The notes under the pieces were generated by a model that ran no database searches, was not told the DNA's origin, and saw only the letters and a list, made by a program, of their open reading frames with translations. From Planctomycetota bacterium (GTDB lineage Bacteria; Planctomycetota; PLA2; JAEUHO01), in contig CBDCTJ010000007.1 in NCBI GenBank assembly GCA_965222115.1, positions 1,472,001 through 1,536,000 on the forward strand: a stretch of 64,000 bases of DNA, in the 5' to 3' direction. Every line of letters starts with the position of its first letter. Within the stretch, counting starts at the first letter, position 1. The position numbers and the translations under genes were made by a program. Shown here one piece after another: positions 1 through 64,000 of this stretch.

Positions 1-464
1 GGGTCATAACACGTTCCGGCGTTCGCGGGAATGAAGAAGATCGACTTGATGTCTTCAAACGATAGATCTACTGCGCCGAGCGCTCGGGTGGTAAGTCGAA
101 CACCGTCTTCAGCCGGCGCGACCGCGGTACCAACCAGGGTCTCTCCCGCAACCAGTGCGACGCGAATGTGCTTGCCCTCAGGTGAGGTGATGGAGCGCTT
201 CGTGAAGCGAAGTCCCAGCAATGCATCGGGCTTGACGGTGGAGGGTGCCCGGGACGCATTGCCACTCCGCACGGTGAGCGCACCTTCCGCCAAGCCACCA
301 AAGATGCCCTTTACCGCGGGTTGGCCCACGCGGTCCACCTGGATGGGATGGGCGCCGATGGCATCCGGTTCAGGCCACGCCGGTCGTACGGGGCTCACGA
401 GGGGGAGCACGAGTACGACCGCCGCCAAGAGCGAAATTCTCAATAAGGATGTGGGGATTCGCAT
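1..464 (-). CDS. Exported hypothetical protein, 5' part (runs off the left edge of the window)
   Basis: Manual translation from the ATG at 464 gives MRIPTSLLRISLLAAVVLVLPLVSPVRPAW..., open to position 1 with a signal-peptide-like N-terminus. It is absent from the ORF track because no stop falls inside the window. Confidence 0.7.
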   Translation of the reverse strand, partial: MRIPTSLLRISLLAAVVLVLPLVSPVRPAWPEPDAIGAHPIQVDRVGQPAVKGIFGGLAEGALTVRSGNASRAPSTVKPDALLGLRFTKRSITSPEGKHIRVALVAGETLVGTAVAPAEDGVRLTTRALGAVDLSFEDIKSIFFIPANAGTCYD

Positions 465-747
465 AGCGCCATGATCGAGACGTGGGCACCCTCCGTCAAC
501 GGGCGAATCGTTTGCGTTGCGTGGTACGGGGTGGGCGGCGGCTTGTTTCCGTCCTGAGTCGGAGTAGCTTGTTGACCGCGCCGCGGCGTCCCGCTGCGCC
601 CGTTTCGGCCAGGTTTCTGGCCATGAGGTTCCAATGTCCGAGTGGTCTTGTCAGGGGAGGCGATGCGTCAGCGACATGAAGCAGCAGCGAACCTCCGTCG
701 GATGCCCTAGGTTTGCTGGCCCGAGTTATCCGGCATGTGGGCACGTT

Positions 748-802
748 GGATGTGGGCAACCCGGATGTTGGCAACCCGGATGTTGGCAACCTGGATGTGG
801 GC
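748..802 (+). repeat. 15-bp tandem repeat (GGATGT[G/T]GGCAACC[C/T]), about 3.7 copies, upstream of the PP2C gene
   Basis: Units at 748-762, 763-777, 778-792 and a partial unit at 793-802, read directly. Confidence 0.9.
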
Positions 803-833
803 TCCTGGGCAGAGAGTCGCGTGCGGAGCGGGT

Positions 834-1688
834 ATGAGTGGCTTGTCAGGCGACGGCACCCCCTATCAGCTCCTGTGGTTTGGCCGCACGTCGGTCGGCT
901 GCAAGCGGCGCAACAATGAAGACGCCCTTGTGGGCCTCGCATTGCAGGAACCGCTGGCTGATTTCGATTCCGAGGGCGCCGCGCAATCCAAGACCGAGGG
1001 CAGCGCTTCGTTGAGCACCGACAGCGCCCTATTGGCCGTTGCCGATGGAATGGGCGGTGCCAAGGCCGGCGAAGTGGCGAGTCAAATGGCCGTTCGAATC
1101 GTTGCCGGTGGCATACACGAGGCCGCCGGTAAGCACTCGATTGACAACTCCGACGAGGCCATGTCGCACTTTGATAAGACCGTCAAGGACGCCAATGACG
1201 CGATTCGCAAGGACGGCCGTGCCAATCCGTCGAGGCGGGGCATGGGCACGACACTTACTGCTGCGTGGTTGCATGGCGATTGGGTTCAGATTGCCCAGGT
1301 CGGCGACAGTCGTGCGTATCGCTTTCGAGGGGGCGACCTCAAGGCGCTGACGAAAGATCAAAGCCTGGTCGCCAAATTGCTCGAAGACGAGATCATCACG
1401 GAAGCGGAAGCCGAGAATATGTCGGGCCGCAACATCATTTTGCAGGCACTTGGCAGCGAGGATGAACTCGACGTCGTACCCTCCACATTTGACGTCCAGG
1501 ATCGCGATTTGCTCTTGCTGTGTACTGATGGATTGACCACGGTGCTCCGCGACGAGGAAGTCGTGACGATCCTCAAGATGGGTGGCTCGCTCCAGGATCT
1601 CTGTGACGAACTCATCCGTCAGGCCGAGGCGGGCGGCGGCCCCGACAACATCACCGTGATTTTGGCCCGCATTCAGAAGACCGGTTAA
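834..1688 (+). CDS. PP2C/PPM-family Ser/Thr protein phosphatase (Stp1/PrpC-like)
   Basis: Motifs RRNNED, AVADGMGG, GMGTT, VGDSRAY, LTKDQS, LCTDGL, GGPDNIT. The ORF track's 735 start only adds the repeat region, so the ATG at 834 is preferred. Confidence 0.93.
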   Translation: MSGLSGDGTPYQLLWFGRTSVGCKRRNNEDALVGLALQEPLADFDSEGAAQSKTEGSASLSTDSALLAVADGMGGAKAGEVASQMAVRIVAGGIHEAAGKHSIDNSDEAMSHFDKTVKDANDAIRKDGRANPSRRGMGTTLTAAWLHGDWVQIAQVGDSRAYRFRGGDLKALTKDQSLVAKLLEDEIITEAEAENMSGRNIILQALGSEDELDVVPSTFDVQDRDLLLLCTDGLTTVLRDEEVVTILKMGGSLQDLCDELIRQAEAGGGPDNITVILARIQKTG

Positions 1689-1955
1689 TTCGCGATTCAA
1701 GAGGCGCCGATAGAGGAAACGCCGGACTCTTGCTCGCTTTTTGCCGAACACCTATGCTCGGGATTCGTAAGAATGGAGCAGTGCGTCGTCGTTCGCTTGC
1801 GGCGTGACTGCCCTGTGGTGGGACGATCGGTGCCCTGACGGCGCATGGCCGGCAAAGCCTGGCCTCCGCCCGTCCCCGCCGAGAGGCGAAGAGGAACAAC
1901 GATTCGACCAATTTTCCGGCGCGTGGCAGCTCTCTGAGGAGATTCTGAAACCGCC

Positions 1956-2648
1956 GTGGAACTTCGGGAGGTGCCAGCGGGTCTAAACGTGGCAGATACC
2001 AACCAGATCCAGGATTCGGGTTCACCCGCCTTGGGCGCGGGAGGCGACGCCGACCCAGACCGCGATGCGTTGCAAGCGATTCGCGCGGGCCGGGAAGATG
2101 CCTTCAGCCTCCTCGTCAGCCGTCACCAAGACCGCGTCTATGCCCTGTGTATGCGCATCTTGAACCGGCGTGAGGACGCGGCCGATGCGGCGCAAGAGAC
2201 GTTTGTCAAAGCGTGGCGTGCGGTGGGCTCGTTTCACGGAGATTGTCGATTTTCCACATGGCTTACCCGCATCGCCATCAACCAGTGCCGCAACGAGTTG
2301 CGCAAGCGCAAGACCGTGAAACATACCCAACCCGAATCCCTATCGCAGCCCGTGGGCGACAGCGACACACCGCGCGCATCGCTGGTGGCCGATCCTCATC
2401 AGTCCTCGTCAGTCGAACGCATGGTGAGCGACGAAGTGAAGCGTGCGTACACGCGCGTATTGGAGCAACTCGAACCCGAGGCGCGCGAAGTGTTGATTCT
2501 CAAGGAAGTCGAGTCCCTGTCGTACGAAGGCATGGCGGAGATCTTGGAAGTGCCCATCGGCACGGTGCGCAGCCGGTTGCATCGTGCGCGTCACGCCGTG
2601 CGCGTAGGCATGCAGAGCCTTGTGGGGCCGCTATGGCTGGGCAGTTGA
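1956..2648 (+). CDS. ECF (sigma-70 group 4) RNA polymerase sigma factor
   Basis: Sigma2 (DAADAAQETFVKAW, FSTWLTRIAIN) and sigma4 HTH (LSYEGMAEILEVPIGTVRSRLHRAR). Start uncertain (1956 or about 1990). Confidence 0.93.
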   Translation: MELREVPAGLNVADTNQIQDSGSPALGAGGDADPDRDALQAIRAGREDAFSLLVSRHQDRVYALCMRILNRREDAADAAQETFVKAWRAVGSFHGDCRFSTWLTRIAINQCRNELRKRKTVKHTQPESLSQPVGDSDTPRASLVADPHQSSSVERMVSDEVKRAYTRVLEQLEPEAREVLILKEVESLSYEGMAEILEVPIGTVRSRLHRARHAVRVGMQSLVGPLWLGS

Positions 2649-2745
2649 CGAAGCTGATGGCGACGAGTTTGATGCCGACGAGTTTGTTCCCGAGCCGTGC
2701 GTTGCTTCAATTGGCTTACGCGTCATTTGCGTGGAGGCGTTCATC

Positions 2746-5031
2746 GTGAGCGATTCTCCCTATGCACCGGTTCCTCCGGGAGGTGAACGAAACGCAAAGG
2801 ACGGCATGACGTCCGGTAGGCGCCCCCCCGTCGATGGCGACGAAGCCTTGCTCAACGAAATGCTCGACGGTCGTCTTGACGATGCAAGCGTACAACTAGT
2901 AAAGGCGCGTCTTGAACAGGAGCCTGCGCTTGCGTCCCTTTGGCGTGAACTCACGCGCGTTTCCGACGTCACGCGTCGCATGGCACCCACAGGCACCGAT
3001 CTCGACGCACCTGTGAATTTCGCAGATGGTGTGCGTGCACGGATTGCCAGTGAACCTGCGCGCAGCACAGCGCCTGCTACAACAATGAGTCAGGCCTCAT
3101 CAACCTCCGGCGTGCGTTCAGGGGATGGGCAATTCGCAACTGATCAAGCGGCGTCCGATCAAGTCCGGCAACCGCAATCGAATCAGCCTAAGTCTAATCA
3201 AACCACCTCCAAGCAACAGCAACCACGGGCGCTACGATTCCTTACGCTTGCCTATGTGGCGGCGGCCCTGCTCATGGTGGGGTGGACACTACATTGGGCA
3301 TTTATCGCCAATGACGGCGACAACAATCAAAGTCGCCAAGTGGCTGATTCAAGCCGTGTAGCCGAATCAATTCAGGCGGACGAGACGTCCAATCCGGAAG
3401 CCATGAAGGCCAGCGGAACCCCAAAGGCTTCCAAGGGCATGAAGGACTCCGAAGGATTGAACGCGCGTCGCTCAGAAATGGATTTAGGCGATACGGCGTC
3501 CAGCGATTCCAAGTCAGGGCCTGCGGAACTTCGCAAGTCCAAAAAGGAGCGCCTCCATCACGAGGATTTTGAAGATGCGTTTGCCGATCCCGCAGACGCG
3601 AAAGCGAGTTATGAGAGTGCGAAGCCCAGTCGAAGCGGTGAAGATGGCGTCGCCGCCAGCCCTGTTCCTAGAACGGGCGCATCCGGTATGGGCGGCGTGG
3701 GTGCGGGCGTAAAGAAACTCGAAGGCCTTGATCAGTTGGAAAGCAAAGACGGTAGGCCCCGACGTCGTATGCTTGCGAGGGCAGAGGAACAGCCCGCACC
3801 CGGTGCCTCGTCGAGTGCACCCGATGCACCCAAGTCCGATTCGGTCGCAACGCTGGATGATGTTCAAAACGAGATCGAAGCTCGCGCGAAGCGAACGATG
3901 GCGAGCGCTGATAAGGGGCAACCACGGCCCGCGGGTTCACCAACCGAGTCCTCTTCGGGCACCGGCGCGGCGACGGGTTCAGCTACAGGCGCACCTGCCG
4001 CGACGGTAGATACAGAGTCGTCGTCCAAAGACACCAAATCCGCGGGTGCCAACTCGGAGAGTTACGGTTCCGAACGGGCCGGTCGAGTGCGCCGAGGCGA
4101 TGGAGGGTTGGAACGTCCGTCCGATGCACGTGATGAGGCGGATGACACGCCGTCAAACCGTCCAGCGCATGGCGCGGGTCGCGCGCGACGGAAACGAGCC
4201 GCGCGCGATCAAGGCGCGGGCGATAAAGGTCGCGAGGCGCCGCCTCCAGCTGTAGATGCACCATTCGCGCCCGCGGCGCCAAAGATTCCAGCGCCCAGGG
4301 CCGACGCGCCACCGGCAAAGAGTGCGCCGAATCAAGATCCATCAGTATTGGCACCTGCCACCGAGGCAGGCGCAGCACCCCCAAGAGCAGCGAGTAAGTC
4401 CAAGAAGGGCGGCGCATCGCTTCCTAAGGGTGCCGCACAACCCCAAGCGCGCGCGAGTAGTGGCTTTGCCAATACAAGGGCACCCGACACGGTTCACGTA
4501 TTTCTGTTGGAGGTAGACGATGTGCGCGCGGCACGCGCTGCGTTGCTCGCAATGAACGCGCTTGCGATGAAGAAGGCCGAACTGGAGCGCTTAGGGCGAG
4601 ACCGAGTGATTGCTGGGAATCCGTCTGTCGTTCCACCCGCCGCGGTGCCTTCGACGCCTGCGCCTCGCATTCGGCGTGGCGTATCGCTTGGTGATGTCGA
4701 TGTGAGCCCGCTGCGCGAAGCACCCTCTTCGACGGAACCTGTGCGTCGTGCGGCGCCCGCCTCCTCATGGAAACGTCGTGAGCGCCGCACGCTAAACCTT
4801 GACCTAGCGCCGCAAGCGCTGGCCACATTGAAGGCGGCCACACATACCGAGCGGGAACTGCCCGAGTTCGCACGTACGGCACGTGGAATGGTCCTGGAGC
4901 GCCGCATCAAAGACGCGCGTTTTGCTCGACGGACCAGCAAGAGCAAGGCCGCGTCTCCATCTCGAGCGCCGGGCGCGAATCGCGGCGGCGGTGTCTCGGT
5001 CCGCATCATCTTGGTTGGCCCCGAACCCTAG
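2746..5031 (+). CDS. Putative anti-sigma factor: N-terminal ASD-like helix, one TM segment, very long low-complexity C-terminal region
   Basis: Directly downstream of the ECF gene. LLNEMLDGRLD...ARLEQEP resembles an anti-sigma domain; TM FLTLAYVAAALLMVGWTLHWAFI. GTG start after a GGAGG RBS. Confidence 0.75.
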   Translation: MSDSPYAPVPPGGERNAKDGMTSGRRPPVDGDEALLNEMLDGRLDDASVQLVKARLEQEPALASLWRELTRVSDVTRRMAPTGTDLDAPVNFADGVRARIASEPARSTAPATTMSQASSTSGVRSGDGQFATDQAASDQVRQPQSNQPKSNQTTSKQQQPRALRFLTLAYVAAALLMVGWTLHWAFIANDGDNNQSRQVADSSRVAESIQADETSNPEAMKASGTPKASKGMKDSEGLNARRSEMDLGDTASSDSKSGPAELRKSKKERLHHEDFEDAFADPADAKASYESAKPSRSGEDGVAASPVPRTGASGMGGVGAGVKKLEGLDQLESKDGRPRRRMLARAEEQPAPGASSSAPDAPKSDSVATLDDVQNEIEARAKRTMASADKGQPRPAGSPTESSSGTGAATGSATGAPAATVDTESSSKDTKSAGANSESYGSERAGRVRRGDGGLERPSDARDEADDTPSNRPAHGAGRARRKRAARDQGAGDKGREAPPPAVDAPFAPAAPKIPAPRADAPPAKSAPNQDPSVLAPATEAGAAPPRAASKSKKGGASLPKGAAQPQARASSGFANTRAPDTVHVFLLEVDDVRAARAALLAMNALAMKKAELERLGRDRVIAGNPSVVPPAAVPSTPAPRIRRGVSLGDVDVSPLREAPSSTEPVRRAAPASSWKRRERRTLNLDLAPQALATLKAATHTERELPEFARTARGMVLERRIKDARFARRTSKSKAASPSRAPGANRGGGVSVRIILVGPEP

Positions 5032-5277
5032 GCTCTGTCTGAAAACTCCTCTACTACGCAATCCGATCCTCTCGCTGCGAGTCGCGTCCCTTCGAAATTG
5101 CCGTCCTCGACGTGAACAGACCACGCCTGCGGGCCAATTTCTTGGTCCACCGATTCTCGCATCGGTCTCCCGCGTTTATTGAAGAGACACGGGCTCGTCA
5201 CGAGGCTTTTCAGACAGAGCCTAATAGCTCGCATCGAGTTGTGTGGATTGCGCCCTATGGGCGGCTAAGTTGGCAAC

Positions 5278-5769
5278 ATGGCGGCCAACCCTTCATCGCT
5301 GCAATCACCGGCGTCGTTGTCGGTGGGGCCATTCCTTGTCGTGACCATCGTTTTGGCCGTCGCCGGCTGCTGGTTGGGGTACCGCTTGGGGCCGCGCGTT
5401 GGCAAACGCATCGAACACATGCTGGACGCACGCCCGCCCGCGCGACCCGCTTCGGTTGATGCCCTCTTACGCGTTGCGGAGTCGCGCGCGACTACGGGGT
5501 GGGACGAGGCTCTTGCTCGGATTCCGACCAGCAACCGCGACACCGCCGATGTTCGACTTGCGCGCTACCTCCACACGCTCAAATCTTCCGCCGTTCCACC
5601 GCCTGAATCGTTGGGCACCAGACCACAGATGGCGCAAGCGATGGCCGCATGGGTTCGAGTGTCGACGGACGAGTCGCTAGCGAAAAAACGACGACACGCC
5701 TTTGCCAAACGCTTTCCAAACTCCTGGTTGACCCGCGCGTGGCAGGTCTCGGGCAAACTGGGGCCGTGA
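5278..5769 (+). CDS. Hypothetical membrane-anchored protein
   Basis: Hydrophobic segment PFLVVTIVLAVAGCWLGY; its stop overlaps the recG start (GTGA). Confidence 0.65.
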   Translation: MAANPSSLQSPASLSVGPFLVVTIVLAVAGCWLGYRLGPRVGKRIEHMLDARPPARPASVDALLRVAESRATTGWDEALARIPTSNRDTADVRLARYLHTLKSSAVPPPESLGTRPQMAQAMAAWVRVSTDESLAKKRRHAFAKRFPNSWLTRAWQVSGKLGP

Positions 5770-7772
5770 CCCTTGCCGACGCCGCCCTCAAAGTTGCTGA
5801 TCCCGTTAGTCGCATTCTCGGTGTGACACGTCCACGGGCCGAGGCGTTGGCGCGTATGAACATTCATACCGTCTCGGATCTCCTACGCCTTGCGCCGCGG
5901 CGGTACGAAGATCGACGTGTTGCAACGGCCACGTCCGATCTCGTCGCTGGAGTCCCCGCGCTCGTTGTAGGAACCATAGATGCATCCCGTGTCGTTCGCG
6001 CGCGAGGGGGCCTACGCATTTTGGAAGCCCGCGTTCGCGATGAAACCGGGTCGGTGATGGCGAACTGGTTTCAGCGAGGCTACACCCCCAAAGCGCTTCG
6101 CATCGGCGCGCGCATGGCGCTCTTCGGTTCCGCGAAGTCCAAGGGTCACGAAATGGCTTTCGCGAGCCCGGAACGCGAAATGCTCGACGGCTGGACCGAC
6201 GCACTCGATCAACATCCCGGACTCTTTCGCCTTGTACCGGTGCACCCCGCAACACGCGGCATTACGCCGCGCACCTTGCGCATGTTTGTGTGGCGCGCAC
6301 TCGAAGCGATCGATACCGTGCCCGATCGCATTCCGGTGGCAACGCGTGAACGGGCGTCGTTACCGCGCGTCGGTGAGGCACTGCGGGACGTGCATTTTCC
6401 CGATTCGGAAGACGCCGCCGAGGCAGCGCGCGGGCGATTGGCGCTCGATGAACTTTACGCCCATGAATGTCGCCTTCGTGAAATCCGGGCACGACGCGCC
6501 ATGCGCCGAGGCATCGCCGTTCGTATGCCCGACGAAGTCCATGAACGCATCCGGGCTCGATTGCCGTTTTCGCTCACCCCCGGCCAGCAGGAAGCGGTGG
6601 ACGAGATTGCACGCGACTTGGCGAGCGCGTCCCCCATGCGACGCTTGCTACAAGGCGACGTGGGCAGCGGAAAGACGGCCGTCGCGGCCTATGCCATGTT
6701 GGGCGTTGTCGCCGCAGGATGGCAAGTCGTGTGCATGGCCCCAACCGAGATCCTGGCGCGCCAACACGTTGCAACCTTTCGGGAACTCTTGAAGGGAAGT
6801 CGCGTTCGCATCGGCTATGTCGGACGAGGAATTCGAACGACCACGCGTAGGCGTCTGGAAGAGGAGGTTCGTGCGGGCGTGTTGCAGTTGTTGATTGGCA
6901 CCCATGCCGTCATGAACGACGCGTTGCGTTTCAAGCGACTCGGTCTTGTCGTGGTGGATGAGCAACACAAGTTTGGCGTCCACCAACGTCACAAGCTTTC
7001 ACTCAAAGGATCGCCCAGTGATCCTCCGCCGCACATGTTGGTGATGAGTGCCACACCCATTCCCCGCACCCTTGCTATGACGACCTACGGCGATCTCGAC
7101 GTGAGTGTGATTCGCGGACGCATTCCCGGTCGCCAATCGGTTGAAACCACGGTTGTGACCGAGGCGAATCGCGATCAGGCATTTCGTTGGGTTCGCGCAG
7201 CCCTTGCCAAGAACGAGCAACTCTACGTCGTGTATCCGTTGGTCGAAGAAAGCAAGTCCATGCCGTTGCGCGACGCGCAAGCCGCACACGCGCGTTGGAC
7301 AAAGGCGTTTCCTTTGGCTTCGGTCGGGTTGCTTCACGGAAGACTCAAGAAGGACGAGAAGGCCGACGTGATCGCCCGCTTTCGCGAGGGGACCATTCAA
7401 GTATTGGTGTCAACGGTCGTAGTGGAAGTGGGCGTGGATGTACCCGAAGCCACCATGATGCTGGTGGAACACGCAGAGCGCTTTGGGCTATCGCAATTGC
7501 ACCAGTTGCGAGGTCGCATTGGCCGCGGAAGCAAACGCGGGCGCTGCTTACTCTTCGATCGCAGCAAGCGCGGGGAAACGGCGCGACTCCAGATTCTCGC
7601 CGATACGCACGATGGCTTTGTGGTTGCCGAAGAAGATCTCAAACAACGCGGGGTGGGGGACGTGCTGGGGACGCGGCAACATGGACAACCGCTCTTCCAT
7701 GCCGCCCGCTTGCCGCGCGATCTCCACCTGCTTGAGCAGGCGCGCACGTTGGCACAAACATCCAGGTCGTGA
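5766..7772 (+). CDS. recG: ATP-dependent DNA helicase RecG
   Basis: LLQGDVGSGKT, MAPTEILA, VVDEQHKFGV, MSATPIPRTL, HAERFGLSQLHQLRGRIGRG; N-terminal wedge region. Confidence 0.97.
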   Translation: MTLADAALKVADPVSRILGVTRPRAEALARMNIHTVSDLLRLAPRRYEDRRVATATSDLVAGVPALVVGTIDASRVVRARGGLRILEARVRDETGSVMANWFQRGYTPKALRIGARMALFGSAKSKGHEMAFASPEREMLDGWTDALDQHPGLFRLVPVHPATRGITPRTLRMFVWRALEAIDTVPDRIPVATRERASLPRVGEALRDVHFPDSEDAAEAARGRLALDELYAHECRLREIRARRAMRRGIAVRMPDEVHERIRARLPFSLTPGQQEAVDEIARDLASASPMRRLLQGDVGSGKTAVAAYAMLGVVAAGWQVVCMAPTEILARQHVATFRELLKGSRVRIGYVGRGIRTTTRRRLEEEVRAGVLQLLIGTHAVMNDALRFKRLGLVVVDEQHKFGVHQRHKLSLKGSPSDPPPHMLVMSATPIPRTLAMTTYGDLDVSVIRGRIPGRQSVETTVVTEANRDQAFRWVRAALAKNEQLYVVYPLVEESKSMPLRDAQAAHARWTKAFPLASVGLLHGRLKKDEKADVIARFREGTIQVLVSTVVVEVGVDVPEATMMLVEHAERFGLSQLHQLRGRIGRGSKRGRCLLFDRSKRGETARLQILADTHDGFVVAEEDLKQRGVGDVLGTRQHGQPLFHAARLPRDLHLLEQARTLAQTSRS

Positions 7773-7918
7773 GCGACTCGCGGATGCGAAAAGAGGGCGA
7801 ACGAAGTGCCTCTTGATCTCCGCACCGCGCTGAAATGACCGCGGGATGACCTGCCCGCGTGATGCTTGCGGGGTGCGCTCGATCCGTGGCGCCCGTACTT
7901 TGGCTCGGGGGTTATCCC

Positions 7919-10900
7919 ATGGACCGCGAACATTACAGGCCGCTTGTGCAGGCACACGCGCCGCGCCGCAAGGTGGCATCCGTGCGAATCGTATTGGCAT
8001 GCCTACTCGCCGCCGGCTTGACGCTACCCACACTCGCCACGAGTGACATGGCGTGGGCAGGCGAACGCGGGAAGAAGCGCCGCGACAAGTTTGACTTCGA
8101 TGATCCGGAAGATGCCGGGTCCACGACGCCCGGCGGCACGCGTAAGCGAGACGGAGATCGGCGACGGTCCGGTCGTTCCGCCGAAGATCAGATTCTCGAA
8201 GAGTTGGGTCGTTTGAAGAGTTGGCCCAATAAGGCGGGCACGCGTGCAGCCGAGAGTCTCTATCTGCGCGGCCCCTCGGTCATTCCCCACCTCGTGCGGG
8301 TGTTGGACGACGCCGAAACTCGCCTCAAGAACTTTCCCCTTCAACCCGGTGCTGCTTGGGTGTTGGGCAAGGTGGGCGAAGAAGTACATGTACAGGTGAT
8401 TTTGCGTGCCGCCGCGCGTCGCCCCAATGCAAGCAAGGCGGAGGCGTTCTTTCGATCCGCCTATGGCCTTAGCGCCAAAGAAACCAAGCGCTGGTTGATT
8501 GGTTTTCTTGCGCTTGCCAATCGCCCCGTCTTTCGCAAGTCGGCCATTGACTTTCTCGAAAGTCGCGTGACGCCCATGGACCAGCCGCGCATTTTGGACT
8601 TGCTGGAGAGTACGCAAGCGCCGGTTCGTGCTGCGGGGCTTTCGCTTATGAAGCCCTCCGGTGTGCCCGATGCGGACGATCGATTGATTCAGGCCTTGGG
8701 CGATCTTTCCCCCGATGTGGCCTACAAGGCTGCACGTGAGTTGGCGGAGGACAAAGATCCCCGGTTGCATGTGCGTCTCAATCGATTGGCACGCGAAGGG
8801 GGGCCGCGCGAGCGCGCCTATGCGTGCATCGCGCTCGTGGAACGCGCTCGGGCCACGCAAAGCGATCCGTTTGAAGATGCGACGATTGCCACCATGAGTG
8901 GTCGGCGTGGGTTGTTGCACCCCGAAAAGCGCAATCGCGCCGCGGCGGCGATTTCATTGGCCTACGGTGCGATGGACACCACCGATCCCGCAATTGGCGC
9001 CCTGTTGGATCAGACCGTGGTCGAAGTGCTGATTGATGCGGTGAGTGGTAAACACTACCGCGACTTTTCAAGCCTGAGTCCCAACGTATTCGCGGCCCTG
9101 CGACGTCTATCGGGCGAGGACTTGCCCGAGACGGCGGTTGACTGGGCGCGTTGGTGGCGCAATTCCCGCGCCACGTTCCAAGCGCGCAAGCCCCTGCGTG
9201 AACTCGCCGCAGCCGACATGGCGCGGTCCTATGTTGAGTTTGATGTGGTGGAAGCGAGTGGCGTTCGACGTGTCGTGTCGTTTGTTCCCGAGGAAGGCGA
9301 GACGCGCAAAGACGGCTTTTTTGTACGCACAAAGGCGTTTCGTCAGTTGGTTGAGTTTCTGGAGGGCATGGGCATTTTCGAGGCGCGCCCGCCTCGCGCC
9401 ATGGCACGCGGCCAGCGCGTGACCGCCACCCTCGGTGTGCTCAATCAGCGTCGTCAGCTCACGGTGGCCAAGCGTCTCCCGAATGGACACGTCAATCCCG
9501 ACTACGAGCGATTGCGACTGCGTGTCGAGTCATTGATCGACACAAACCTTTGGCAACGCTATCGCGATGCCGAGAAGTGGGCCGACGCCAAGACGTGGTG
9601 GACGCGTAACGAGCCGTTGATCGCCAATGCGACGCCCGAAGAACGCGACTCCATGTTGCAGGCAGCCATCGTGCACGCCTACGACGACTTACCCAGCGAT
9701 GCCGACCGAGCCGACGCGTTGATGCGTCTGCGCCGGATTGAACAGCGACTCAGCGACAATGAAGCGGTCGCCCTGGCGGAACACTTGGCTGCATCGCCGG
9801 CATTTGGCGCGAGCGAAGCCGATGCGTTGCGCTGGTTGTTGGATCAGAATCATCAGCGCGCACGACTGGCGCTTATGACCGGGCTTGCCAAGCGGCCTGA
9901 GCCCATGGCTCGCGCAATTTTGTCGGAGCTGTTTACCGACGCGGGACTCGATGGCGTACGAGAGGGTTTTCGCGATACGCGACCAGAGATTCGTGAAGCG
10001 GCGGCGGAGAGTGCGCGGCTAATCATTGAGCGCGGACGCGCCCGCAATTGGACAGCCGACGAGCAGGAAGCGGTTGAGCTCAAACTGCGTCCCGGTCTCG
10101 AGGTGCTGGCGGGCGACAAGGAGCCGCGCGTGGCCGTGAAGGCCCTCATGGCGCTTGCCTTCTTGGGCGACGCCGACACCGTGGATCGACTAAAGAAGCT
10201 CTACAACGCGGGATCGACCGGTACGCGCCTCGACGTGGTGCGCGCCTTTGGTTATCTCCCCGGCAGCGTGGCCCATCCCTTCCTCACCAAGGTACTCGCC
10301 GATTCCCGAGGCGAACGCGACGGCACCATGCGCGCAGCGTCGCTCGAAGCCATGGCCCGCACCAATCACCCCAACTCCGCACGCATGTTGATGTTTTACT
10401 TGCTCAACGACCGAGATCGATTCGTACAAGACACGGCGGCCAAGATGCTCGCCAAGGATCGCTCGTCGGAAGCACGCGTCAAAGTGATCGAACAACTTGC
10501 ACGCGCGCCGCGTGATCCGGTGCGCCGCGCCCGACTGGTTCGTGTGCTGGGCCAATTTGAGGGCGACGGCGTTTCCACCCATCTCATGCGATTCTTGGGC
10601 GATCCGGATCGCTTCGTGAAGGCCGAAGCCGCCGTCGGCGCGGCGCGCCACAACCTTGCCGAGGCCGTGCCGTATTTGATTGAAGCCCTGCGTGCCACCG
10701 ACGGTCGCGTGCGCGATGAAGCTGTGCAAGCACTTCGCATCGTTACCAGCAAGACGTTTGATACCCGTGGGTATAGCGCGTTGGCAGAGCGCTACGATGC
10801 GTGGCGTAAAGATCATCGCGAGGGGACGCATGAATCATGGTTTGCCGAAGCGTTGGCCGCGCGCGGCTACGATGCCGCTCGACTCAAACGCTATGCGCGC

Positions 10901-11122
10901 GGGGATCGCGATCCCGAGGCTGTGCCGGTGTTTCTGCGTGCGCTTCGCGACGACGACATGATCCTGCGACGCAATGCGGATCGCGCACTGGAACGCACGC
11001 GAGGGACGCGAGGCGGTATTGAACGCGTGGACTTGCAAACCACGCCCTTGGAGGCCACGCAGATCGCGGAAAAGTGGGCCACGTGGTTTGATCGTGCGCG
11101 TCGCGCGCCCGCCACGCGGTAG
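7919..11122 (+). CDS. Large HEAT/ARM-repeat protein with N-terminal signal/TM segment
   Basis: Recurrent HEAT-like motifs (LIQALGDLSPDV, FLGDPDRFVKAEAA, AVPYLIEALRATDGRVR, AVPVFLRALRDDD); hydrophobic IVLACLLAAGLTLP. Confidence 0.8.
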   Translation: MDREHYRPLVQAHAPRRKVASVRIVLACLLAAGLTLPTLATSDMAWAGERGKKRRDKFDFDDPEDAGSTTPGGTRKRDGDRRRSGRSAEDQILEELGRLKSWPNKAGTRAAESLYLRGPSVIPHLVRVLDDAETRLKNFPLQPGAAWVLGKVGEEVHVQVILRAAARRPNASKAEAFFRSAYGLSAKETKRWLIGFLALANRPVFRKSAIDFLESRVTPMDQPRILDLLESTQAPVRAAGLSLMKPSGVPDADDRLIQALGDLSPDVAYKAARELAEDKDPRLHVRLNRLAREGGPRERAYACIALVERARATQSDPFEDATIATMSGRRGLLHPEKRNRAAAAISLAYGAMDTTDPAIGALLDQTVVEVLIDAVSGKHYRDFSSLSPNVFAALRRLSGEDLPETAVDWARWWRNSRATFQARKPLRELAAADMARSYVEFDVVEASGVRRVVSFVPEEGETRKDGFFVRTKAFRQLVEFLEGMGIFEARPPRAMARGQRVTATLGVLNQRRQLTVAKRLPNGHVNPDYERLRLRVESLIDTNLWQRYRDAEKWADAKTWWTRNEPLIANATPEERDSMLQAAIVHAYDDLPSDADRADALMRLRRIEQRLSDNEAVALAEHLAASPAFGASEADALRWLLDQNHQRARLALMTGLAKRPEPMARAILSELFTDAGLDGVREGFRDTRPEIREAAAESARLIIERGRARNWTADEQEAVELKLRPGLEVLAGDKEPRVAVKALMALAFLGDADTVDRLKKLYNAGSTGTRLDVVRAFGYLPGSVAHPFLTKVLADSRGERDGTMRAASLEAMARTNHPNSARMLMFYLLNDRDRFVQDTAAKMLAKDRSSEARVKVIEQLARAPRDPVRRARLVRVLGQFEGDGVSTHLMRFLGDPDRFVKAEAAVGAARHNLAEAVPYLIEALRATDGRVRDEAVQALRIVTSKTFDTRGYSALAERYDAWRKDHREGTHESWFAEALAARGYDAARLKRYARGDRDPEAVPVFLRALRDDDMILRRNADRALERTRGTRGGIERVDLQTTPLEATQIAEKWATWFDRARRAPATR

Positions 11123-11131
11123 CGCCTTCGA

Positions 11132-11698
11132 ATGAAGACGTCCGTTCCTGCGCGCCGCTTTCTTGTGCTCGCGCTAGTGATCACGCTTGCCGCTTGCGTG
11201 GGCGCCTGGGTGGGATGGTGTAGGGCCAATCACCCCACGGAGGCACCTCCCTACGACACGCTCGTGCGCGGCATCGCACACGATGAGAAGCTCGATACGA
11301 ATCTGCTGCGCGCGCTCATGATGGTGGAGAGTTCGGGAAAGGCCGACGCGGTGAGCCGCGCCGGGGCGCGCGGATTGATGCAACTCATGCCAGGCACCGC
11401 TGCCGAGGTGGCTAAGAAGTTGAAGATGGATGATTACACGCCTGACAAAATCTTGGACCCGCGCACAAACCTTCGATTGGGTGCGCGCTATTTACGCATG
11501 ATGCTCAATTTGTTTGATGGCGACGAGCACCTGGCGCTGGCCGCCTACAACGCGGGACCCCAAAACGTGAAACGCTGGTGCAAACGGGCAGCCGATGCGC
11601 CGGGGTACGAGGTGATCGAGCGCGAGGGGTACAAGGAAACCCGGCTGCATGTGCGTCGCATCATGCGTTTACGGGATGCGTACCGAGGCCAGCCGTAA
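11132..11698 (+). CDS. Lytic transglycosylase, SLT domain
   Basis: Catalytic motif ALMMVESS, plus GARGLMQLMP, ALAAYNAG and KETR; N-terminal TM anchor. Confidence 0.92.
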   Translation: MKTSVPARRFLVLALVITLAACVGAWVGWCRANHPTEAPPYDTLVRGIAHDEKLDTNLLRALMMVESSGKADAVSRAGARGLMQLMPGTAAEVAKKLKMDDYTPDKILDPRTNLRLGARYLRMMLNLFDGDEHLALAAYNAGPQNVKRWCKRAADAPGYEVIEREGYKETRLHVRRIMRLRDAYRGQP

Positions 11699-11699
11699 G

Positions 11700-13613
11700 C
11701 TACATCTCTCCGTTGAGCGCCAACAAGAACTGGGCATTGGTCGTGTGTTTGGCCAGTTGCTTGCGCAGCGAAACCATGACCTGGAGCGGTTCCTGACCGG
11801 TAATCGCGCGGCGAAGTTTCACTACGCGATCCAATTCGTCGGGGTGCAGCAGCAGATCTTCGTTGCGCGTGCCCGATGCCGGAACGTCGATCGCGGGCCA
11901 CACCCGCGCATTGGACAGGTCGCGGTTGAGCACCAATTCCATATTGCCCGTACCTTTGAACTCCTCAAAGATCACTTGGTCGAGCTTGCTGCCCGTATCA
12001 ACCAACGCGGTTGCAACGATCGTGAGGCTTCCACCACCTTCGACGTTTCTCGCCGAACCGAAAAACCGCTTTGGCTTGGTCAACGCATCGGCGTCGAGGC
12101 CGCCCGTGAGAATGCGACCACTGCCCGACGTTTGATTGTTGTAGGCGCGTCCCAGACGCGTGATGGAGTCGAGCAGTAACACGACGTGGCGACCGTACTC
12201 GACCATGCGCTTGATCTTGTCGATGACGAGTTCGGCCACGCGAATGTGGTTGGTGGCCGGCTTGTCGAAGGTGGACGCGATGACTTCGCCGCGCACCGAC
12301 CGGCGCATATTGGTTACTTCCTCCGGTCGTTCATCCACAAGCAGCACGACGATGTCTACGTCAGGGCTGTTGGTGGCAATGGCATCGGCCAGTTTGGTGA
12401 GCATGACCGTTTTGCCCGTGCGCGGCGGTGCGACGATAAGGCCGCGTTGGCCGCGCCCAAGGGGGCAGAAGATGTCCATCACACGCGTCTCGATTTCCTC
12501 GGGCTCGGTTTCAAGCACAATGCGCGTGTCGGGGTAGACCACGGTGAGTGAGTGAAAGTCGGTCAGCGTCTTCGCTTTGGCCGGATCTTCGTGATTGACT
12601 TCCGTGACGGTATCGAGCGCCAGGTAGGCGAGCCCGGGTTTCTTTCGATGCGCCTGACCGCGAATCCAGTGGCCCGGCTTGATGCCCTCGTTGCGTACCA
12701 ACGCGGCACCTACATAGACATCTTCGGGATGCTGCGTGTAGTTGCGCTCGGCCTTGCGTAAGAAGCCGTACCCGTCTGGATGCAACTCCAGCAGGCCTTC
12801 GACCTCAATGGACTCCTTTCGTGTGGTTACGCGAGAGGGTGTGCGTGTGCGTGCCCGTGACCGGGAGCGACTGACGAGATCGCCCAGCAACTGCCCAATG
12901 ATCTCGCGATCGGTGGCGTCGTCACTGACCTCGAGTCCCTCGTCGTTTGCGAGAGCGAGTAGCGCATCGCGGTCCAGGGAACTCATGCTTGCGATGTGGT
13001 ACTCGCCCTGACGAACGGCCTCGAGCAAGTCGGTGGGCGTTGTTCCCGGGGGTGGACGTCGGCGAGTTGGGCGGCGAGAGGTGTAGCTGCGTCCCGTACT
13101 GCGCTGTGCAGGAGGCGCATCGCTCGGGTCGGCCAATTTGGGAATCGTGCGGCTGGGAATCGTACGCGTACGACGTGGCGGTACCGGGGTGGATGGTGCT
13201 TCGGAGACGACGCTCCGCGCGCGAGACGTGCGGCGCGGCACTCGTTTGGGCGCACCGCCTGCGGCCTCCGATGTGGATACTGCGGCGCGTCGTCGTCGCG
13301 GAACGGACGGGATGGCGGATTCGCTGCTACGCGTCTCGTTGGCATCGTCGCTCGTTGCGCGCTTGGCGCGTGAAGACGCGGATGTCTTTCGTGCAGCCTT
13401 TTTCTTTGTCTTCTTCTTGCTCTTTTTCGTACTGCTCTTCTTTGTGGCGACGCGTTTGGTCGTTCGTTTGGCGGCCTTCTTCTTCGCGGCCTTCTTGCGA
13501 ACGGCTTTTTTGGCGCTGCGTTTGGCGACCTTCTTCTTTACGCGCGAGACCTTCTTCTTGACGGTCTTGCGCGCCGCCGCTTTCTTCTTTTTCTTTTTCT
13601 TCTTTGCAGCCAT
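11700..13613 (-). CDS. rho: Transcription termination factor Rho with long Lys/Arg-rich N-terminal extension
   Basis: GYGFLR RNA-binding motif, Walker [35 protein letters not shown]. Start at ATG GCT GCA AAG (13613). Confidence 0.97.
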
Positions 13614-13844
13614 TCGTTGGCTCTCACTCACTGTCAACCCGCGCGAAGGCGGGGAAACTTTGGAATTTCGGATGGATGGGCATTGACATGCGTTGACTTG
13701 GTACAAACACGTGCCCCGAGACTTGAAGTTTCCGCTTGCCGCGGATCGCGAGTTTCGTGATGCAAGGATCGGGTCCGTATGGGTGCCGTCCTACCGTCGG
13801 CGTCAGATTCTTCCCTGGCGATACCAATCCAGACGCGATCTTCC

Positions 13845-14507
13845 CTAGCCCGCAGAAGTTCCTCCCGGAGGAACCGTGGCTGGCGAAACGCCGATGGCGT
13901 CAAGCCCGGCACGGACTTGCGCATCGAGCTCTTCGCTGGACACGTTATTGTTGATCACCAGATCCGCGCGTGCCTTCTTTCGTGCCATGGGGCTTTGAAA
14001 GCGCTCACGTCGCTGAATATCTTCCATGGATATGCCACGTCCTTCCGCGCGCTTGGCGCGAACGGCTTCGGGGACGTCTATAAACCACAAGGCATCGCAG
14101 TGTCGGTCGAGTCCGACTTCAATGAGGAGGGCGACGTCGAGCACGAGTACTGGCGGGCCATCGCCACGGCGATGATCTTGGATGGCACCTTTGATTTTGG
14201 CGAAGCAATAGGGGTGAATCAGTCGCTCAAGGCGACGTAGTTTCGCGGCGTCGTTGAAGACCACGCCTGCGATTTTCTCTCGATTGGGTACACCGTCCTC
14301 GACAAACTCAGGCCCAAGGAGATCCACAAGTCGCCCATCGCGGGCACACGCATCCAGGGCATCGTGGGCAAGGTCGTCGGCGTCGATGGCGTAGCCAGGC
14401 CCCAATTCAGCTATACGTGCGGCGACGTAGGTTTTGCCAGCACAAATGCCGCCAAGTAGTCCGATGATGGGTCGTGGGGATTTCAGTGGAATCGCTCCGA
14501 TCTGCAA
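13845..14507 (-). CDS. coaE: Dephospho-CoA kinase
   Basis: IIGLLGGICAGKT, IDADDLAH, LERLIHP, DVALLIE, ADLVINN; adjacent to rho. Confidence 0.92.
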   Translation of the reverse strand: MQIGAIPLKSPRPIIGLLGGICAGKTYVAARIAELGPGYAIDADDLAHDALDACARDGRLVDLLGPEFVEDGVPNREKIAGVVFNDAAKLRRLERLIHPYCFAKIKGAIQDHRRGDGPPVLVLDVALLIEVGLDRHCDALWFIDVPEAVRAKRAEGRGISMEDIQRRERFQSPMARKKARADLVINNNVSSEELDAQVRAGLDAIGVSPATVPPGGTSAG

Positions 14508-15156
14508 ACGGGCCTCGCCACCCGCCGGGCATCTTAGTTCGTCGAACCGTCGACGAAGATGTTCCTACTTTGTTCGTTCCGCCCAGTCCATTCGAACCAC
14601 GCAGCCTAAACCGCATCGCCCGAATCACGATCGCGCGACTCGCTAACTCTAGAAGATGGGGCCCATCGATGGATGGATCGCGGCCAACCGAACCGAGAAA
14701 GCAAGCGGGCGCGTAGAGAGGACAGCAACAGCCCGCTGCGTGAACCTTAGTCAGAGCGGTGGGGTCGTCAAGGCCCCGTCGGCGAGATATTCGCTAATTG
14801 TTACGGAATTGGCCTAAAGGATTGCACGCGATCCCGCCTGCGAACGTTGACCGCGGTGGGAGCGGACTGCTACCGTACCCGCGGCAGGGAGGCCACGGGC
14901 ATCGTCCGTGGGGAGGACTTCTGCCGCCGCCATATGCGATTGGAGCATTCCAGTTGCTTATGGTGTAATCGTACGGTCACCGCATGGGCGGTGCTTGATC
15001 ATGCTTCGCCTTGCTCTGGCAAGGCACGGCAAATTGGATTTCCCGACGCGTGCCGTGTGCGGCCACGTTTCGTAGATGCGGTCCCTTGCGGGCCAATGTT
15101 TACGAATGCGACGTGCCCACCATGTTTACGCCCTTGCGGTTTCCTGGAGGTTTAGC

Positions 15157-16842
15157 ATGCGAACTTTTCGCAGTTCAGAGCGCGGTGCATCCGCTTGGCC
15201 CCTGGTCATTGCGATTCTTCTTTTGCTCGCGGCCGTCTACTTGTTGTTCGACAAGACGAGTCAGTACGACGAGTTGAAAAAAGAGATCGCCACCACCCAG
15301 CAGAAGCACAAGGAAGTGCAAACCAAAGCAAGTGCCATGGCCGAGAAGTTCAAGGCCGTTTCAAAAGTTGTTGGTTTCCAGACCGACACGATTGACGTAT
15401 CCGGCCTCGGTCTGCCCGAGTCGTCGATCACCATTTCCGACGCCGCTGCCATTCAAAATGAAGTCAACCCGCAGGGCATGCGTGGCGAGGGCGAGAATGC
15501 TCAGCCCGGTCTCGCGAAAGTAATCGCCGAACGCGGGTTGTTGCGTTTCACACGCACCGCGCGTCAACACACCAGTACCGTTGGCAAAGCGGTCGAGGTC
15601 AAGGCGCCGTACGCGACGCAGGCATTTACCGACGCATTGGCCAAATTGCGCGAACTGTATAAGCCACTTGGCAATATGCCGGCGGCGCCCCACGACGACG
15701 ACGATGTTGAGGGTCGCGCGGCATACGAGGCCGAAGTGAAGGAGTACAACGACAACGTTACCGCCTACAACAATGCACTTAACGAAGTTGCTAAGATGGC
15801 TGGGTACAAGGAAGCCTCTGAGACGATCGCGGGTCCCGGTGAGTTCGGCCCGGCGGAAGAAAACGTTATCGAGGTCCGCTACTTCCCTAATGCCGTCAGT
15901 GATCAAGAATCGCTTGAGTCCATCTTGAAGAGCATCCCGGCTGGGATCGAGGGTATGCGAAGCGAGATTCAGGCGTTCGCTGAAGCCACCAATGGCAAAA
16001 TCAGTGCGCTTGAGACCGACAACAAGGCCAAAGACGAGTCGCTTGCTGCCAAACAAGCCGCGCTTGAGCAATGCCAGAAGGATCACCAGAAGACAAAGGA
16101 TGATCTGACGGCGCGGGCGTCGAAGGCCGATACCGCCGCCACGGAAGCCAACACCCGAAGCCAGGAGTTGGAAAACGAGCTGGCCAAGACGAAGCAGGAC
16201 TCGGAAGAAGCCTTGCAGTTGATTTCGTCCGAGCGCGACGCCTACAAGACGGGTCTTGCCAATGAGAAGGAACGTCGCGACCACGCGATTCGCCGCAATG
16301 TCGCCAAGGCACAGGTGCTTGCCGTTTCAAGCCTCGGCAATGCCATTATCAACATTGGTCGTCGCAACCACGCCTTCACGGGCCTCACGCTTGAGGCCAA
16401 AGCGCACAACCGCGCGGGCAACAAGGTCACAACCGGCAAGGTGGTCATCACGCAGGTGCTTGGCTCAAGTTCATCGCGCGCCCGCATCGTTTCGGGTGTC
16501 GTGCGTGAGGGCTACACGCTTCACAATCCGCTCTATGGCAAGGACGAACCTATTCGCATTGTGATTCATGGCACGCTTGAGAAGTGGCCGCTTTCGGTGC
16601 TCAAGCCTCGCCTCACGGCGCTCAATGTCGAACTCCAAGATGAAATGAATGGTAAAACCGACTACGTCATCGTGCCCAACTCGCTTTCCATGCCGAAGGT
16701 GAAAGTTGCTAGCGACGAAGACGAAGGCGAACAAGAGGAAGACCCCAAGGCCAAGCTTTGGGAGGCGATCAACAATCGTGCCCGTGGTTTCGGCGCCAAG
16801 GTGTTAACCGAGCGCCTCTTTGACGCGTTCTTGGATTTCTAA
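15157..16842 (+). CDS. Membrane-anchored coiled-coil protein with C-terminal BRCT-like domain
   Basis: GGAGG RBS, N-terminal TM and long heptad regions. The C-terminus IVIHGTLE...KTDYVIV...ARGFGAKVLTERLF resembles a BRCT domain. Confidence 0.7.
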   Translation: MRTFRSSERGASAWPLVIAILLLLAAVYLLFDKTSQYDELKKEIATTQQKHKEVQTKASAMAEKFKAVSKVVGFQTDTIDVSGLGLPESSITISDAAAIQNEVNPQGMRGEGENAQPGLAKVIAERGLLRFTRTARQHTSTVGKAVEVKAPYATQAFTDALAKLRELYKPLGNMPAAPHDDDDVEGRAAYEAEVKEYNDNVTAYNNALNEVAKMAGYKEASETIAGPGEFGPAEENVIEVRYFPNAVSDQESLESILKSIPAGIEGMRSEIQAFAEATNGKISALETDNKAKDESLAAKQAALEQCQKDHQKTKDDLTARASKADTAATEANTRSQELENELAKTKQDSEEALQLISSERDAYKTGLANEKERRDHAIRRNVAKAQVLAVSSLGNAIINIGRRNHAFTGLTLEAKAHNRAGNKVTTGKVVITQVLGSSSSRARIVSGVVREGYTLHNPLYGKDEPIRIVIHGTLEKWPLSVLKPRLTALNVELQDEMNGKTDYVIVPNSLSMPKVKVASDEDEGEQEEDPKAKLWEAINNRARGFGAKVLTERLFDAFLDF

Positions 16843-16899
16843 AGACGCACCTCAGATCCGAGCTCATTCCGATTTTTCGACCCCTCGCAGGTCGCACCC

Positions 16900-16933
16900 A
16901 GGAAGGCCCCACGCGGGGCCTTCTTGTCGTTTT
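16900..16933 (+). terminator. Probable intrinsic terminator hairpin
   Basis: GAAGGCCCC-ACGC-GGGGCCTTC stem followed by TTGTCGTTTT, about 60 nt after the stop codon. Confidence 0.65.
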
Positions 16934-17021
16934 GCGACACGCGTGGTTTCAAGGCGAGGTTCGCGCGAGAAGGGGCCCAACACGAGCCACCGATTCGTGC
17001 AGGCAGTGGTAGGTTTCCAGC

Positions 17022-17903
17022 ATGGCCGACGCCGAGACTCCATACGAAGACAGGGAATCAACCCTGCCGCGTATGTCCCTACCGGAGCATCTCAACGAAC
17101 TGCGTCGTCGTGTATTGATCTCCGTCCTTGCGGTCGTGACCACGGCGGTCGTCGTATTCTTCTTTCACAAGCAGCTCTCGGATTTCATCTACCAGCCGTT
17201 TTGGGAAGCATCCGCCGCTCACGGCATCATCGATGCCAAGATCATGGCGCTCAAGCCTGGCGAAGGGTTCCTGCAGACCATCAAGCTTTGCCTGCTCGTG
17301 GCACTGATGATTGCGAGCCCGATCGTCCTCTGGCAAATGTGGGGCTTTGTTGCCGCCGGGTTGTATGAGCATGAGCGCAAGGCAGTGCGCACGTATTTCC
17401 CGGTGTCCATCGGCCTCTTCGCGCTTGGCATCATCGCGGCCTATCTCCTGTTGATTCCCTTTGGACTGCGGTTCTTAATCGGCTTCGATCAACAGGTGGG
17501 CTACGAGTCCAACTACCGCGCCTCGCATTACCTGTCGCTCTGCTACACAGCCGTGTTTGGCATGGGCTTCGTGTTTCAGCTCCCCCTGATCATGCTATTC
17601 CTGCAAGCCACCGATATGGTGAAGCGCAAGACGTTCATTAAGGGTTGGCGCATTGCGGTCATGGCGTCGGCCGTGGTGGGCATGATGCTGACCGACCCGA
17701 GTCCTGCCACGCAGTTCATGATGGCCATTCCCATTGTGGGGCTCTACTTCATCGGCATCTGGGGCGGTCGATTTGTGGGCCCGGATCGCGAGACCTTTCG
17801 CTGGTACATGGCCTGGCCCGTCGTGCTCGGCGCGCTGATCTTTGCGGCCATGCTCATTTACTCCGACGAACTCAACATTTGGGTGGCCAAGGTCTTTTCG
17901 TAG
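17022..17903 (+). CDS. tatC: Twin-arginine translocase subunit TatC
   Basis: MSLPEHLNELRRR, P-E-F-x-T-I-K, WGFVAAGLYEHE, FQLPL; multiple TM helices. Confidence 0.93.
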   Translation: MADAETPYEDRESTLPRMSLPEHLNELRRRVLISVLAVVTTAVVVFFFHKQLSDFIYQPFWEASAAHGIIDAKIMALKPGEGFLQTIKLCLLVALMIASPIVLWQMWGFVAAGLYEHERKAVRTYFPVSIGLFALGIIAAYLLLIPFGLRFLIGFDQQVGYESNYRASHYLSLCYTAVFGMGFVFQLPLIMLFLQATDMVKRKTFIKGWRIAVMASAVVGMMLTDPSPATQFMMAIPIVGLYFIGIWGGRFVGPDRETFRWYMAWPVVLGALIFAAMLIYSDELNIWVAKVFS

Positions 17904-17964
17904 TTCGTCATCTGGGTCGGCGTCCGGTTCGTGCGTTGCCCGCGCTCTCCGGTATTGTGCCGCG

Positions 17965-19041
17965 ATGCGTATCGCTTTCATTGGACTTCCGGGCGCCGGC
18001 AAAACAACGGTGCTCAATGCCGTGGCCGACCAACCGATGGATCAGGCGCCCGGTTCGTTTCAATCCGAGACCCACGTCCGCCGCGTGCGTGTGCTCGATC
18101 CCCGGCTCGATGCATGTCGTGATATCTTTCAGCCTAAGAAGTTTACCCAGGCGTCGCTTGAACTGCTTGATCCACCGGGCCTGCCGCCAGGCCCCACGGA
18201 GGGCGATCGCGAACGTCGTCAACGCCTGCTTTCCACGTTACGTGAATCGGATGCCTACGTGCTTGTGGTGCGCGATTTCACGTCGCCGCAATATCCGTAC
18301 GAGCGCGCTGAGGCCGACCCCAAGGCTGATCTCGCTTGGTTGCTAGAAGAACTCGTCACGGCCGACTACGTGATCGCTGAAAACCGCGCCAACAAGTTGC
18401 GCGACAATGTGCAGAAGAAAACCAAGTCCGCTGACACCGACAAATTGGAGCTGGCGGTGCTGGAGAAGTGCCTTGAACGCCTGGAGGCGGGGCGCGATCT
18501 TGCCGACATTGAACTCGGCGAGGCCGACGACAAACGCATTCGCGGCTTTCAGTTCTTCATGCGCAAGCCGCTACTTTTGTTGGTGAACGGCCCCAACGGA
18601 ATCCCCGATGGATTGGGCGAAGGCGCGCCCATCACGTTGCGCGATGTTTCCACGATGGACGCGCAGATTGATGCGGAACTTGCCGCCATGGATGCCGAGG
18701 ATCGCCCCGCGTTCATGGACGAGTTTGGCATTGAATCGCCGGCGGCTGAGCGCTTTGTGCGACAGGTCTATCAAGCCGTCGGGCTGCGCTCGTTTTTCAC
18801 CGTGGGTGAGGACGAGGTGCGCGCGTGGACCATTCATGCCGGTGACTCTGCGGTCGTCGCGGCAGGCAAGATCCATACCGACCTCGCTCGCGGATTTGTG
18901 CGTGCAGAAGTGTTTCCCCATGAAGACTTGCTGGCAGCGGGTTCCATGCGGGATCTCAAAGCCCAGGGTGGCATACGCCTTGAGCCCAAGGACTACGAAG
19001 TGAAAGACGGCGACGTCGTCCACATTCGGAGCGGCGTGTGA
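17965..19041 (+). CDS. ychF: YchF/Ola1-like Obg-family NTPase with C-terminal TGS (DUF933) domain, divergent G-motifs
   Basis: GLPGAGKTT P-loop; C-terminal FFTVGEDEVRAWTI, AAGKIHTDLARGFVRAEV, KDYEVKDGDVV. Confidence 0.8.
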   Translation: MRIAFIGLPGAGKTTVLNAVADQPMDQAPGSFQSETHVRRVRVLDPRLDACRDIFQPKKFTQASLELLDPPGLPPGPTEGDRERRQRLLSTLRESDAYVLVVRDFTSPQYPYERAEADPKADLAWLLEELVTADYVIAENRANKLRDNVQKKTKSADTDKLELAVLEKCLERLEAGRDLADIELGEADDKRIRGFQFFMRKPLLLLVNGPNGIPDGLGEGAPITLRDVSTMDAQIDAELAAMDAEDRPAFMDEFGIESPAAERFVRQVYQAVGLRSFFTVGEDEVRAWTIHAGDSAVVAAGKIHTDLARGFVRAEVFPHEDLLAAGSMRDLKAQGGIRLEPKDYEVKDGDVVHIRSGV

Positions 19042-20312
19042 CAGCAGCCGTTGCCAGCGTCATTCTCGTTGGCGATGAACTCCTGGCGGGTCGCGTAGCC
19101 GACGTCAACGGTCCCTTTCTGGCCCGTAGGCTGAGCGAGTGGGGTTGGCGGCTTGCGGATATACGCACGGTTAACGATGACGTAGATGCCATTGCGGGGG
19201 CGCTGCGTCACGCCGGCGGGCGCGCATCACTCGTGGTTGTTTCCGGTGGACTTGGTCCTACTCAAGACGATCGAACGCGCGAGGCGATTGCAGCGGTCGT
19301 TAGCGACGGCGTCCTTGAAACGAACAGAGACGCACGGGCATGGATAGAGGACTATTTCGGTCACAGCGGACGAGCACCTACGCCGAGGCAAGCACGACAA
19401 GCCGACGTTCCCGTGGGCGCCGAGGTCATTCGCAACTCCCTTGGCGTTGCTCCGGCGTTTCTCTGCCAAAAAAAATCGACGATGATTGTCGCGCTTCCCG
19501 GCGTACCTGCCGAACTTCGAAGCTTCTTTGGCGACCCTGCACCGCTGACAACGCGCCTCAATCGTATTCACTCGGACGGATCGATTCGATTCATGGTTGC
19601 AGGGTTGGGCGAGACCACATGTGAGTCGGTGGTTGCTTCCGTTAAGGAGGTGGCCACGTGGGAACCCTCGTTTTATCCGCAGCAAGGCGAAGTCGAAATC
19701 GTGCTGCATCACGCCACGACCGCAAGCGACGAAGAACGCACGACGACATTCGACGCGTTGCGCGCTGCCTTCGGTGACCATCTCTATGAACCCGGTGTTG
19801 GAAAGCACATCGAACACCTCATCGTGAACACGTTGGCAGATCGCGGCGAGACGGTGGCCACGGCGGAATCACTTACGGGTGGTTTGATTGCCGAAATGCT
19901 CACGCGTGTGCCGGGCGCGAGCGCCGTGTTTCCAGTGGGATGGGTGACCTATGCCACGGAACAAAAGAGCGTTCACCTGGGCGTTGCGGCCGACTTGATT
20001 GCGAATCACGGCGTGGTGTCCGAGGCCGTCGTCCGCGAGATGGCGAAAGGCGCCCGAGATCGCAGCGGCGCTACGTTTGGATTGGCCACGACCGGTGTGG
20101 CTGGACCCGACCCCGTCGTGGCGCCCGACCGTAGCAAGATCGATCCTGGGACCGCATGGATCGCGGTGGCCGGCAAGAAGGGCGTGACAACACACATGGT
20201 TCAAACCTCGGCCGGAACCGGCGAAAATCAGGAGATCGCACGCGCCATCGTGAAGCGTCGGGTTGCCGTGGCGGCGCTCAACGAACTGCGACTCGTCCTG
20301 CCTTCGAGTTGA
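19038..20312 (+). CDS. cinA: CinA-family protein (MoCF/CinA N-domain plus NMN deamidase PncC domain)
   Basis: VGDELLAG, SGGLGPTQDD, LPGVP, TAESLTGG, GVVSEAVVREMA, TTGVAGP. Confidence 0.92.
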   Translation: MTAAVASVILVGDELLAGRVADVNGPFLARRLSEWGWRLADIRTVNDDVDAIAGALRHAGGRASLVVVSGGLGPTQDDRTREAIAAVVSDGVLETNRDARAWIEDYFGHSGRAPTPRQARQADVPVGAEVIRNSLGVAPAFLCQKKSTMIVALPGVPAELRSFFGDPAPLTTRLNRIHSDGSIRFMVAGLGETTCESVVASVKEVATWEPSFYPQQGEVEIVLHHATTASDEERTTTFDALRAAFGDHLYEPGVGKHIEHLIVNTLADRGETVATAESLTGGLIAEMLTRVPGASAVFPVGWVTYATEQKSVHLGVAADLIANHGVVSEAVVREMAKGARDRSGATFGLATTGVAGPDPVVAPDRSKIDPGTAWIAVAGKKGVTTHMVQTSAGTGENQEIARAIVKRRVAVAALNELRLVLPSS

Positions 20313-20351
20313 TGGGCGTTCGAGTTGAAGGGCGAGCGCGCTGATGGGCAG

Positions 20352-20427
20352 TGGTTCCCCGGGGAGGACTCGAACCTCCAACATCCAGATCCAAAATCTG
20401 ACGTGCTACCAATTGCACCACCGGGGA
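20352..20427 (-). tRNA. tRNA-Gln (anticodon TTG)
   Basis: Reverse complement TCCCCGGTGGTGCAATTGGTAGCACGTCAGATTTTGGATCTGGATGTTGGAGGTTCGAGTCCTCCCCGGGGAACCA: 7-bp acceptor stem, T-loop GTTCGAG, anticodon loop TTTTGGA, encoded CCA. Confidence 0.96.
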
Positions 20428-20548
20428 GCGCCCGCGGATCTTACCCGCGAACGCGGCACGCGCGAACCGCGATGTCGCCGAGGTGCATTCTTCTCACCGG
20501 GCCGCCCTTCTGCCACAGTAGCGGCTCGTCTTACCCGGAGGTTCACCC

Positions 20549-20776
20549 ATGGGTCGTTTGCTCGCACTCATTTTCGGCGGCGCTGCGCTTCTGCTCTTCG
20601 TCCCACCACTCATTGGCAGCGACATCGGCACGAAGGTTCGGGAGATCTGGATCGACGTGATTGGGCTTGAGTGGTACCAGAAACTTCTCAGTTACGGGCC
20701 CGGCATTTTCGCCGGGGTGGCGCTTGTGCTATTCGCCGTTCGCGGCGGTGAAGGCATGCGGCGCGCGCGCGACTAG
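20549..20776 (+). CDS. Small two-TM hypothetical membrane protein
   Basis: GGAGG RBS; two hydrophobic segments; co-directional with glmU. Confidence 0.7.
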   Translation: MGRLLALIFGGAALLLFVPPLIGSDIGTKVREIWIDVIGLEWYQKLLSYGPGIFAGVALVLFAVRGGEGMRRARD

Positions 20777-20821
20777 TCTCGCCACATTCCCCGTGGCAGC
20801 CCCCATTCGAGCGAGAGAACA

Positions 20822-22168
20822 ATGGCGGATCGTTCATTAGCACTGATTTGCTTGGCGGCAGGCAAGGGAACGCGCTTGGCTGTGTCCGACGACGTACCGC
20901 CCAAGGTGCTCGTCCCGTGCATGGGTGTACCTCTACTGGAACACGTGCGGCGTGCGGTGGAGCCCCTTGCGGCCGACATCACGCTGGTTCTTACGGGACA
21001 TCAACATGAGCGCGTGGAAGCGTGGCTCGGCGATGCATGGCCGGATGCGAAACCCGTGTTGCAGTCGCCCCAGCTTGGCACAGGCCATGCGGCGCGTGTG
21101 GCCATGGAAGCGATTCCCGATTTCGATGGCGACGTCCTAATTGTCTATGGCGATGTGCCGCAACTCATGAGCGCCGACCTTGAGCTACTGCGGGCCAAGA
21201 TGCGCGACCAGCGGGCGCACGCCGCGTTGCTTACGGGCACAGCCGACGATCCTGGTTCTTTGGGCCGCGTGGTTCGGCGAAACGACGGGCGCTTCATGGA
21301 GATTGTGGAAGCGAAGGATGCTGCCTCTCGCCCCGACATTCTCCGCCTGCACGAGTTCAATACCGGCATGTATTGCTTTCAAGCCGGAGCGCTTCGCCAG
21401 GCCCTCTCCAAACTCACGCGCGACAATGCGCAAGGTGAAGAGTACTTGACCGACGCCTTGGGTCACATCGCGGCCACCGGAGCCCGCGTAGCGGCAGTTC
21501 CCGCGCTCGATGCCGGTTCCCTTGTAGGTGTCAACACGCTGGAAGACTTGGCCGCGGCCCACACGGTCATGCGCCGACGTGTTGCAACCGAGCATCTTCG
21601 AAATGGCGTGATCATCATTGATCCCGACACCACGATCATTGAGACCGACGTCGAAATCGGGCGTGGCGCCACCATTCACCCGTTCACGCACATTGCACGC
21701 GGGTGCAAAGTTGCCGCGGGGGCCCAGGTGGGCCCCTTTGCACGGTTGCGCGGTAACGCTGTATTGCACGAACGCGCCGAAGTCGGCAACTTTGTCGAAG
21801 TCAAGAAGAGCGTGTTCGAGGCTGGCGCCAAAGCCAAGCACCTCACGTACGTGGGGGACGCCACCGTGGGCGCCAAGGCCAACATTGGGTGTGGCACCAT
21901 TACCGCGAACTACGACGGTAAGAACAAGCACAAGACGCACATCGGCGCGGGCGCGCACATTGGCTCGGGCACCGTATTGGTTGCACCGGTAACGGTGGGT
22001 GATGGTGCACGTACCGGCGCCAATGCAGTCATCTTGCCGGGTCGCGATGTGCCGCCGGGCACAACAGCGGTGGGCGTACCTGCGCGCACACTGCCTGTCG
22101 AAGAAGTGCCCGTCGAAGAAGTGCCGGCCAAACAAGTGTCCGCCGACGAGAACAAGGCATCGTCATAA
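20822..22168 (+). CDS. glmU: Bifunctional UDP-GlcNAc pyrophosphorylase / GlcN-1-P acetyltransferase
   Basis: LAAGKGTR, QLGTGHA, YGDVP, NAQGEEYLTD, hexapeptide region with GNFVEVK, HLTYVGDA, NYDG. Confidence 0.96.
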   Translation: MADRSLALICLAAGKGTRLAVSDDVPPKVLVPCMGVPLLEHVRRAVEPLAADITLVLTGHQHERVEAWLGDAWPDAKPVLQSPQLGTGHAARVAMEAIPDFDGDVLIVYGDVPQLMSADLELLRAKMRDQRAHAALLTGTADDPGSLGRVVRRNDGRFMEIVEAKDAASRPDILRLHEFNTGMYCFQAGALRQALSKLTRDNAQGEEYLTDALGHIAATGARVAAVPALDAGSLVGVNTLEDLAAAHTVMRRRVATEHLRNGVIIIDPDTTIIETDVEIGRGATIHPFTHIARGCKVAAGAQVGPFARLRGNAVLHERAEVGNFVEVKKSVFEAGAKAKHLTYVGDATVGAKANIGCGTITANYDGKNKHKTHIGAGAHIGSGTVLVAPVTVGDGARTGANAVILPGRDVPPGTTAVGVPARTLPVEEVPVEEVPAKQVSADENKASS

Positions 22169-22216
22169 CGTGTATGAACATGAAACGGCAAAGCGAAGGA
22201 TCGTAGAGGGGGGCGC

Positions 22217-23176
22217 ATGGCGCAGAGCAGACTCAACTTGATTGCCGGTCGGAGCCATCCCGCGTTGGCCGAAGACATTGCCGACGAACTTAATCATCGA
22301 CTCACGCCGTCGAAGGCCGATCGCTTTCCCGACGGTGAGATCGATGTACAGATCAACGACAACGTGCGCGGTAGTGATGTGTTTCTCATTCAATCCACGT
22401 GCCCGCCCGTCAATGAGAACTTAATGGAGTTGTTGATCCTAATCGATGCGGCGCGACGGGCGTCGGCCTCGCGCATCACCGTTGTGATTCCCTACTTCGG
22501 CTACGCACGCAAAGACCGCAAGGACGAAGGTCGTGTCCCCATTACAGCCAAGCTCGTTGCCAATCTCTTGGTCACCGCGGGCGCTGACCGCGTGCTCACC
22601 GTTGATCTACACGCGGCCCAGATTCAGGGATTTTTCGATATCCCTGTGGATCACTTGTACGCGTCGCCGGTCATAACGGGCCACCTTCGCGCCTTGCGTT
22701 TGGATGGACTAACCGTCGTGGCGCCCGACGTGGGATCGTCGAAGATGGCGCGCGGCTACGCCAATCGACTCGGCGGTGACCTCGCGATCGTGGACAAGCG
22801 GCGCGTATCCGCCGAGGAAATCGAAGTCGGCGCGATCATTGGTGAAGTCAAAGGACGCAATGTCCTGCTCATCGACGACATGATTTCTACCGCGGGCTCG
22901 ATCACGGAGGCGGCGCGTGTGTGTCGCGAACATGGCGCGAACAGCGTGCGCATTGCCGCCACACACGGCGTGCTCTGCGGTCCCGCGCGCGAGAGACTCC
23001 GCAGCGCCGACGTGGACGAAGTCGTCCTGACGGACACAATCCCGGTAGACACCGCCGGATTGCCGTCGTTGCGCGTACTACGTATCGCGCCGCTCCTGGC
23101 CGAGGCCATCATGCGTGTCCACACCGAGCAGAGTCTGTCCGCCCTCTTCAATCGCCGCGATACCTCAATGTCGTAG
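22217..23176 (+). CDS. prs: Ribose-phosphate pyrophosphokinase
   Basis: FPDGE, PYFGYAR, DLHAAQIQGFFD, VAPDVG, IDDMISTAGS. Confidence 0.97.
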   Translation: MAQSRLNLIAGRSHPALAEDIADELNHRLTPSKADRFPDGEIDVQINDNVRGSDVFLIQSTCPPVNENLMELLILIDAARRASASRITVVIPYFGYARKDRKDEGRVPITAKLVANLLVTAGADRVLTVDLHAAQIQGFFDIPVDHLYASPVITGHLRALRLDGLTVVAPDVGSSKMARGYANRLGGDLAIVDKRRVSAEEIEVGAIIGEVKGRNVLLIDDMISTAGSITEAARVCREHGANSVRIAATHGVLCGPARERLRSADVDEVVLTDTIPVDTAGLPSLRVLRIAPLLAEAIMRVHTEQSLSALFNRRDTSMS

Positions 23177-23319
23177 GGCGGGCGGATCGACGCCCGGCGT
23201 CAGAACTGGTCGCCGGCTCCCGGGTCGCTATGGTCGTGGGCTTGCACGCTTGTTTCGGACGCCAATTTCGGCGCCGCAGCCGCGTGGCCCCCGACGCAAC
23301 CGCATGTGGATTCAACGCT

Positions 23320-23943
23320 ATGGAATTCGTACAGATCAAAGTGGCCCGACGCGAGTCCACATCGGCCTCCGACCTCCGCAAACTTCGACTTGACGGTCAG
23401 GTGCCCGCCGTGCTCTACGGCATGAAGCGCCCCAACCTCAATATTTCGATTCCTGCGTCGGAACTTGCCAGTTTCCTCGATTCGAATAGCCACTTGATCG
23501 AGCTCAAGATGGGTGACAAGACACGTCGTGCGATTCTCCGTGAAGCGCAAGTCGATCCAGTCACCGATCAATGGCTACACGCGGATTTCTATCGCGTCTC
23601 CGATGACGTCGAGGTGGAAGACCACGTGACGATCACCACCAAGGGTCGCGCCAAGGGCGAGAACGAGGGCGGCATCGTCCAAGTCTTGATTGAAGATCTC
23701 GCGATTCGCGCCAAGCCGAAAGATCTGATGGCAGAGTTCATTGTCGATGTATCCGACATGGGACTCGGTGACGCGCTTCATGTGAAAGATCTCGATCTGC
23801 CCTCGGGCGTAACCGTGATGTCGGGTGCAGACGAGATCGTGTTGCAGGTTGTGGCGCCCAAGGTTGTTTCCGCTGTCGAAGAGACACCGGCTGAAGAGGG
23901 AGAAGCGCCCGAGGGCGAGGCCGCGCCGGAAAGCGACAGTTAG
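23320..23943 (+). CDS. rplY: 50S ribosomal protein L25/CTC
   Basis: LRLDGQVPAVLYG, HADFYRV, CTC C-terminal domain; prs-rplY-pth synteny. Confidence 0.93.
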   Translation: MEFVQIKVARRESTSASDLRKLRLDGQVPAVLYGMKRPNLNISIPASELASFLDSNSHLIELKMGDKTRRAILREAQVDPVTDQWLHADFYRVSDDVEVEDHVTITTKGRAKGENEGGIVQVLIEDLAIRAKPKDLMAEFIVDVSDMGLGDALHVKDLDLPSGVTVMSGADEIVLQVVAPKVVSAVEETPAEEGEAPEGEAAPESDS

Positions 23944-23952
23944 CAAACGCTC

Positions 23953-24528
23953 GTGCATCGCATTCTCTTTGGCCTGGGCAATCCCGGAAAGCGCTACGAA
24001 CCCACGCGTCACAACGCCGGGTGGCACGTGCTCGATCAACTCGCCGAGCGTTTCGGTTCTGGATTCCGGGCCACACGCTTAGTACACGGCGCCATCGCCG
24101 ACATTCATCTTGGCGATACCACGGTGCGCATGATCAAGCCAAGCTCGTTTATGAATCGCGTGGGGCCGGTGTACCTGCGCGCACTCGACGTCTTCGATAT
24201 GGAGCCCAAACAGGCCCTTGTCTTGGTAGACGACTTTCAACTCGACTTTGGGCACATCCGCTTTCGCGGGTCGGGATCGGCCGGTGGACACAATGGACTC
24301 AAGTCGATTGAGAGTGTTGTAGGAAAGGACTATCCCCGCCTTCGATTGGGCGTGGGGCCCGCACCCAAGACGCAAGACTGGGCCGACTACGTCTTGAAGG
24401 GCTACGACGTCCAGCAAAAGAAGGCGCTGCCCGAGGCGCTGGATCGCTGGGCCGATGGCGCCGACGCCTGGGTGCGTCACGGGTTGGAAGAGGCCATGTC
24501 CCGGTTCAATGGGGCGGGGAAGGCATAG
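23953..24528 (+). CDS. pth: Peptidyl-tRNA hydrolase
   Basis: GLGNPG..Y..TRHNAG, KPSSFMN, GSAGGHNGLKSI, YPRLRLGVG. Confidence 0.96.
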   Translation: MHRILFGLGNPGKRYEPTRHNAGWHVLDQLAERFGSGFRATRLVHGAIADIHLGDTTVRMIKPSSFMNRVGPVYLRALDVFDMEPKQALVLVDDFQLDFGHIRFRGSGSAGGHNGLKSIESVVGKDYPRLRLGVGPAPKTQDWADYVLKGYDVQQKKALPEALDRWADGADAWVRHGLEEAMSRFNGAGKA

Positions 24529-25053
24529 CGACAGCACCAGCGGGCCGCGCGTAACAAGGGCGAGAGTCCCGCGCTGAAGCCCGGTCGCACGCTCACCGCC
24601 GACGTTCGCGATTCGAGTGAGCCAACGCCGAAGAGGCGTATCGGATTGAAGTAGGCGAACGCGCTCCGCAACCCCGTCAACACGTCAAGCCCTGAGCGTT
24701 GGGGCGAGACGGAACGCAGCGCCCTGCCAGTGGCGCCCACTCGTTAGCTCATTGTTCCGTGAGAAGCCGATCGAGTCTTCCTCCGCTGGCCCCACTGTGC
24801 GTGGCCGCTGCCGATAGGACTTCTCAGTCCGACGCTGGGAGACGGTTCCGAATGTCCATTCGCCAACATGCACCCTAGACAATTCGGGCTCGGTACGGGT
24901 TGGGGTGCTGGGCCTGGCTTGATACCTTCCCGGGCTGCCCAGGGGCTCAGGCTCAAAGTGGGCATCTCGCCAGCACGCCTTCAGTTGCGTGCCCGGTGCA
25001 CGTGTGGGGAAGCGTCCCCTGTGTCAAAGAGTTCTGGGCGTCAAGGAGTCGCA

Positions 25054-25650
25054 ATGAGCGAACGCAGTTACGAAGCCATGTTCATCCTGAACAACAACGC
25101 CGCGAGTGCGGATTGGGATGCAACGTCTGGCGCCGTCGATACTCTGCTCAAGAAGCACGGTGCGACCATTGTGAAGTCGGAAAAATGGGACGAGCGTAAG
25201 CTTGCCTACGAGATCAAGGGTCAGCGTCGCGCCACCTATTATCTCGTGTACTTCACATCCGATCCCGCATCGCTTGACGGCATGAACGAAGACTTGCGAC
25301 TCACGGAAAACGTCTTGCGCTATATGTTTCTTGCGCTTGAAGAGTCGATTGAAGATCACGTTCGCATTCGCGAAGAAGAGCGCGAACGCTTGGCGGAAGA
25401 CAGCCGTCGCAACTCGCTCGGCGGGTGGGGCGATAGCCGTCGCAATCGTCGCGGCCGCGACCGCCGTTCCATGAAGGGCAAGAGCGAAGGCGAAAAAGCT
25501 GCCCCCAAAACTGATGGTGCTGCAATCGCGGTGGCCACGCCCCCCGCCAAAGACACGCCGGCTGCAGAAAGCACGCCTGCGACCAAGGACGCGCCCGCTG
25601 CCCCGGCAACCGATGAGGCGCGAGCCAAGGAACCAGGCGACACGGCGTAA
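25054..25650 (+). CDS. rpsF: 30S ribosomal protein S6 with long C-terminal extension
   Basis: YEAMFIL, WDERKLAYEI, VLRYM; AAGGAG RBS. Confidence 0.93.
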   Translation: MSERSYEAMFILNNNAASADWDATSGAVDTLLKKHGATIVKSEKWDERKLAYEIKGQRRATYYLVYFTSDPASLDGMNEDLRLTENVLRYMFLALEESIEDHVRIREEERERLAEDSRRNSLGGWGDSRRNRRGRDRRSMKGKSEGEKAAPKTDGAAIAVATPPAKDTPAAESTPATKDAPAAPATDEARAKEPGDTA

Positions 25651-25715
25651 TCCGCGCATACTACACGAATTTGGGACGGTGAAGATCGTCCATCGATTTC
25701 AAAGGAACGTACACC

Positions 25716-25988
25716 ATGGCGAAGAAGTTCATCGCGAGCAATACGAAGCTCAAGAACCTGCGCAAGTTGATGAAGTCGCAGGCCGATCGCAATCGCTGCC
25801 GCTTCACCCGTGCGCGCATTCACTACATCGACTACAAAGACGTGTCCACGCTGCAAAAGATGGTGAGCCAGCAAGGCAAGATTCACGGCCGCAAGCGCAC
25901 CGGTACGCGCAGTCACTTTCAACGCGAGTTGAGTCGCGCCATCAAGCGCGCTCGGTTCATGGCCCTCATGCCCTACACGGGACGCTAA
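25716..25988 (+). CDS. rpsR: 30S ribosomal protein S18
   Basis: IDYKDV, GKI, RTG, QRELSRAIKRARFMALMPY. Confidence 0.95.
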   Translation: MAKKFIASNTKLKNLRKLMKSQADRNRCRFTRARIHYIDYKDVSTLQKMVSQQGKIHGRKRTGTRSHFQRELSRAIKRARFMALMPYTGR

Positions 25989-26097
25989 GTCGCATCTCAT
26001 TGTTTAGGCTCATCGTTTAGAAATTTGGTCGGCCCGGCAAACCAGGGCGCAACACGTACCGATTGCTGGCGCGCATCACGCGCGCGGAGAGTTCATC

Positions 26098-26664
26098 ATG
26101 GCTATTGAAGTGCTTTTGCGTCGCTCGATCGAAGGCGTGGGAATTGTTGGCGAAGTCGTCAAGGTGAAGAACGGTTATGCCCGCAACTACCTCTTCCCCA
26201 TGTCCTACGCTTCACCCGTCACCGCCGACGCCCTTCGCAACATTGAGAAGGACAAGGCCGCGCAACTCGTTCGCGAAAAAGACATGGCGAAGAAGCGCGA
26301 CTTGTTGCTTGAGCGTTTGGCCGATGTGAAGCTCACCATTGAGGCTCGCGCGGGCGACGACGGCCACCTGTATGGATCGGTGGGACCGCGCCAAGTGGTG
26401 CTCGGGCTCCAGGGAATCGGCATCGACGACTTTGAAGAGCGTCAGGTCACACTCGAAACGGTGCGCGAACTCGGCGAGTACGAGGCCGAACTCAACTTGG
26501 GCGCCGGAGTGACTCACGCACTCCCCATCTGGGTCACCCAAGACGCCATCGAAGCGGAAGAACAGCGTGAAGCCGCCGAGGCCGAGGCCGCGCGCATTGC
26601 CGAGATGGGCGATGCCGAAGAGGGTGGCGAGGGCTATGGCGGAGATCTCCTCGACGCCGAATAG
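26098..26664 (+). CDS. rplI: 50S ribosomal protein L9
   Basis: GEVVKVKNGYARNYLFP, GHLYGSV; acidic tail. Confidence 0.96.
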   Translation: MAIEVLLRRSIEGVGIVGEVVKVKNGYARNYLFPMSYASPVTADALRNIEKDKAAQLVREKDMAKKRDLLLERLADVKLTIEARAGDDGHLYGSVGPRQVVLGLQGIGIDDFEERQVTLETVRELGEYEAELNLGAGVTHALPIWVTQDAIEAEEQREAAEAEAARIAEMGDAEEGGEGYGGDLLDAE

Positions 26665-27107
26665 ATCATAAGGATCTCTCTCTCGTTCAGCCGTCGCTAG
26701 TTGGTCGCATTGCATCGATTGCGATCTGCCAAAGCTGCCTCGACATTGGGGGCGAATTGGTTCTTTAAATTGTCTATACACTTAGCTTGCCCGACAGCTT
26801 GAATCGACATAAGATATTGTAAATACACGACTTATGTAAAAAGATCGTGTAAAGGCTGTGGAAAGACGGTGCACAACCCAAGGGAGGGGGGGCGCGGCGA
26901 TCCACAAGGTTTCTGAACGGAATGTGTCTCCATGGATGGCCATTGAAGGCAGATGCGAGGGCGGGTGTCCTTGGGACGAGTGTCCTTGGGGTTGGCGACA
27001 ATCCCGGGTTACTCGGTTGATCCGAGGACGGGCCACGTGTCCCATTTCTTTGGTCGTTCGTTGGGCGCGTACCGCTGCGGCGGCACGCATGGGTGCGCGG
27101 AGCAGGC

Positions 27108-28628
27108 ATGATCGACCGTAATGGAGGCAGTCCTATTGAAGGCGTTGAGGGCGTCGCCTCCCAGGGTGAATCGAACTCGCCAACCCATAGCTCGCAAACC
27201 CTTGTTGTCGACGGCGCGTCGCCCAAGGAGATGGCCCCCAAAGACATTGCGCGGGTGCCGCCCCACAACCTCGACGCCGAGCGCATGCTCCTGGGGTCCA
27301 TTCTTCAAGACGGCGAACTCACGGGCGGCGAAAAGATGGGCCTCGTTTTGCCCGTCATCAAGCGCACCGATTTCTATCGCGGGGTTCATGGCCGGCTCTA
27401 TGACGTTCTAAAGTCGCTCTACGATCGCGGCGAACCCATCGATCCCGTGATTGTGTTTGAAGAGTGTCGCCGGTTGGGCATTCAAGATGAAATTGGTGGC
27501 GTCGACTACTTGGTGTCGCTTTACGAGTCGGTTGCCAGCCCGTCCAACGCGGAAGAGTACGCGCGCATTGTGCGCGACAAGTCGTTGCAACGCGCCCTCA
27601 TCATTACCACCGACGACATTCGCCACAAGGCCTATACGGGTGGCGCGCGCGGCGATGAACTCCTCGAACTTGCGGAAGCGCGCATCTTTGAGCTCGGCAA
27701 ACGAACCGAGGTCGATCGGCTTCAGAGCATCAACGATCTCGTCATGGAGGCCATGGCCGACATTGATCGCGGTGGCGTGGATCCCAACACCATTCGATCG
27801 GGGTTCATTGACTTTGACAACATGACGGGCGGGCTACGGCCGGGCGAGTTGATTATTGTTGCTGGTCGCCCATCGATGGGAAAGAGCACGTTTGCGCTAA
27901 ATGTTGCACTCAATGCTGCTATGCGTCCGCGAGAACAAGGCCGCCGCCGCGTCGCCATCTTTAGTTTGGAAATGTCGGCGAAGAACGTGGCGCAAAACAT
28001 GTTGAGCGCCTTTTCCGAAGTGCCCGGGCGCTTCGTACGCGAAGGACGCTTTCTGACGCCCACGCATCGCAGCAAGTTGCAAGAAGCCGCCGAGGCCTTG
28101 CATGGCGCCGACATTTTTATCGACGACAGCTCGCAACTAACACCCACCGGCTTGCGCGCCAAAGCGCGACGACTCAAGTCCAAGCCGGGTCTCGATCTGA
28201 TCGTGGTCGATTACCTGCAGTTGATGAGCGGCGACAGCGGAACGGGCAATTCGGAGAACCGCCAACAAGAGGTCTCCTACATCAGCCGCACGCTCAAAGG
28301 CATTGCGCGTGAGTTGGAAGTGCCCGTGATTGCACTGTCGCAGCTCAATCGCGCGGCCGAGAACCGAGAAGGCAATCGCCCCAAGCTCTCCGACCTCCGA
28401 GAGTCTGGCGCCATCGAGCAGGATGCCGACGTGATTGCGTTGCTCTTCCGCAAGGACTACTACCTACAAAAGGCGGGCAAGGCCGACGACGAAGTTGCGG
28501 CCGCTGCAGGCATCGCCGAAGTGATACTCGCCAAGCAACGAAATGGCCCCACCGGCGTAGTGAAACTCGTCTTTAAGCGCGACTGCCTGCGATTCATGAA
28601 CCTGCTCAATCAGCCCATCCCCGATTGA
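27108..28628 (+). CDS. dnaB: Replicative DNA helicase DnaB
   Basis: PPHNLDAE, AGRPSMGKS, FSLEMS, VVDYLQLM, LSQLNR, DLRESGAIEQDAD, AKQRNGP. Start at 27108 or 27231. Confidence 0.97.
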   Translation: MIDRNGGSPIEGVEGVASQGESNSPTHSSQTLVVDGASPKEMAPKDIARVPPHNLDAERMLLGSILQDGELTGGEKMGLVLPVIKRTDFYRGVHGRLYDVLKSLYDRGEPIDPVIVFEECRRLGIQDEIGGVDYLVSLYESVASPSNAEEYARIVRDKSLQRALIITTDDIRHKAYTGGARGDELLELAEARIFELGKRTEVDRLQSINDLVMEAMADIDRGGVDPNTIRSGFIDFDNMTGGLRPGELIIVAGRPSMGKSTFALNVALNAAMRPREQGRRRVAIFSLEMSAKNVAQNMLSAFSEVPGRFVREGRFLTPTHRSKLQEAAEALHGADIFIDDSSQLTPTGLRAKARRLKSKPGLDLIVVDYLQLMSGDSGTGNSENRQQEVSYISRTLKGIARELEVPVIALSQLNRAAENREGNRPKLSDLRESGAIEQDADVIALLFRKDYYLQKAGKADDEVAAAAGIAEVILAKQRNGPTGVVKLVFKRDCLRFMNLLNQPIPD

Positions 28629-29002
28629 TCCTGCCCGCAGCGCAGTACCGCGGAGGGAATCTTGTTCGTGGCGCGGCCCACGCCGGCGCGTCGTGACAGA
28701 TCCATGACGCCCACGTGAAGCAACGACTCTCGTCCTCGAAGCGCGGTCTCGACCGTGCAAAAAGCGCCTAATTAGGGAAAATCTGGCGCTGCGAGATTCC
28801 GATTCCAAACACTACAATCCGGCTTACCTAACAGACAGGCGCGAAACAACGGGTCGAGTTTGCTCGGCGTCCGTGTTTCGGGAGGGGCCGGCGGACGTTC
28901 GTTCGTCGTGCGCGGAAACAACAGACGATTTCTCTCGCTGGATCACTCGACCGAACGAAGCACGGCTTCGAGTGCCCTGGTGCTGGAGCACAAACAAACA
29001 CC

Positions 29003-31939
29003 ATGCAGAGGGAGAAACAAGCGGCGAATCAATGGCAACGGGCGACCACGCACAGTGTGTGTTCGCGTGCGCCTCGCCGCCCGTTTGTTTGTATCGCCGC
29101 GAGTGCACTGCTGATGTTGGTGGGTATCGGCTTGGGTCACGCAACGCGAAGTGTTCACGCGGAGGGCGAGCGCGGATTCAAGCCCTCACCGTTTCACGGG
29201 TCGGTGCCTTATGGCCAGACCAAGTCCTATCCCTATCCCGCGAGTCACGTTCCTTCTACGCAGCGGGGCGCCGCGCAAACCGTTCCAACCACGTACCGCC
29301 CGCGCATCTTGATGGATGGCTCTCCCGACGGTCAACCCCTTCCACCGTTGCCAAAGTCGCCCTTACCCGGACCGGGCGATACGACCCGCACCCCACCTCC
29401 TCTACCGCCACTCTCCCCGCCCGGAGGCGCCACACCGTCACCGAATGGATCGGGACTCCCGCCTTTGCCCCCCGCGGGCAGTCGAGGCGGCGTGGGGTCG
29501 CCCGATGGCGCACCCACGCCATTTACCCCTGCAACGCCTAGCGTTCGCGCGCCGTCCCCGCGCTCGTCGCGTTCAGCGATGTCCATGAGTGATTTGAGTG
29601 ATCGCCCCATGGTGATGGGTATCGAATTCGACGGCAATCAACTGTTCAGCAAGGGCAGTCTAGAAACGCGTATGCGCACCAAGGTGGGGCGTCGCTTTGA
29701 TCCCAATGCGTTTGATGCCGACATGGCCGAACTCTATCGCTTCTTTCAGACCATACAGGTCGTCAGTCGGCGCGTTCAGGGCGGCGTCATCTTGCGCTTC
29801 TTGGTATCCGAGAATCCGCTTGTGACCCGCCTACGAATTCGCGGCGTCGCCGAGATGGAAGAAACCGACATTCGGCAGCTCATGCGCACACGCCAAGGTT
29901 ATCCCTTCAGTCGCTTCCAACTCTCGCAGGATCGCAAGGACATTGTTGAAGCCTACCGTCAACGCGGGTTTCATTTCGCCCATGTACCCGATCCCGTGGT
30001 CACGCGCTCGTCGGCCGGTGGACGCATGGTTACCGTTACAGTCGTTGAAGGGCCCAAAGTCGAAGTGGCGCGCATACTGTTTCGCGGCAACAATCACATT
30101 CCACGCAAAGACCTGATGAAAGTTATGCGCACCAATGAGCCCGACTTTTTGGAACGCATTACAAATTCGACGTTCTTCAATGAAGCTACATTGCGTCAAG
30201 ACCTTGTGGCGCTAAAGCAGCTCTATCGAGACCGTGGATATCTCGATGCCGAGGTGGCGCTTGAAGAGATGCGGTTTTCCGATGACAAGGAAGAGGTACA
30301 AGTCACCATTGCCATTCGCGAGCATCAGCTCTACCGCGTAGGCAATGTCATCGTGGAGATTGAGCGTCAGCCGGGAGGCGGCGTGGGCGCGCCCTCGGCC
30401 GACGACGCGGCATACTTCACGCAAGATCGAATACGTTCGTGGATCGGTCTTCGGCAGGGCGGTCCGTACAGCGGAAAGGTGTTGGCGGAAGGCGTCAAGC
30501 GCGTGCGCGAGGAGTACGGGAAGCGCTCCTTTATGGATGTGCAAGTGTTGCCGCCGCGCTATCAAGGTCGCCCACGCTCGCAGGTGGTGGACCTCACCAT
30601 CAAGGTCAAGGAGGGCGCCAAGTATCGCTTGGCCCGCGTTGACGTCATTGGCAACGAGTTCACGCGAGACAAGATCTTGCGTCGCGATGTGAAAACCGCG
30701 CCGGGCGGTTACGTCGATAGCAACGAACTCGAGCGGGGACTCTCGCGGATTCAACGAACGCGCTTTTTCGATCGCGCAACGTTGCGCCTCGACGATGCGG
30801 TGGGACCCGATGGCGAGTTGTTGCCGGGGTATAAGACGGCAACCTATGAAGTGCAGGAAGGCAAAACGGGTAAGGCCAGCTTCGGACTTCAGTTGGCCAC
30901 CAACGGTGGGTTTGGCGGCACGATTCAGTTCCGCAAGCGCAACTTCGATATCACCCGTTTCCCTACTTCATGGGCCGACATCGAGTCGGGGCGTGCATTC
31001 ACGGGTGCAGGGCAAGAGTTCAATATCTTCCTCGCGCCCAGTACACAGGAGTCGGCGTTCTCGATTGGCTTCCGCGAGCCACGACTCTTTGGATCGGATT
31101 GGTCACTCGATCTCGCGGCGTATCGCCGCTTCGGGTTCCGCGAGTCATTCGTCACCGACCGTTGGGGCTATGTCGTTGGATTGGGCTACCCCCTGTACCG
31201 GGCAGACGACGACACCACGGTGCTCACCGCGGGCATGAGTTGGCGACACGAGTGGGTGGATATCGGAAACATCGGCAGTGGTGCGGTGCCGGGCGCCTAC
31301 CTTTTCCGGCGCGAACACGAACTACGCGCGTTGTCTGCGCAACTTCGTTTGTTCCGCACCGACGACATTCGCGATGGCCGTTGGGAGTCCACCACCAACG
31401 CTCGCTTTGAATCCGCAGGCGGATTCCTTGGCGGCGATCTCGACTTCCGCAAGGCCGAGCTTTCGCATCGCCACATGCATGTGATTCATGAAGATGAAGA
31501 CGGCAAGAAGCACCGTGTCTCAGGACGAACTTCTCTGCAGTGGGGGAAGGCCTTTGGCGACACACCCGAGTTGCCACCCTACGAACGCTTCTACGCTGGT
31601 GGTCGCAACTTCCGCGGATTTTCCTTCCGCGGTATGGGACCCCACATCAACGGTCGTCCCACCGGCGGCGAATGGGCGTGGATCAGTTCGCTCGAATATG
31701 AGTATCCGATTGTGGCCAAACGCATTGCGGGCGTGGTGTTTACCGATTTCGGAACGCTCGGTACCACCATTCATGACGACGACGCCTACGACTGGCGTCT
31801 CTCGGTCGGCTTTGGCCTGCGAATCGCGATACCCATGTTGGGCGAACGACCCCTCGCACTCGATTTCGGCTTCCCCTTGCTCTACGAGGACGAAGACGAG
31901 CGCAGCCTCGTGAGCTTCTCCATGGGCAGAGAATTCTAG
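29003..31939 (+). CDS. bamA: Outer-membrane protein assembly factor BamA (POTRA domains plus beta-barrel) with Pro-rich N-terminal extension
   Basis: POTRA-type GN motifs (IEFDGN, LFRGN, VIGNEFTRDKILRR), ERFYAGG..FRGF, terminal Phe; upstream of skp and lpx genes. Confidence 0.9.
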   Translation: MQREKQAANQWQRATTHSVCSRAPRRPFVCIAASALLMLVGIGLGHATRSVHAEGERGFKPSPFHGSVPYGQTKSYPYPASHVPSTQRGAAQTVPTTYRPRILMDGSPDGQPLPPLPKSPLPGPGDTTRTPPPLPPLSPPGGATPSPNGSGLPPLPPAGSRGGVGSPDGAPTPFTPATPSVRAPSPRSSRSAMSMSDLSDRPMVMGIEFDGNQLFSKGSLETRMRTKVGRRFDPNAFDADMAELYRFFQTIQVVSRRVQGGVILRFLVSENPLVTRLRIRGVAEMEETDIRQLMRTRQGYPFSRFQLSQDRKDIVEAYRQRGFHFAHVPDPVVTRSSAGGRMVTVTVVEGPKVEVARILFRGNNHIPRKDLMKVMRTNEPDFLERITNSTFFNEATLRQDLVALKQLYRDRGYLDAEVALEEMRFSDDKEEVQVTIAIREHQLYRVGNVIVEIERQPGGGVGAPSADDAAYFTQDRIRSWIGLRQGGPYSGKVLAEGVKRVREEYGKRSFMDVQVLPPRYQGRPRSQVVDLTIKVKEGAKYRLARVDVIGNEFTRDKILRRDVKTAPGGYVDSNELERGLSRIQRTRFFDRATLRLDDAVGPDGELLPGYKTATYEVQEGKTGKASFGLQLATNGGFGGTIQFRKRNFDITRFPTSWADIESGRAFTGAGQEFNIFLAPSTQESAFSIGFREPRLFGSDWSLDLAAYRRFGFRESFVTDRWGYVVGLGYPLYRADDDTTVLTAGMSWRHEWVDIGNIGSGAVPGAYLFRREHELRALSAQLRLFRTDDIRDGRWESTTNARFESAGGFLGGDLDFRKAELSHRHMHVIHEDEDGKKHRVSGRTSLQWGKAFGDTPELPPYERFYAGGRNFRGFSFRGMGPHINGRPTGGEWAWISSLEYEYPIVAKRIAGVVFTDFGTLGTTIHDDDAYDWRLSVGFGLRIAIPMLGERPLALDFGFPLLYEDEDERSLVSFSMGREF

Positions 31940-32047
31940 GCGTTTGACCCCCAGTGGGGATCACAATCGAGCAATGGGTACCGGGCCCCGTACGATGCGC
32001 CGGATCGGTTTTATGGTCCCTGCCACGGGACAGCGCATGGGCTCGCC

Positions 32048-32803
32048 ATGCATGCGCAGGAGGACACGATAATGCACGCAGAGATGATCAATGCAGCGAT
32101 GACGAACGTAACGAAGACGAACCGTCGTTTTAGAGTTCTGGCCCTCGCGGTAGCACTGATCGCGGGCATCGGTGCCAGTGCAGACGTGGCACTCGCTGCG
32201 CCCGATCTCGCCGTCGTAGACATGATGCGCCTGATTGAGTCGCACCCGGATACGCAGACGCTCGACGCCAAGCTCAAGCAGGCCACCTTGCGCGCCAAAA
32301 AATCGGCCGACGATGAGCGCAAACGTCTCGACAAAATGCGCAAAGAGATCGAGCTGCTCAGTCGCGGGAGTCCCGAGCGACTTGCCAAGGAGAAGCAGTT
32401 TCAGCAACGCATGACCAACGCCGACTTTGCCTACAAGTGGGAGTTGAAAGTCGCGCGCGATCGTTACGTTGCCGCCCTGGAAGAAACCTATCAGAGCTTA
32501 CGCGCCGTGGTCGCTCGTTATGCACGCATGAACAACATCAAACTTGTCATCCAGCACGTCGATCCGTCGCGACCCATCAATGCCTCTGAACCCCAGGACT
32601 TTTTTCTCAAGCTTCGCTTGCGGCAAGTGGTTCATTTCGACAAGACCGTAGACATTACCGATGCGATTCTTGCTGAGGTGAAAAAAGACGCGGCCAGTCG
32701 TGTTCCCGCCCCCAATCGCGGTGGCGCAGCAAACAATGGACGCGGTGCCGGTCGTTCACCCAACCGCCCGTCGGAGATTGGCGCACCACCGAGCGGACGG
32801 TAG
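32048..32803 (+). CDS. skp: Skp/OmpH periplasmic chaperone
   Basis: Signal peptide, LAVVDM, coiled-coil arms, VDITDAIL; located after bamA. Start uncertain (several in-frame ATGs). Confidence 0.8.
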   Translation: MHAQEDTIMHAEMINAAMTNVTKTNRRFRVLALAVALIAGIGASADVALAAPDLAVVDMMRLIESHPDTQTLDAKLKQATLRAKKSADDERKRLDKMRKEIELLSRGSPERLAKEKQFQQRMTNADFAYKWELKVARDRYVAALEETYQSLRAVVARYARMNNIKLVIQHVDPSRPINASEPQDFFLKLRLRQVVHFDKTVDITDAILAEVKKDAASRVPAPNRGGAANNGRGAGRSPNRPSEIGAPPSGR

Positions 32804-32830
32804 TTGCGCGGCGTAAGGCAAGGGACGCCC

Positions 32831-34141
32831 ATGGCCCGTAATCAACGCACCGTACGCGGCGAAGCCAGCGTTACCGGCGTGGGGCTTCACACCGGTGCGT
32901 CCACCACGCTCACCGTTACGCCCGCCGAGGCGAATCAGGGCGTCGTATTTGTTCGTAGTGATATGGACGGGGAGCCGCGCGTTCCCGTACACGTCGCCAG
33001 TTTGCGTCAACAGCAACGACGCACAACGCTGGTGGGGGATGCGGAAGCCGAAGTCCACACGGTAGAGCACTTCCTTAGTTGCATGCATGCGCTGGGTATC
33101 GACAACGCCACGGTACGCATTTCGGGTCCTGAGTGCCCCGGCATGGATGGCAGCGCGAGGCCCTTTCTCGACATGTTGGATGCCGCGGGCATCAAGGAGC
33201 AAGACGAGCCGCGTCAAGTGATTCGTTTAGATTCGCCGGTATCGGTTCAGACCGGTCCGCGTTGTTCGCTTTCGGCGCTTCCCACCGACGGCGAGTTTTC
33301 CGTGGCGTATACCCTTGAGTACGGCCACGTATACCTAGACACACAACACTTCTCGGCACGCGTGAATCCCGAGTCGTTTCGCAAACAAATTGCGGGCGCG
33401 CGCACGTTTTGTTTGGAAGAAGAGGCCCAAGCGCTACGCGACAACAACTTGGGTCTCGGTGCCACCTATGAGAACACGTTGGTTGTGGGCGACGAAGGCG
33501 TCATCAACAATGAGTTGCGTTGGCCGGATGAGTTTGCACGCCACAAAGCGCTCGACCTGATCGGTGATCTCTATTTGCTGGGTGCCGACCTTGAAGCCCA
33601 TGTGGTTGCACTACGCAGCGGTCACGCGGCCAACCTCGAACTGGTGCAGGCGATTTTGCGTCATGTGGAAGATCGTGAACGAACCGCCAAGGGCGATGAG
33701 CCCGCGCTGCGCCACGACCAAATCGTGCGCATCCTTCCCCATCGCTATCCCTTCCTCCTGGTGGATCGCGTTACCGAACTCGAGGGCTACACGCGTGCGG
33801 TGGGCATCAAGAACGTCAGTCTCAACGAGCCGTTTTTCCAAGGGCACTATCCCGGTGAGCCCATTATGCCTGGCGTACTCATTCTGGAGGCCATGGCCCA
33901 ACTTGCCGGCCTGCTGTTGCTACGAAAACTCGAACTTACGGGGAAGGTGCCCGTATTGCTCTCCATCGACCGCGTGAAGTTTCGCCGCGCAGTCGTGCCA
34001 GGCGACCAGATTCGACTGGAGGCGTTTACGATTCGTTTGTCGGGCGGGCGCGGACGCGTACGGTGTCGTTCCACGGTAGGGGGTGTTCGTGTTGCGGAGG
34101 CCCGCTTGAACTTTGCACTCACGGAGTCGTCGTCGGCATGA
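32831..34141 (+). CDS. lpxC: Fused LpxC (UDP-3-O-acyl-GlcNAc deacetylase) / FabZ (3-hydroxyacyl-ACP dehydratase)
   Basis: GVGLHTG, TVEHFLS, MDGSA, ARTF, RHKALDLIGD, then LPHRYPFLLVD and GHYPGEPIMPGVLILEAMAQ. Confidence 0.95.
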   Translation: MARNQRTVRGEASVTGVGLHTGASTTLTVTPAEANQGVVFVRSDMDGEPRVPVHVASLRQQQRRTTLVGDAEAEVHTVEHFLSCMHALGIDNATVRISGPECPGMDGSARPFLDMLDAAGIKEQDEPRQVIRLDSPVSVQTGPRCSLSALPTDGEFSVAYTLEYGHVYLDTQHFSARVNPESFRKQIAGARTFCLEEEAQALRDNNLGLGATYENTLVVGDEGVINNELRWPDEFARHKALDLIGDLYLLGADLEAHVVALRSGHAANLELVQAILRHVEDRERTAKGDEPALRHDQIVRILPHRYPFLLVDRVTELEGYTRAVGIKNVSLNEPFFQGHYPGEPIMPGVLILEAMAQLAGLLLLRKLELTGKVPVLLSIDRVKFRRAVVPGDQIRLEAFTIRLSGGRGRVRCRSTVGGVRVAEARLNFALTESSSA

Positions 34142-34965
34142 GCGCTGCGCCATCCAGTCCATCCGTTCACGCCACCGCCGTTGTGGATGATCGCGCCACA
34201 CTGGGCGAAGGTGTTGAAATCGGACCCTACGCGGTCATTGAGGGACCCGTTGTCTTGGGTGATGGCACGCGAGTGCGCGCGCATGGCATGGTGTGTGGCC
34301 ACACCGAACTGGGGCGGGAAAACGAAATCTTTCCCGGTGCGGTCATCGGGATCGCCCCGCAAGACTTGAAGCACCGCGGTGAGGCCACGCGTCTTGTCGT
34401 GGGCGACCGTAACCAGTTTCGCGAACACGTTACGGTACACGCCGGGACCATTAAGGGCGGTGGCATCACGCGCATCGGATCCGATAATCTTTTTATGGTG
34501 GGATCCCATGTTGCACACGACTGCGCGATTGGCAATCGCGTTGTTCTCTCCAACCATGTCCTCTTGGCCGGTCACATTCGCGTGGGCGACCGCGCCATAC
34601 TCAACGGCGCGTGTGCGTGCCACCACTTCACGACCATCGGGCGGCTTGCGTACGTGGGCGGACTTACCCGTATCACACAAGACGTGCACCCGTTCACGAT
34701 TGTCGAAGGTCATCCGGCGCGAATTCGTGCGTGCAATGTTATTGGCATGCGCCGCGCCGGGATTGAAGAGGACGACGTGCAGCTTATCAAGAATGCGGTT
34801 CGCGACATTTTGGTGTCGGATCGCATGTCGGCCGCCGACGGTATTGCGAGATACAACGAGTCCCATCCCGGGCATCCCTTGATCACGGAACTTGTTGCCT
34901 CCATCGAGGCGTCACGTGACGGCCGCCAGGGCCGGGCGGGTGAACTCCCCGCGAAGAAGACCTAG
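34138..34965 (+). CDS. lpxA: Acyl-ACP:UDP-N-acetylglucosamine acyltransferase
   Basis: VHATAVV, PQDLK, SHVAHDC, LAGH; hexapeptide repeats. ATGA overlap with lpxC/fabZ. Confidence 0.94.
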   Translation: MSAAPSSPSVHATAVVDDRATLGEGVEIGPYAVIEGPVVLGDGTRVRAHGMVCGHTELGRENEIFPGAVIGIAPQDLKHRGEATRLVVGDRNQFREHVTVHAGTIKGGGITRIGSDNLFMVGSHVAHDCAIGNRVVLSNHVLLAGHIRVGDRAILNGACACHHFTTIGRLAYVGGLTRITQDVHPFTIVEGHPARIRACNVIGMRRAGIEEDDVQLIKNAVRDILVSDRMSAADGIARYNESHPGHPLITELVASIEASRDGRQGRAGELPAKKT

Positions 34966-34979
34966 GAACGGCAACGCGG

Positions 34980-36119
34980 ATGAGTCACAGATCAAGCGCC
35001 CAGACGCCGAGTTCCTCGCCTTCGCGTGAACCGCTTTCCGCTGCCGTGATTGGCGTGGGAAGTTTCGGGCGTCATCACGCACGCATCTATAGCGAGCTTG
35101 CCGATCAAGGCGTTCAACTCACCGGACTTGTCGATGTCGATCTTGATCGCATTCGTTCCCTTGCCGATGACCTTGGTGTTCCAGCAGTAGCTTCGATGGA
35201 TCAGCTTCCGAACCGCGTGGACTTGGCATCGATTGCGGTGCCGACGTCTGCGCATCGTCAGGTCGCCGAGCCTCTGTTGCGTCGTGGCATCCATTGCTTG
35301 GTGGAGAAGCCCATTGCGGGATCCACGCGCGACGCGTCGGCACTGGTCGATGCCGCACGCGACGGACGTGCGTGTCTGCAAGTGGGCATGGTCGAACGAT
35401 TCAATCCCGTCACGGAAGCGCTCGATCAACTTGGCGAGCCGCCTGTGTATGTGGAAGTGCATCGCCTCAGCACGCCCACGCCCCGCGTAACCGACATCGG
35501 CGTCGTCATGGATCTAATGATTCACGACCTCGATATTTTGAATCACGTCATGGGCGCGGTCACCATCGACGACGTGCAAGCTGTGGGCGTGAGCATGATG
35601 GGTAAACATGAAGACATGGTGAATGCGCGTTTGACCTATGCGAACGGCTGCGTGGCCAACGTCACGGCAAGTCGCGTGTCGAGTCAGCGCATGCGGCGCA
35701 TTCGTGTGTTTACTGCCAGCGGCTATATGTGTTTGGATTACGACCAACGCGAAGCGCGCATCGTTCGCTCGCGCACGCAATCTACCGCTTCCAAGGCGCC
35801 AATCGACGCTGCTCCCGCCGACGCGCGCGCGCGTCTTGATCGCCCTGTCGATGATCACGATTGGGAACTGCTGATTGCGGCCATGGCGGCGCAAGCGGCG
35901 GGACTGGATGACCAGCGCGTGAGCGGCCACCGTCCCGAGTTTGAAGAGCTCCTGAGCACCCAGTGCCTGCCGGTGGTGGACGGGGAGCCGCTGCGGCGAG
36001 AAATTGAATCGCTCGTGGCAGCCATTCGGGCTGGGTCGAGGCCCGTCGTGGAGGGCCAGGCGGGGCTCCGCGCGCTCCATTTGGCGGAGCGAATCCTGGC
36101 TTCGTTGGCGGTTGGGTAG
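34980..36119 (+). CDS. Gfo/Idh/MocA oxidoreductase (possible GnnA, UDP-GlcNAc 3-dehydrogenase)
   Basis: VIGVGSFGRHHAR, LVEKP, ERFNP, DLMIHDLD, TASRVS; directly after lpxA. Confidence 0.85.
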   Translation: MSHRSSAQTPSSSPSREPLSAAVIGVGSFGRHHARIYSELADQGVQLTGLVDVDLDRIRSLADDLGVPAVASMDQLPNRVDLASIAVPTSAHRQVAEPLLRRGIHCLVEKPIAGSTRDASALVDAARDGRACLQVGMVERFNPVTEALDQLGEPPVYVEVHRLSTPTPRVTDIGVVMDLMIHDLDILNHVMGAVTIDDVQAVGVSMMGKHEDMVNARLTYANGCVANVTASRVSSQRMRRIRVFTASGYMCLDYDQREARIVRSRTQSTASKAPIDAAPADARARLDRPVDDHDWELLIAAMAAQAAGLDDQRVSGHRPEFEELLSTQCLPVVDGEPLRREIESLVAAIRAGSRPVVEGQAGLRALHLAERILASLAVG

Positions 36120-36184
36120 CCGGTACAAGCCCGCAATCCGCACGATTCGCGCCTCCGAAGCGGCTCCCCGCGCTTGATGCGCTT

Positions 36185-36212
36185 TTGACCCAATGACCGG
36201 GGGCGCTACACT
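36185..36212 (+). promoter_or_regulatory. Putative sigma70 promoter of the rpsB-tsf-pyrH-frr operon
   Basis: TTGACC-16 nt-TACACT, about 270 nt upstream of rpsB. Confidence 0.5.
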
Positions 36213-36485
36213 CGCGCGCTTGTCCCCGCATTTTTGACCTATTTCGGTCAGTGGGAGGGACGATTTCGGGCCCGCGTCGCTGCGTGCGATGGCGGTCGTT
36301 TGAATTTGGTGGCCGCATCCGGCCGCCCGCACATCGGTGGTGGTCGCTTCGCAGGTTGTGACGCGTCCCGGTGGGTTGTACGTCTGCGTCATCATGTTGA
36401 TGAGTGCGTCGTGTGTTGCGGGCCCGGTCGATGCGCGTCGATGGAGAGTTGCGATGCAACGTATGCGACGTTCAAGGAGTCGGAC

Positions 36486-37538
36486 TTGTCTCAGATAACG
36501 CTCGACCAATTGCTGGAAAATGGCGTGCACTTTGGACACCGCGTGAGCCGGTGGAACCCGAAGATGAAACCCTTCATTCACGGCAAGCGCAATTCGATCC
36601 ACATTATTGATCTCAAGCAAACCGTACGCGGCCTCGTTCGTGCGCGGCATTACCTCCAGGGCATTGCGGCCGATGGTGGCCACATCCTTTGGGTGGGTAC
36701 CAAGCGCAGCGCCAAGGAATCGGTACGCAACATCGCCGTGCGCACGCGCCAGCCCTACGTTACCGAGCGTTGGCTGGGTGGCTGTTTGACCAACTACCGC
36801 ACCATTCGCAGTCGCCTCGGTCGTCTTGCCGAACTCGAAAAGCTCGCTGCCGACGGCACCATGGAGTTGCTCAAGAAGAAGGAGCAGGCGCGTCTTCGGA
36901 TTGAAGAAAAGAAGCTGCTCAAGAATCTCGGCGGCATTCGCGACCTCGAGCGTTTGCCCGCGTGTTTGGTCGTGGTCGATCCCAAGAATGAGCACATCGC
37001 CGTCGCCGAAGCCAACAAGATGCAGATTCCTGTCATCGCGTTGCTCGATACCGACTGCGATCCCGATTACGTCGACATTCCGATTCCCGCCAATGACGAC
37101 GCCATGCGCTCCGTCAATCTCCTGTTGTCGCTCCTCGCCGAAGCGGTTGAAGAGGGCAATAAGGTGTGGGCGGTCGTTGTTGCCGAGCAGGAGAAGATTG
37201 AAGCGGCCAAGCGTCGCGAAGAGGAAGGTCGACGCGAAGCCGAACGTCAGCGTCGCAAGGTCACCGAAGACTGGCAGGCACGTTTGCGTGCCGAGCGCAG
37301 CGGTGGCGGTGATGCGGCAACCGCAACGGCAACCGCAACCGCAACGGCAACAGGGCCCGGCGACGGAGAAACACCCGTCGCCGATGGCAGTTCGCCTGAA
37401 AGCAAAGCACCGGAAGGCGATGACGCTAAGCCGTCGGACGCGCCGGAAAGCAAGTCCGAAGCATCGGATAGCCAGTCGGATAGCAAGCCCGATGCGACCG
37501 AGAGCAAGCCCGACGCACCGGAAGGCGCCGCCGAGTAA
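36486..37538 (+). CDS. rpsB: 30S ribosomal protein S2 with long C-terminal extension
   Basis: LLENGVHFGH, WNPKMKPFI, VGTK, RWLGGCLTN, DTDCDP, PANDDA; TTG start after AAGGAG. Confidence 0.96.
   Translation: MSQITLDQLLENGVHFGHRVSRWNPKMKPFIHGKRNSIHIIDLKQTVRGLVRARHYLQGIAADGGHILWVGTKRSAKESVRNIAVRTRQPYVTERWLGGCLTNYRTIRSRLGRLAELEKLAADGTMELLKKKEQARLRIEEKKLLKNLGGIRDLERLPACLVVVDPKNEHIAVAEANKMQIPVIALLDTDCDPDYVDIPIPANDDAMRSVNLLLSLLAEAVEEGNKVWAVVVAEQEKIEAAKRREEEGRREAERQRRKVTEDWQARLRAERSGGGDAATATATATATATGPGDGETPVADGSSPESKAPEGDDAKPSDAPESKSEASDSQSDSKPDATESKPDAPEGAAE
37317..37352 (+). repeat. In-frame hexamer tandem repeat (GCAACN)x6 encoding (Ala-Thr)6 in the S2 tail
   Basis: gcaacc gcaacg gcaacc gcaacc gcaacg gcaaca, read directly. 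Confidence 0.9.
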
Positions 37539-37698
37539 GTTCGGTTCAAGCAAATTTCGACGAGGCGGCGCATGTTGCGAGGCCATGCCGCGGGCGCAGC
37601 ACGCCCCGATATGTAGGACGTGATCGTGCCGATCGGGGCATGAGCCGCACCCCTAGCCGCGACATGGAACAGGACCACCGATGAAGAAGGACAGCACG

Positions 37699-38553
37699 AT
37701 GGAAATCTCAGCCAAACTCGTGATGCAGCTGCGCGCCCAGACGGGCCTACCCATGATGAAGTGCAAGAAGGCGCTCATCGAAGCCGAGGGCGACATCGAG
37801 AAAGCGTTCGATCTTCTGCGTAAGGACGGCGCGAAGACCGCCGAACAGAAGCGCGGTCGCAAGACGGCTCATGGCCTCGTTGGTACGTTTCTAAATGACG
37901 ATGGCTCCGCCGGTGGGTTGGTACAGGTGCAATGCGAGACGGAGTCCGTTGCCGTGACGCCCATGTTCCTTGAGTTCGTTGAGGGCGTCACCGAATGCCT
38001 GCGAACGAGCGATGCTGCCGACGCCGACGCACTGAAGAAGCTACCCTGGAAGGGTGACGCGGGCGATACCGTTGAAGAAGCCCTGCTTTCGCTGGTCTCA
38101 AAGATCCGCGAGAACATTCAAATCGGTGGTGTTGCGAAGTACAACGCCGAGGGCAAGGGCTGCGTGGGCATCTACCGCCACCACGACAAGAAGACCGCTG
38201 CCATGGTGGCGCTCGATGGCGAGGGCGACCTCAACAATTTCGCCCGCGAACTCTGCATGCACATTGTGTTTAGCCGCCCAGAAGTGCTTTCTCGCGATGA
38301 GCTCAATGCGGCCGACATCGAGAAGGAAACCGCGTTCTTGCGTGAGCAGATTGCCGAAGATCCAAAGATGAAGGGCAAGCCCGAGGCGGCCATCGAAGGC
38401 ATCCTTAAAGGGCGGCTCGAAAAGAACTATTTCGGTACCCGCGTGCTCAATGAACAGCCGTGGTACCGCGACAACTCGTCAAAGGTCACGCAACACTTGG
38501 ACGAGCACAAAGCCGAGATCCGCGAGTTCATTCTCGTTCAACCCGGGGGATAA
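37699..38553 (+). CDS. tsf: Elongation factor Ts
   Basis: LRAQTGLPMMKCKKAL, CETE, IRENI, MHI; follows rpsB. Confidence 0.95.
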   Translation: MEISAKLVMQLRAQTGLPMMKCKKALIEAEGDIEKAFDLLRKDGAKTAEQKRGRKTAHGLVGTFLNDDGSAGGLVQVQCETESVAVTPMFLEFVEGVTECLRTSDAADADALKKLPWKGDAGDTVEEALLSLVSKIRENIQIGGVAKYNAEGKGCVGIYRHHDKKTAAMVALDGEGDLNNFARELCMHIVFSRPEVLSRDELNAADIEKETAFLREQIAEDPKMKGKPEAAIEGILKGRLEKNYFGTRVLNEQPWYRDNSSKVTQHLDEHKAEIREFILVQPGG

Positions 38554-38592
38554 GTCGGCCTTCGCCGAATCCTCAGTGAGAGTCCATCCTTC

Positions 38593-39321
38593 GTGAACGC
38601 AACTCTTCGATGGCAACGCGTCTTGCTGAAAGTCTCGGGAGAGGCGTTTGCCGGTGCGTCGGGCCGACCGGTGGATGCCGACGGCATCACGTCGCTCGCC
38701 AAAGACATCGCTGAAGCTCATGCGATGGGCGTGCAGATCGCCGTCGTCAATGGCGGCGGCAACATCCTTCGTGGCGCGCAGACGCAAATCGACGGATTGT
38801 TGCGCACCACGGCCGACACCATGGGCATGCTGGCGACCATTATCAATGCCCTTTCGCTAGCCGACTTGCTCGAACACAACGGCGTGCCCACGCGTGTGCA
38901 AACGTCGATTGCCATGAAGGAAGTGGCCGAGCCCTATATTCGTAGTCGCGCCATTCGTCATTTGGAAAAGGGTCGCGTAGTCATCCTCGCGGGCGGCACT
39001 GGGCATCCGTTCTTTAGCACCGATACCACGGCCGCCTTGCGCGGGAGCGAAGTCGGCGCAGACGTCGTCCTGAAAGGCACCAAAGTTGATGGGGTCTACG
39101 ACCGCGATCCCAAGATTCACAAAGACGCCACGCGATTCGAATCGCTTTCCTTTGAAGATGTGCTCGAAAAGCGCCTGCACGTCATGGATCGCACCGCCAT
39201 CACGCTCTGCGAAGAAAACAAGCTGCCCATCGTGGTATTTGAAATGGGCGCTGGCAACTTGGCCAAGCTGCTTGGTGGCGCAGATATGGGAACGTTGGTG
39301 GACGTCGCCCCCGCGTCTTGA
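38593..39321 (+). CDS. pyrH: Uridylate kinase
   Basis: LLKVSGE, GGGNILRG, DTMGMLAT, PFFSTDT, DGVYDRDP, VMDRTA. Confidence 0.97.
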   Translation: MNATLRWQRVLLKVSGEAFAGASGRPVDADGITSLAKDIAEAHAMGVQIAVVNGGGNILRGAQTQIDGLLRTTADTMGMLATIINALSLADLLEHNGVPTRVQTSIAMKEVAEPYIRSRAIRHLEKGRVVILAGGTGHPFFSTDTTAALRGSEVGADVVLKGTKVDGVYDRDPKIHKDATRFESLSFEDVLEKRLHVMDRTAITLCEENKLPIVVFEMGAGNLAKLLGGADMGTLVDVAPAS

Positions 39322-39394
39322 TACCACTTATGCTCCCGGCGGTTGTTCTTAAACCTCGTTTGAGACCGATCGCCAGCCCGAACCGAGGAACGCC

Positions 39395-39955
39395 ATGAGC
39401 CCCGATGACATCATGAAGGACGCAGAGAGCCGTATGGACGGCGCCGTCCAACACCTAACGAGCGAGCTCGCCGGATTGCGATCCGGTCGTGCCAGCCCGT
39501 CACTTGTGGACAAGCTCATGGTCTCGGCCTACGGCTCGGATACGCCGCTTAGCCAGCTGGCGCAAATCGGTTGCCCCGAGCCACGCCAGATCGTGATCAA
39601 GCCGTATGACCCGAGCATCTCCTCCGACATCGAAAAGGCCATCATGGCCTCCGACCTCGGCCTCAATCCGAGTTCCGACGGCAAGGTATTGCGCATCAAC
39701 ATTCCTCCGCTTAGCGAAGAACGCCGCAAGCAACTTGCCAAGGTCGTCAAGACCCAAGGCGAGGCCGCCAACGTATCCATCCGCAACGTCCGCCGCGACG
39801 CCAACAAAGCCGGCGACGCCGCCAAGGCCGACAAATCCCTCAGCGAAGACGACCTCGAGCGCCTCAAAAAGAGCATTCAGGAGCTGACCAAGCAATACGA
39901 GGGCAAGGTCTCGGCGCTCGTTGAGAAGAAGTCGAAGGCGTTGATGGAGGTGTAG
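39395..39955 (+). CDS. frr: Ribosome recycling factor
   Basis: LRSGRASP, LGLNP, PPLSEERRK, IRNVRRDAN. Confidence 0.97.
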   Translation: MSPDDIMKDAESRMDGAVQHLTSELAGLRSGRASPSLVDKLMVSAYGSDTPLSQLAQIGCPEPRQIVIKPYDPSISSDIEKAIMASDLGLNPSSDGKVLRINIPPLSEERRKQLAKVVKTQGEAANVSIRNVRRDANKAGDAAKADKSLSEDDLERLKKSIQELTKQYEGKVSALVEKKSKALMEV

Positions 39956-40003
39956 GACGCGCACATGGTCAGATGCGATACAGCAAGACGATTCGAAGGC
40001 CCG

Positions 40004-43000
40004 CTAGAATTCTAGGCCGTCGTTTTCAAACTGACCGCCGGAACCAAAATACTTCTCTATGAAATTGCGCACGACATCGAATCGCTTGTCGTCAGCGTGT
40101 GCTTTGCAGATTGAAAGAGCACTCTGAGCAGAGTCTATTCGGCTTTTAGCTTCCGAATTCGACACGTAGCGCACGCTGGCGTTCGCTAGCGCCTGGGCGT
40201 GCTCAAGTGCCATCTCGCGATCCTTGCCAAAATCGTGCTCCCCTCGAATGGCGGCGATGCGCCCGGCCATCTCGAGGCGCTCGGCCCCCGTTTCGTAGCG
40301 CGCGCTGGCGTTATACAGCGCCTTGGCGTGCTCAAGTGCCATCTCGCGATCCTTGCCAAAGTCGTGTTCCCCTCGAATGGCGGCGATGCGCCCGGCCATC
40401 TTGAGGCACTCGGCCCCGGTTTCGTAGCGCGCGCTGGCGTTATACAGCGCCTGGACGTGCTCAAGTGCCATCTCGCGATCCTTGCCAAAGTCATGTTCCC
40501 CTCGAATGGCGGCGATGCGCCCGGCCATCTCGAGGCACTCGGCCCCGGTTTCGTAGCTCACGCTGGCGTTATACAGCGCCTGGACGTGCTCAAGTGCCAA
40601 CTCGCGATCCTTGCCAAAGTCATGTTCCCCTCGAATGGCGGCGATGCGCCCGGCCATCTCGAGGCACTCGGCCCCGGTTTCGTAGCGCGCGCTGGCGTTC
40701 ATGAGCGCCCCGACGTGCCGAAGTGCCAACTCAGGATCCTTGCCAAAGTCGTGTTCCCCTCGAATGGCGGCGATGCGCCCGGCCATCTCGAGGCGCTCGG
40801 CCCCGGTTTCGTAGCTCACGCTGGCGTTCATGAGCGCCTTGGCGTGCACAAGTGCCAACTCAGGATCCTTGCCAAAGTCGTGTTCCCCTCGAATGGCGGC
40901 GATGCGCCCGGCCATCTCGAGGCACTCGGCCCCGGTTTCGTAGCTCACGCTGGCGTTCATGAGCCCGTTGGCGACTGCTCGAGCCTCTACTTTAGCGTTT
41001 TCATTGTCACGAGATTGCTCAAATGCCGCGTGCCCCGAAATTGCGGCGATGCGGATGGACCTAAGCTCGACTGAGGAGACTTCATCTGCCGTCTCGACAT
41101 GTTCACTGGGATACGCGCATGCAGTTAGCGCCAGCAACCATGCCGAGTCTCTGGCAGCCCCCAGCCTAGCAGCGTCCGCCAACTTTGAGATGGCCAACAA
41201 TTCGTCGTCTTCGTCTTCCGTGGCCGTTGCCTCAAGCGTGTGCTGCCAAGCCTCGCGGAACGCGCTCGGTCCGAAACCAATAACGAGTTCTGCCCAACGT
41301 TTGGCCGGCGTTGGAGCCATGCGGAGCCCATGGTGTACAACACCCTTGTCTTCGCCGCCAGCCATGCCAAGTGAAGCTGCGATGATGTAGTGACGAAATG
41401 AGTCGGGTGCCAAGGCGTAAGATTTGTCGTTGCCATGCTCGTCGCGCTCACAGGAAATGATGTCACGATCTGACAGCCGCCCAAGTAGTGCTACGTGGTC
41501 GGCAAGTGAGTCGGGGAGAGAGGCAACCTCAACACTCCCAAGCACGGCCAAGCTTCGTAGTACGAACCGCGTATGTTCGGCTGATTGATCTTCCTTAACG
41601 AACAAGGGGGCCAGCATTTTACGGTACGAGGCAGCGAAAATACTGTGAGGTCCGCTGAGGCCATCAAGGGCGGATATCCCGGATCCAACTACCAAGTTCG
41701 CTGCGTGAATAGATGCCAGGATGTTTCCCTTAGTCTTGTCAACGAGCACTACGACTTGATGGGTAGTGAGGGAAGGAACTAGATTGCCAACAAACTGCTC
41801 AAGGGCGTTTCGAGTCTTGCTGCCAACGTTGGATAACTCGTGGAACGACCATTCCTTAACGTTGTTTAGACCATTCCGAGTTGCTCGCGCTTGAATCGGC
41901 CATGAGTTCACAAGTAATTTGATGCGCGGCAGATCGCTTACTGAATCCGTCGTCACGTCGGAGACGTAGCTAGCTAGCTTCTGTGCAAACTCGTACTCCG
42001 TGTTGAGGTTGTCCCATACCAAGAGCAACTGCCCGCAAGCCGACACCCTTCGCCACGGATCCAAAACGGATGCTGGATCTCGCGAGGATGAAAGACCGCT
42101 TTCTCGAAGAAACGCCACTTCCCAACCCATCGCTTGTGCCCAGTCGGCGACTCGGAGGCAGAGTCGCGACTTGCCGACACCAACTGGTGCGTGCATATAC
42201 ATGCCCACGAGGTCGGGGTCATTTAGAAACGCGTGAACACGTTCGCGCCATTCGGTCCGGCCCAGCACGGTATCCCGAACCAATCTCGCCCGAGTTGGGT
42301 CTGCAAGCAGTTTCTTGATGGATACTTCGTCGGGTCTGCGGTGCTTCCAGTACCGTTCCTCGAATTTCGAACGTGGTAAAACGAAGTCGGTAAGAACGCG
42401 GTGTATGCGATCGGTGCGTTCGGAGATGGCCGTAATTGACCGTGTGAGACCATCGATTCGGGCCTCGGTGCGTTGAACTCTCTGCAACAATTCAATATGG
42501 CGATTTCTCGCCTCGTAGCTCATTGCCGAGAACGCATCGTTCATCGCCGAGAAGATCTGTTCTGAACGAGATTCCAGTTGCGTGAACAACTGATTCAGTC
42601 GCCTTCGATGGTCTTCATGCTCTATCGACAAGCCCTTGAAGCCCTCTTCTTGCGCCTTTCCCAGCGCGAGGACTTCCGTGTCGAGCTGTGCCAAGTACAT
42701 GAGCAATGCGCCAGCAAATGCTCGCCCTCCGCCATCGCCTGCGTCCCACTTCAGAACTTCTCGAAGTGCACCAGCGAAACGCGCGTCTGCGTTTTTGGCG
42801 AAGACCTTGGAGAGCGTGGAAACGCCCGCACCCTTACGTCCTAGAGCGGAGGACCAGAGTTCGCCGAAGAAATCGCTCCAACCAGCTTCGTCGCGGACCA
42901 CGTTCTGTGGCTGCGTGGTGGAAGCGGTTGGAGCTTGTTCAATCTCAGTAAACCGTGTGAGCATCCGCGGAACATGCGCTTCCAGAAGCTCGGGCGTCAC

Positions 43001-43390
43001 GCCCGCGGACAGTTGTTGTTCAACGAAGGTGGAGAAGGCATCCGGCAGTTCCTTCTCAAGTTTGTGTGAAGCATCCTCAGCAGAACCGTCTATGAGTTCG
43101 TCTGATCGAAGTGACTCCAAGACGGCGCGCAACGCCAACCCGATGGCTTGCGTCAGGTCGTGATTACGAAAGAGTTCATCGGCCTTTGGGACGTGGTCGA
43201 GCTTCTCGATCCGCTTTCCAAACCACCCCGCGAGTGGCCCTGCTAATCCCCCAACCGCAGCCGCTGCAGCGGCGCCCAGCGGATTGCTGGCCCCGAGGAC
43301 GACCGAGAGGCCAGCCAGTGCGGCCGAAGCGCCAATCGCAATTCCCTTGGCAGAGGCCAAGAGGCCGGCGGGCAACGAAGGGCGGACCAT
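40004..43390 (-). CDS. STAND/NLR-like P-loop NTPase with N-terminal Gly/Ala-rich hydrophobic segment and C-terminal 43-aa helical repeats
   Basis: VLGRTE motif before the P-loop, Walker A APVGVGKS, Walker B LLLVWD, six tandem repeats; GAGGA RBS before the ATG at 43390. Confidence 0.75.
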   Translation of the reverse strand: MVRPSLPAGLLASAKGIAIGASAALAGLSVVLGASNPLGAAAAAAVGGLAGPLAGWFGKRIEKLDHVPKADELFRNHDLTQAIGLALRAVLESLRSDELIDGSAEDASHKLEKELPDAFSTFVEQQLSAGVTPELLEAHVPRMLTRFTEIEQAPTASTTQPQNVVRDEAGWSDFFGELWSSALGRKGAGVSTLSKVFAKNADARFAGALREVLKWDAGDGGGRAFAGALLMYLAQLDTEVLALGKAQEEGFKGLSIEHEDHRRRLNQLFTQLESRSEQIFSAMNDAFSAMSYEARNRHIELLQRVQRTEARIDGLTRSITAISERTDRIHRVLTDFVLPRSKFEERYWKHRRPDEVSIKKLLADPTRARLVRDTVLGRTEWRERVHAFLNDPDLVGMYMHAPVGVGKSRLCLRVADWAQAMGWEVAFLRESGLSSSRDPASVLDPWRRVSACGQLLLVWDNLNTEYEFAQKLASYVSDVTTDSVSDLPRIKLLVNSWPIQARATRNGLNNVKEWSFHELSNVGSKTRNALEQFVGNLVPSLTTHQVVVLVDKTKGNILASIHAANLVVGSGISALDGLSGPHSIFAASYRKMLAPLFVKEDQSAEHTRFVLRSLAVLGSVEVASLPDSLADHVALLGRLSDRDIISCERDEHGNDKSYALAPDSFRHYIIAASLGMAGGEDKGVVHHGLRMAPTPAKRWAELVIGFGPSAFREAWQHTLEATATEDEDDELLAISKLADAARLGAARDSAWLLALTACAYPSEHVETADEVSSVELRSIRIAAISGHAAFEQSRDNENAKVEARAVANGLMNASVSYETGAECLEMAGRIAAIRGEHDFGKDPELALVHAKALMNASVSYETGAERLEMAGRIAAIRGEHDFGKDPELALRHVGALMNASARYETGAECLEMAGRIAAIRGEHDFGKDRELALEHVQALYNASVSYETGAECLEMAGRIAAIRGEHDFGKDREMALEHVQALYNASARYETGAECLKMAGRIAAIRGEHDFGKDREMALEHAKALYNASARYETGAERLEMAGRIAAIRGEHDFGKDREMALEHAQALANASVRYVSNSEAKSRIDSAQSALSICKAHADDKRFDVVRNFIEKYFGSGGQFENDGLEF
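40184..40957 (-). repeat. Six near-identical 129-bp tandem repeats (43 aa each) plus a partial seventh (40166-40183)
   Basis: Unit NAS[VS/AR]YETGAE[C/R]L[E/K]MAGRIAAIRGEHDFGKD[P/R]E[L/M]ALxHxxAL[M/Y/A]; the 129-nt period is visible in the DNA. Confidence 0.97.
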
Positions 43391-43540
43391 CAATCAGTTT
43401 CCTCATTCATGTGGGGGGCATTCTATTTCATGGCCGAGCGTCCGGCAATCTGAGCACCACTACGAGAAGCAGGATAAATGTTCGCTCTATCTTCCCTGTA
43501 CGCTTGTCAAATGGCAGGCAATCACGCAGGCGATTCGCGA

Positions 43541-44047
43541 ATGCTTGAGGACACGCGCCTCAATTCGAAACGCCTCCACCTTCGCCCATGGCTCCCTGAA
43601 GACGTCGCGTCCTTTCACGAAATCTGGGGTGACCCCGAAGTCATTTGGTGGGGCGCAAGCGAGTCGTTGGCGAAGACGCGAGAAGGATTCACGGCGCTGC
43701 TAGAGCGGCATGCGGATTGGCCGGACGGAGTGGGTTGGTTTGCAGTGACTCGCAAAGCGGACGTTACGAATGAAATCCTTGGGGACGTGTTGCTTCAACC
43801 CGCACGATTTGTGGACGGCATTGAGGTTGGATGGCACTTCAAGCGCAGTGCGTGGGGAAAGGGATACGCAACGGAGGCAGCGTCGTGTGTGCTCAACTAT
43901 GCGAAGGACACACTCAAGATCGATCCTGTATACGCCATCGTTGCTACGCAAAACGACCGCTCATTGCGTGTCGTGAAGAAGCTCGGCATGGAGCGTGTGC
44001 GTGAGATGGTGTATGCAGACTTGCCGCACATTTTGTTTGCAAGCTAG
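43541..44047 (+). CDS. GNAT acetyltransferase, RimJ/RimL family
   Basis: RLHLRPW, IEVGWHF, WGKGYATEAA, NDRSLRVVKKLGM. Confidence 0.88.
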   Translation: MLEDTRLNSKRLHLRPWLPEDVASFHEIWGDPEVIWWGASESLAKTREGFTALLERHADWPDGVGWFAVTRKADVTNEILGDVLLQPARFVDGIEVGWHFKRSAWGKGYATEAASCVLNYAKDTLKIDPVYAIVATQNDRSLRVVKKLGMERVREMVYADLPHILFAS

Positions 44048-44070
44048 CGCTCGATCATGCTGTTCGCACG

Positions 44071-44757
44071 CTAACGTTCGAGCACGTCGACCGACCAGTC
44101 AACGAGTGCGGAGGACACGGCGTTGAGATTCTCCTGCGTTCGATTGGAATCGCCATGAGTGTCCTCAAACCCATGATCGCCCTCCGTGACGATGATTTGA
44201 GGTGGTGCCGCGCGTGAGCCAATGAGTGACTCGATTGAGTCAACGTGGCAGGAGGGGTCGGAACGTCCGAAACCAATGAACAGCGGTGTTTGAATCGCAC
44301 CAAAGTCTTCCTTGCTCATAAGTAGTTGTCCCGGTTCATGAGGCACGTGAATCGGTGGTGTTAACAGCGCGGTGCCAACAAGGGGAGGCTCCATGGAGCG
44401 GGCATGAGCCAGCACCACGCGGCTTCCCAACGACTTTCCGGCCACAAACCACGTGGCGTTGCCCGTGATCGACTTGGCATAGTTGACAGCAGCTTGCAAA
44501 TCGCCGACTTCTGGTACGAGGTCAGTTGATGGGTTATTCCCAGCCGTAAAGTAGGCCCAGTCAAATCGCAGAACGTGGAATCCGGCCTCTACAAGCAAGC
44601 GGCTCATCGTTTCAAACAATGGCAAACGCATGTGATAGCCGCGCCCCGGTGCCAGGATGAAACCGGCGCCACGCGGGCGTGATGGCGTACTAAAACATCC
44701 CACCAATTCATGCCCGTGCTCGGTAGGAATGCGCACGTCGTGGGCGTCGGTAGCCAT
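44071..44757 (-). CDS. Alpha/beta-hydrolase (dienelactone hydrolase/KANL3-like)
   Basis: Nucleophile elbow AGKSLG, candidate acid in GRSDP, catalytic His in GDHGF. Confidence 0.85.
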   Translation of the reverse strand: MATDAHDVRIPTEHGHELVGCFSTPSRPRGAGFILAPGRGYHMRLPLFETMSRLLVEAGFHVLRFDWAYFTAGNNPSTDLVPEVGDLQAAVNYAKSITGNATWFVAGKSLGSRVVLAHARSMEPPLVGTALLTPPIHVPHEPGQLLMSKEDFGAIQTPLFIGFGRSDPSCHVDSIESLIGSRAAPPQIIVTEGDHGFEDTHGDSNRTQENLNAVSSALVDWSVDVLER

Positions 44758-44852
44758 CTACGCATCGTACGAGCATTGCTTCGGCGCTGCCACGACCTTG
44801 CCATCGTGGGCGTTTCCACCGAGGATTGCGGCGATACGCATGGAGACGATTG

Positions 44853-47399
44853 GTGGCAACACGTGCCCATTTCACGCCGGGACAACTCTTAGAGGGCGAC
44901 TTCGGCAAGTACGAAGTGCTTGGCAAGCTTGGGGAAGGCGGAATGGGGTCGGTCTACCGGGCGCGCAATCTCAACTTGGGCGACGACGTTGTGATCAAGG
45001 TACCCGACGTTGCGGGTCTGGACTTGGACACCGCCAACGCATTTCGCACGCGCTTTGCGCGCGAAATCGATCGACTGATTGGCTTTCGCCATCTCCACAT
45101 CGTGCGCATTCACGGACGCGGTGAAGTGGACGGATTGCCGTTTTGTATCCTCGATTACCTCGCGGGCGGTTCCCTAAAGGACAAGCTGTCTGCGTTGGGT
45201 CGCTCGCAGACCGTGAGCGAAGTCCTCGCATGGGCTGTACCGATTGCGAAGGCGCTCGACTTTCTGCATGAACGCGACATCATTCATCGCGATGTCAAGC
45301 CCGGGAACATTTTGCTCGACGAGCATGATCACGCATTTCTTGGGGACTTCGGTATCTCCAAGTCAACGTCGAAGGGTGTAACGGCAGAAACCGACCTCAC
45401 GCGCACAGGCGGCGCCATTGGGTCGGCGGGCTACATGGCGCCGGAGCAAACCAAAGCGGAGGGCGTGACCGGCGCCGCGGATCAGTATGCGCTGGCCGCA
45501 ACGGTCTACAGCGCACTTGCGGGCTATCCGCCGTTCCTTGAGAAGACGCGCAGTGAGTATGAGTTGATCGTGCTCAAGGCGATGGAGAAGCCGGCGTTGC
45601 TTTCCACGCAAACACGCGCGGTGTCTGAACCCGTGGCGTCGGTGGTCGCCAAAGGACTTGCTACACAACCGAGTCAACGCTTCTCCTCGTGTCGTGATTT
45701 TGTGAAGGCGCTCATCAAGGCCCAGCAACAGCGAGGCGCGACGGGTGCACCGGCGCGCGTAACAACGTCGTCGCACTCGCGATCACGACCGTCGCCGAGA
45801 GCTACAACACGACCGAAGCGTAAGTCTCAAGCATTTGATCCGCGCGATCGAGCGAGGCCAACCCGCGCGCCGGTTTGGCCATGGATTGCCGCGTTGTTGT
45901 TGGTGGGTGCCGGTGCGGCGGTGTACTTCGGCGGTGTGTTTGACTCGTCGAAGAACAAGAGCGAGGATTCGGCGAAGGTTGAGTCGTCCATTGCGCCAGG
46001 CGACGAAACGACAACGCCTGAGAAGCGTCGCGATAACACGTCGCCACCAACGAACGCGTCGAGTTCGGATTCCGCCGCGAATCCAATGTCGAACGAGGGG
46101 AAGCCTACGGTTCCCCCCGATTCCTCTTCGCCACCCAAATGGGCGGCATCGCTTGCCTCCGCAGTAAAGCACCTTGAGCAAGGCGATTTACGCCGCGCGT
46201 CGAGTCTTCTCGGCCAAGCCGTGACGGCAGGCATCCCTGTCAACGAAATTCCAACGAATCTTCGCGAGGCTGTGGACGCGTGGCGCGCGCCGCCGCAGAT
46301 CCACATTGTATCCCCGGATCATGGTCTCGAAGTCGATGCGACGTTCGTTGCTGTGGAGGGTGAGCTTCGGGCTGCGCGTGCAACTGATGCGTTGTTCGTC
46401 AACGGCTTTGAAGTGCGAAAGGGGCCGGGCCCATTTCGTTATCGTGCGCGCCTCCCTGGGCCGGGCGGTCACAATGTCGTGTTTGAAGTGCGCGATGACG
46501 GTGAACAACGTGGCGCTTCAATAACACGTCGCGTCGTCGTTCCGGAGCCCATCCCCGATCCGTCTACGTGGGCTTATGTATCGAGTCTGCAGAAAGCGCT
46601 GGCGAAGAAGATGGGCGTCCCCGTCGCGTTCGAGAACTCGCACGGCATGCGCTTTGTGTTCATTCCCAAGGGTGCGTTCAAGATGGGGTCGCCGTCGTCT
46701 GAGAAGCATCGGCACAAACACGAAGGGCCGCAACACGATGTCCTCATGCCGCACGGCTTCTATATGCAGATTACGGAGATGACCAACGAGCAGTGGCACC
46801 GATTTTCGTCTACGCATCAAGGGGGATTTGAGGGCAAGCGCAAACCCGTTGAACACATCAGCCATGAGGAGATCGCGGGTAAGAGAGGCAACGGGCGCGG
46901 CGGGTATCTGAAATGGCTCAACGGGCTTGACCGTTCACGGAGCGAACCCAGGGGCATTGTGTATGCGCTGCCGACCGAGGCGGAGTGGGAATATGCCTGC
47001 CGCGCTCGAACGACGTCCGCCTACGCATTCGGTAAAGGGATCTCAACCAAACTGGCGAACTATGACGGGCGCCCCGGTCCGTTTCGTAAAGAGAACACCG
47101 GCATCTATCGGGGCAAGACGGTAGACGTTGGGACGCTGGGTCGCAATGCGTGGGGGCTTTACGACATGCATGGCAATGTGGCGGAGTGGTGCGCGGACTG
47201 GCACGCCATGAAGACCTATACAGCGCGTGCGCGTAGCAACCCGACCGGGCCTGAGTCTGGCACGCAGCGTGTAATTCGTGGCGGTTCGTTCGTCAGCCCA
47301 CCCGATCAATTGCGTTCTGCGTCGCGAAAGAGCCACGCGCCCGAGGCGCGCTTCACAAGTGTTGGCTTCCGGCTCGTAGGCCGCATTCCTACCAAGTAA
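44853..47399 (+). CDS. Hanks-type Ser/Thr kinase - TM - extracellular FGE-sulfatase (SUMF1/C-type lectin fold) protein
   Basis: LGEGGMG, VVIK, HRDVKPGN, DFG, YMAPE; TM WPWIAALLLVGAGAAVYF; FKMGS, LPTEAEWEYACRA, GLYDMHGNVAEW, RGGSF, GFRL. Confidence 0.92.
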   Translation: MATRAHFTPGQLLEGDFGKYEVLGKLGEGGMGSVYRARNLNLGDDVVIKVPDVAGLDLDTANAFRTRFAREIDRLIGFRHLHIVRIHGRGEVDGLPFCILDYLAGGSLKDKLSALGRSQTVSEVLAWAVPIAKALDFLHERDIIHRDVKPGNILLDEHDHAFLGDFGISKSTSKGVTAETDLTRTGGAIGSAGYMAPEQTKAEGVTGAADQYALAATVYSALAGYPPFLEKTRSEYELIVLKAMEKPALLSTQTRAVSEPVASVVAKGLATQPSQRFSSCRDFVKALIKAQQQRGATGAPARVTTSSHSRSRPSPRATTRPKRKSQAFDPRDRARPTRAPVWPWIAALLLVGAGAAVYFGGVFDSSKNKSEDSAKVESSIAPGDETTTPEKRRDNTSPPTNASSSDSAANPMSNEGKPTVPPDSSSPPKWAASLASAVKHLEQGDLRRASSLLGQAVTAGIPVNEIPTNLREAVDAWRAPPQIHIVSPDHGLEVDATFVAVEGELRAARATDALFVNGFEVRKGPGPFRYRARLPGPGGHNVVFEVRDDGEQRGASITRRVVVPEPIPDPSTWAYVSSLQKALAKKMGVPVAFENSHGMRFVFIPKGAFKMGSPSSEKHRHKHEGPQHDVLMPHGFYMQITEMTNEQWHRFSSTHQGGFEGKRKPVEHISHEEIAGKRGNGRGGYLKWLNGLDRSRSEPRGIVYALPTEAEWEYACRARTTSAYAFGKGISTKLANYDGRPGPFRKENTGIYRGKTVDVGTLGRNAWGLYDMHGNVAEWCADWHAMKTYTARARSNPTGPESGTQRVIRGGSFVSPPDQLRSASRKSHAPEARFTSVGFRLVGRIPTK

Positions 47400-47418
47400 C
47401 GCCCCGGTCAGGCACGGT

Positions 47419-48540
47419 CTACTTCTCCGTATTCCACGCCGACAGCCATCGCGTTCCGGCGCGCTTGTAGCCTAGTTTCTCGATTAGATCCTTCTCAATG
47501 CCAGGAAGGTGTGCAGCACCGTAGAAGATGGCGATGCTGTCCTTGGCACCAAGCTTGGCCATCTGCTCTTTGACGCGCCTCGTAACGATGTCATTGCGCT
47601 TGGTGAGCAACAGTTCTGCGGTGTCGGGCATGGTGACGTTCATCATCTTGAGCATGTCTACCGAGCCCATGACCTCGGCGAACTTATTCTTCATCATGCG
47701 CCGCATCGGACCCCCTTGATCGCCCTTGCCAATGAGCATGTCGAGCAGGGGGCCGGCCACTTTGAGCAACCCTTGCAACGTGGCCGCCTGTCCGGTGATT
47801 TTGGCTGCCGCACCCTTCGGCTTCGTTGGCGCTGCCTTGCCGTTTTTTCCAGGTGGCGTCGTTGGTGTGTCCGACTTGGAAGATGGCGTAGTGGGTTTCG
47901 TATCGACCGGTGCCTTGCCACCACCCATGAACTCTTCTGCTGTCATGTCGGCATGCACAAAGTGGGGGCGGTTGTAGTTAATGGCTTCCAACTGAAACGC
48001 CATCCCGAACCATTTCGCCATCTTGGTTTGTAGCTCGCGAATCGGGTTCATCTCGGTGGGTGCCGACTCGAGCGCCTCATGCATCTTTGCGTTCTTTGGC
48101 TTGATGCCCTCGTACAAGACAACGGTGGCATCTTCCAAGATGCGTTGAACATCTCGGTAAAACTCTTTCTCGGCAATGTGAACGGCCCCGATCAAATCGA
48201 CACGTGCCTTTCCATCGGGATGCACATACGTCGTAACACCCACATGCAATCCAGCGGGAAGTTTGCCCGGCTTACTCGTGGTGACATGGCGCATGTGTCG
48301 TGAGTTGTCGGCGGTTGGCTTTGCGCGCGAAATGGTGCGGACGTCATCACGTTTGAATGTGAGCGTGTCGCCTGCCGGCAAGAGGATCTCCACCTCGGTC
48401 TCGCGTTCTTCAAGCACAACGCCGCGAACCGCCGTTCCGCCGTTGAGAACAATCTCGTCGGCGTAGGACGACGAGAGTGAAAAGAGTGACAACAGGAGTG
48501 AGGCGCCAAGCGCACGCGAAATGGGTCGATTCATAGCCAT
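47419..48540 (-). CDS. Exported TraB/GumN(TIKI)-like protein
   Basis: Signal peptide; VDLIGAVHIA, VLYEG, KRND and IFYGAAHL resemble TraB/GumN metal-binding motifs. Confidence 0.6.
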   Translation of the reverse strand: MAMNRPISRALGASLLLSLFSLSSSYADEIVLNGGTAVRGVVLEERETEVEILLPAGDTLTFKRDDVRTISRAKPTADNSRHMRHVTTSKPGKLPAGLHVGVTTYVHPDGKARVDLIGAVHIAEKEFYRDVQRILEDATVVLYEGIKPKNAKMHEALESAPTEMNPIRELQTKMAKWFGMAFQLEAINYNRPHFVHADMTAEEFMGGGKAPVDTKPTTPSSKSDTPTTPPGKNGKAAPTKPKGAAAKITGQAATLQGLLKVAGPLLDMLIGKGDQGGPMRRMMKNKFAEVMGSVDMLKMMNVTMPDTAELLLTKRNDIVTRRVKEQMAKLGAKDSIAIFYGAAHLPGIEKDLIEKLGYKRAGTRWLSAWNTEK

Positions 48541-48642
48541 AGTCTCACCCGACACGCGGGGTTGTGAGCGATCGCGCCCTGCAGGGCTCGCCCAACCGCA
48601 AACCTTTGCAAGTTGGCTATTGTTGTTGTTTGATTCAGACCT

Positions 48643-49212
48643 ATGCCTAGGAAATCGGATCGAGCGCGCTGGAACGCCAAGTACTTGGCGCGGGGGCCCA
48701 GCGTCGGTGAGCCCCATCCGTTTGTCGTACAAACCGTTCCATCCATGCCCGGACGTGCGCTTGATCTCGCCGGCGGCGCGGGGCGGCATGCTCTTTACGT
48801 CGCGTCGCAAGGATGGGAGACGACGCTGCTAGACGTCTCGGATGTGGGTCTTGCCCATGCCCGGCAACATGCCTCCGAAATGGGGATATCGCTCACGACC
48901 GTTCAGCGAGACCTGGAACGCTACGGCGTGCCGGAAGGCGCATGGAATTTGGTCGTATGCGTTCACTATTCATTCGGTACCAGGCTGTCGCACCTGCCTT
49001 CGTTGGTCGCGCCGGGGGGGCATCTCGTCTTTGTCCAAGCCACAACGACCAATCTTGAGCGACACGAACGACCTTCACGAAAGTACCTGGTGGCGCCGGG
49101 AACAGCCCGCCGCGTTTTGGGCTCAGGGCTACGAGTCCTGATCGACGACGAGGGATGGGACGCGACCGATCGCCACGAGTCGCGACTCCTGCTTCATCGC
49201 GACAACCAGTAA
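48643..49212 (+). CDS. Class I SAM-dependent methyltransferase (TehB-like)
   Basis: RWNAKY, RALDLAGGAGRHAL, LDVSDVGL, LVAPGG. Confidence 0.85.
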   Translation: MPRKSDRARWNAKYLARGPSVGEPHPFVVQTVPSMPGRALDLAGGAGRHALYVASQGWETTLLDVSDVGLAHARQHASEMGISLTTVQRDLERYGVPEGAWNLVVCVHYSFGTRLSHLPSLVAPGGHLVFVQATTTNLERHERPSRKYLVAPGTARRVLGSGLRVLIDDEGWDATDRHESRLLLHRDNQ

Positions 49213-49295
49213 GTGCCGTCTTTGACCGGCCCGCCGACTAAGTCTCAGTTGGTTCTGGCCCGTCGCGGCGTACTATCGACCGGTCGTGCCTCCGC

Positions 49296-50816
49296 GTGGC
49301 ACGCGAAGCTGGAACTATTGCGAGGCGAGTCGTGAGTCCACCCCATTCAACGCCCCGCGCGTCATCGCGATTGCTCGACCACTGGGAAGAAGCTCCTTCG
49401 GATGTGCGCGAACGCATTCGTGTGTACTGGCTGACCGACGCCGGTGGCGGCGACAAGTCGTCCGTTTCCGTGGAGCAGTTCGGAAACGACGTACTCATGT
49501 TGTGGAAGCGCGGTCGCGCGCGCCGCGGTCTGGAGCCGTCACTCACGTGGTTTCAATCGGGGGCGCACGCGCTCGCGTGGCGCGATCTTCATTTGGCGCG
49601 CCGCTGTGAACACGGCAGCGAGGCGGCTTGGCGTGAGTTTTCGCGACGCTATTCACCGGATGTTGAGGCTGCGATTCATCGTGGTTATCCGAACGTCGAT
49701 GCACAGGCGGTCGCGGCATCCGTGATGGCCGATATGTGGAAACGTCCGAAAGGGGGTACGCCGGATCGTACGCAGTTGGGACGCTATGAGGGCATGGGCC
49801 CATTGTGGGCGTGGCTTGCCGCGATCGGGCTTCGACGTGCTCATGAAGAACGTGTACATGAAGACGGGCAGCATGAAGCGACTAGCAATCCGCTGGATCC
49901 CAATGATGCTTCGTTGGCGCTCAATCAAGACGTAGACAGCGAGGAACGCGACCTAGTTGAAGTACGTGGCCAGTCCGACCCCGTGGTCGTGCGGTTGATC
50001 GAAGAGGCGAAACACCCTCGTCTAGCCGATGCAATCAAGCCACGCGGTCGTTCGCTTTCCATTCCGTTGTGGGCCGTGGGCGCCGCACTTGCGGCGCTTG
50101 CGCTTGTGGCATTCCTGTTGTTCCACGGCGATTCAAACGACGCCAATCAACGAAGCGAGTCCGCAAGTTCGAATCCCGCGATCACCGAAGGCACGTGGAA
50201 CGATCGATCGCTGGCCAGTACCTTCAAAGCACTCGCCGCTAAAGAAGCGCAAGCGTTTCAGGGCTTCACGTTTCCCGACGCGGCTTCAAGAAAGGGCGTT
50301 GAAGAACGCCAACTGCGAAGCAATGAGCTGTTTGTCAAACCTGCAGCTGCGGTCCTCGAAGCTACGCCCACCATTCGATGGCTCGATGGAGACGGAAACT
50401 CGATTCGTGCACGACAAGTGTTTGTACAGGTTATGAAGGAACATGGCGGCGTGCGCCTTGAGTTGAATACCGACGACGAAGAGTTGGAGTGGCCGATCGA
50501 CGTCAAGGAGCTTGAGCCGGGCGTTTCCTACACCGCGAATGTGTCGCTCACGCACAACGGCGTGCGCCACCGAGGGTCCACCACCTTTCGGGTGATTTCC
50601 GATCGACAAGCGGATCGCTACGAACGTGCCTGCCAGCGCATCGAGCGCGAAGTTGAGGGTCCGGTGGGACGCGCACTTTTGCTGGGCTATACGGCGGTGC
50701 ACTTTGGTTTGCTAGAAGAAGCGTGGGTCCACCTCAACGATGTGGAGGCGTCTGGGCCGTCCGCGGACGCCCTCGACGAACTCATCGCGTATCTGCAGCG
50801 CTTGGATCCGCCGTAG
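49296..50816 (+). CDS. Sigma2-like domain fused to anti-sigma-like helix, TM and DUF928-like extracytoplasmic domain
   Basis: DLHLARRCEHGSEAAWREF and YEGMGPLWAWL (sigma2-like); TM LWAVGAALAALALVAFLLF; PTIRW...LEPGVSY beta-rich domain. Start uncertain. Confidence 0.6.
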   Translation: MAREAGTIARRVVSPPHSTPRASSRLLDHWEEAPSDVRERIRVYWLTDAGGGDKSSVSVEQFGNDVLMLWKRGRARRGLEPSLTWFQSGAHALAWRDLHLARRCEHGSEAAWREFSRRYSPDVEAAIHRGYPNVDAQAVAASVMADMWKRPKGGTPDRTQLGRYEGMGPLWAWLAAIGLRRAHEERVHEDGQHEATSNPLDPNDASLALNQDVDSEERDLVEVRGQSDPVVVRLIEEAKHPRLADAIKPRGRSLSIPLWAVGAALAALALVAFLLFHGDSNDANQRSESASSNPAITEGTWNDRSLASTFKALAAKEAQAFQGFTFPDAASRKGVEERQLRSNELFVKPAAAVLEATPTIRWLDGDGNSIRARQVFVQVMKEHGGVRLELNTDDEELEWPIDVKELEPGVSYTANVSLTHNGVRHRGSTTFRVISDRQADRYERACQRIEREVEGPVGRALLLGYTAVHFGLLEEAWVHLNDVEASGPSADALDELIAYLQRLDPP

Positions 50817-50910
50817 CCCGGGCAATGGTCAACGCGGGCGCGTCCAAACGAGACGGCCCCGGCTCCAGGTGCGATACTCACCTCCTGCGCGATTGCGTAC
50901 GGAGGACAAC

Positions 50911-52986
50911 ATGACGAACCATCTCGCCGTGAGGCGCGTAACGTTTGCGTTTTTGCTACTGGCCACGTTCGGGCTCCTGGCGCCGGCCTCAAGCACAAGG
51001 CTTGCAAACGGGCAGGAAGAGTCCCCGGACAAGCTTGCCGAGGCCATTCAGTTTGCGCGTGACCGGGTGTATCCCGCCCTCGTCAACATCTCCGTGGTCG
51101 ATCGCATGTTTTCGCAGGGCCGCGAAGAACGCGTGCTCGCAGCGGGTAGCGGCGTCATTGTGAGTCCTGCAGGACATGTGCTCACCAACTACCACGTGGC
51201 GGGTGAGGCCACACGCATTACATGTCGCTTGCCCAGTGGCGAACGTGTGGATGCTGATCGCATCTGCCCCGATCCATTGACCGACCTTTGTGTACTCAAG
51301 CTGCGCATGGGGGAACGACGCGACCCCACCAAGCCCTTGCCGTTTGCAAGCATTGGCGCCAGCGACAAGCTGCAGGTTGGCGATCACGTGATGGCGATTG
51401 GCAACCCGCAAGGGTTGAGCAGTTCCATCACGCTTGGGATTGTCTCGAACACGTCGCGCGTGTTTACGAGCTTTGCTGGCGACCGTTTGGAAGAGTTCTC
51501 GTTTCGCGGCGGCCAGAGCACCGGCATTTTGAACCAGTGGATTCAGCACGACGCTCTCATCCTTGGCGGCAACAGCGGCGGTCCGCTTGTCAATATGCAG
51601 GGTGAAGTCATTGGCATCAACACGCGCGGTGGCGGCGGTGTGGGTTTTGCCATTCCTTCGTCGATTTGCAGCAAGGTGCTCAACCAGGCACTTACGTTTG
51701 GCGAAGTGCGTCGCGGATGGCTCGGTTTGGCCGTGCAGCCCATTTCTCTGCTTGAGCGCGACGAAGGCGCGTTGGTTGCTTCGGCGCTCGATGTAGGGCC
51801 CGCGCATAAGGCCGGCATACGTCCAGGGGACGTCTTGATGTCCATCAATGATGTGCCCATCAATGTGAGCAATTGGGCAGCGGTGCCACGCTTCTATGCC
51901 GACATCGCCGATTTGAAGGTCGGTAGCAAGGTCAAGTTGAGTGTCGAGCGTGATGGCGAGTCGCACACTTTTACCGCGAAGGTATTGCCGCTTAGCAAGT
52001 ACACCGGCAAAGAAAAGGTCTATCGGCGTTGGTCGGTTGTGGCTACCACGATCACTGAACCCATGGCGCGCGATCGCAACTACCCAAACACCAAGGGCAT
52101 CTTGATTACCAGCGTGCGTCCCGGAAGCCCCTGCGACAACGCCAAGCCTCCGATTGGTTCGGGTGACGTGATCCTCAAAGTCGCCGACATCGAAATTGTC
52201 GGCGCGGATGAGTTTGCAGAAGCCATCAAGAAGCACAAGCGCAACAAGAAGTTGCCCGTTGTGTTTCGCCGTGGCAAGCGCCACATGGTGACGGTGCTCG
52301 ATATGACCAAGAAGGCGCGCCGGCGAGGCAGTGCCGAACTTCAAAAGGCGTGGTTGGGCGTGAGTACGCAGGTTGTGACCCGAAAAGTGGCCGAGGCGAT
52401 TGGTGCCAAGGGCACCAAGGGTTTTCGCATCACACGCGTGTTGCCGCGCACCGAAGCGGAGAAAGCGGGCCTAAAGGTTGGCGACGTGATCACCACGCTC
52501 GACGGCGACAAGCTCAAGGCGTCAACTATGCAGGATCAGCAACTGCTGCGCCGCAAGATTGAAGACAAGGACATTGGCGCCGAGTCCACATTGGGCGTTT
52601 TGCGCGATGGCAAGACCATCGAAGTGAAAGTCACGCTCGAAGAGTCACCCGAACCTCCCGCGGATGCGCGCACGGCCGAAGACACGGTACTTGAGTACAA
52701 GGTGCGCGAGCTAACCTATACCGATCTCGTCGGTCGTGACCTCGATCTCGACACCAAGGGTGTCATCGTTGCGAACGTCACGTCGGGCGGGTGGGCCCAC
52801 GTCGCGGGTTTGAGCGGCGGCGACATTCCCCTTGAGATTCAAGGCAAGCCCATTGAGTCGCTCAAGGCGTTCAAGGCCATTGTCAAAGAACTTGGCGAGT
52901 CCAAGCCGCGTTTGGTGACCATCTTTGTGCGCCGGGGTCGCTCGACGACGTTCGTGATTACGCGACCTGAATGGCCCACGGATTAG
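50911..52986 (+). CDS. HtrA/DegQ-family serine protease with about four PDZ domains
   Basis: GGAGGA RBS and signal peptide; triad motifs TNYHV, TDLCVLK, GGNSGGPL; PDZ starts GWLGLAV and AWLGVST plus two degenerate ones. Confidence 0.92.
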   Translation: MTNHLAVRRVTFAFLLLATFGLLAPASSTRLANGQEESPDKLAEAIQFARDRVYPALVNISVVDRMFSQGREERVLAAGSGVIVSPAGHVLTNYHVAGEATRITCRLPSGERVDADRICPDPLTDLCVLKLRMGERRDPTKPLPFASIGASDKLQVGDHVMAIGNPQGLSSSITLGIVSNTSRVFTSFAGDRLEEFSFRGGQSTGILNQWIQHDALILGGNSGGPLVNMQGEVIGINTRGGGGVGFAIPSSICSKVLNQALTFGEVRRGWLGLAVQPISLLERDEGALVASALDVGPAHKAGIRPGDVLMSINDVPINVSNWAAVPRFYADIADLKVGSKVKLSVERDGESHTFTAKVLPLSKYTGKEKVYRRWSVVATTITEPMARDRNYPNTKGILITSVRPGSPCDNAKPPIGSGDVILKVADIEIVGADEFAEAIKKHKRNKKLPVVFRRGKRHMVTVLDMTKKARRRGSAELQKAWLGVSTQVVTRKVAEAIGAKGTKGFRITRVLPRTEAEKAGLKVGDVITTLDGDKLKASTMQDQQLLRRKIEDKDIGAESTLGVLRDGKTIEVKVTLEESPEPPADARTAEDTVLEYKVRELTYTDLVGRDLDLDTKGVIVANVTSGGWAHVAGLSGGDIPLEIQGKPIESLKAFKAIVKELGESKPRLVTIFVRRGRSTTFVITRPEWPTD

Positions 52987-53055
52987 TTCGATCTCACGAA
53001 TCAGATCAAAGCAACTCGAATCAACCATCAAGCGCCGCGACGGCGTCTGGAGTCC

Positions 53056-54045
53056 ATGATGAAGCAACTAGCGATACACTTGGGCGTAGTGGCGCTCGCG
53101 GTGAGCCTTGTAGGTACAACCGTCCATGCCAAAGAAGGCGAGAGTTCCACTGCGGGCACAAAGCAACAGCAATTGATCAACAAGTTTGCTGGCCGCGTAT
53201 GCATGGTCAAAGCGGTGCTTCAAATCAAGATGAGCAATGCAGGCAGGTCTCGTGATCAAGAAGCGCCGGTTAAGGTCACGGGAGTGATCGCGGACGCGTC
53301 CGGCTTGATCATGGTGAATCAGGCCGCACTTGAAGGTCCCGGTGGCGGTGCTGGAAACATGCAGTTGATGCTGATGAAGCAAATGGGCTTCAGCTTCAAA
53401 GTGACGCCCACAAATTTGAGCGTTGTGTTCCCGGGCGACGACAAAGAATATCCCGCCATCTTGGGTGCCAAAGACACCAAGCTGGGGTTGGCGTTTATCG
53501 CCATTCGAGACTTGGGTGACAAGAAGCTTGAACCCGTTACCTGGGACAACGTGGCAACGCCTGCGGTGGGCTCAAAGCTCTATGGTGTGTCGCGCATGGG
53601 TGAAGATTTCGATCACGCGCCCGTCTGCGGCGGTGTCAAGGTGCTCGCGAAAATCGAGAAGCCTCGCAAGATGTGGCTTGTCAATAGTGAGCGCTTTGTG
53701 GGCGAACCGCTCTATGCCGAAGATGGCGCCGTGGCCGGTGTTGTGAGTCTCCAAACCGGTGCGTCCGGAAGCGGTACCGCACAACGTTGCTTGTTGCCCG
53801 TGAACATTGTCACCGCTGTCATTCGTCGTTCGCTCAAGACCGCCGCCCAGGCGCTCGAAGATGCCAAGGAAGACGAGGGTAAGGACGAAGAGGGCAACGA
53901 AGACGGTGACAAGCCCGCGGATGCCGAAGGCGAGAAGGCCGGCGAAGACAAGAAGGACGCCGACGCGGAAGACAAGCCCGCGGAGAAACCAGCGGATAAG
54001 CCCGCCGACGAACCCAAGCCAGAGGAGCCGTCGAAGGACCCGTAG
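53056..54045 (+). CDS. Exported trypsin-like-fold protein, apparently catalytically inactive, with acidic tail
   Basis: TGVIADASGLIMV, LGLAFI and VGEPLY..DGAVAGV align conceptually with the trypsin-2 fold, but His and Ser are missing. Confidence 0.6.
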   Translation: MMKQLAIHLGVVALAVSLVGTTVHAKEGESSTAGTKQQQLINKFAGRVCMVKAVLQIKMSNAGRSRDQEAPVKVTGVIADASGLIMVNQAALEGPGGGAGNMQLMLMKQMGFSFKVTPTNLSVVFPGDDKEYPAILGAKDTKLGLAFIAIRDLGDKKLEPVTWDNVATPAVGSKLYGVSRMGEDFDHAPVCGGVKVLAKIEKPRKMWLVNSERFVGEPLYAEDGAVAGVVSLQTGASGSGTAQRCLLPVNIVTAVIRRSLKTAAQALEDAKEDEGKDEEGNEDGDKPADAEGEKAGEDKKDADAEDKPAEKPADKPADEPKPEEPSKDP

Positions 54046-54065
54046 GCTCGAATCACGTGGCTGGG

Positions 54066-54170
54066 TTGCAGTCGCGCGCAACTCACCTCACGCAGAGGCG
54101 CCACGTTGCAGAGGCGCAGTGGGCTGTGTATAGGTGAGCGCGGATCGCCAAGGTGGAGGCGAGTAGAGAA
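54066..54170 (+). repeat. 105-bp repeat, copy 1 (direct repeat with 55035-55139)
   Basis: Manual ungapped alignment gives 15 mismatches in 105 nt, only 6 of them in the first 79 nt. Confidence 0.9.
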
Positions 54171-54275
54171 AGAGAGTTCACGCTTTACGACTTCTGCTCA
54201 ACGGCACTCCAGCTTGTGTATGAACTGGCATTAAATGCAGGTTCATGCTTGGGATCCATGCGAAATGACCGCGCG

Positions 54276-54617
54276 TCATGCATTGCTCGTTGGATCTATC
54301 GGTAAGGCATCGGGGCGTGGCAATCGCCGACCATGGCGCAACGCCAGGACGTATACCGTACGCGCTTCTTCATCGACGGAATACAGGAGAAGATGAGCTC
54401 CAATCACTAGTTTGCGGATCTCGTAGTCTCGGTATCTGCCTTCTTCAGCCAAGGAGCCACGTCGAGGATAGTTTTCAAGTGAGTCGACTTCGTCCCAGAT
54501 CCGTTCCAACCAACGCTTGGCATTCAGGGGTGCATCTGCAGTATCAGCGATGTAACGTGCTTGACTTGAGATTGCTGCGAGCGCTGTATCGGTGACGCGA
54601 ATCACATCGCAGTTCAT
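54276..54617 (-). CDS. Type II toxin, RelE/ParE family
   Basis: VTDTALAAI...YIA, LENYPRRG, HLLLYSV, VYVLALRHGRR; overlaps the antitoxin stop (ATGA). Confidence 0.88.
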   Translation of the reverse strand: MNCDVIRVTDTALAAISSQARYIADTADAPLNAKRWLERIWDEVDSLENYPRRGSLAEEGRYRDYEIRKLVIGAHLLLYSVDEEARTVYVLALRHGRRLPRPDALPIDPTSNA

Positions 54618-54904
54618 CGATCGATTTCGATACCAAGGTCTCTCGCCAACTTCTTAAGCGCGTCTTTCGCGTCAGAAGTATTTCCATTGCGAATGTCTTG
54701 AGCACTCTGATCTATCTGCAAGAGGCTTCCCGCGAGCTCCGCGCGATCGGCGAGTTTGTCGTAGGCCTCGGGGCTCATGACAACGGCGTCGGTCTTGCCG
54801 TTGCTCGTGACGTACAGGGGTCGACCGGTCTCGCGTACCCGATCGATGTGGTCTCGAAGCAAACGGCGGTGCTCGGTGAAGCTGGTGATGTCGTCGCTAC
54901 GCAT
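54614..54904 (-). CDS. Type II antitoxin, Phd/YefM family
   Basis: ITSFTEHRR, VRETGRPLYVTSNGKTDAVVMSPEAY. Confidence 0.9.
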   Translation of the reverse strand: MRSDDITSFTEHRRLLRDHIDRVRETGRPLYVTSNGKTDAVVMSPEAYDKLADRAELAGSLLQIDQSAQDIRNGNTSDAKDALKKLARDLGIEIDR

Positions 54905-54926
54905 AGTGGAGACCTATAGAGGGGTT

Positions 54927-54946
54927 ATGTACATTATTGTGTACAC
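54927..54946. promoter_or_regulatory. Phd/YefM-type operator: two TGTACA-core palindromes
   Basis: ATGTACAT (54927-54934) and GTGTACAC (54939-54946), 12 bp centre to centre, just upstream of the antitoxin ATG. TGTACA cores are the known yefM-yoeB and phd-doc operator motif. Confidence 0.8.
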
Positions 54947-55034
54947 GGCGCCGAGGCGTGAGTCAACTCACGAATCCCTGTAATTTCTGCGTCAGGGCAA
55001 AGATCACACCCCACGGGAACTGTGACCGGTTGCC

Positions 55035-55139
55035 TTGCAGTCGCGCGCAACTCACCACACGCAGAGGCGCCACGTTGCAGGCGCGCAGACGGCTGTGTGT
55101 AGGTGAGCGCGGAATGGGTGTGCGGAGGCGGGTAGAGAA
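55035..55139 (+). repeat. 105-bp repeat, copy 2
   Basis: See copy 1. Internal imperfect palindrome CTCACC-ACACGCAG...CTGTGTGT-A-GGTGAG. Confidence 0.9.
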
Positions 55140-55240
55140 GAGGAGCCCACACGAAGGGCATAAGGCCACGAAACCGTAGCGCGACACTACGAGGCGGGGC
55201 TCCTCATTAGTGGCCTAGCAGTTAACGAACCTAGATCACC

Positions 55241-55274
55241 CTGCGCCTCTACTTCTCTGGGTCCCTGCGTGAGG
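55241..55274 (-). repeat. Inverted partial copy of the repeat core
   Basis: Reverse complement CCTCACGCAG-N14-AGAGGCGCAG has the same arms and spacer length as 54086-54119. Confidence 0.75.
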
Positions 55275-55316
55275 CTACCCACTTATGGCGAACACATGCG
55301 TGCTATGCAGGCCACA

Positions 55317-56129
55317 CTACGCCAAATCAAACACCAAGAATTCCGCGTTGCTCACGCCAACAATGTTCAGGGTTCCGGCATCGCTCGTTCGTACGGCGTC
55401 ACCTGCCGTCAACTGCACACCGTTCACTCTAATGGCGCCGCGGGCGACTTGGATCCACGCGTGTCGCTTGGGCTTGACAACATGGGCAACGCGCTTCTTC
55501 GCATCGAGTAGCGACGCATACACAACAATGTTCTGATTGATGCGAACGCTCGTCCCCGCACCATTTGGCGTGGCGATGGGCCGCAGTTGATTTTTGCGCG
55601 TTGCCGTGGGAAACGCTCGTTGCGCGTACCCAGGACGGTAGTTCTTGCGATCGGGCGTGATCCAAATCTGCAACAGGTGCAAGCGTTTCTTGCTTGACGC
55701 GTTGAACTCGCTGTGACGGATGCCGGTACCCGCGGTCATGCGTTGGATTTCGCCGGGCTTAATGACGCCGCCGTTGCCCAAGCTGTCGCGGTGGCGGATT
55801 GAACCTTCCAAGACATAGGTAAGAATCTCCATGTCATTGTGAGGGTGCATGGGAAAGCCGCGGCTGGGTTGAATGACGTCCTCATTAATCACACGCAACG
55901 AGCGAAAACTCATGTTGCGCGGGTCGTGATAGTTGCCGAACGAGAAGCTATGTTTCGCTTTGAGCCAACCATGATTGACTTGGCCGCGCTCGTGACTTCG
56001 ACGAACGACAAGTCGGGGTCCCTTCGCTTTGCCCGCAGCTGCCAGAGCTGGCGTGAGGGCAATACCCGCGGCGGCCAGAGACACCTTCTTGGTGAGGTCT
56101 CGGCGATTCATAAGCTTCCTGCGCTTCAT
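55317..56129 (-). CDS. Pirin-family protein (YhhW-like) with twin-arginine-like signal peptide
   Basis: HGWL..HSFSF, LRVINED, GFPMHPHNDMEI, MTAGTGIRHSEFN, LQIWI; AAGGAG RBS. Confidence 0.92.
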   Translation of the reverse strand: MKRRKLMNRRDLTKKVSLAAAGIALTPALAAAGKAKGPRLVVRRSHERGQVNHGWLKAKHSFSFGNYHDPRNMSFRSLRVINEDVIQPSRGFPMHPHNDMEILTYVLEGSIRHRDSLGNGGVIKPGEIQRMTAGTGIRHSEFNASSKKRLHLLQIWITPDRKNYRPGYAQRAFPTATRKNQLRPIATPNGAGTSVRINQNIVVYASLLDAKKRVAHVVKPKRHAWIQVARGAIRVNGVQLTAGDAVRTSDAGTLNIVGVSNAEFLVFDLA

Positions 56130-56366
56130 GGGTGTCTCCTTGGTCCGGGGGTGCATCATTGCACGGCCAGTTGATACCTAGTGACGCTCGATTCGGTGTA
56201 CTTGTTTCAACAAGCAAATTGATGGTGGGCCGATCGTCCCTGGAAGAGCCGGTGTGGCCCCATTTGTTGAGGTCGGGGCGAGGCGCGTCCACAGTCCCCC
56301 TACAATCTTTCCCGGTCCGAATCGTCTACACTATCGATCGGCCCCATTCAGGGCACCGGAGGTCTC

Positions 56367-57557
56367 ATGGTCCAGCGCACTGTTCTTTTTGCGGCGGCGG
56401 CAATATTGCTCGCCTCGATTCCGGTGGCCCACGCCAAGGATGAAGCACCGTCCGATAAGCAGGTCGTGTCGCTCAAGTATCGAACGCTGCCAAACATGTT
56501 CGAGACGCATATGCCGGCGCTCCGCGTGGTGCCCATCAAGGACTCGATACCGATTCCGCATCAGGGCGGCGACGGATTCGCGGTGAAGCTCGACGGTACC
56601 GACTTGTTGATCGACAACAATGGCGATGGCAAGACCAACTTGATCGTGCGGCGGAAAGACAAAGAATCGGGATTGATCCGGTTAAACGCCAAACGCAAAG
56701 ACGGCACGCCCTTTACCTATGCACTGCGTCTTCGCAAGAGCGGCACCTGGGTCTTTCACACGTCGGGCGCCATGGAAGGTACGGTGGGCGATACACGCAT
56801 TCGCCTCATCGATCAGAATCACAACGGAACCTACAATGATCTCGGCGAGGACGCCGTGGTGATTGGCGCATCCAAGTATGCGAGTTTCCTCAGTCCTGTT
56901 TGGTCGCTCGATGGAAAGCTCTACATTGGAAAAGTGACCAAGGACGGCGAGAAAATCACTCTTACCCCCTACACGGGCAAGACCGGCACGCTCGATATGA
57001 CCTCGTCGTTTAAGAGCGGCGGACGCTTGGCCTCAGCCATTGTGAAGACCACCAAAGGCACGTTTTCATTTGATGTTGCCCAATTAGCGGAAGACACCGG
57101 CGGCAAAGTCACACTACCGATCGGCGCCTATGAACTCGTCCGCGGGACGCTTCAAAAGGGTACCTATCAAGTCACCATTGAACCCGGCGACATGAAGCCC
57201 TTCCGCGTGCGCACAAACAAGCACACGACTCTCGCCTGGGGTGGACCGATCCGAGCCGAGTTTGCCTACAATCGCAAGGGTGACAAAGTTCAGTTTTCGC
57301 CCAATCTGGTGTGGTATTTCGGAAGCGCTGGCGAAAAGTACTCGGGCTGGACACCGGAAGCGAAGTCACCGGAATTCATCGTGTACCGCGCCGACGACGG
57401 CAAGGAGGTGGCACGCGGCAAGTTCGTGGCGTGTACCTGAGGCCCAGCCTGGATCCCGGCCGCCGTGAGCGTGCCCGCCGACATCGACATTCGCGTTGAA
57501 ATGAACGACAGTCGTTCCATTTTGGGCGGAAAAATCGAGAGCAAACTGCGCGAGTAA
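56367..57557 (+). CDS. Exported hypothetical protein; ends at 57440 if TGA is a stop, or at 57557 if the TGA at 57438-57440 encodes selenocysteine
   Basis: GGAGG RBS and signal peptide ending AHA. In-frame TGT ACC TGA followed by 38 sense codons and a SECIS-like hairpin. Confidence 0.7.
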
Positions 57558-57736
57558 TTGTCGTCTGAAGCGCTGTCTGCAAAGCCTTTGTGGTTGACCC
57601 CTGTGTCGTGCCTGCGCGCGCGTTCTATTTTGGCGTAAAGTACGCGTTCAGCCCGATTCGGCGCACGCGGAGCAATTGGAGCGCGACAATACTCATGGTG
57701 TCACACCGCCAAGCGCCTCGGTTCCAATTCAACAGC

Positions 57737-60172
57737 ATGGGTGCCATGCGTGCGTATGCACTGCTGGCGTTGATCACTTTGTTGTTGGCCCCATTGGGTG
57801 CACGGGGGTGGGCAAGCGAGACGACTGCCGTTGATGCCGTTCCGGATTCGTTTCAAGGAGGTCGCGTACCGCTGCGCATTGTCGGTGGGCACCTCGTCGT
57901 TCGCTGCGACATGAGCACGCCGCAGTCGCGCATCGCCGCGCACCTGCTGGTTGATTTCGAGAATCCGTGTGGCCTCGCCCTGCACAACGCTGTGCCGCAA
58001 AAGGAAGGGCTCGCGATTGATAAGTACGGTCACCCGATCACGCTCCACTTCCCCGGATTTCGAATCGTGCATCGTGACGGGTATTCCCTCGGCACGCGCC
58101 TTTACGATCAACTCACCAAAGACTACGCAGTTGAGCTTGGCGAGACGGCCATCGTAGGCACGCTCGGTGCCGAGTTCTTGAGTCGCTATCACATCGTCTT
58201 GGACGTTGGCAATGGGTACATGGAACTCTCGGCTCCCAAGGCTGTACCGACCACGACCAGCAAAGACGACGCGAAAGAGACCCATGAAAACGAAGGAGCG
58301 AGGCCCGTGGGGGAGCCGCTTGCCGATGATGAGGTCGAGTTCTCGCTTATGGGCCATACGGCATGGTTGCCTGCCCGCTTGGACGGACGCAAGATCGGCG
58401 CACTGCTCGTGGGCACGGCCCACACCGATTCCCGTCTCGCACCATTCGTAACTCGCATGCGCCGCAAGAACAAAGACGCCGCATTGGCCGTGGGAGCCTT
58501 GTCGCTCGACGAGCTCGGCGAGTTTCTCGTGGGGGAACCGGTCGATTACCACCCCGATCGCGCGGTAGGTGTGATGGGTCTTAATCACCTGCGACACATA
58601 CGCCTCGAACTCGACTATGCGCGGCGCCGCGCGCGTCTGGGTGTCTCGCGCCCGCCCAAGAATCGTGACGCCGAGCGCGACTACTTCCGTGCAATTCGCG
58701 CAGAGACTCCGGATGCGTGGTTGGCGTTTCTCGCTGCACATCCCAAGTCGCCGCGTCGTGCACGTGCCGCCGAGTATTTGGTGGAAGCACTCAAGTCGTG
58801 GGGCACCGACGATCCGAAGCAGCTCACCGCAGCCGTGAAGCACTACGCCGAGACGCGCGATGTCAAGCGTCGCACGTCGCGGCTCTACGATCTCATGCGT
58901 GAGTTTCGAGAGCTGGGTTGGAACGACGCCGCGATCAAGGCAGGCGAAGCCGGACTCAAAAAGGGCGCCAAAGACTTAGATCCAAATGCGATTCATAAGA
59001 TCCACGCTGTGCTCGGTGAGATGCAGCTCGCTAAGGACGATGGCAAGAAGGCGTGGAAGCATTTGCTTTCCGCTGCGTTTGGTATGCCCGAAGACGGACT
59101 GGTAAATCTTCTTCTCGGTCGCTTTTACGAATCCAAGGGCCTCCATCGCCGCGCGTTTAGTCGCTACATTCAGGCCACAACCGATGCGGCCAGTGGGCCG
59201 CAAGCGTTGGTTGCGCTTGAGGCATTGCAAAGACGAACCGGCAAGACCATGCGACTGTCGGCCGACACCATCGAGCGCGCAACAGCAGGCAAAGTGAAAG
59301 GGTTCGGTGCGCCCGACGAGTTTGAAGCCGATGAAAAGACCGACACCAATCGCTGTGTGTTGCTTGAAAACTTTACATGTGCCCACGGGCGGCCCACCGG
59401 CGACTGGGTCATCGACGGTGTATTGACGCACTATCCTCGTAAGCGCGTAGCGGTCGTATCGCATCACCTTCCCAACCCCGCGATGGAACCGCTCATCACA
59501 AAGCTTGGCGAAGCGCGCGCCGCGTTTTACGAAAACGATGCTAGCGGGATTGCCATCCTCAATGGAGAGCGACCGTTACGCATTGGGGGGCGTCCTCGCG
59601 AAGTTGCCAAGATTTACGCCGCGCTCAAGCCCATCGTGAGCGAGCCGCTTGCCGACGCTTCGAAGTACACGTTCGAAGTCAAAGCAACGGTAGACACGGA
59701 ACGCGAAGGCGGGCCCGCGGTTGTGGGCAGCGTTACGCTGAAGGGGCCAAAAGCCAACAACTTGCGTGTTCACATTCTGTTGGTTGAACAGGGCGTAGTC
59801 TTTCCGGGTCGCAGCAAGGTCATTGTCCATCGCATGGTGGCGCGGACACACCTCACGGAGCAGATTCACGGTGATGCCTATAAGCCCGAGGGGAAGGCAA
59901 ACGAGCAGTCGTTTTCCTTCGACAAGGCGCTGGCGCCTGTGGGCGAGGCGTGCGAAGCGTATGTCGCGTCACAAAAAGAGCGTGGCGCGGTGGTGTCGTG
60001 GCGCCATGAGCTCGACCCCGAGCAGCTTCAGATCGTTGCCTTTGTGCAGGACGCGCAAAGTCGCGCCGTGTTGCAGGCCGTTCACTACGAAATGAATGTG
60101 GAGACGAAGAAAGCACGTACCAAAGTCGATGCCAATGACGACGAGAAGAGCGGGGACGCGAACGACCAGTGA
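57737..60172 (+). CDS. Exported multidomain protein: degenerate retropepsin-like domains, TPR-like helices, Omp28/thioredoxin-like C-terminus
   Basis: VPLRIVGGHLVV, LLVDFE, GTLGAEFLSRYHIVLD, GVMGLNHL; WKHLLSAAFG; VLLENFTCAH, VVSHHLP, IVAFVQD...VLQA. Confidence 0.7.
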   Translation: MGAMRAYALLALITLLLAPLGARGWASETTAVDAVPDSFQGGRVPLRIVGGHLVVRCDMSTPQSRIAAHLLVDFENPCGLALHNAVPQKEGLAIDKYGHPITLHFPGFRIVHRDGYSLGTRLYDQLTKDYAVELGETAIVGTLGAEFLSRYHIVLDVGNGYMELSAPKAVPTTTSKDDAKETHENEGARPVGEPLADDEVEFSLMGHTAWLPARLDGRKIGALLVGTAHTDSRLAPFVTRMRRKNKDAALAVGALSLDELGEFLVGEPVDYHPDRAVGVMGLNHLRHIRLELDYARRRARLGVSRPPKNRDAERDYFRAIRAETPDAWLAFLAAHPKSPRRARAAEYLVEALKSWGTDDPKQLTAAVKHYAETRDVKRRTSRLYDLMREFRELGWNDAAIKAGEAGLKKGAKDLDPNAIHKIHAVLGEMQLAKDDGKKAWKHLLSAAFGMPEDGLVNLLLGRFYESKGLHRRAFSRYIQATTDAASGPQALVALEALQRRTGKTMRLSADTIERATAGKVKGFGAPDEFEADEKTDTNRCVLLENFTCAHGRPTGDWVIDGVLTHYPRKRVAVVSHHLPNPAMEPLITKLGEARAAFYENDASGIAILNGERPLRIGGRPREVAKIYAALKPIVSEPLADASKYTFEVKATVDTEREGGPAVVGSVTLKGPKANNLRVHILLVEQGVVFPGRSKVIVHRMVARTHLTEQIHGDAYKPEGKANEQSFSFDKALAPVGEACEAYVASQKERGAVVSWRHELDPEQLQIVAFVQDAQSRAVLQAVHYEMNVETKKARTKVDANDDEKSGDANDQ

Positions 60173-61737
60173 CAGAGCGACCAACCTCCACGGCCACCGT
60201 CCATCCGGATGACATTCGCAGCGACCTCAATGGGCTTGTGTCGCGCGTGCGCACGGTTCGTACGCAGCGGCGCCTGGGCAATGCGCTGCGCCAATCGTGG
60301 AAGATGTCGGCATGGTGGTTGCTGGTTGGGCCTGTGTTGTTGGCTCTCGGAACATGGTTATCGCTTTGGGATCCGCCAACGTGGCCGTGGATTGCCGCGT
60401 CGGCCCTTGGGCCATTCGTACTCGATGTCATTCAGGGCCTAGTGATTGCGTCGCGCGTCCGCGAATCGCGTGAGACATGCCTGAGTATCGTGGACTTGCA
60501 GTGTGGGCTTAAAGATCGACTCGTGAGTGCCGACGAGTTCCTTCATGAATCCCAGGCGCGCGATGAATCGACGCCTTCGACCGAATCTCTGCGACACGCA
60601 TTTGCGACTGCTGCCTTGCACGACGCCGTTCCTTATCTCGACGTGGCCAAGCGCCATGAGATTGAGCCGCAGGCCCGCGTGAAGGGTGGTTCCCGTTGGT
60701 TGCTCGCGCTTCCCTTACTAGGAGCCCTCGCAGCCCTGTGGACCTTGCAGCAGGAGTCGAGCACGCCCACGCCGTCTAAGGATGTGGCTGTCGTGAGTCC
60801 ACCACCGAATCAGGTGTCGAACGACGAGCCGCGCAAATCGCCGAGTGACACCCACGCCACACCGCCGAAAGACCCCAAGCGCGAGGATCCATCCAAGTCG
60901 CCGAGTCTCAAAGAACGCGATGCGTCCGCGGCGGAAAAGAACTCCGTCGAAGACAAGAAACAACCTGCGAGCAAAGAAGAGCTTCGCGCCATGGAGTCCG
61001 AAGCACGAGCCGGTGCATCGGCCGACGCATTGACGCGTGCTCGACCCAGCACGTCGCTTGGCAACCCCAGCGAGCATGCAGAGAAGGCCAAGCGTGTTCC
61101 GCAAAAGCCGAAGAAGAGCAAGGTCAAGTCCAAACCAGTCGCGGAAGTGAAGAAGCCTCCTTCCAAGCGTCCCGAGAAGCCTGAGCAAGCGGGTGCCACG
61201 GCCGGTCGCGGCTCGTCGAAGGGAAGCAAGAGCAACCCAATCGCCAATCCGTGGTCGAGTAAAGATCAGGCGCCGGATGAAAAGTCGGACGACCTTGAGT
61301 TTGATGAAGACGTGGACGACGAGTTTGACGACTCCGATAGCCGCGGGGGGATGCAACCCAACTTACGCGATCGGCGACCGCCTGTGAATCGTGATCTTGG
61401 CATTGGCTTTGGCAACAAGCCCAACCCCGATGCCAATGGACGCGGCGGTCCCGGGCAACGCAAAAAGTCGCGCGGCACGGCGTCGCTTATTCTTGGCGTG
61501 CCCATTCCAGATCACGTGAAGGGTTTGTCCGGTCCCGGCACAACGAAGGTTACGCACGAACGCACCCGGCCCATGCCCGAGCGCGTGGGACCCCTCGACG
61601 CGCGGGCCGGCACACGCCGCTCTGCGCCCACAGGCTTTGCCTGGCAACCTGCGCTCGCACCGTGGTCGCGCGCATTGATTCGACAGTTTTTTGCTCGTTC
61701 CGATACGCCGAACGCGGCGTCCCCGAGTGAGGAGTAA
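60169..61737 (+). CDS. Membrane protein with long charged low-complexity region (MoxR-cluster associated)
   Basis: Several N-terminal TM segments, GLKDRLVSADEF, K/S/P-rich linker; GTGA overlap with the previous gene. Confidence 0.7.
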   Translation: MTERPTSTATVHPDDIRSDLNGLVSRVRTVRTQRRLGNALRQSWKMSAWWLLVGPVLLALGTWLSLWDPPTWPWIAASALGPFVLDVIQGLVIASRVRESRETCLSIVDLQCGLKDRLVSADEFLHESQARDESTPSTESLRHAFATAALHDAVPYLDVAKRHEIEPQARVKGGSRWLLALPLLGALAALWTLQQESSTPTPSKDVAVVSPPPNQVSNDEPRKSPSDTHATPPKDPKREDPSKSPSLKERDASAAEKNSVEDKKQPASKEELRAMESEARAGASADALTRARPSTSLGNPSEHAEKAKRVPQKPKKSKVKSKPVAEVKKPPSKRPEKPEQAGATAGRGSSKGSKSNPIANPWSSKDQAPDEKSDDLEFDEDVDDEFDDSDSRGGMQPNLRDRRPPVNRDLGIGFGNKPNPDANGRGGPGQRKKSRGTASLILGVPIPDHVKGLSGPGTTKVTHERTRPMPERVGPLDARAGTRRSAPTGFAWQPALAPWSRALIRQFFARSDTPNAASPSEE

Positions 61738-61739
61738 GC

Positions 61740-62741
61740 ATGAGCACCGCCGTAGACCAGGCTCACACAGCCGCGTCCGAATTCAAATCCGTCCACGCGG
61801 CCATACGCGAACAGGTGTGTCGCGTCATGGTGGGCCAAGACGATGTGATTGACGGCGTGCTCACCGCATTGTTTGCCGGCGGCCATGTGTTGCTCGAAGG
61901 TGTACCGGGACTTGGAAAGACGATGCTCGTACGCGCACTGGGTCGCGCGCTCAATCTCAAGTTCTCGCGCATTCAGTTCACACCCGACATGATGCCCGCT
62001 GATATTCAGGGGACGCATGTGTTGTCGGATCGTGGCGATGGCACCCAGGAGCTCACCTTTCAAGAAGGTCCGCTGGTTGCGAACTTGATCCTGGCCGATG
62101 AAATCAATCGCGCCACACCCAAGACGCAGAGCGCGCTGCTCGAGGCCATGCAAGAGGGGCAGATCAGCGTCGGCAAGCGCACGATTACCCTTGAGCAGCC
62201 CTTTGTCGTAATGGCCACGCAGAACCCGGTTGAGCAAGAGGGCACCTATCCACTGCCCGAAGCACAGCTCGACCGCTTCCTGTTCAAGCTCATTGTGGGC
62301 TATCCCAAGGAAGAGGAGTACCGCGAGATCCTAAAGCGCACCACCGGTGCGAGCGAACCCGAAGTAAACGCGGTCTGCGACGGCGAGACTATTATGAACA
62401 TGCGCAAGGTCGTGCGGGAAGTGCCTGTGGCCGATGCCGTGCAGGCCTATGCTGTGCGTCTGGTACTGGCAACCCAACCCAGTCACGGCACGGCCCACGA
62501 GCAAGTGCGCAAGAACGTGTCGCTGGGCAGTAGTCCACGCGGTGCACAGGGTCTCTTGTTGGCAGCCAAAGTCGCCGCGCTACTCGACGGTCGCTTTGCG
62601 GTGAGCACCGACGACATTAGGGCGGTTGCACGTCCTGTGTTGCGCCATCGCGTACTGCTCAACTTTGGTGGCCAGTCCGAGGGCCTTACGTCGGACGCGA
62701 TTCTTGAGCACGTTATCGCGGGTGTTCGCGCCGAGTCGTAG
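61740..62741 (+). CDS. MoxR-family AAA+ ATPase
   Basis: GHVLLEGVPGLGKT, RIQFTPDMMPAD, LADEINRATPKTQSALLEAM, ATQNPVEQEGTYPLPEAQLDRF. Confidence 0.97.
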   Translation: MSTAVDQAHTAASEFKSVHAAIREQVCRVMVGQDDVIDGVLTALFAGGHVLLEGVPGLGKTMLVRALGRALNLKFSRIQFTPDMMPADIQGTHVLSDRGDGTQELTFQEGPLVANLILADEINRATPKTQSALLEAMQEGQISVGKRTITLEQPFVVMATQNPVEQEGTYPLPEAQLDRFLFKLIVGYPKEEEYREILKRTTGASEPEVNAVCDGETIMNMRKVVREVPVADAVQAYAVRLVLATQPSHGTAHEQVRKNVSLGSSPRGAQGLLLAAKVAALLDGRFAVSTDDIRAVARPVLRHRVLLNFGGQSEGLTSDAILEHVIAGVRAES

Positions 62742-62788
62742 CGCGCGTCTTCGCAATGTGAAATCGCGATGCCATTGGAGAGTAGGTA

Positions 62789-63673
62789 GTGCAGGCTAAC
62801 GAGCTGTTCGATGCCGAATTCATGGCCGCCGTGTCGCGGTTGCGCATCATTGCACGCCGCGTTCCGCGAGGAGGTCGTCCCGCGGAGCAGCGTTCGCAAA
62901 AGCTCGGTAGCGGCATGGAGTTTCGCGACTTTCGCCCATATGTAGCGGGCGACGACATTCGTTCCATTGATTGGAATATCTATCGACGTCTCGGCAAGGT
63001 GGTGTTGCGGCTGTTCGAAGAGCAAGAAGACTTGCCGCTCTACCTGCTTCCCGATACGTCGGGCAGCATGGCGTTGGAGTCACCGCCGCGGGCCCACGCA
63101 GCATTGCGCGCCACGCTCGCGCTTGCCGCCGTTGGCCTAGGCCAGCACGATTCCGTTGGCGTCTATCCCTTTGCCGATCGCCCCATTACGCCGTTGCGAC
63201 TCGGCGCGGGCGGTCGTCGCATCTACCGCGTAGCCGACTACCTTGCGGGACTAACGCACGAAGGCGGAACCGAATTGGTCGACGCGGTTAGGCGCTTTGC
63301 GAGTTTCCGTATGCGGCGTGGGCTCCTTGTTTTGGTGTCGGACTTTTTCGATGACCGCGGCATTGAGGCCATCACAGAAGCTCTTGGCGTCGTTCGACAC
63401 AAGCTCGTATTGATTCAGTTGGTTCGGGAAGGAGATCGCGAACCCGCCATGCGCGGCGACGTACGTCTCGTCGACTGCGAAGCGGGCGATGCGCAAGATG
63501 TGGCAATCACATCCGATGTCTTGAAGCGCTACCGCGAGGCCTACGATCACTTTTCGCGCGGCCTTACGGAGTTCGCAACACGACGAAACGCGGGCCTGCT
63601 CCGCCTCAACGCCGACGACGACGTTGTCGAGCAGCTAGCCGAACTCTTCGCGGGCGGGAGGATTCACGCATGA
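62789..63673 (+). CDS. DUF58 (vWA-like) protein
   Basis: GSGMEFRDFRPYVAGDDIRSIDWN, DTSGSM, LVSDF. Confidence 0.93.
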   Translation: MQANELFDAEFMAAVSRLRIIARRVPRGGRPAEQRSQKLGSGMEFRDFRPYVAGDDIRSIDWNIYRRLGKVVLRLFEEQEDLPLYLLPDTSGSMALESPPRAHAALRATLALAAVGLGQHDSVGVYPFADRPITPLRLGAGGRRIYRVADYLAGLTHEGGTELVDAVRRFASFRMRRGLLVLVSDFFDDRGIEAITEALGVVRHKLVLIQLVREGDREPAMRGDVRLVDCEAGDAQDVAITSDVLKRYREAYDHFSRGLTEFATRRNAGLLRLNADDDVVEQLAELFAGGRIHA

Positions 63674-64000
63674 CGTCCGTGACCCCCGTAGCGTTGCAGT
63701 TTCTAACGTTTCCCTGGTGGGGGGTGCTGCTGGGCCTTGCGGGCATAGCCGCGCTGTTGTTCGTGTTGCACCGTCTTCGCATTCGTTTTCGCGAAGAGGT
63801 CGTACCCACCACTATGTTTTGGAAGCGCGCCCTGGATGAACGCCAGGCGCGTGTGCTCATGCAGCGCTTCCGCCACCCGTGGACGTATGTCTTGGCGACA
63901 TGCATCGCGTCTTTGTTGTGGTTGGCGGCGTCGCGGCCAGCGAGTGACAACACGATCACACATGCGGACGCAGTCGTTCTTTGGGATACTTCGGCGAATG
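63670..64000 (+). CDS. BatA-like double-TM / vWA protein, 5' part (runs off the right edge of the window)
   Basis: Manual translation MTSVTPVALQFLTFPWWGVLLGLAGIAALLFVLHRLRIRFREEVVPTTMFWKR...SRP...VVLWDTSAN (start of a MIDAS-like motif); ATGA overlap with DUF58. Confidence 0.82.
   Translation, partial: MTSVTPVALQFLTFPWWGVLLGLAGIAALLFVLHRLRIRFREEVVPTTMFWKRALDERQARVLMQRFRHPWTYVLATCIASLLWLAASRPASDNTITHADAVVLWDTSAN

Follow-up and report, generated by a model that had tools for sequence, protein, structure and literature searches.

A probable exported selenoprotein with a Cys-x-Sec motif, encoded ahead of a Bat-like MoxR-VWA operon in a planctomycete

The window, i.e. the whole stretch of 64,000 nucleotides analysed here, contains a forward-strand open reading frame that starts with the ATG at 56367. 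Under genetic code table 11 this frame covers positions 56367-57440 and yields a product of 357 aa, whose C-terminal end (KFVACT) is followed by the TGA at 57438-57440. Past the TGA the frame stays open for 38 codons (GPAWIPAAVSVPADIDIRVEMNDSRSILGGKIESKLRE), up to the TAA at 57555-57557. The locus therefore raises the question of whether the TGA terminates the protein or is decoded as selenocysteine (Sec) and, in the latter case, what the longer protein might do. A sequence-only reading had proposed a selenoprotein, and its coordinates for the open reading frame, the TGA, the 38-codon extension, the TAA and a hairpin beyond the TGA were all right. The best explanation, taken as a whole (Sec decoding, export and a redox or Bat-like function), is that the gene encodes an exported selenoprotein of 396 residues, to which we assign a probability of about 0.85. 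The features of the gene are the following:

56367-57557, plus strand: selenoprotein gene, 396 codons including the probable Sec358, plus the TAA stop; homologue alignments extend past the TGA
56358-56362, plus strand: Shine-Dalgarno-like GGAGG, 4 nt ahead of the ATG, as read from the sequence
56367-56435, plus strand: predicted Sec-type signal peptide (MVQRTVLFAAAAILLASIPVAHA, junction AHA/K)
57432-57434, plus strand: TGT codon of Cys356, the probable partner of Sec358
57438-57440, plus strand: UGA very probably read as Sec358
57458-57475, plus strand: SECIS hairpin GGCCGC[CGUGA]GCG-U-GCC, with the loop at 57464-57468, U57472 bulged and 23 nt from the UGA to the loop

The meaning of the frame beyond the TGA was assessed by comparison. 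Homologue genes were delimited by tblastn anchoring, which replaced the choice of the longest open frame; the latter is unsuitable as a gene call because G+C-rich DNA has long spurious frames. From 98 loci, 96 of which carried the motif, 82 distinct sequences were obtained (79 TGA and 3 Cys forms), and two Cys forms added later brought the set to 84, mostly from Planctomycetota. The codon in the column of the TGA is TGA in 79 of these distinct homologues and Cys in the five others (L098, L056, L136, L145 and L146), which bears out the proposal that homologues are conserved past the TGA and have either TGA or Cys at that position. The close homologues in relatives all (9/9) contain a single in-frame TGA, with alignments running beyond it, and the TGA falls in the same column in each of the ten sequences of alignment A1. 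TGA forms occur in at least 56 of the 401 sampled Planctomycetota genomes and also in two Verrucomicrobiales MAGs. Several residues of the tail are strongly conserved in the family alignment: V369 and P370 are invariant, and conservation is 90% or more at G359, V367, F386 and G387. At V377, A385 and G387 the third-position entropy reaches 1.59-1.87 bits, i.e. the residues are kept and the third positions are free.

The C-x-U motif described earlier is correct as regards the spacing in the window gene, but the family consensus is an adjacent Cys-Sec pair, sometimes replaced by Sec-Sec. Of the 79 Sec forms, 69 have Cys directly before Sec; in the remainder it lies at -2, -3 or +2 or is missing, and L090 has no Cys close to Sec. 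Two adjacent TGA codons (Sec-Sec) are present in four of the 79 Sec forms (L062, L083, L133 and L110), the last of which comes from the complete genome of the cultured Rohdeia mirabilis Pla163. The literal string G-C-U-G is found in 14 of 82 distinct sequences (the TGCU class plus L047-L051, L058 and L132).

The apical loop of the hairpin, CGUGA, has 5 nt with a G at position 2 and a U next to it, and the hairpin energy is -8.4 kcal/mol. In the published bSECIS model (PMC13188914, section 5), the loop measures 3-9 nt with a G within its first two positions, the UGA-loop spacing is 16-37 nt, the MFE is at most -7.5 kcal/mol and the upper stem has 4-16 bp. The window hairpin lies within the loop, G, spacing and energy limits; its stem consists of six pairs split 3+3 by the bulged U, and other branches have six uninterrupted pairs. 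When single sequences were folded, the 81-nt stretch did no better than shuffles (z +0.93; 168 of 200 shuffles folded at least as well), and the hairpin alone (-8.4 kcal/mol, z -0.60) was equalled or exceeded in stability by 52 of 200. An Rfam scan of positions 57300-57700 at E <= 10 returned only two chance matches, to a lncRNA and a miRNA. By themselves, the hairpin and the open frame are not beyond chance in G+C-rich DNA; the signal rises above chance because the homologues show a conserved TGA column, covariation in the stem and suppressed synonymous variation at the hairpin.

In alignment A2, 89.8% of the cells in the stem columns pair; shifting the 3' partners by 1-3 columns lowers this to 18.8-55.5%. 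Pair 34-42 is GC in 61, AU in 15, UA in 3 and GU in 1 of 80 sequences, none being unpaired, and pair 32-45 is UA in 37, UG in 20, CG in 10 and something else in 13. The observed covariation score was reached by none of 500 shuffles, a count that is not a probability because the sequences are related. Two branches carry different stems at the same place (GUACNC/GNGUAC versus GGYCRC/GYG-U-RCC). At codons 364-367 the third-position entropy drops to 0.00-0.19 bits, whereas the remaining 66 conserved four-fold codons show 0.91-1.95 bits; the only exceptions to this silence come from the Cys form L098, and the hairpin is lost in two of the five Cys forms. The identification of the hairpin as a bacterial SECIS element, already advanced from the sequence, is thus supported both by the published constraints and by covariation across homologues.

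As for the Sec machinery, selA, selB and the tRNA-Sec gene were found in the source genome as anticipated (SelA 416.3 bits, SelB 346.6 bits and tRNA-Sec 71.6 bits, all above their cut-offs). SelD is of the Sec type (150.6 bits), but its gene, located near a contig end, contains many frameshifts in the assembly. These appear to be assembly errors, judging from one 306-nt stretch of selD that becomes a single frame once the indels from public-run contigs are applied; the contigs cover this stretch piecewise, no piece spanning the whole of it, and the errors seen are indels, not substitutions. Every one of the 56 sampled genomes that carry a TGA form has SelA, versus 290 of 401 overall, as judged by comparing the tables by eye. 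Taken together, the sequence comparisons make it highly probable that the UGA at 57438-57440 specifies selenocysteine. SelB and tRNA-Sec would decode it under the direction of the SECIS hairpin inside the coding region, and translation would run on for 38 codons, which complete a C-terminal Ig-like domain with its last three strands.

This domain is the last of those delimited in structural models:

56448-56981, plus strand: all-beta domain at the N-terminus, residues 28-205 (pLDDT 95.0 when modelled separately with AF2)
56982-57251, plus strand: middle beta-sandwich, about residues 206-295 (AF2 model; VIA-align Z about 6 over 205-296/322)
57252-57554, plus strand: C-terminal Ig/FN3-like beta-sandwich, about residues 296-396, with the UGA ahead of its last three strands

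The AlphaFold model of the read-through protein has a pLDDT of 91.1, and the strands that follow the UGA (365-368, 375-383 and 388-394) reach 92-97. Residues 1-30, which include the predicted signal peptide, have values of 51-55; hydrophobic N-termini are alike in the homologues, and the selenoprotein probably leaves the cytoplasm by means of this predicted signal peptide. According to DSSP, the model consists of beta strands plus one 7-residue helix only, with the Cys-Sec motif in the loop between strands 347-352 and 365-368. This all-beta model, with the motif in a beta-sandwich loop, does not fit a thioredoxin-fold oxidoreductase. The N-terminal domain bears two DxDxDG-type loops (DNNGDGKTN and DQNHNGTYND), and D83, D87, G88, D149, Q150 and G154 vary little or not at all in the homologue alignment. 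No solved chain reached Z 5 against this domain in VIA-align (best 4.9), which does not imply a novel fold. The C-terminal domain gave FN3/Ig-type matches of Z 5-6 over residues 295-396. With the model as a whole, Foldseek found no convincing match in the PDB (TM-scores 0.08-0.18), and VIA-align found generic Ig/FN3 matches only, at Z about 6, which does not make the fold new.

The gene is followed on the same strand by:

57695-60172, plus strand: conserved downstream gene of about 825 aa (ATG at 57695, ORF open from the GTG at 57590)
60169-61737, plus strand: conserved 522-aa gene with a membrane-spanning N-terminus and a long Lys/Pro/Ser-rich region
61740-62741, plus strand: MoxR AAA+ ATPase (Pfam AAA_3, 206.6 bits)
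62789-63673, plus strand: DUF58 protein (Pfam DUF58, 103.1 bits)
63670-64000, plus strand: first part of a gene for a BatA-type protein of 559 aa (Pfam BatA 28.6 bits, cut-off 25.9), which continues beyond the window

The protein of about 825 aa has a signal peptide, a helical middle part and a weakly Omp28-like C-terminus that scores 22.2 bits against Pfam Omp28, below the cut-off of 34.9. The 522-aa protein matched no Pfam or NCBIfam family. Beyond the window, the surrounding genome stretch (L140) encodes a VWA protein of 855 aa (58.4 bits) and a TPR protein of 2250 aa (TPR_19, 71.8 bits). Adjacent AAA_3, DUF58, BatA N-terminal, VWA and TPR genes identify a Bat-like MoxR-VWA operon. In 52 of 66 loci, a homologue of the ~825-aa gene (a protein of ~770 aa) lies directly downstream of the selenoprotein gene; the 522-aa and MoxR genes each have homologues in 41 and the DUF58 gene in 39. 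The suggested tie to the downstream Omp28-like, MoxR, DUF58 and BatA genes is thus backed by synteny (39-52 of 66 loci). The operon does not follow the gene in a second family branch (9 of 66 loci). At the two inspected loci of this branch, which has GGCUGGGF...FGG (L075 and L128), the neighbours are unrelated and non-conserved, and the operon is also missing from three more loci, each with 4 kb or more of sequence downstream. No similarity was found among the ~860-aa neighbour, the ~750-aa Sec-less relatives and the partner gene of the selenoprotein.

These features tentatively suggest, at slightly less than even odds, an exported Cys-Sec redox protein working with a Bat-like envelope system. 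In the mechanism proposed, Cys356 and Sec358 on their glycine-rich loop would alternate between a selenenylsulfide and the reduced selenol/thiol, relatives with a Sec-Sec pair would form a diselenide, and a TlpA/ResA-type extracytoplasmic thioredoxin would re-reduce the site. The selenoprotein would be the redox-active first component of the envelope system encoded downstream (the ~825-aa, 522-aa, MoxR, DUF58, BatA, VWA and TPR proteins). A redox role is favoured by the partner Cys, which shifts among -1, -2, -3 and +2 or gives way to a second Sec, and by the two Verrucomicrobiales MAGs, in which a ResA/TlpA-like domain (NF002854, E 3.1e-29) bearing WCGPC or WCRPC is encoded further along the same ORF. 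The Bat link is favoured by the conserved MoxR/DUF58 neighbourhood, with the BatA, VWA and TPR genes next to it. On the other side stand the all-beta, non-thioredoxin fold, the absence of a nearby Cys in L090, the second branch without the operon and the scarcity of thioredoxin-like neighbours: apart from the two fusions, only weak upstream hits in two of 66 loci (L092 and L095, E about 4e-5 to 6e-5) were found beside the gene, and none was found within the 64-kb window. In the available text of PMC3557215, Bat proteins are proposed to act in periplasmic redox balance, by reducing periplasmic proteins or exporting reducing power, and a bat mutant of Bacteroides fragilis was partly rescued by reducing agents. 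The same text reports no oxidative-stress phenotype for bat deletions in Leptospira biflexa, which counts against a redox function of this kind.

A true selenoprotein could also use its Cys-Sec site to bind a soft metal or metalloid (e.g. Cu, Hg, Cd or As) without redox cycling, as a client or metal-handling part of the MoxR-VWA chaperone system; we consider this rather unlikely. Such a role would agree with a fold that is not thioredoxin-like and with the Sec-Sec and Sec-only variants, which would still bind metals, and metal binding or action on organometals is the annotated role of several CU or UxxU selenoproteins in the catalogue (MerB-like SaoL, HgcA, MbdU and a putative mercuric reductase; PMC13188914, Table 1). 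However, the fusion to a TlpA/ResA-type thiol-disulfide oxidoreductase points to electron transfer, and no metal transporter or resistance gene was found among the scanned neighbours. TlpA-type proteins also reduce copper-site cysteines, so the redox and metal readings can overlap.

It is very improbable that the UGA is an ordinary stop, with a product of 357 aa and some other cause for the conservation downstream. Gene callers do place the C-terminus there (331-370 aa for 19 of 22 database homologues), and the single-sequence folding of the hairpin is unremarkable, but all 79 of 79 sequences would then have to use TGA as the stop and not one of them TAA or TAG. Five homologues read Cys in its place, the amino acids after it are conserved while third codon positions vary, a confidently modelled domain would lose three strands, and SelA accompanies the TGA form in all 56 genomes. 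Equally improbable is a UGA read through or recoded as a standard residue (Trp, Cys or Gly). The case for Sec is comparative, not chemical; against a standard residue, the other genes read in the window and the genome are open under table 11 without TGA reassignment, Cys is the sole alternative residue in the column, a covarying SECIS-type hairpin lies at the expected distance, and the Sec machinery co-occurs with TGA forms. An assembly error or recent nonsense mutation in the window, e.g. of TGC or TGT, is likewise very improbable: errors do exist elsewhere in the assembly, in the selD region near the contig end, but those are indels and not substitutions, and TGA occupies this position in another 78 distinct sequences, which come from independent assemblies and include the complete genome of a cultured strain.

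With the UGA read as Sec, the protein fits no standard selenoprotein family, as the sequence-only reading had surmised. The window protein matched no family in Pfam or NCBIfam (no NCBIfam model at E <= 0.1), and 33 of 35 family members had no NCBIfam match at E <= 0.01, the other two matching through their fused ResA/TlpA-like domain only. None of the 119 prokaryotic selenoprotein families catalogued in 2026 (PMC13188914, Table 1) was matched via Pfam, NCBIfam or TIGRFAM, a comparison that covers the families with such identifiers and leaves out those with cd or PTHR ids only. With no Pfam or NCBIfam match except the two fused thioredoxin domains, the family is taken as absent from that catalogue. 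Nor was it found in a literature search, although the supplementary tables of PMC4807772 (S9, Planctomycetes selenoprotein candidates) and of the GOS paper might list a member. A UGA that is almost certainly read as selenocysteine places the gene in a widespread family of selenium proteins, probably exported, that is so far uncatalogued, in the sense of the 2026 catalogue.

Animal thioredoxin reductase ends in Gly-Cys-Sec-Gly, and its Cys-Sec selenenylsulfide carries electrons to the substrate. The family described here resembles it in that, close to the C-terminus, a flexible segment carries Cys and Sec side by side between glycines. It differs in lacking a flavoprotein/pyridine-nucleotide domain, in being bacterial and apparently exported, and in that the site occupies an Ig-like beta-sandwich loop, with about 38 residues still to follow; profile and structure searches found no sequence relationship between the two. 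The adjacent dyad and a SECIS within the coding region are shared with the catalogued CU selenoproteins (PMC13188914, Table 1 and section 5), namely KCU-star/DUF466 (NF033934), SaoC (NF040734), MerB-like SaoL (NF040728), HgcA (NF040863), MbdU (NF045648) and the Csac_0668 family, but their NCBIfam models miss the window protein. Adjacent UU, present in this family, is not among the motifs of that Table 1. The GOS_C/Omp28-related selenoprotein (NF045500, UxxC), a marine-bacterial family first seen in metagenomes, is described as Trx-like in the available text of PMC2398784, whereas the present family is all-beta with CU; the faint match to NF045500 (18.2 bits, cut-off 200) belongs to the neighbouring downstream gene, not to the selenoprotein. 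The downstream MoxR (AAA_3), DUF58, BatA-N-terminal, VWA and TPR genes resemble the Bacteroides aerotolerance (Bat) operon and MoxR-VWA clusters. Here, however, three extra conserved genes precede MoxR, and the available text of PMC3557215 mentions no selenoprotein for Bat. A full-text literature search for a selenoprotein with MoxR found nothing relevant.

The findings would enlarge the prokaryotic selenoproteome by a widespread family, one that searches for Sec/Cys pairs would tend to miss because only five of 84 members use Cys. In some members, two adjacent Sec codons would be served by one SECIS, and the 2026 catalogue table has no such motif. For the MoxR/DUF58/BatA/VWA cluster, whose function is still called elusive in the available text of PMC3557215, the family suggests chemistry that can be tested, namely a redox or metal site based on a selenol. 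Tests are feasible since a cultured carrier with a complete genome exists, Rohdeia mirabilis Pla163. It is possible, though rather unlikely, that, across the phylum, a vicinal Cys-Sec pair (in some members a Sec-Sec pair, a would-be diselenide) on an extracytoplasmic Ig-like domain serves as the working redox part of the Bat/MoxR-VWA complex. If this is true, the selenoprotein gene, which heads a stress-related operon in planctomycete bacteria, would provide the first concrete chemistry for that complex.

The gene under study very probably encodes a selenoprotein whose reading frame continues past an in-frame UGA. Its features, which agree in the sequence with what the sequence-only reading had described, are as follows.

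56367, forward strand: ATG start codon, with GGAGG ahead of it at 56358-56362
57438-57440, forward strand: TGA that ends the table-11 ORF, final residues ...KFVACT
57555-57557, forward strand: TAA closing an extension of 38 codons past the TGA in the same frame, as read from the sequence
57458-57475, forward strand: candidate SECIS hairpin GGCCGC[CGUGA]GCG-U-GCC, UGA-to-loop distance 23 nt

Taken alone, the window sequence holds nothing beyond chance in G+C-rich DNA. Folding of an 81-nt stretch did not surpass that of its shuffles (z +0.93), the hairpin alone (-8.4 kcal/mol) was equalled or bettered in 52 of 200 shuffles, and an Rfam scan of the UGA/hairpin region gave no match. A divergent Pirin/quercetinase-like gene (Pirin, 129 bits) lies at window 55317-56159 on the reverse strand, 207 nt from the selenoprotein start.

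Nine close homologues (E <= 2e-59) came from a six-frame search across 61 related genomes; all have exactly one in-frame TGA and an alignment extending beyond it. The TGA shares one column in all ten read-through translations, and a conserved tail follows it (...G-C-U-G-x-G-F-x-P-x-x-V-S-V-P...W-A-F-G...). To widen the sample, 401 Planctomycetota genomes were searched with a profile and species-representative genomes were scanned. The motif was present in 96 of the 98 loci examined, giving 82 distinct sequences with TGA (79) or Cys (3) at the column. Of six further full-length matches without stops, two were additional Cys forms and four were relatives lacking Sec, for totals of 79 Sec (TGA) and 5 Cys among 84 distinct sequences. 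Conservation past the TGA, with TGA or Cys at this column, is what the sequence-only reading had named as support; homologues ending in TAA or TAG, which it had named as refutation, were looked for, and neither codon ever occurred at the column among the sequences examined. Its CxU motif holds for the window, where the Cys stands at -2, and not for the family, in which 69 sequences have Cys immediately ahead of Sec. The remaining variants place the Cys at -2, -3 or +2, and one locus (L090) lacks it. Two adjacent TGA codons occur in four sequences (L062, L083, L133 and L110, the last being the complete genome of cultured Rohdeia mirabilis Pla163, with the pair at L110:7081-7086). In these Sec-Sec forms UU would replace the usual Cys-Sec, with one SECIS hairpin downstream; adjacent UU is absent among the motifs of the table in a 2026 catalogue (PMC13188914).

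Two distant relatives, L032:1432-2514 and L037:1081-2286, also end at a TGA and then stay open; they were first scored as free of stops because the alignment ended short of the TGA. The former reads CFS-U-GG... and the latter EYG-U-GGIC...RVP, and besides its RVP motif the latter has an 8-bp hairpin. Use of Sec in the family probably reaches beyond the counted set. Proteins of about 720-770 aa (e.g. in L033, L035, L041 and L139), common in the phylum, are helical in the N-terminal half; their C-terminal half is related to selenoprotein residues ~120-340 and is without the Cys-Sec loop.

Among 35 diverse members, V369 and P370 are invariant, and conservation of G359, V367, F386 and G387 is 90% or higher. 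Third positions downstream of the UGA vary freely, Gly387 occurring in all four codons (entropy 1.87 bits), and such freedom at conserved residues indicates selection on the protein beyond the UGA. In an AlphaFold2 model (pLDDT 91.1, pTM 0.85), residues 365-368, 375-383 and 388-394 are strands of the C-terminal sandwich (pLDDT 92-97), so that a product stopping at the UGA would be without them. The model has three all-beta parts, and the N-terminus appears to resemble a signal peptide (AHA/K).

Residues 28-205: N-terminal domain with two conserved DxDxDG-type loops, pLDDT 95 when modelled alone
Residues 206-295 (about): middle sandwich of the AlphaFold2 model
Residues 296-396 (about): C-terminal Ig/FN3-like sandwich with generic structure matches, Z 5-6

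No solved chain matched the N-terminal domain at Z >= 5. The Cys-Sec pair sits, in the model, on a glycine-rich loop flanked by strands 347-352 and 365-368, and the predicted fold is not thioredoxin-like. Pfam and NCBIfam scans gave no family for the window protein, and none for 33 of 35 family members.

The bacterial SECIS model requires a loop of 3-9 nt, a G within the first two loop positions, a UGA-loop spacing of 16-37 nt and a folding energy <= -7.5 kcal/mol (PMC13188914, section 5). The window hairpin, a stem of six pairs with one bulged U, conforms on all four points, and its pairs covary in the homologue alignment A2 (80 sequences), in line with its proposal as a SECIS element. Stem positions paired in 89.8% of cells, versus 18.8-55.5% when the 3' partners were slid. 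Pair 34-42 (alignment columns) was GC in 61 sequences, AU in 15, UA in 3, GU in 1 and unpaired in none, while pair 32-45 was UA in 37, UG in 20, CG in 10 and other in 13. The 5' base of pair 34-42 falls on the first position of an Ala, Thr or Ser codon and the 3' base, 8 nt downstream, on a synonymous third position; protein coding therefore cannot account for their coupling. One branch, which codes SEYSGRVP or SAYTGRVP here, has a hairpin at the same place made from other bases, GUACNC[CGGGN]GNGUAC. Moreover, third-position entropy in 76 sequences was 0.00-0.19 bits at codons 364-367, the 5' arm and loop, compared with 0.91-1.95 bits for 66 conserved four-fold codons; the Cys form L098 supplies every exception at P364 and V365, and at V367 one of two. 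Two of the five Cys forms, L056 and L146, retain the hairpin; in L136 it is weakened, and L098 and L145 have lost it. At n=5, this decay lends modest support to relaxed constraint after a Sec-to-Cys change.

The Sec machinery that the sequence-only reading had asked for was found in the window's genome: SelA (416 bits), SelB (347 bits), tRNA-Sec (71.6 bits) and SelD (151 bits), the last frameshifted in the assembly. This only selD (L018; contig C1, about 654443-655201, minus strand, outside the window) lies at most about 440 nt from a contig end and is split across all three frames. The selD of relatives is of the Sec type with one TGA, and the window genome's copy, with GGU-AAK, is of that type too. 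Contigs of three public runs, which are possibly the source sample and hence not independent of the assembly, differ from it in this region by at least 12 indels of 1-2 nt and almost no substitutions. Eight indels applied in one 306-nt stretch yielded a single open frame, 56% identical to the SelD of a relative across residues 45-147. On the basis of this one stretch, the frameshifts are read as assembly error and not as a pseudogene. Of the 401 Planctomycetota genomes sampled, 290 have SelA, and selenocysteine use appears very common in the phylum. SelA was also present in 56 of 56 genomes with the TGA form (tables compared by eye, related genomes not independent) and in all three Cys-form genomes searched (G383, G418 and G419). 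On this comparative evidence, UGA 57438-57440 is very probably decoded as Sec via the hairpin at 57458-57475, and we put the probability of a real selenoprotein gene at about 0.93.

The 2026 review lists 119 families of prokaryotic selenoproteins and their domain models (PMC13188914). None of its Pfam/NCBIfam models matches this family, in agreement with the sequence-only reading, which could not assign the protein to a standard selenoprotein family. GOS_A, GOS_B and GOS_C (PMC2398784) do not suit it either: homologues of GOS_A and GOS_B mostly carry Cys, and GOS_C is Trx-like with UxxC; the NCBIfam models of GOS_B and GOS_C gave no match. Full-text searches, with supplements (e.g. PMC4807772 table S9) outside their reach, returned no paper linking a selenoprotein to MoxR and no Planctomycetes paper on such a family.

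Downstream genes were compared in the 66 loci with flanking sequence.

~825-aa protein gene: homologue in 52 of 66 loci
522-aa protein gene: homologue in 41 of 66 loci
MoxR: homologue in 41 of 66 loci
DUF58: homologue in 39 of 66 loci

This synteny upholds the suggested link to the MoxR/DUF58 genes. The 14 loci without the ~825-aa gene are nine of a GGCUGGGF...FGG branch, with unrelated neighbours in both loci inspected, two cut by contig ends and three that lack it although 4 kb or more of sequence follows. In the window's genome, the operon goes on with genes for BatA-type, VWA and TPR proteins, the last of 2250 aa. The ~825-aa neighbour (window 57590-60172) has faint matches to Omp28 models, NF045500 ('Omp28-related selenoprotein') scoring 18.2 bits against a cut-off of 200, and no in-frame TGA was seen in it. 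In two Verrucomicrobiales MAGs (L117:3026-4624 and L121:3303-4889), again with the MoxR-type operon downstream, the selenoprotein ORF runs stop-free into a ResA/TlpA-like thioredoxin domain carrying WCGPC or WCRPC (E 3.1e-29). Two Fuerstiella MAG loci show weak thioredoxin-like hits at 25-26% identity (E about 4e-5 to 6e-5) a short way upstream of the selenoprotein gene, at L092:5282-5509 and L095:5491-5718. By comparative sequence analysis, the candidate family is widespread, was not found catalogued, has a predicted vicinal Cys-Sec or Sec-Sec motif and heads a conserved Bat-like operon.

The selenoprotein would be exported, and Cys356 and Sec358 may form a reversible selenenylsulfide. The partner can shift its position, with Cys at -1, -2, -3 or +2, or give way to a second Sec, which would fit a nucleophile with a resolving residue on a flexible loop. 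Animal thioredoxin reductase, which carries a Gly-Cys-Sec-Gly centre, is the nearest functional analogue of this site and not a relative. That the Cys-Sec site serves to bind metal is somewhat less likely than the redox/Bat function proposed below. The ResA/TlpA-like fusion suggests that such a thioredoxin could recycle the Cys-Sec site, and conservation of the Bat-like operon points to an envelope function that its members may share. In PMC3557215, a B. fragilis bat mutant was partially rescued by reducing agents, Leptospira bat mutants had no oxidative-stress phenotype, and Bat function was called elusive. A redox/Bat function is our tentative proposal, and the function of the selenoprotein is testable.
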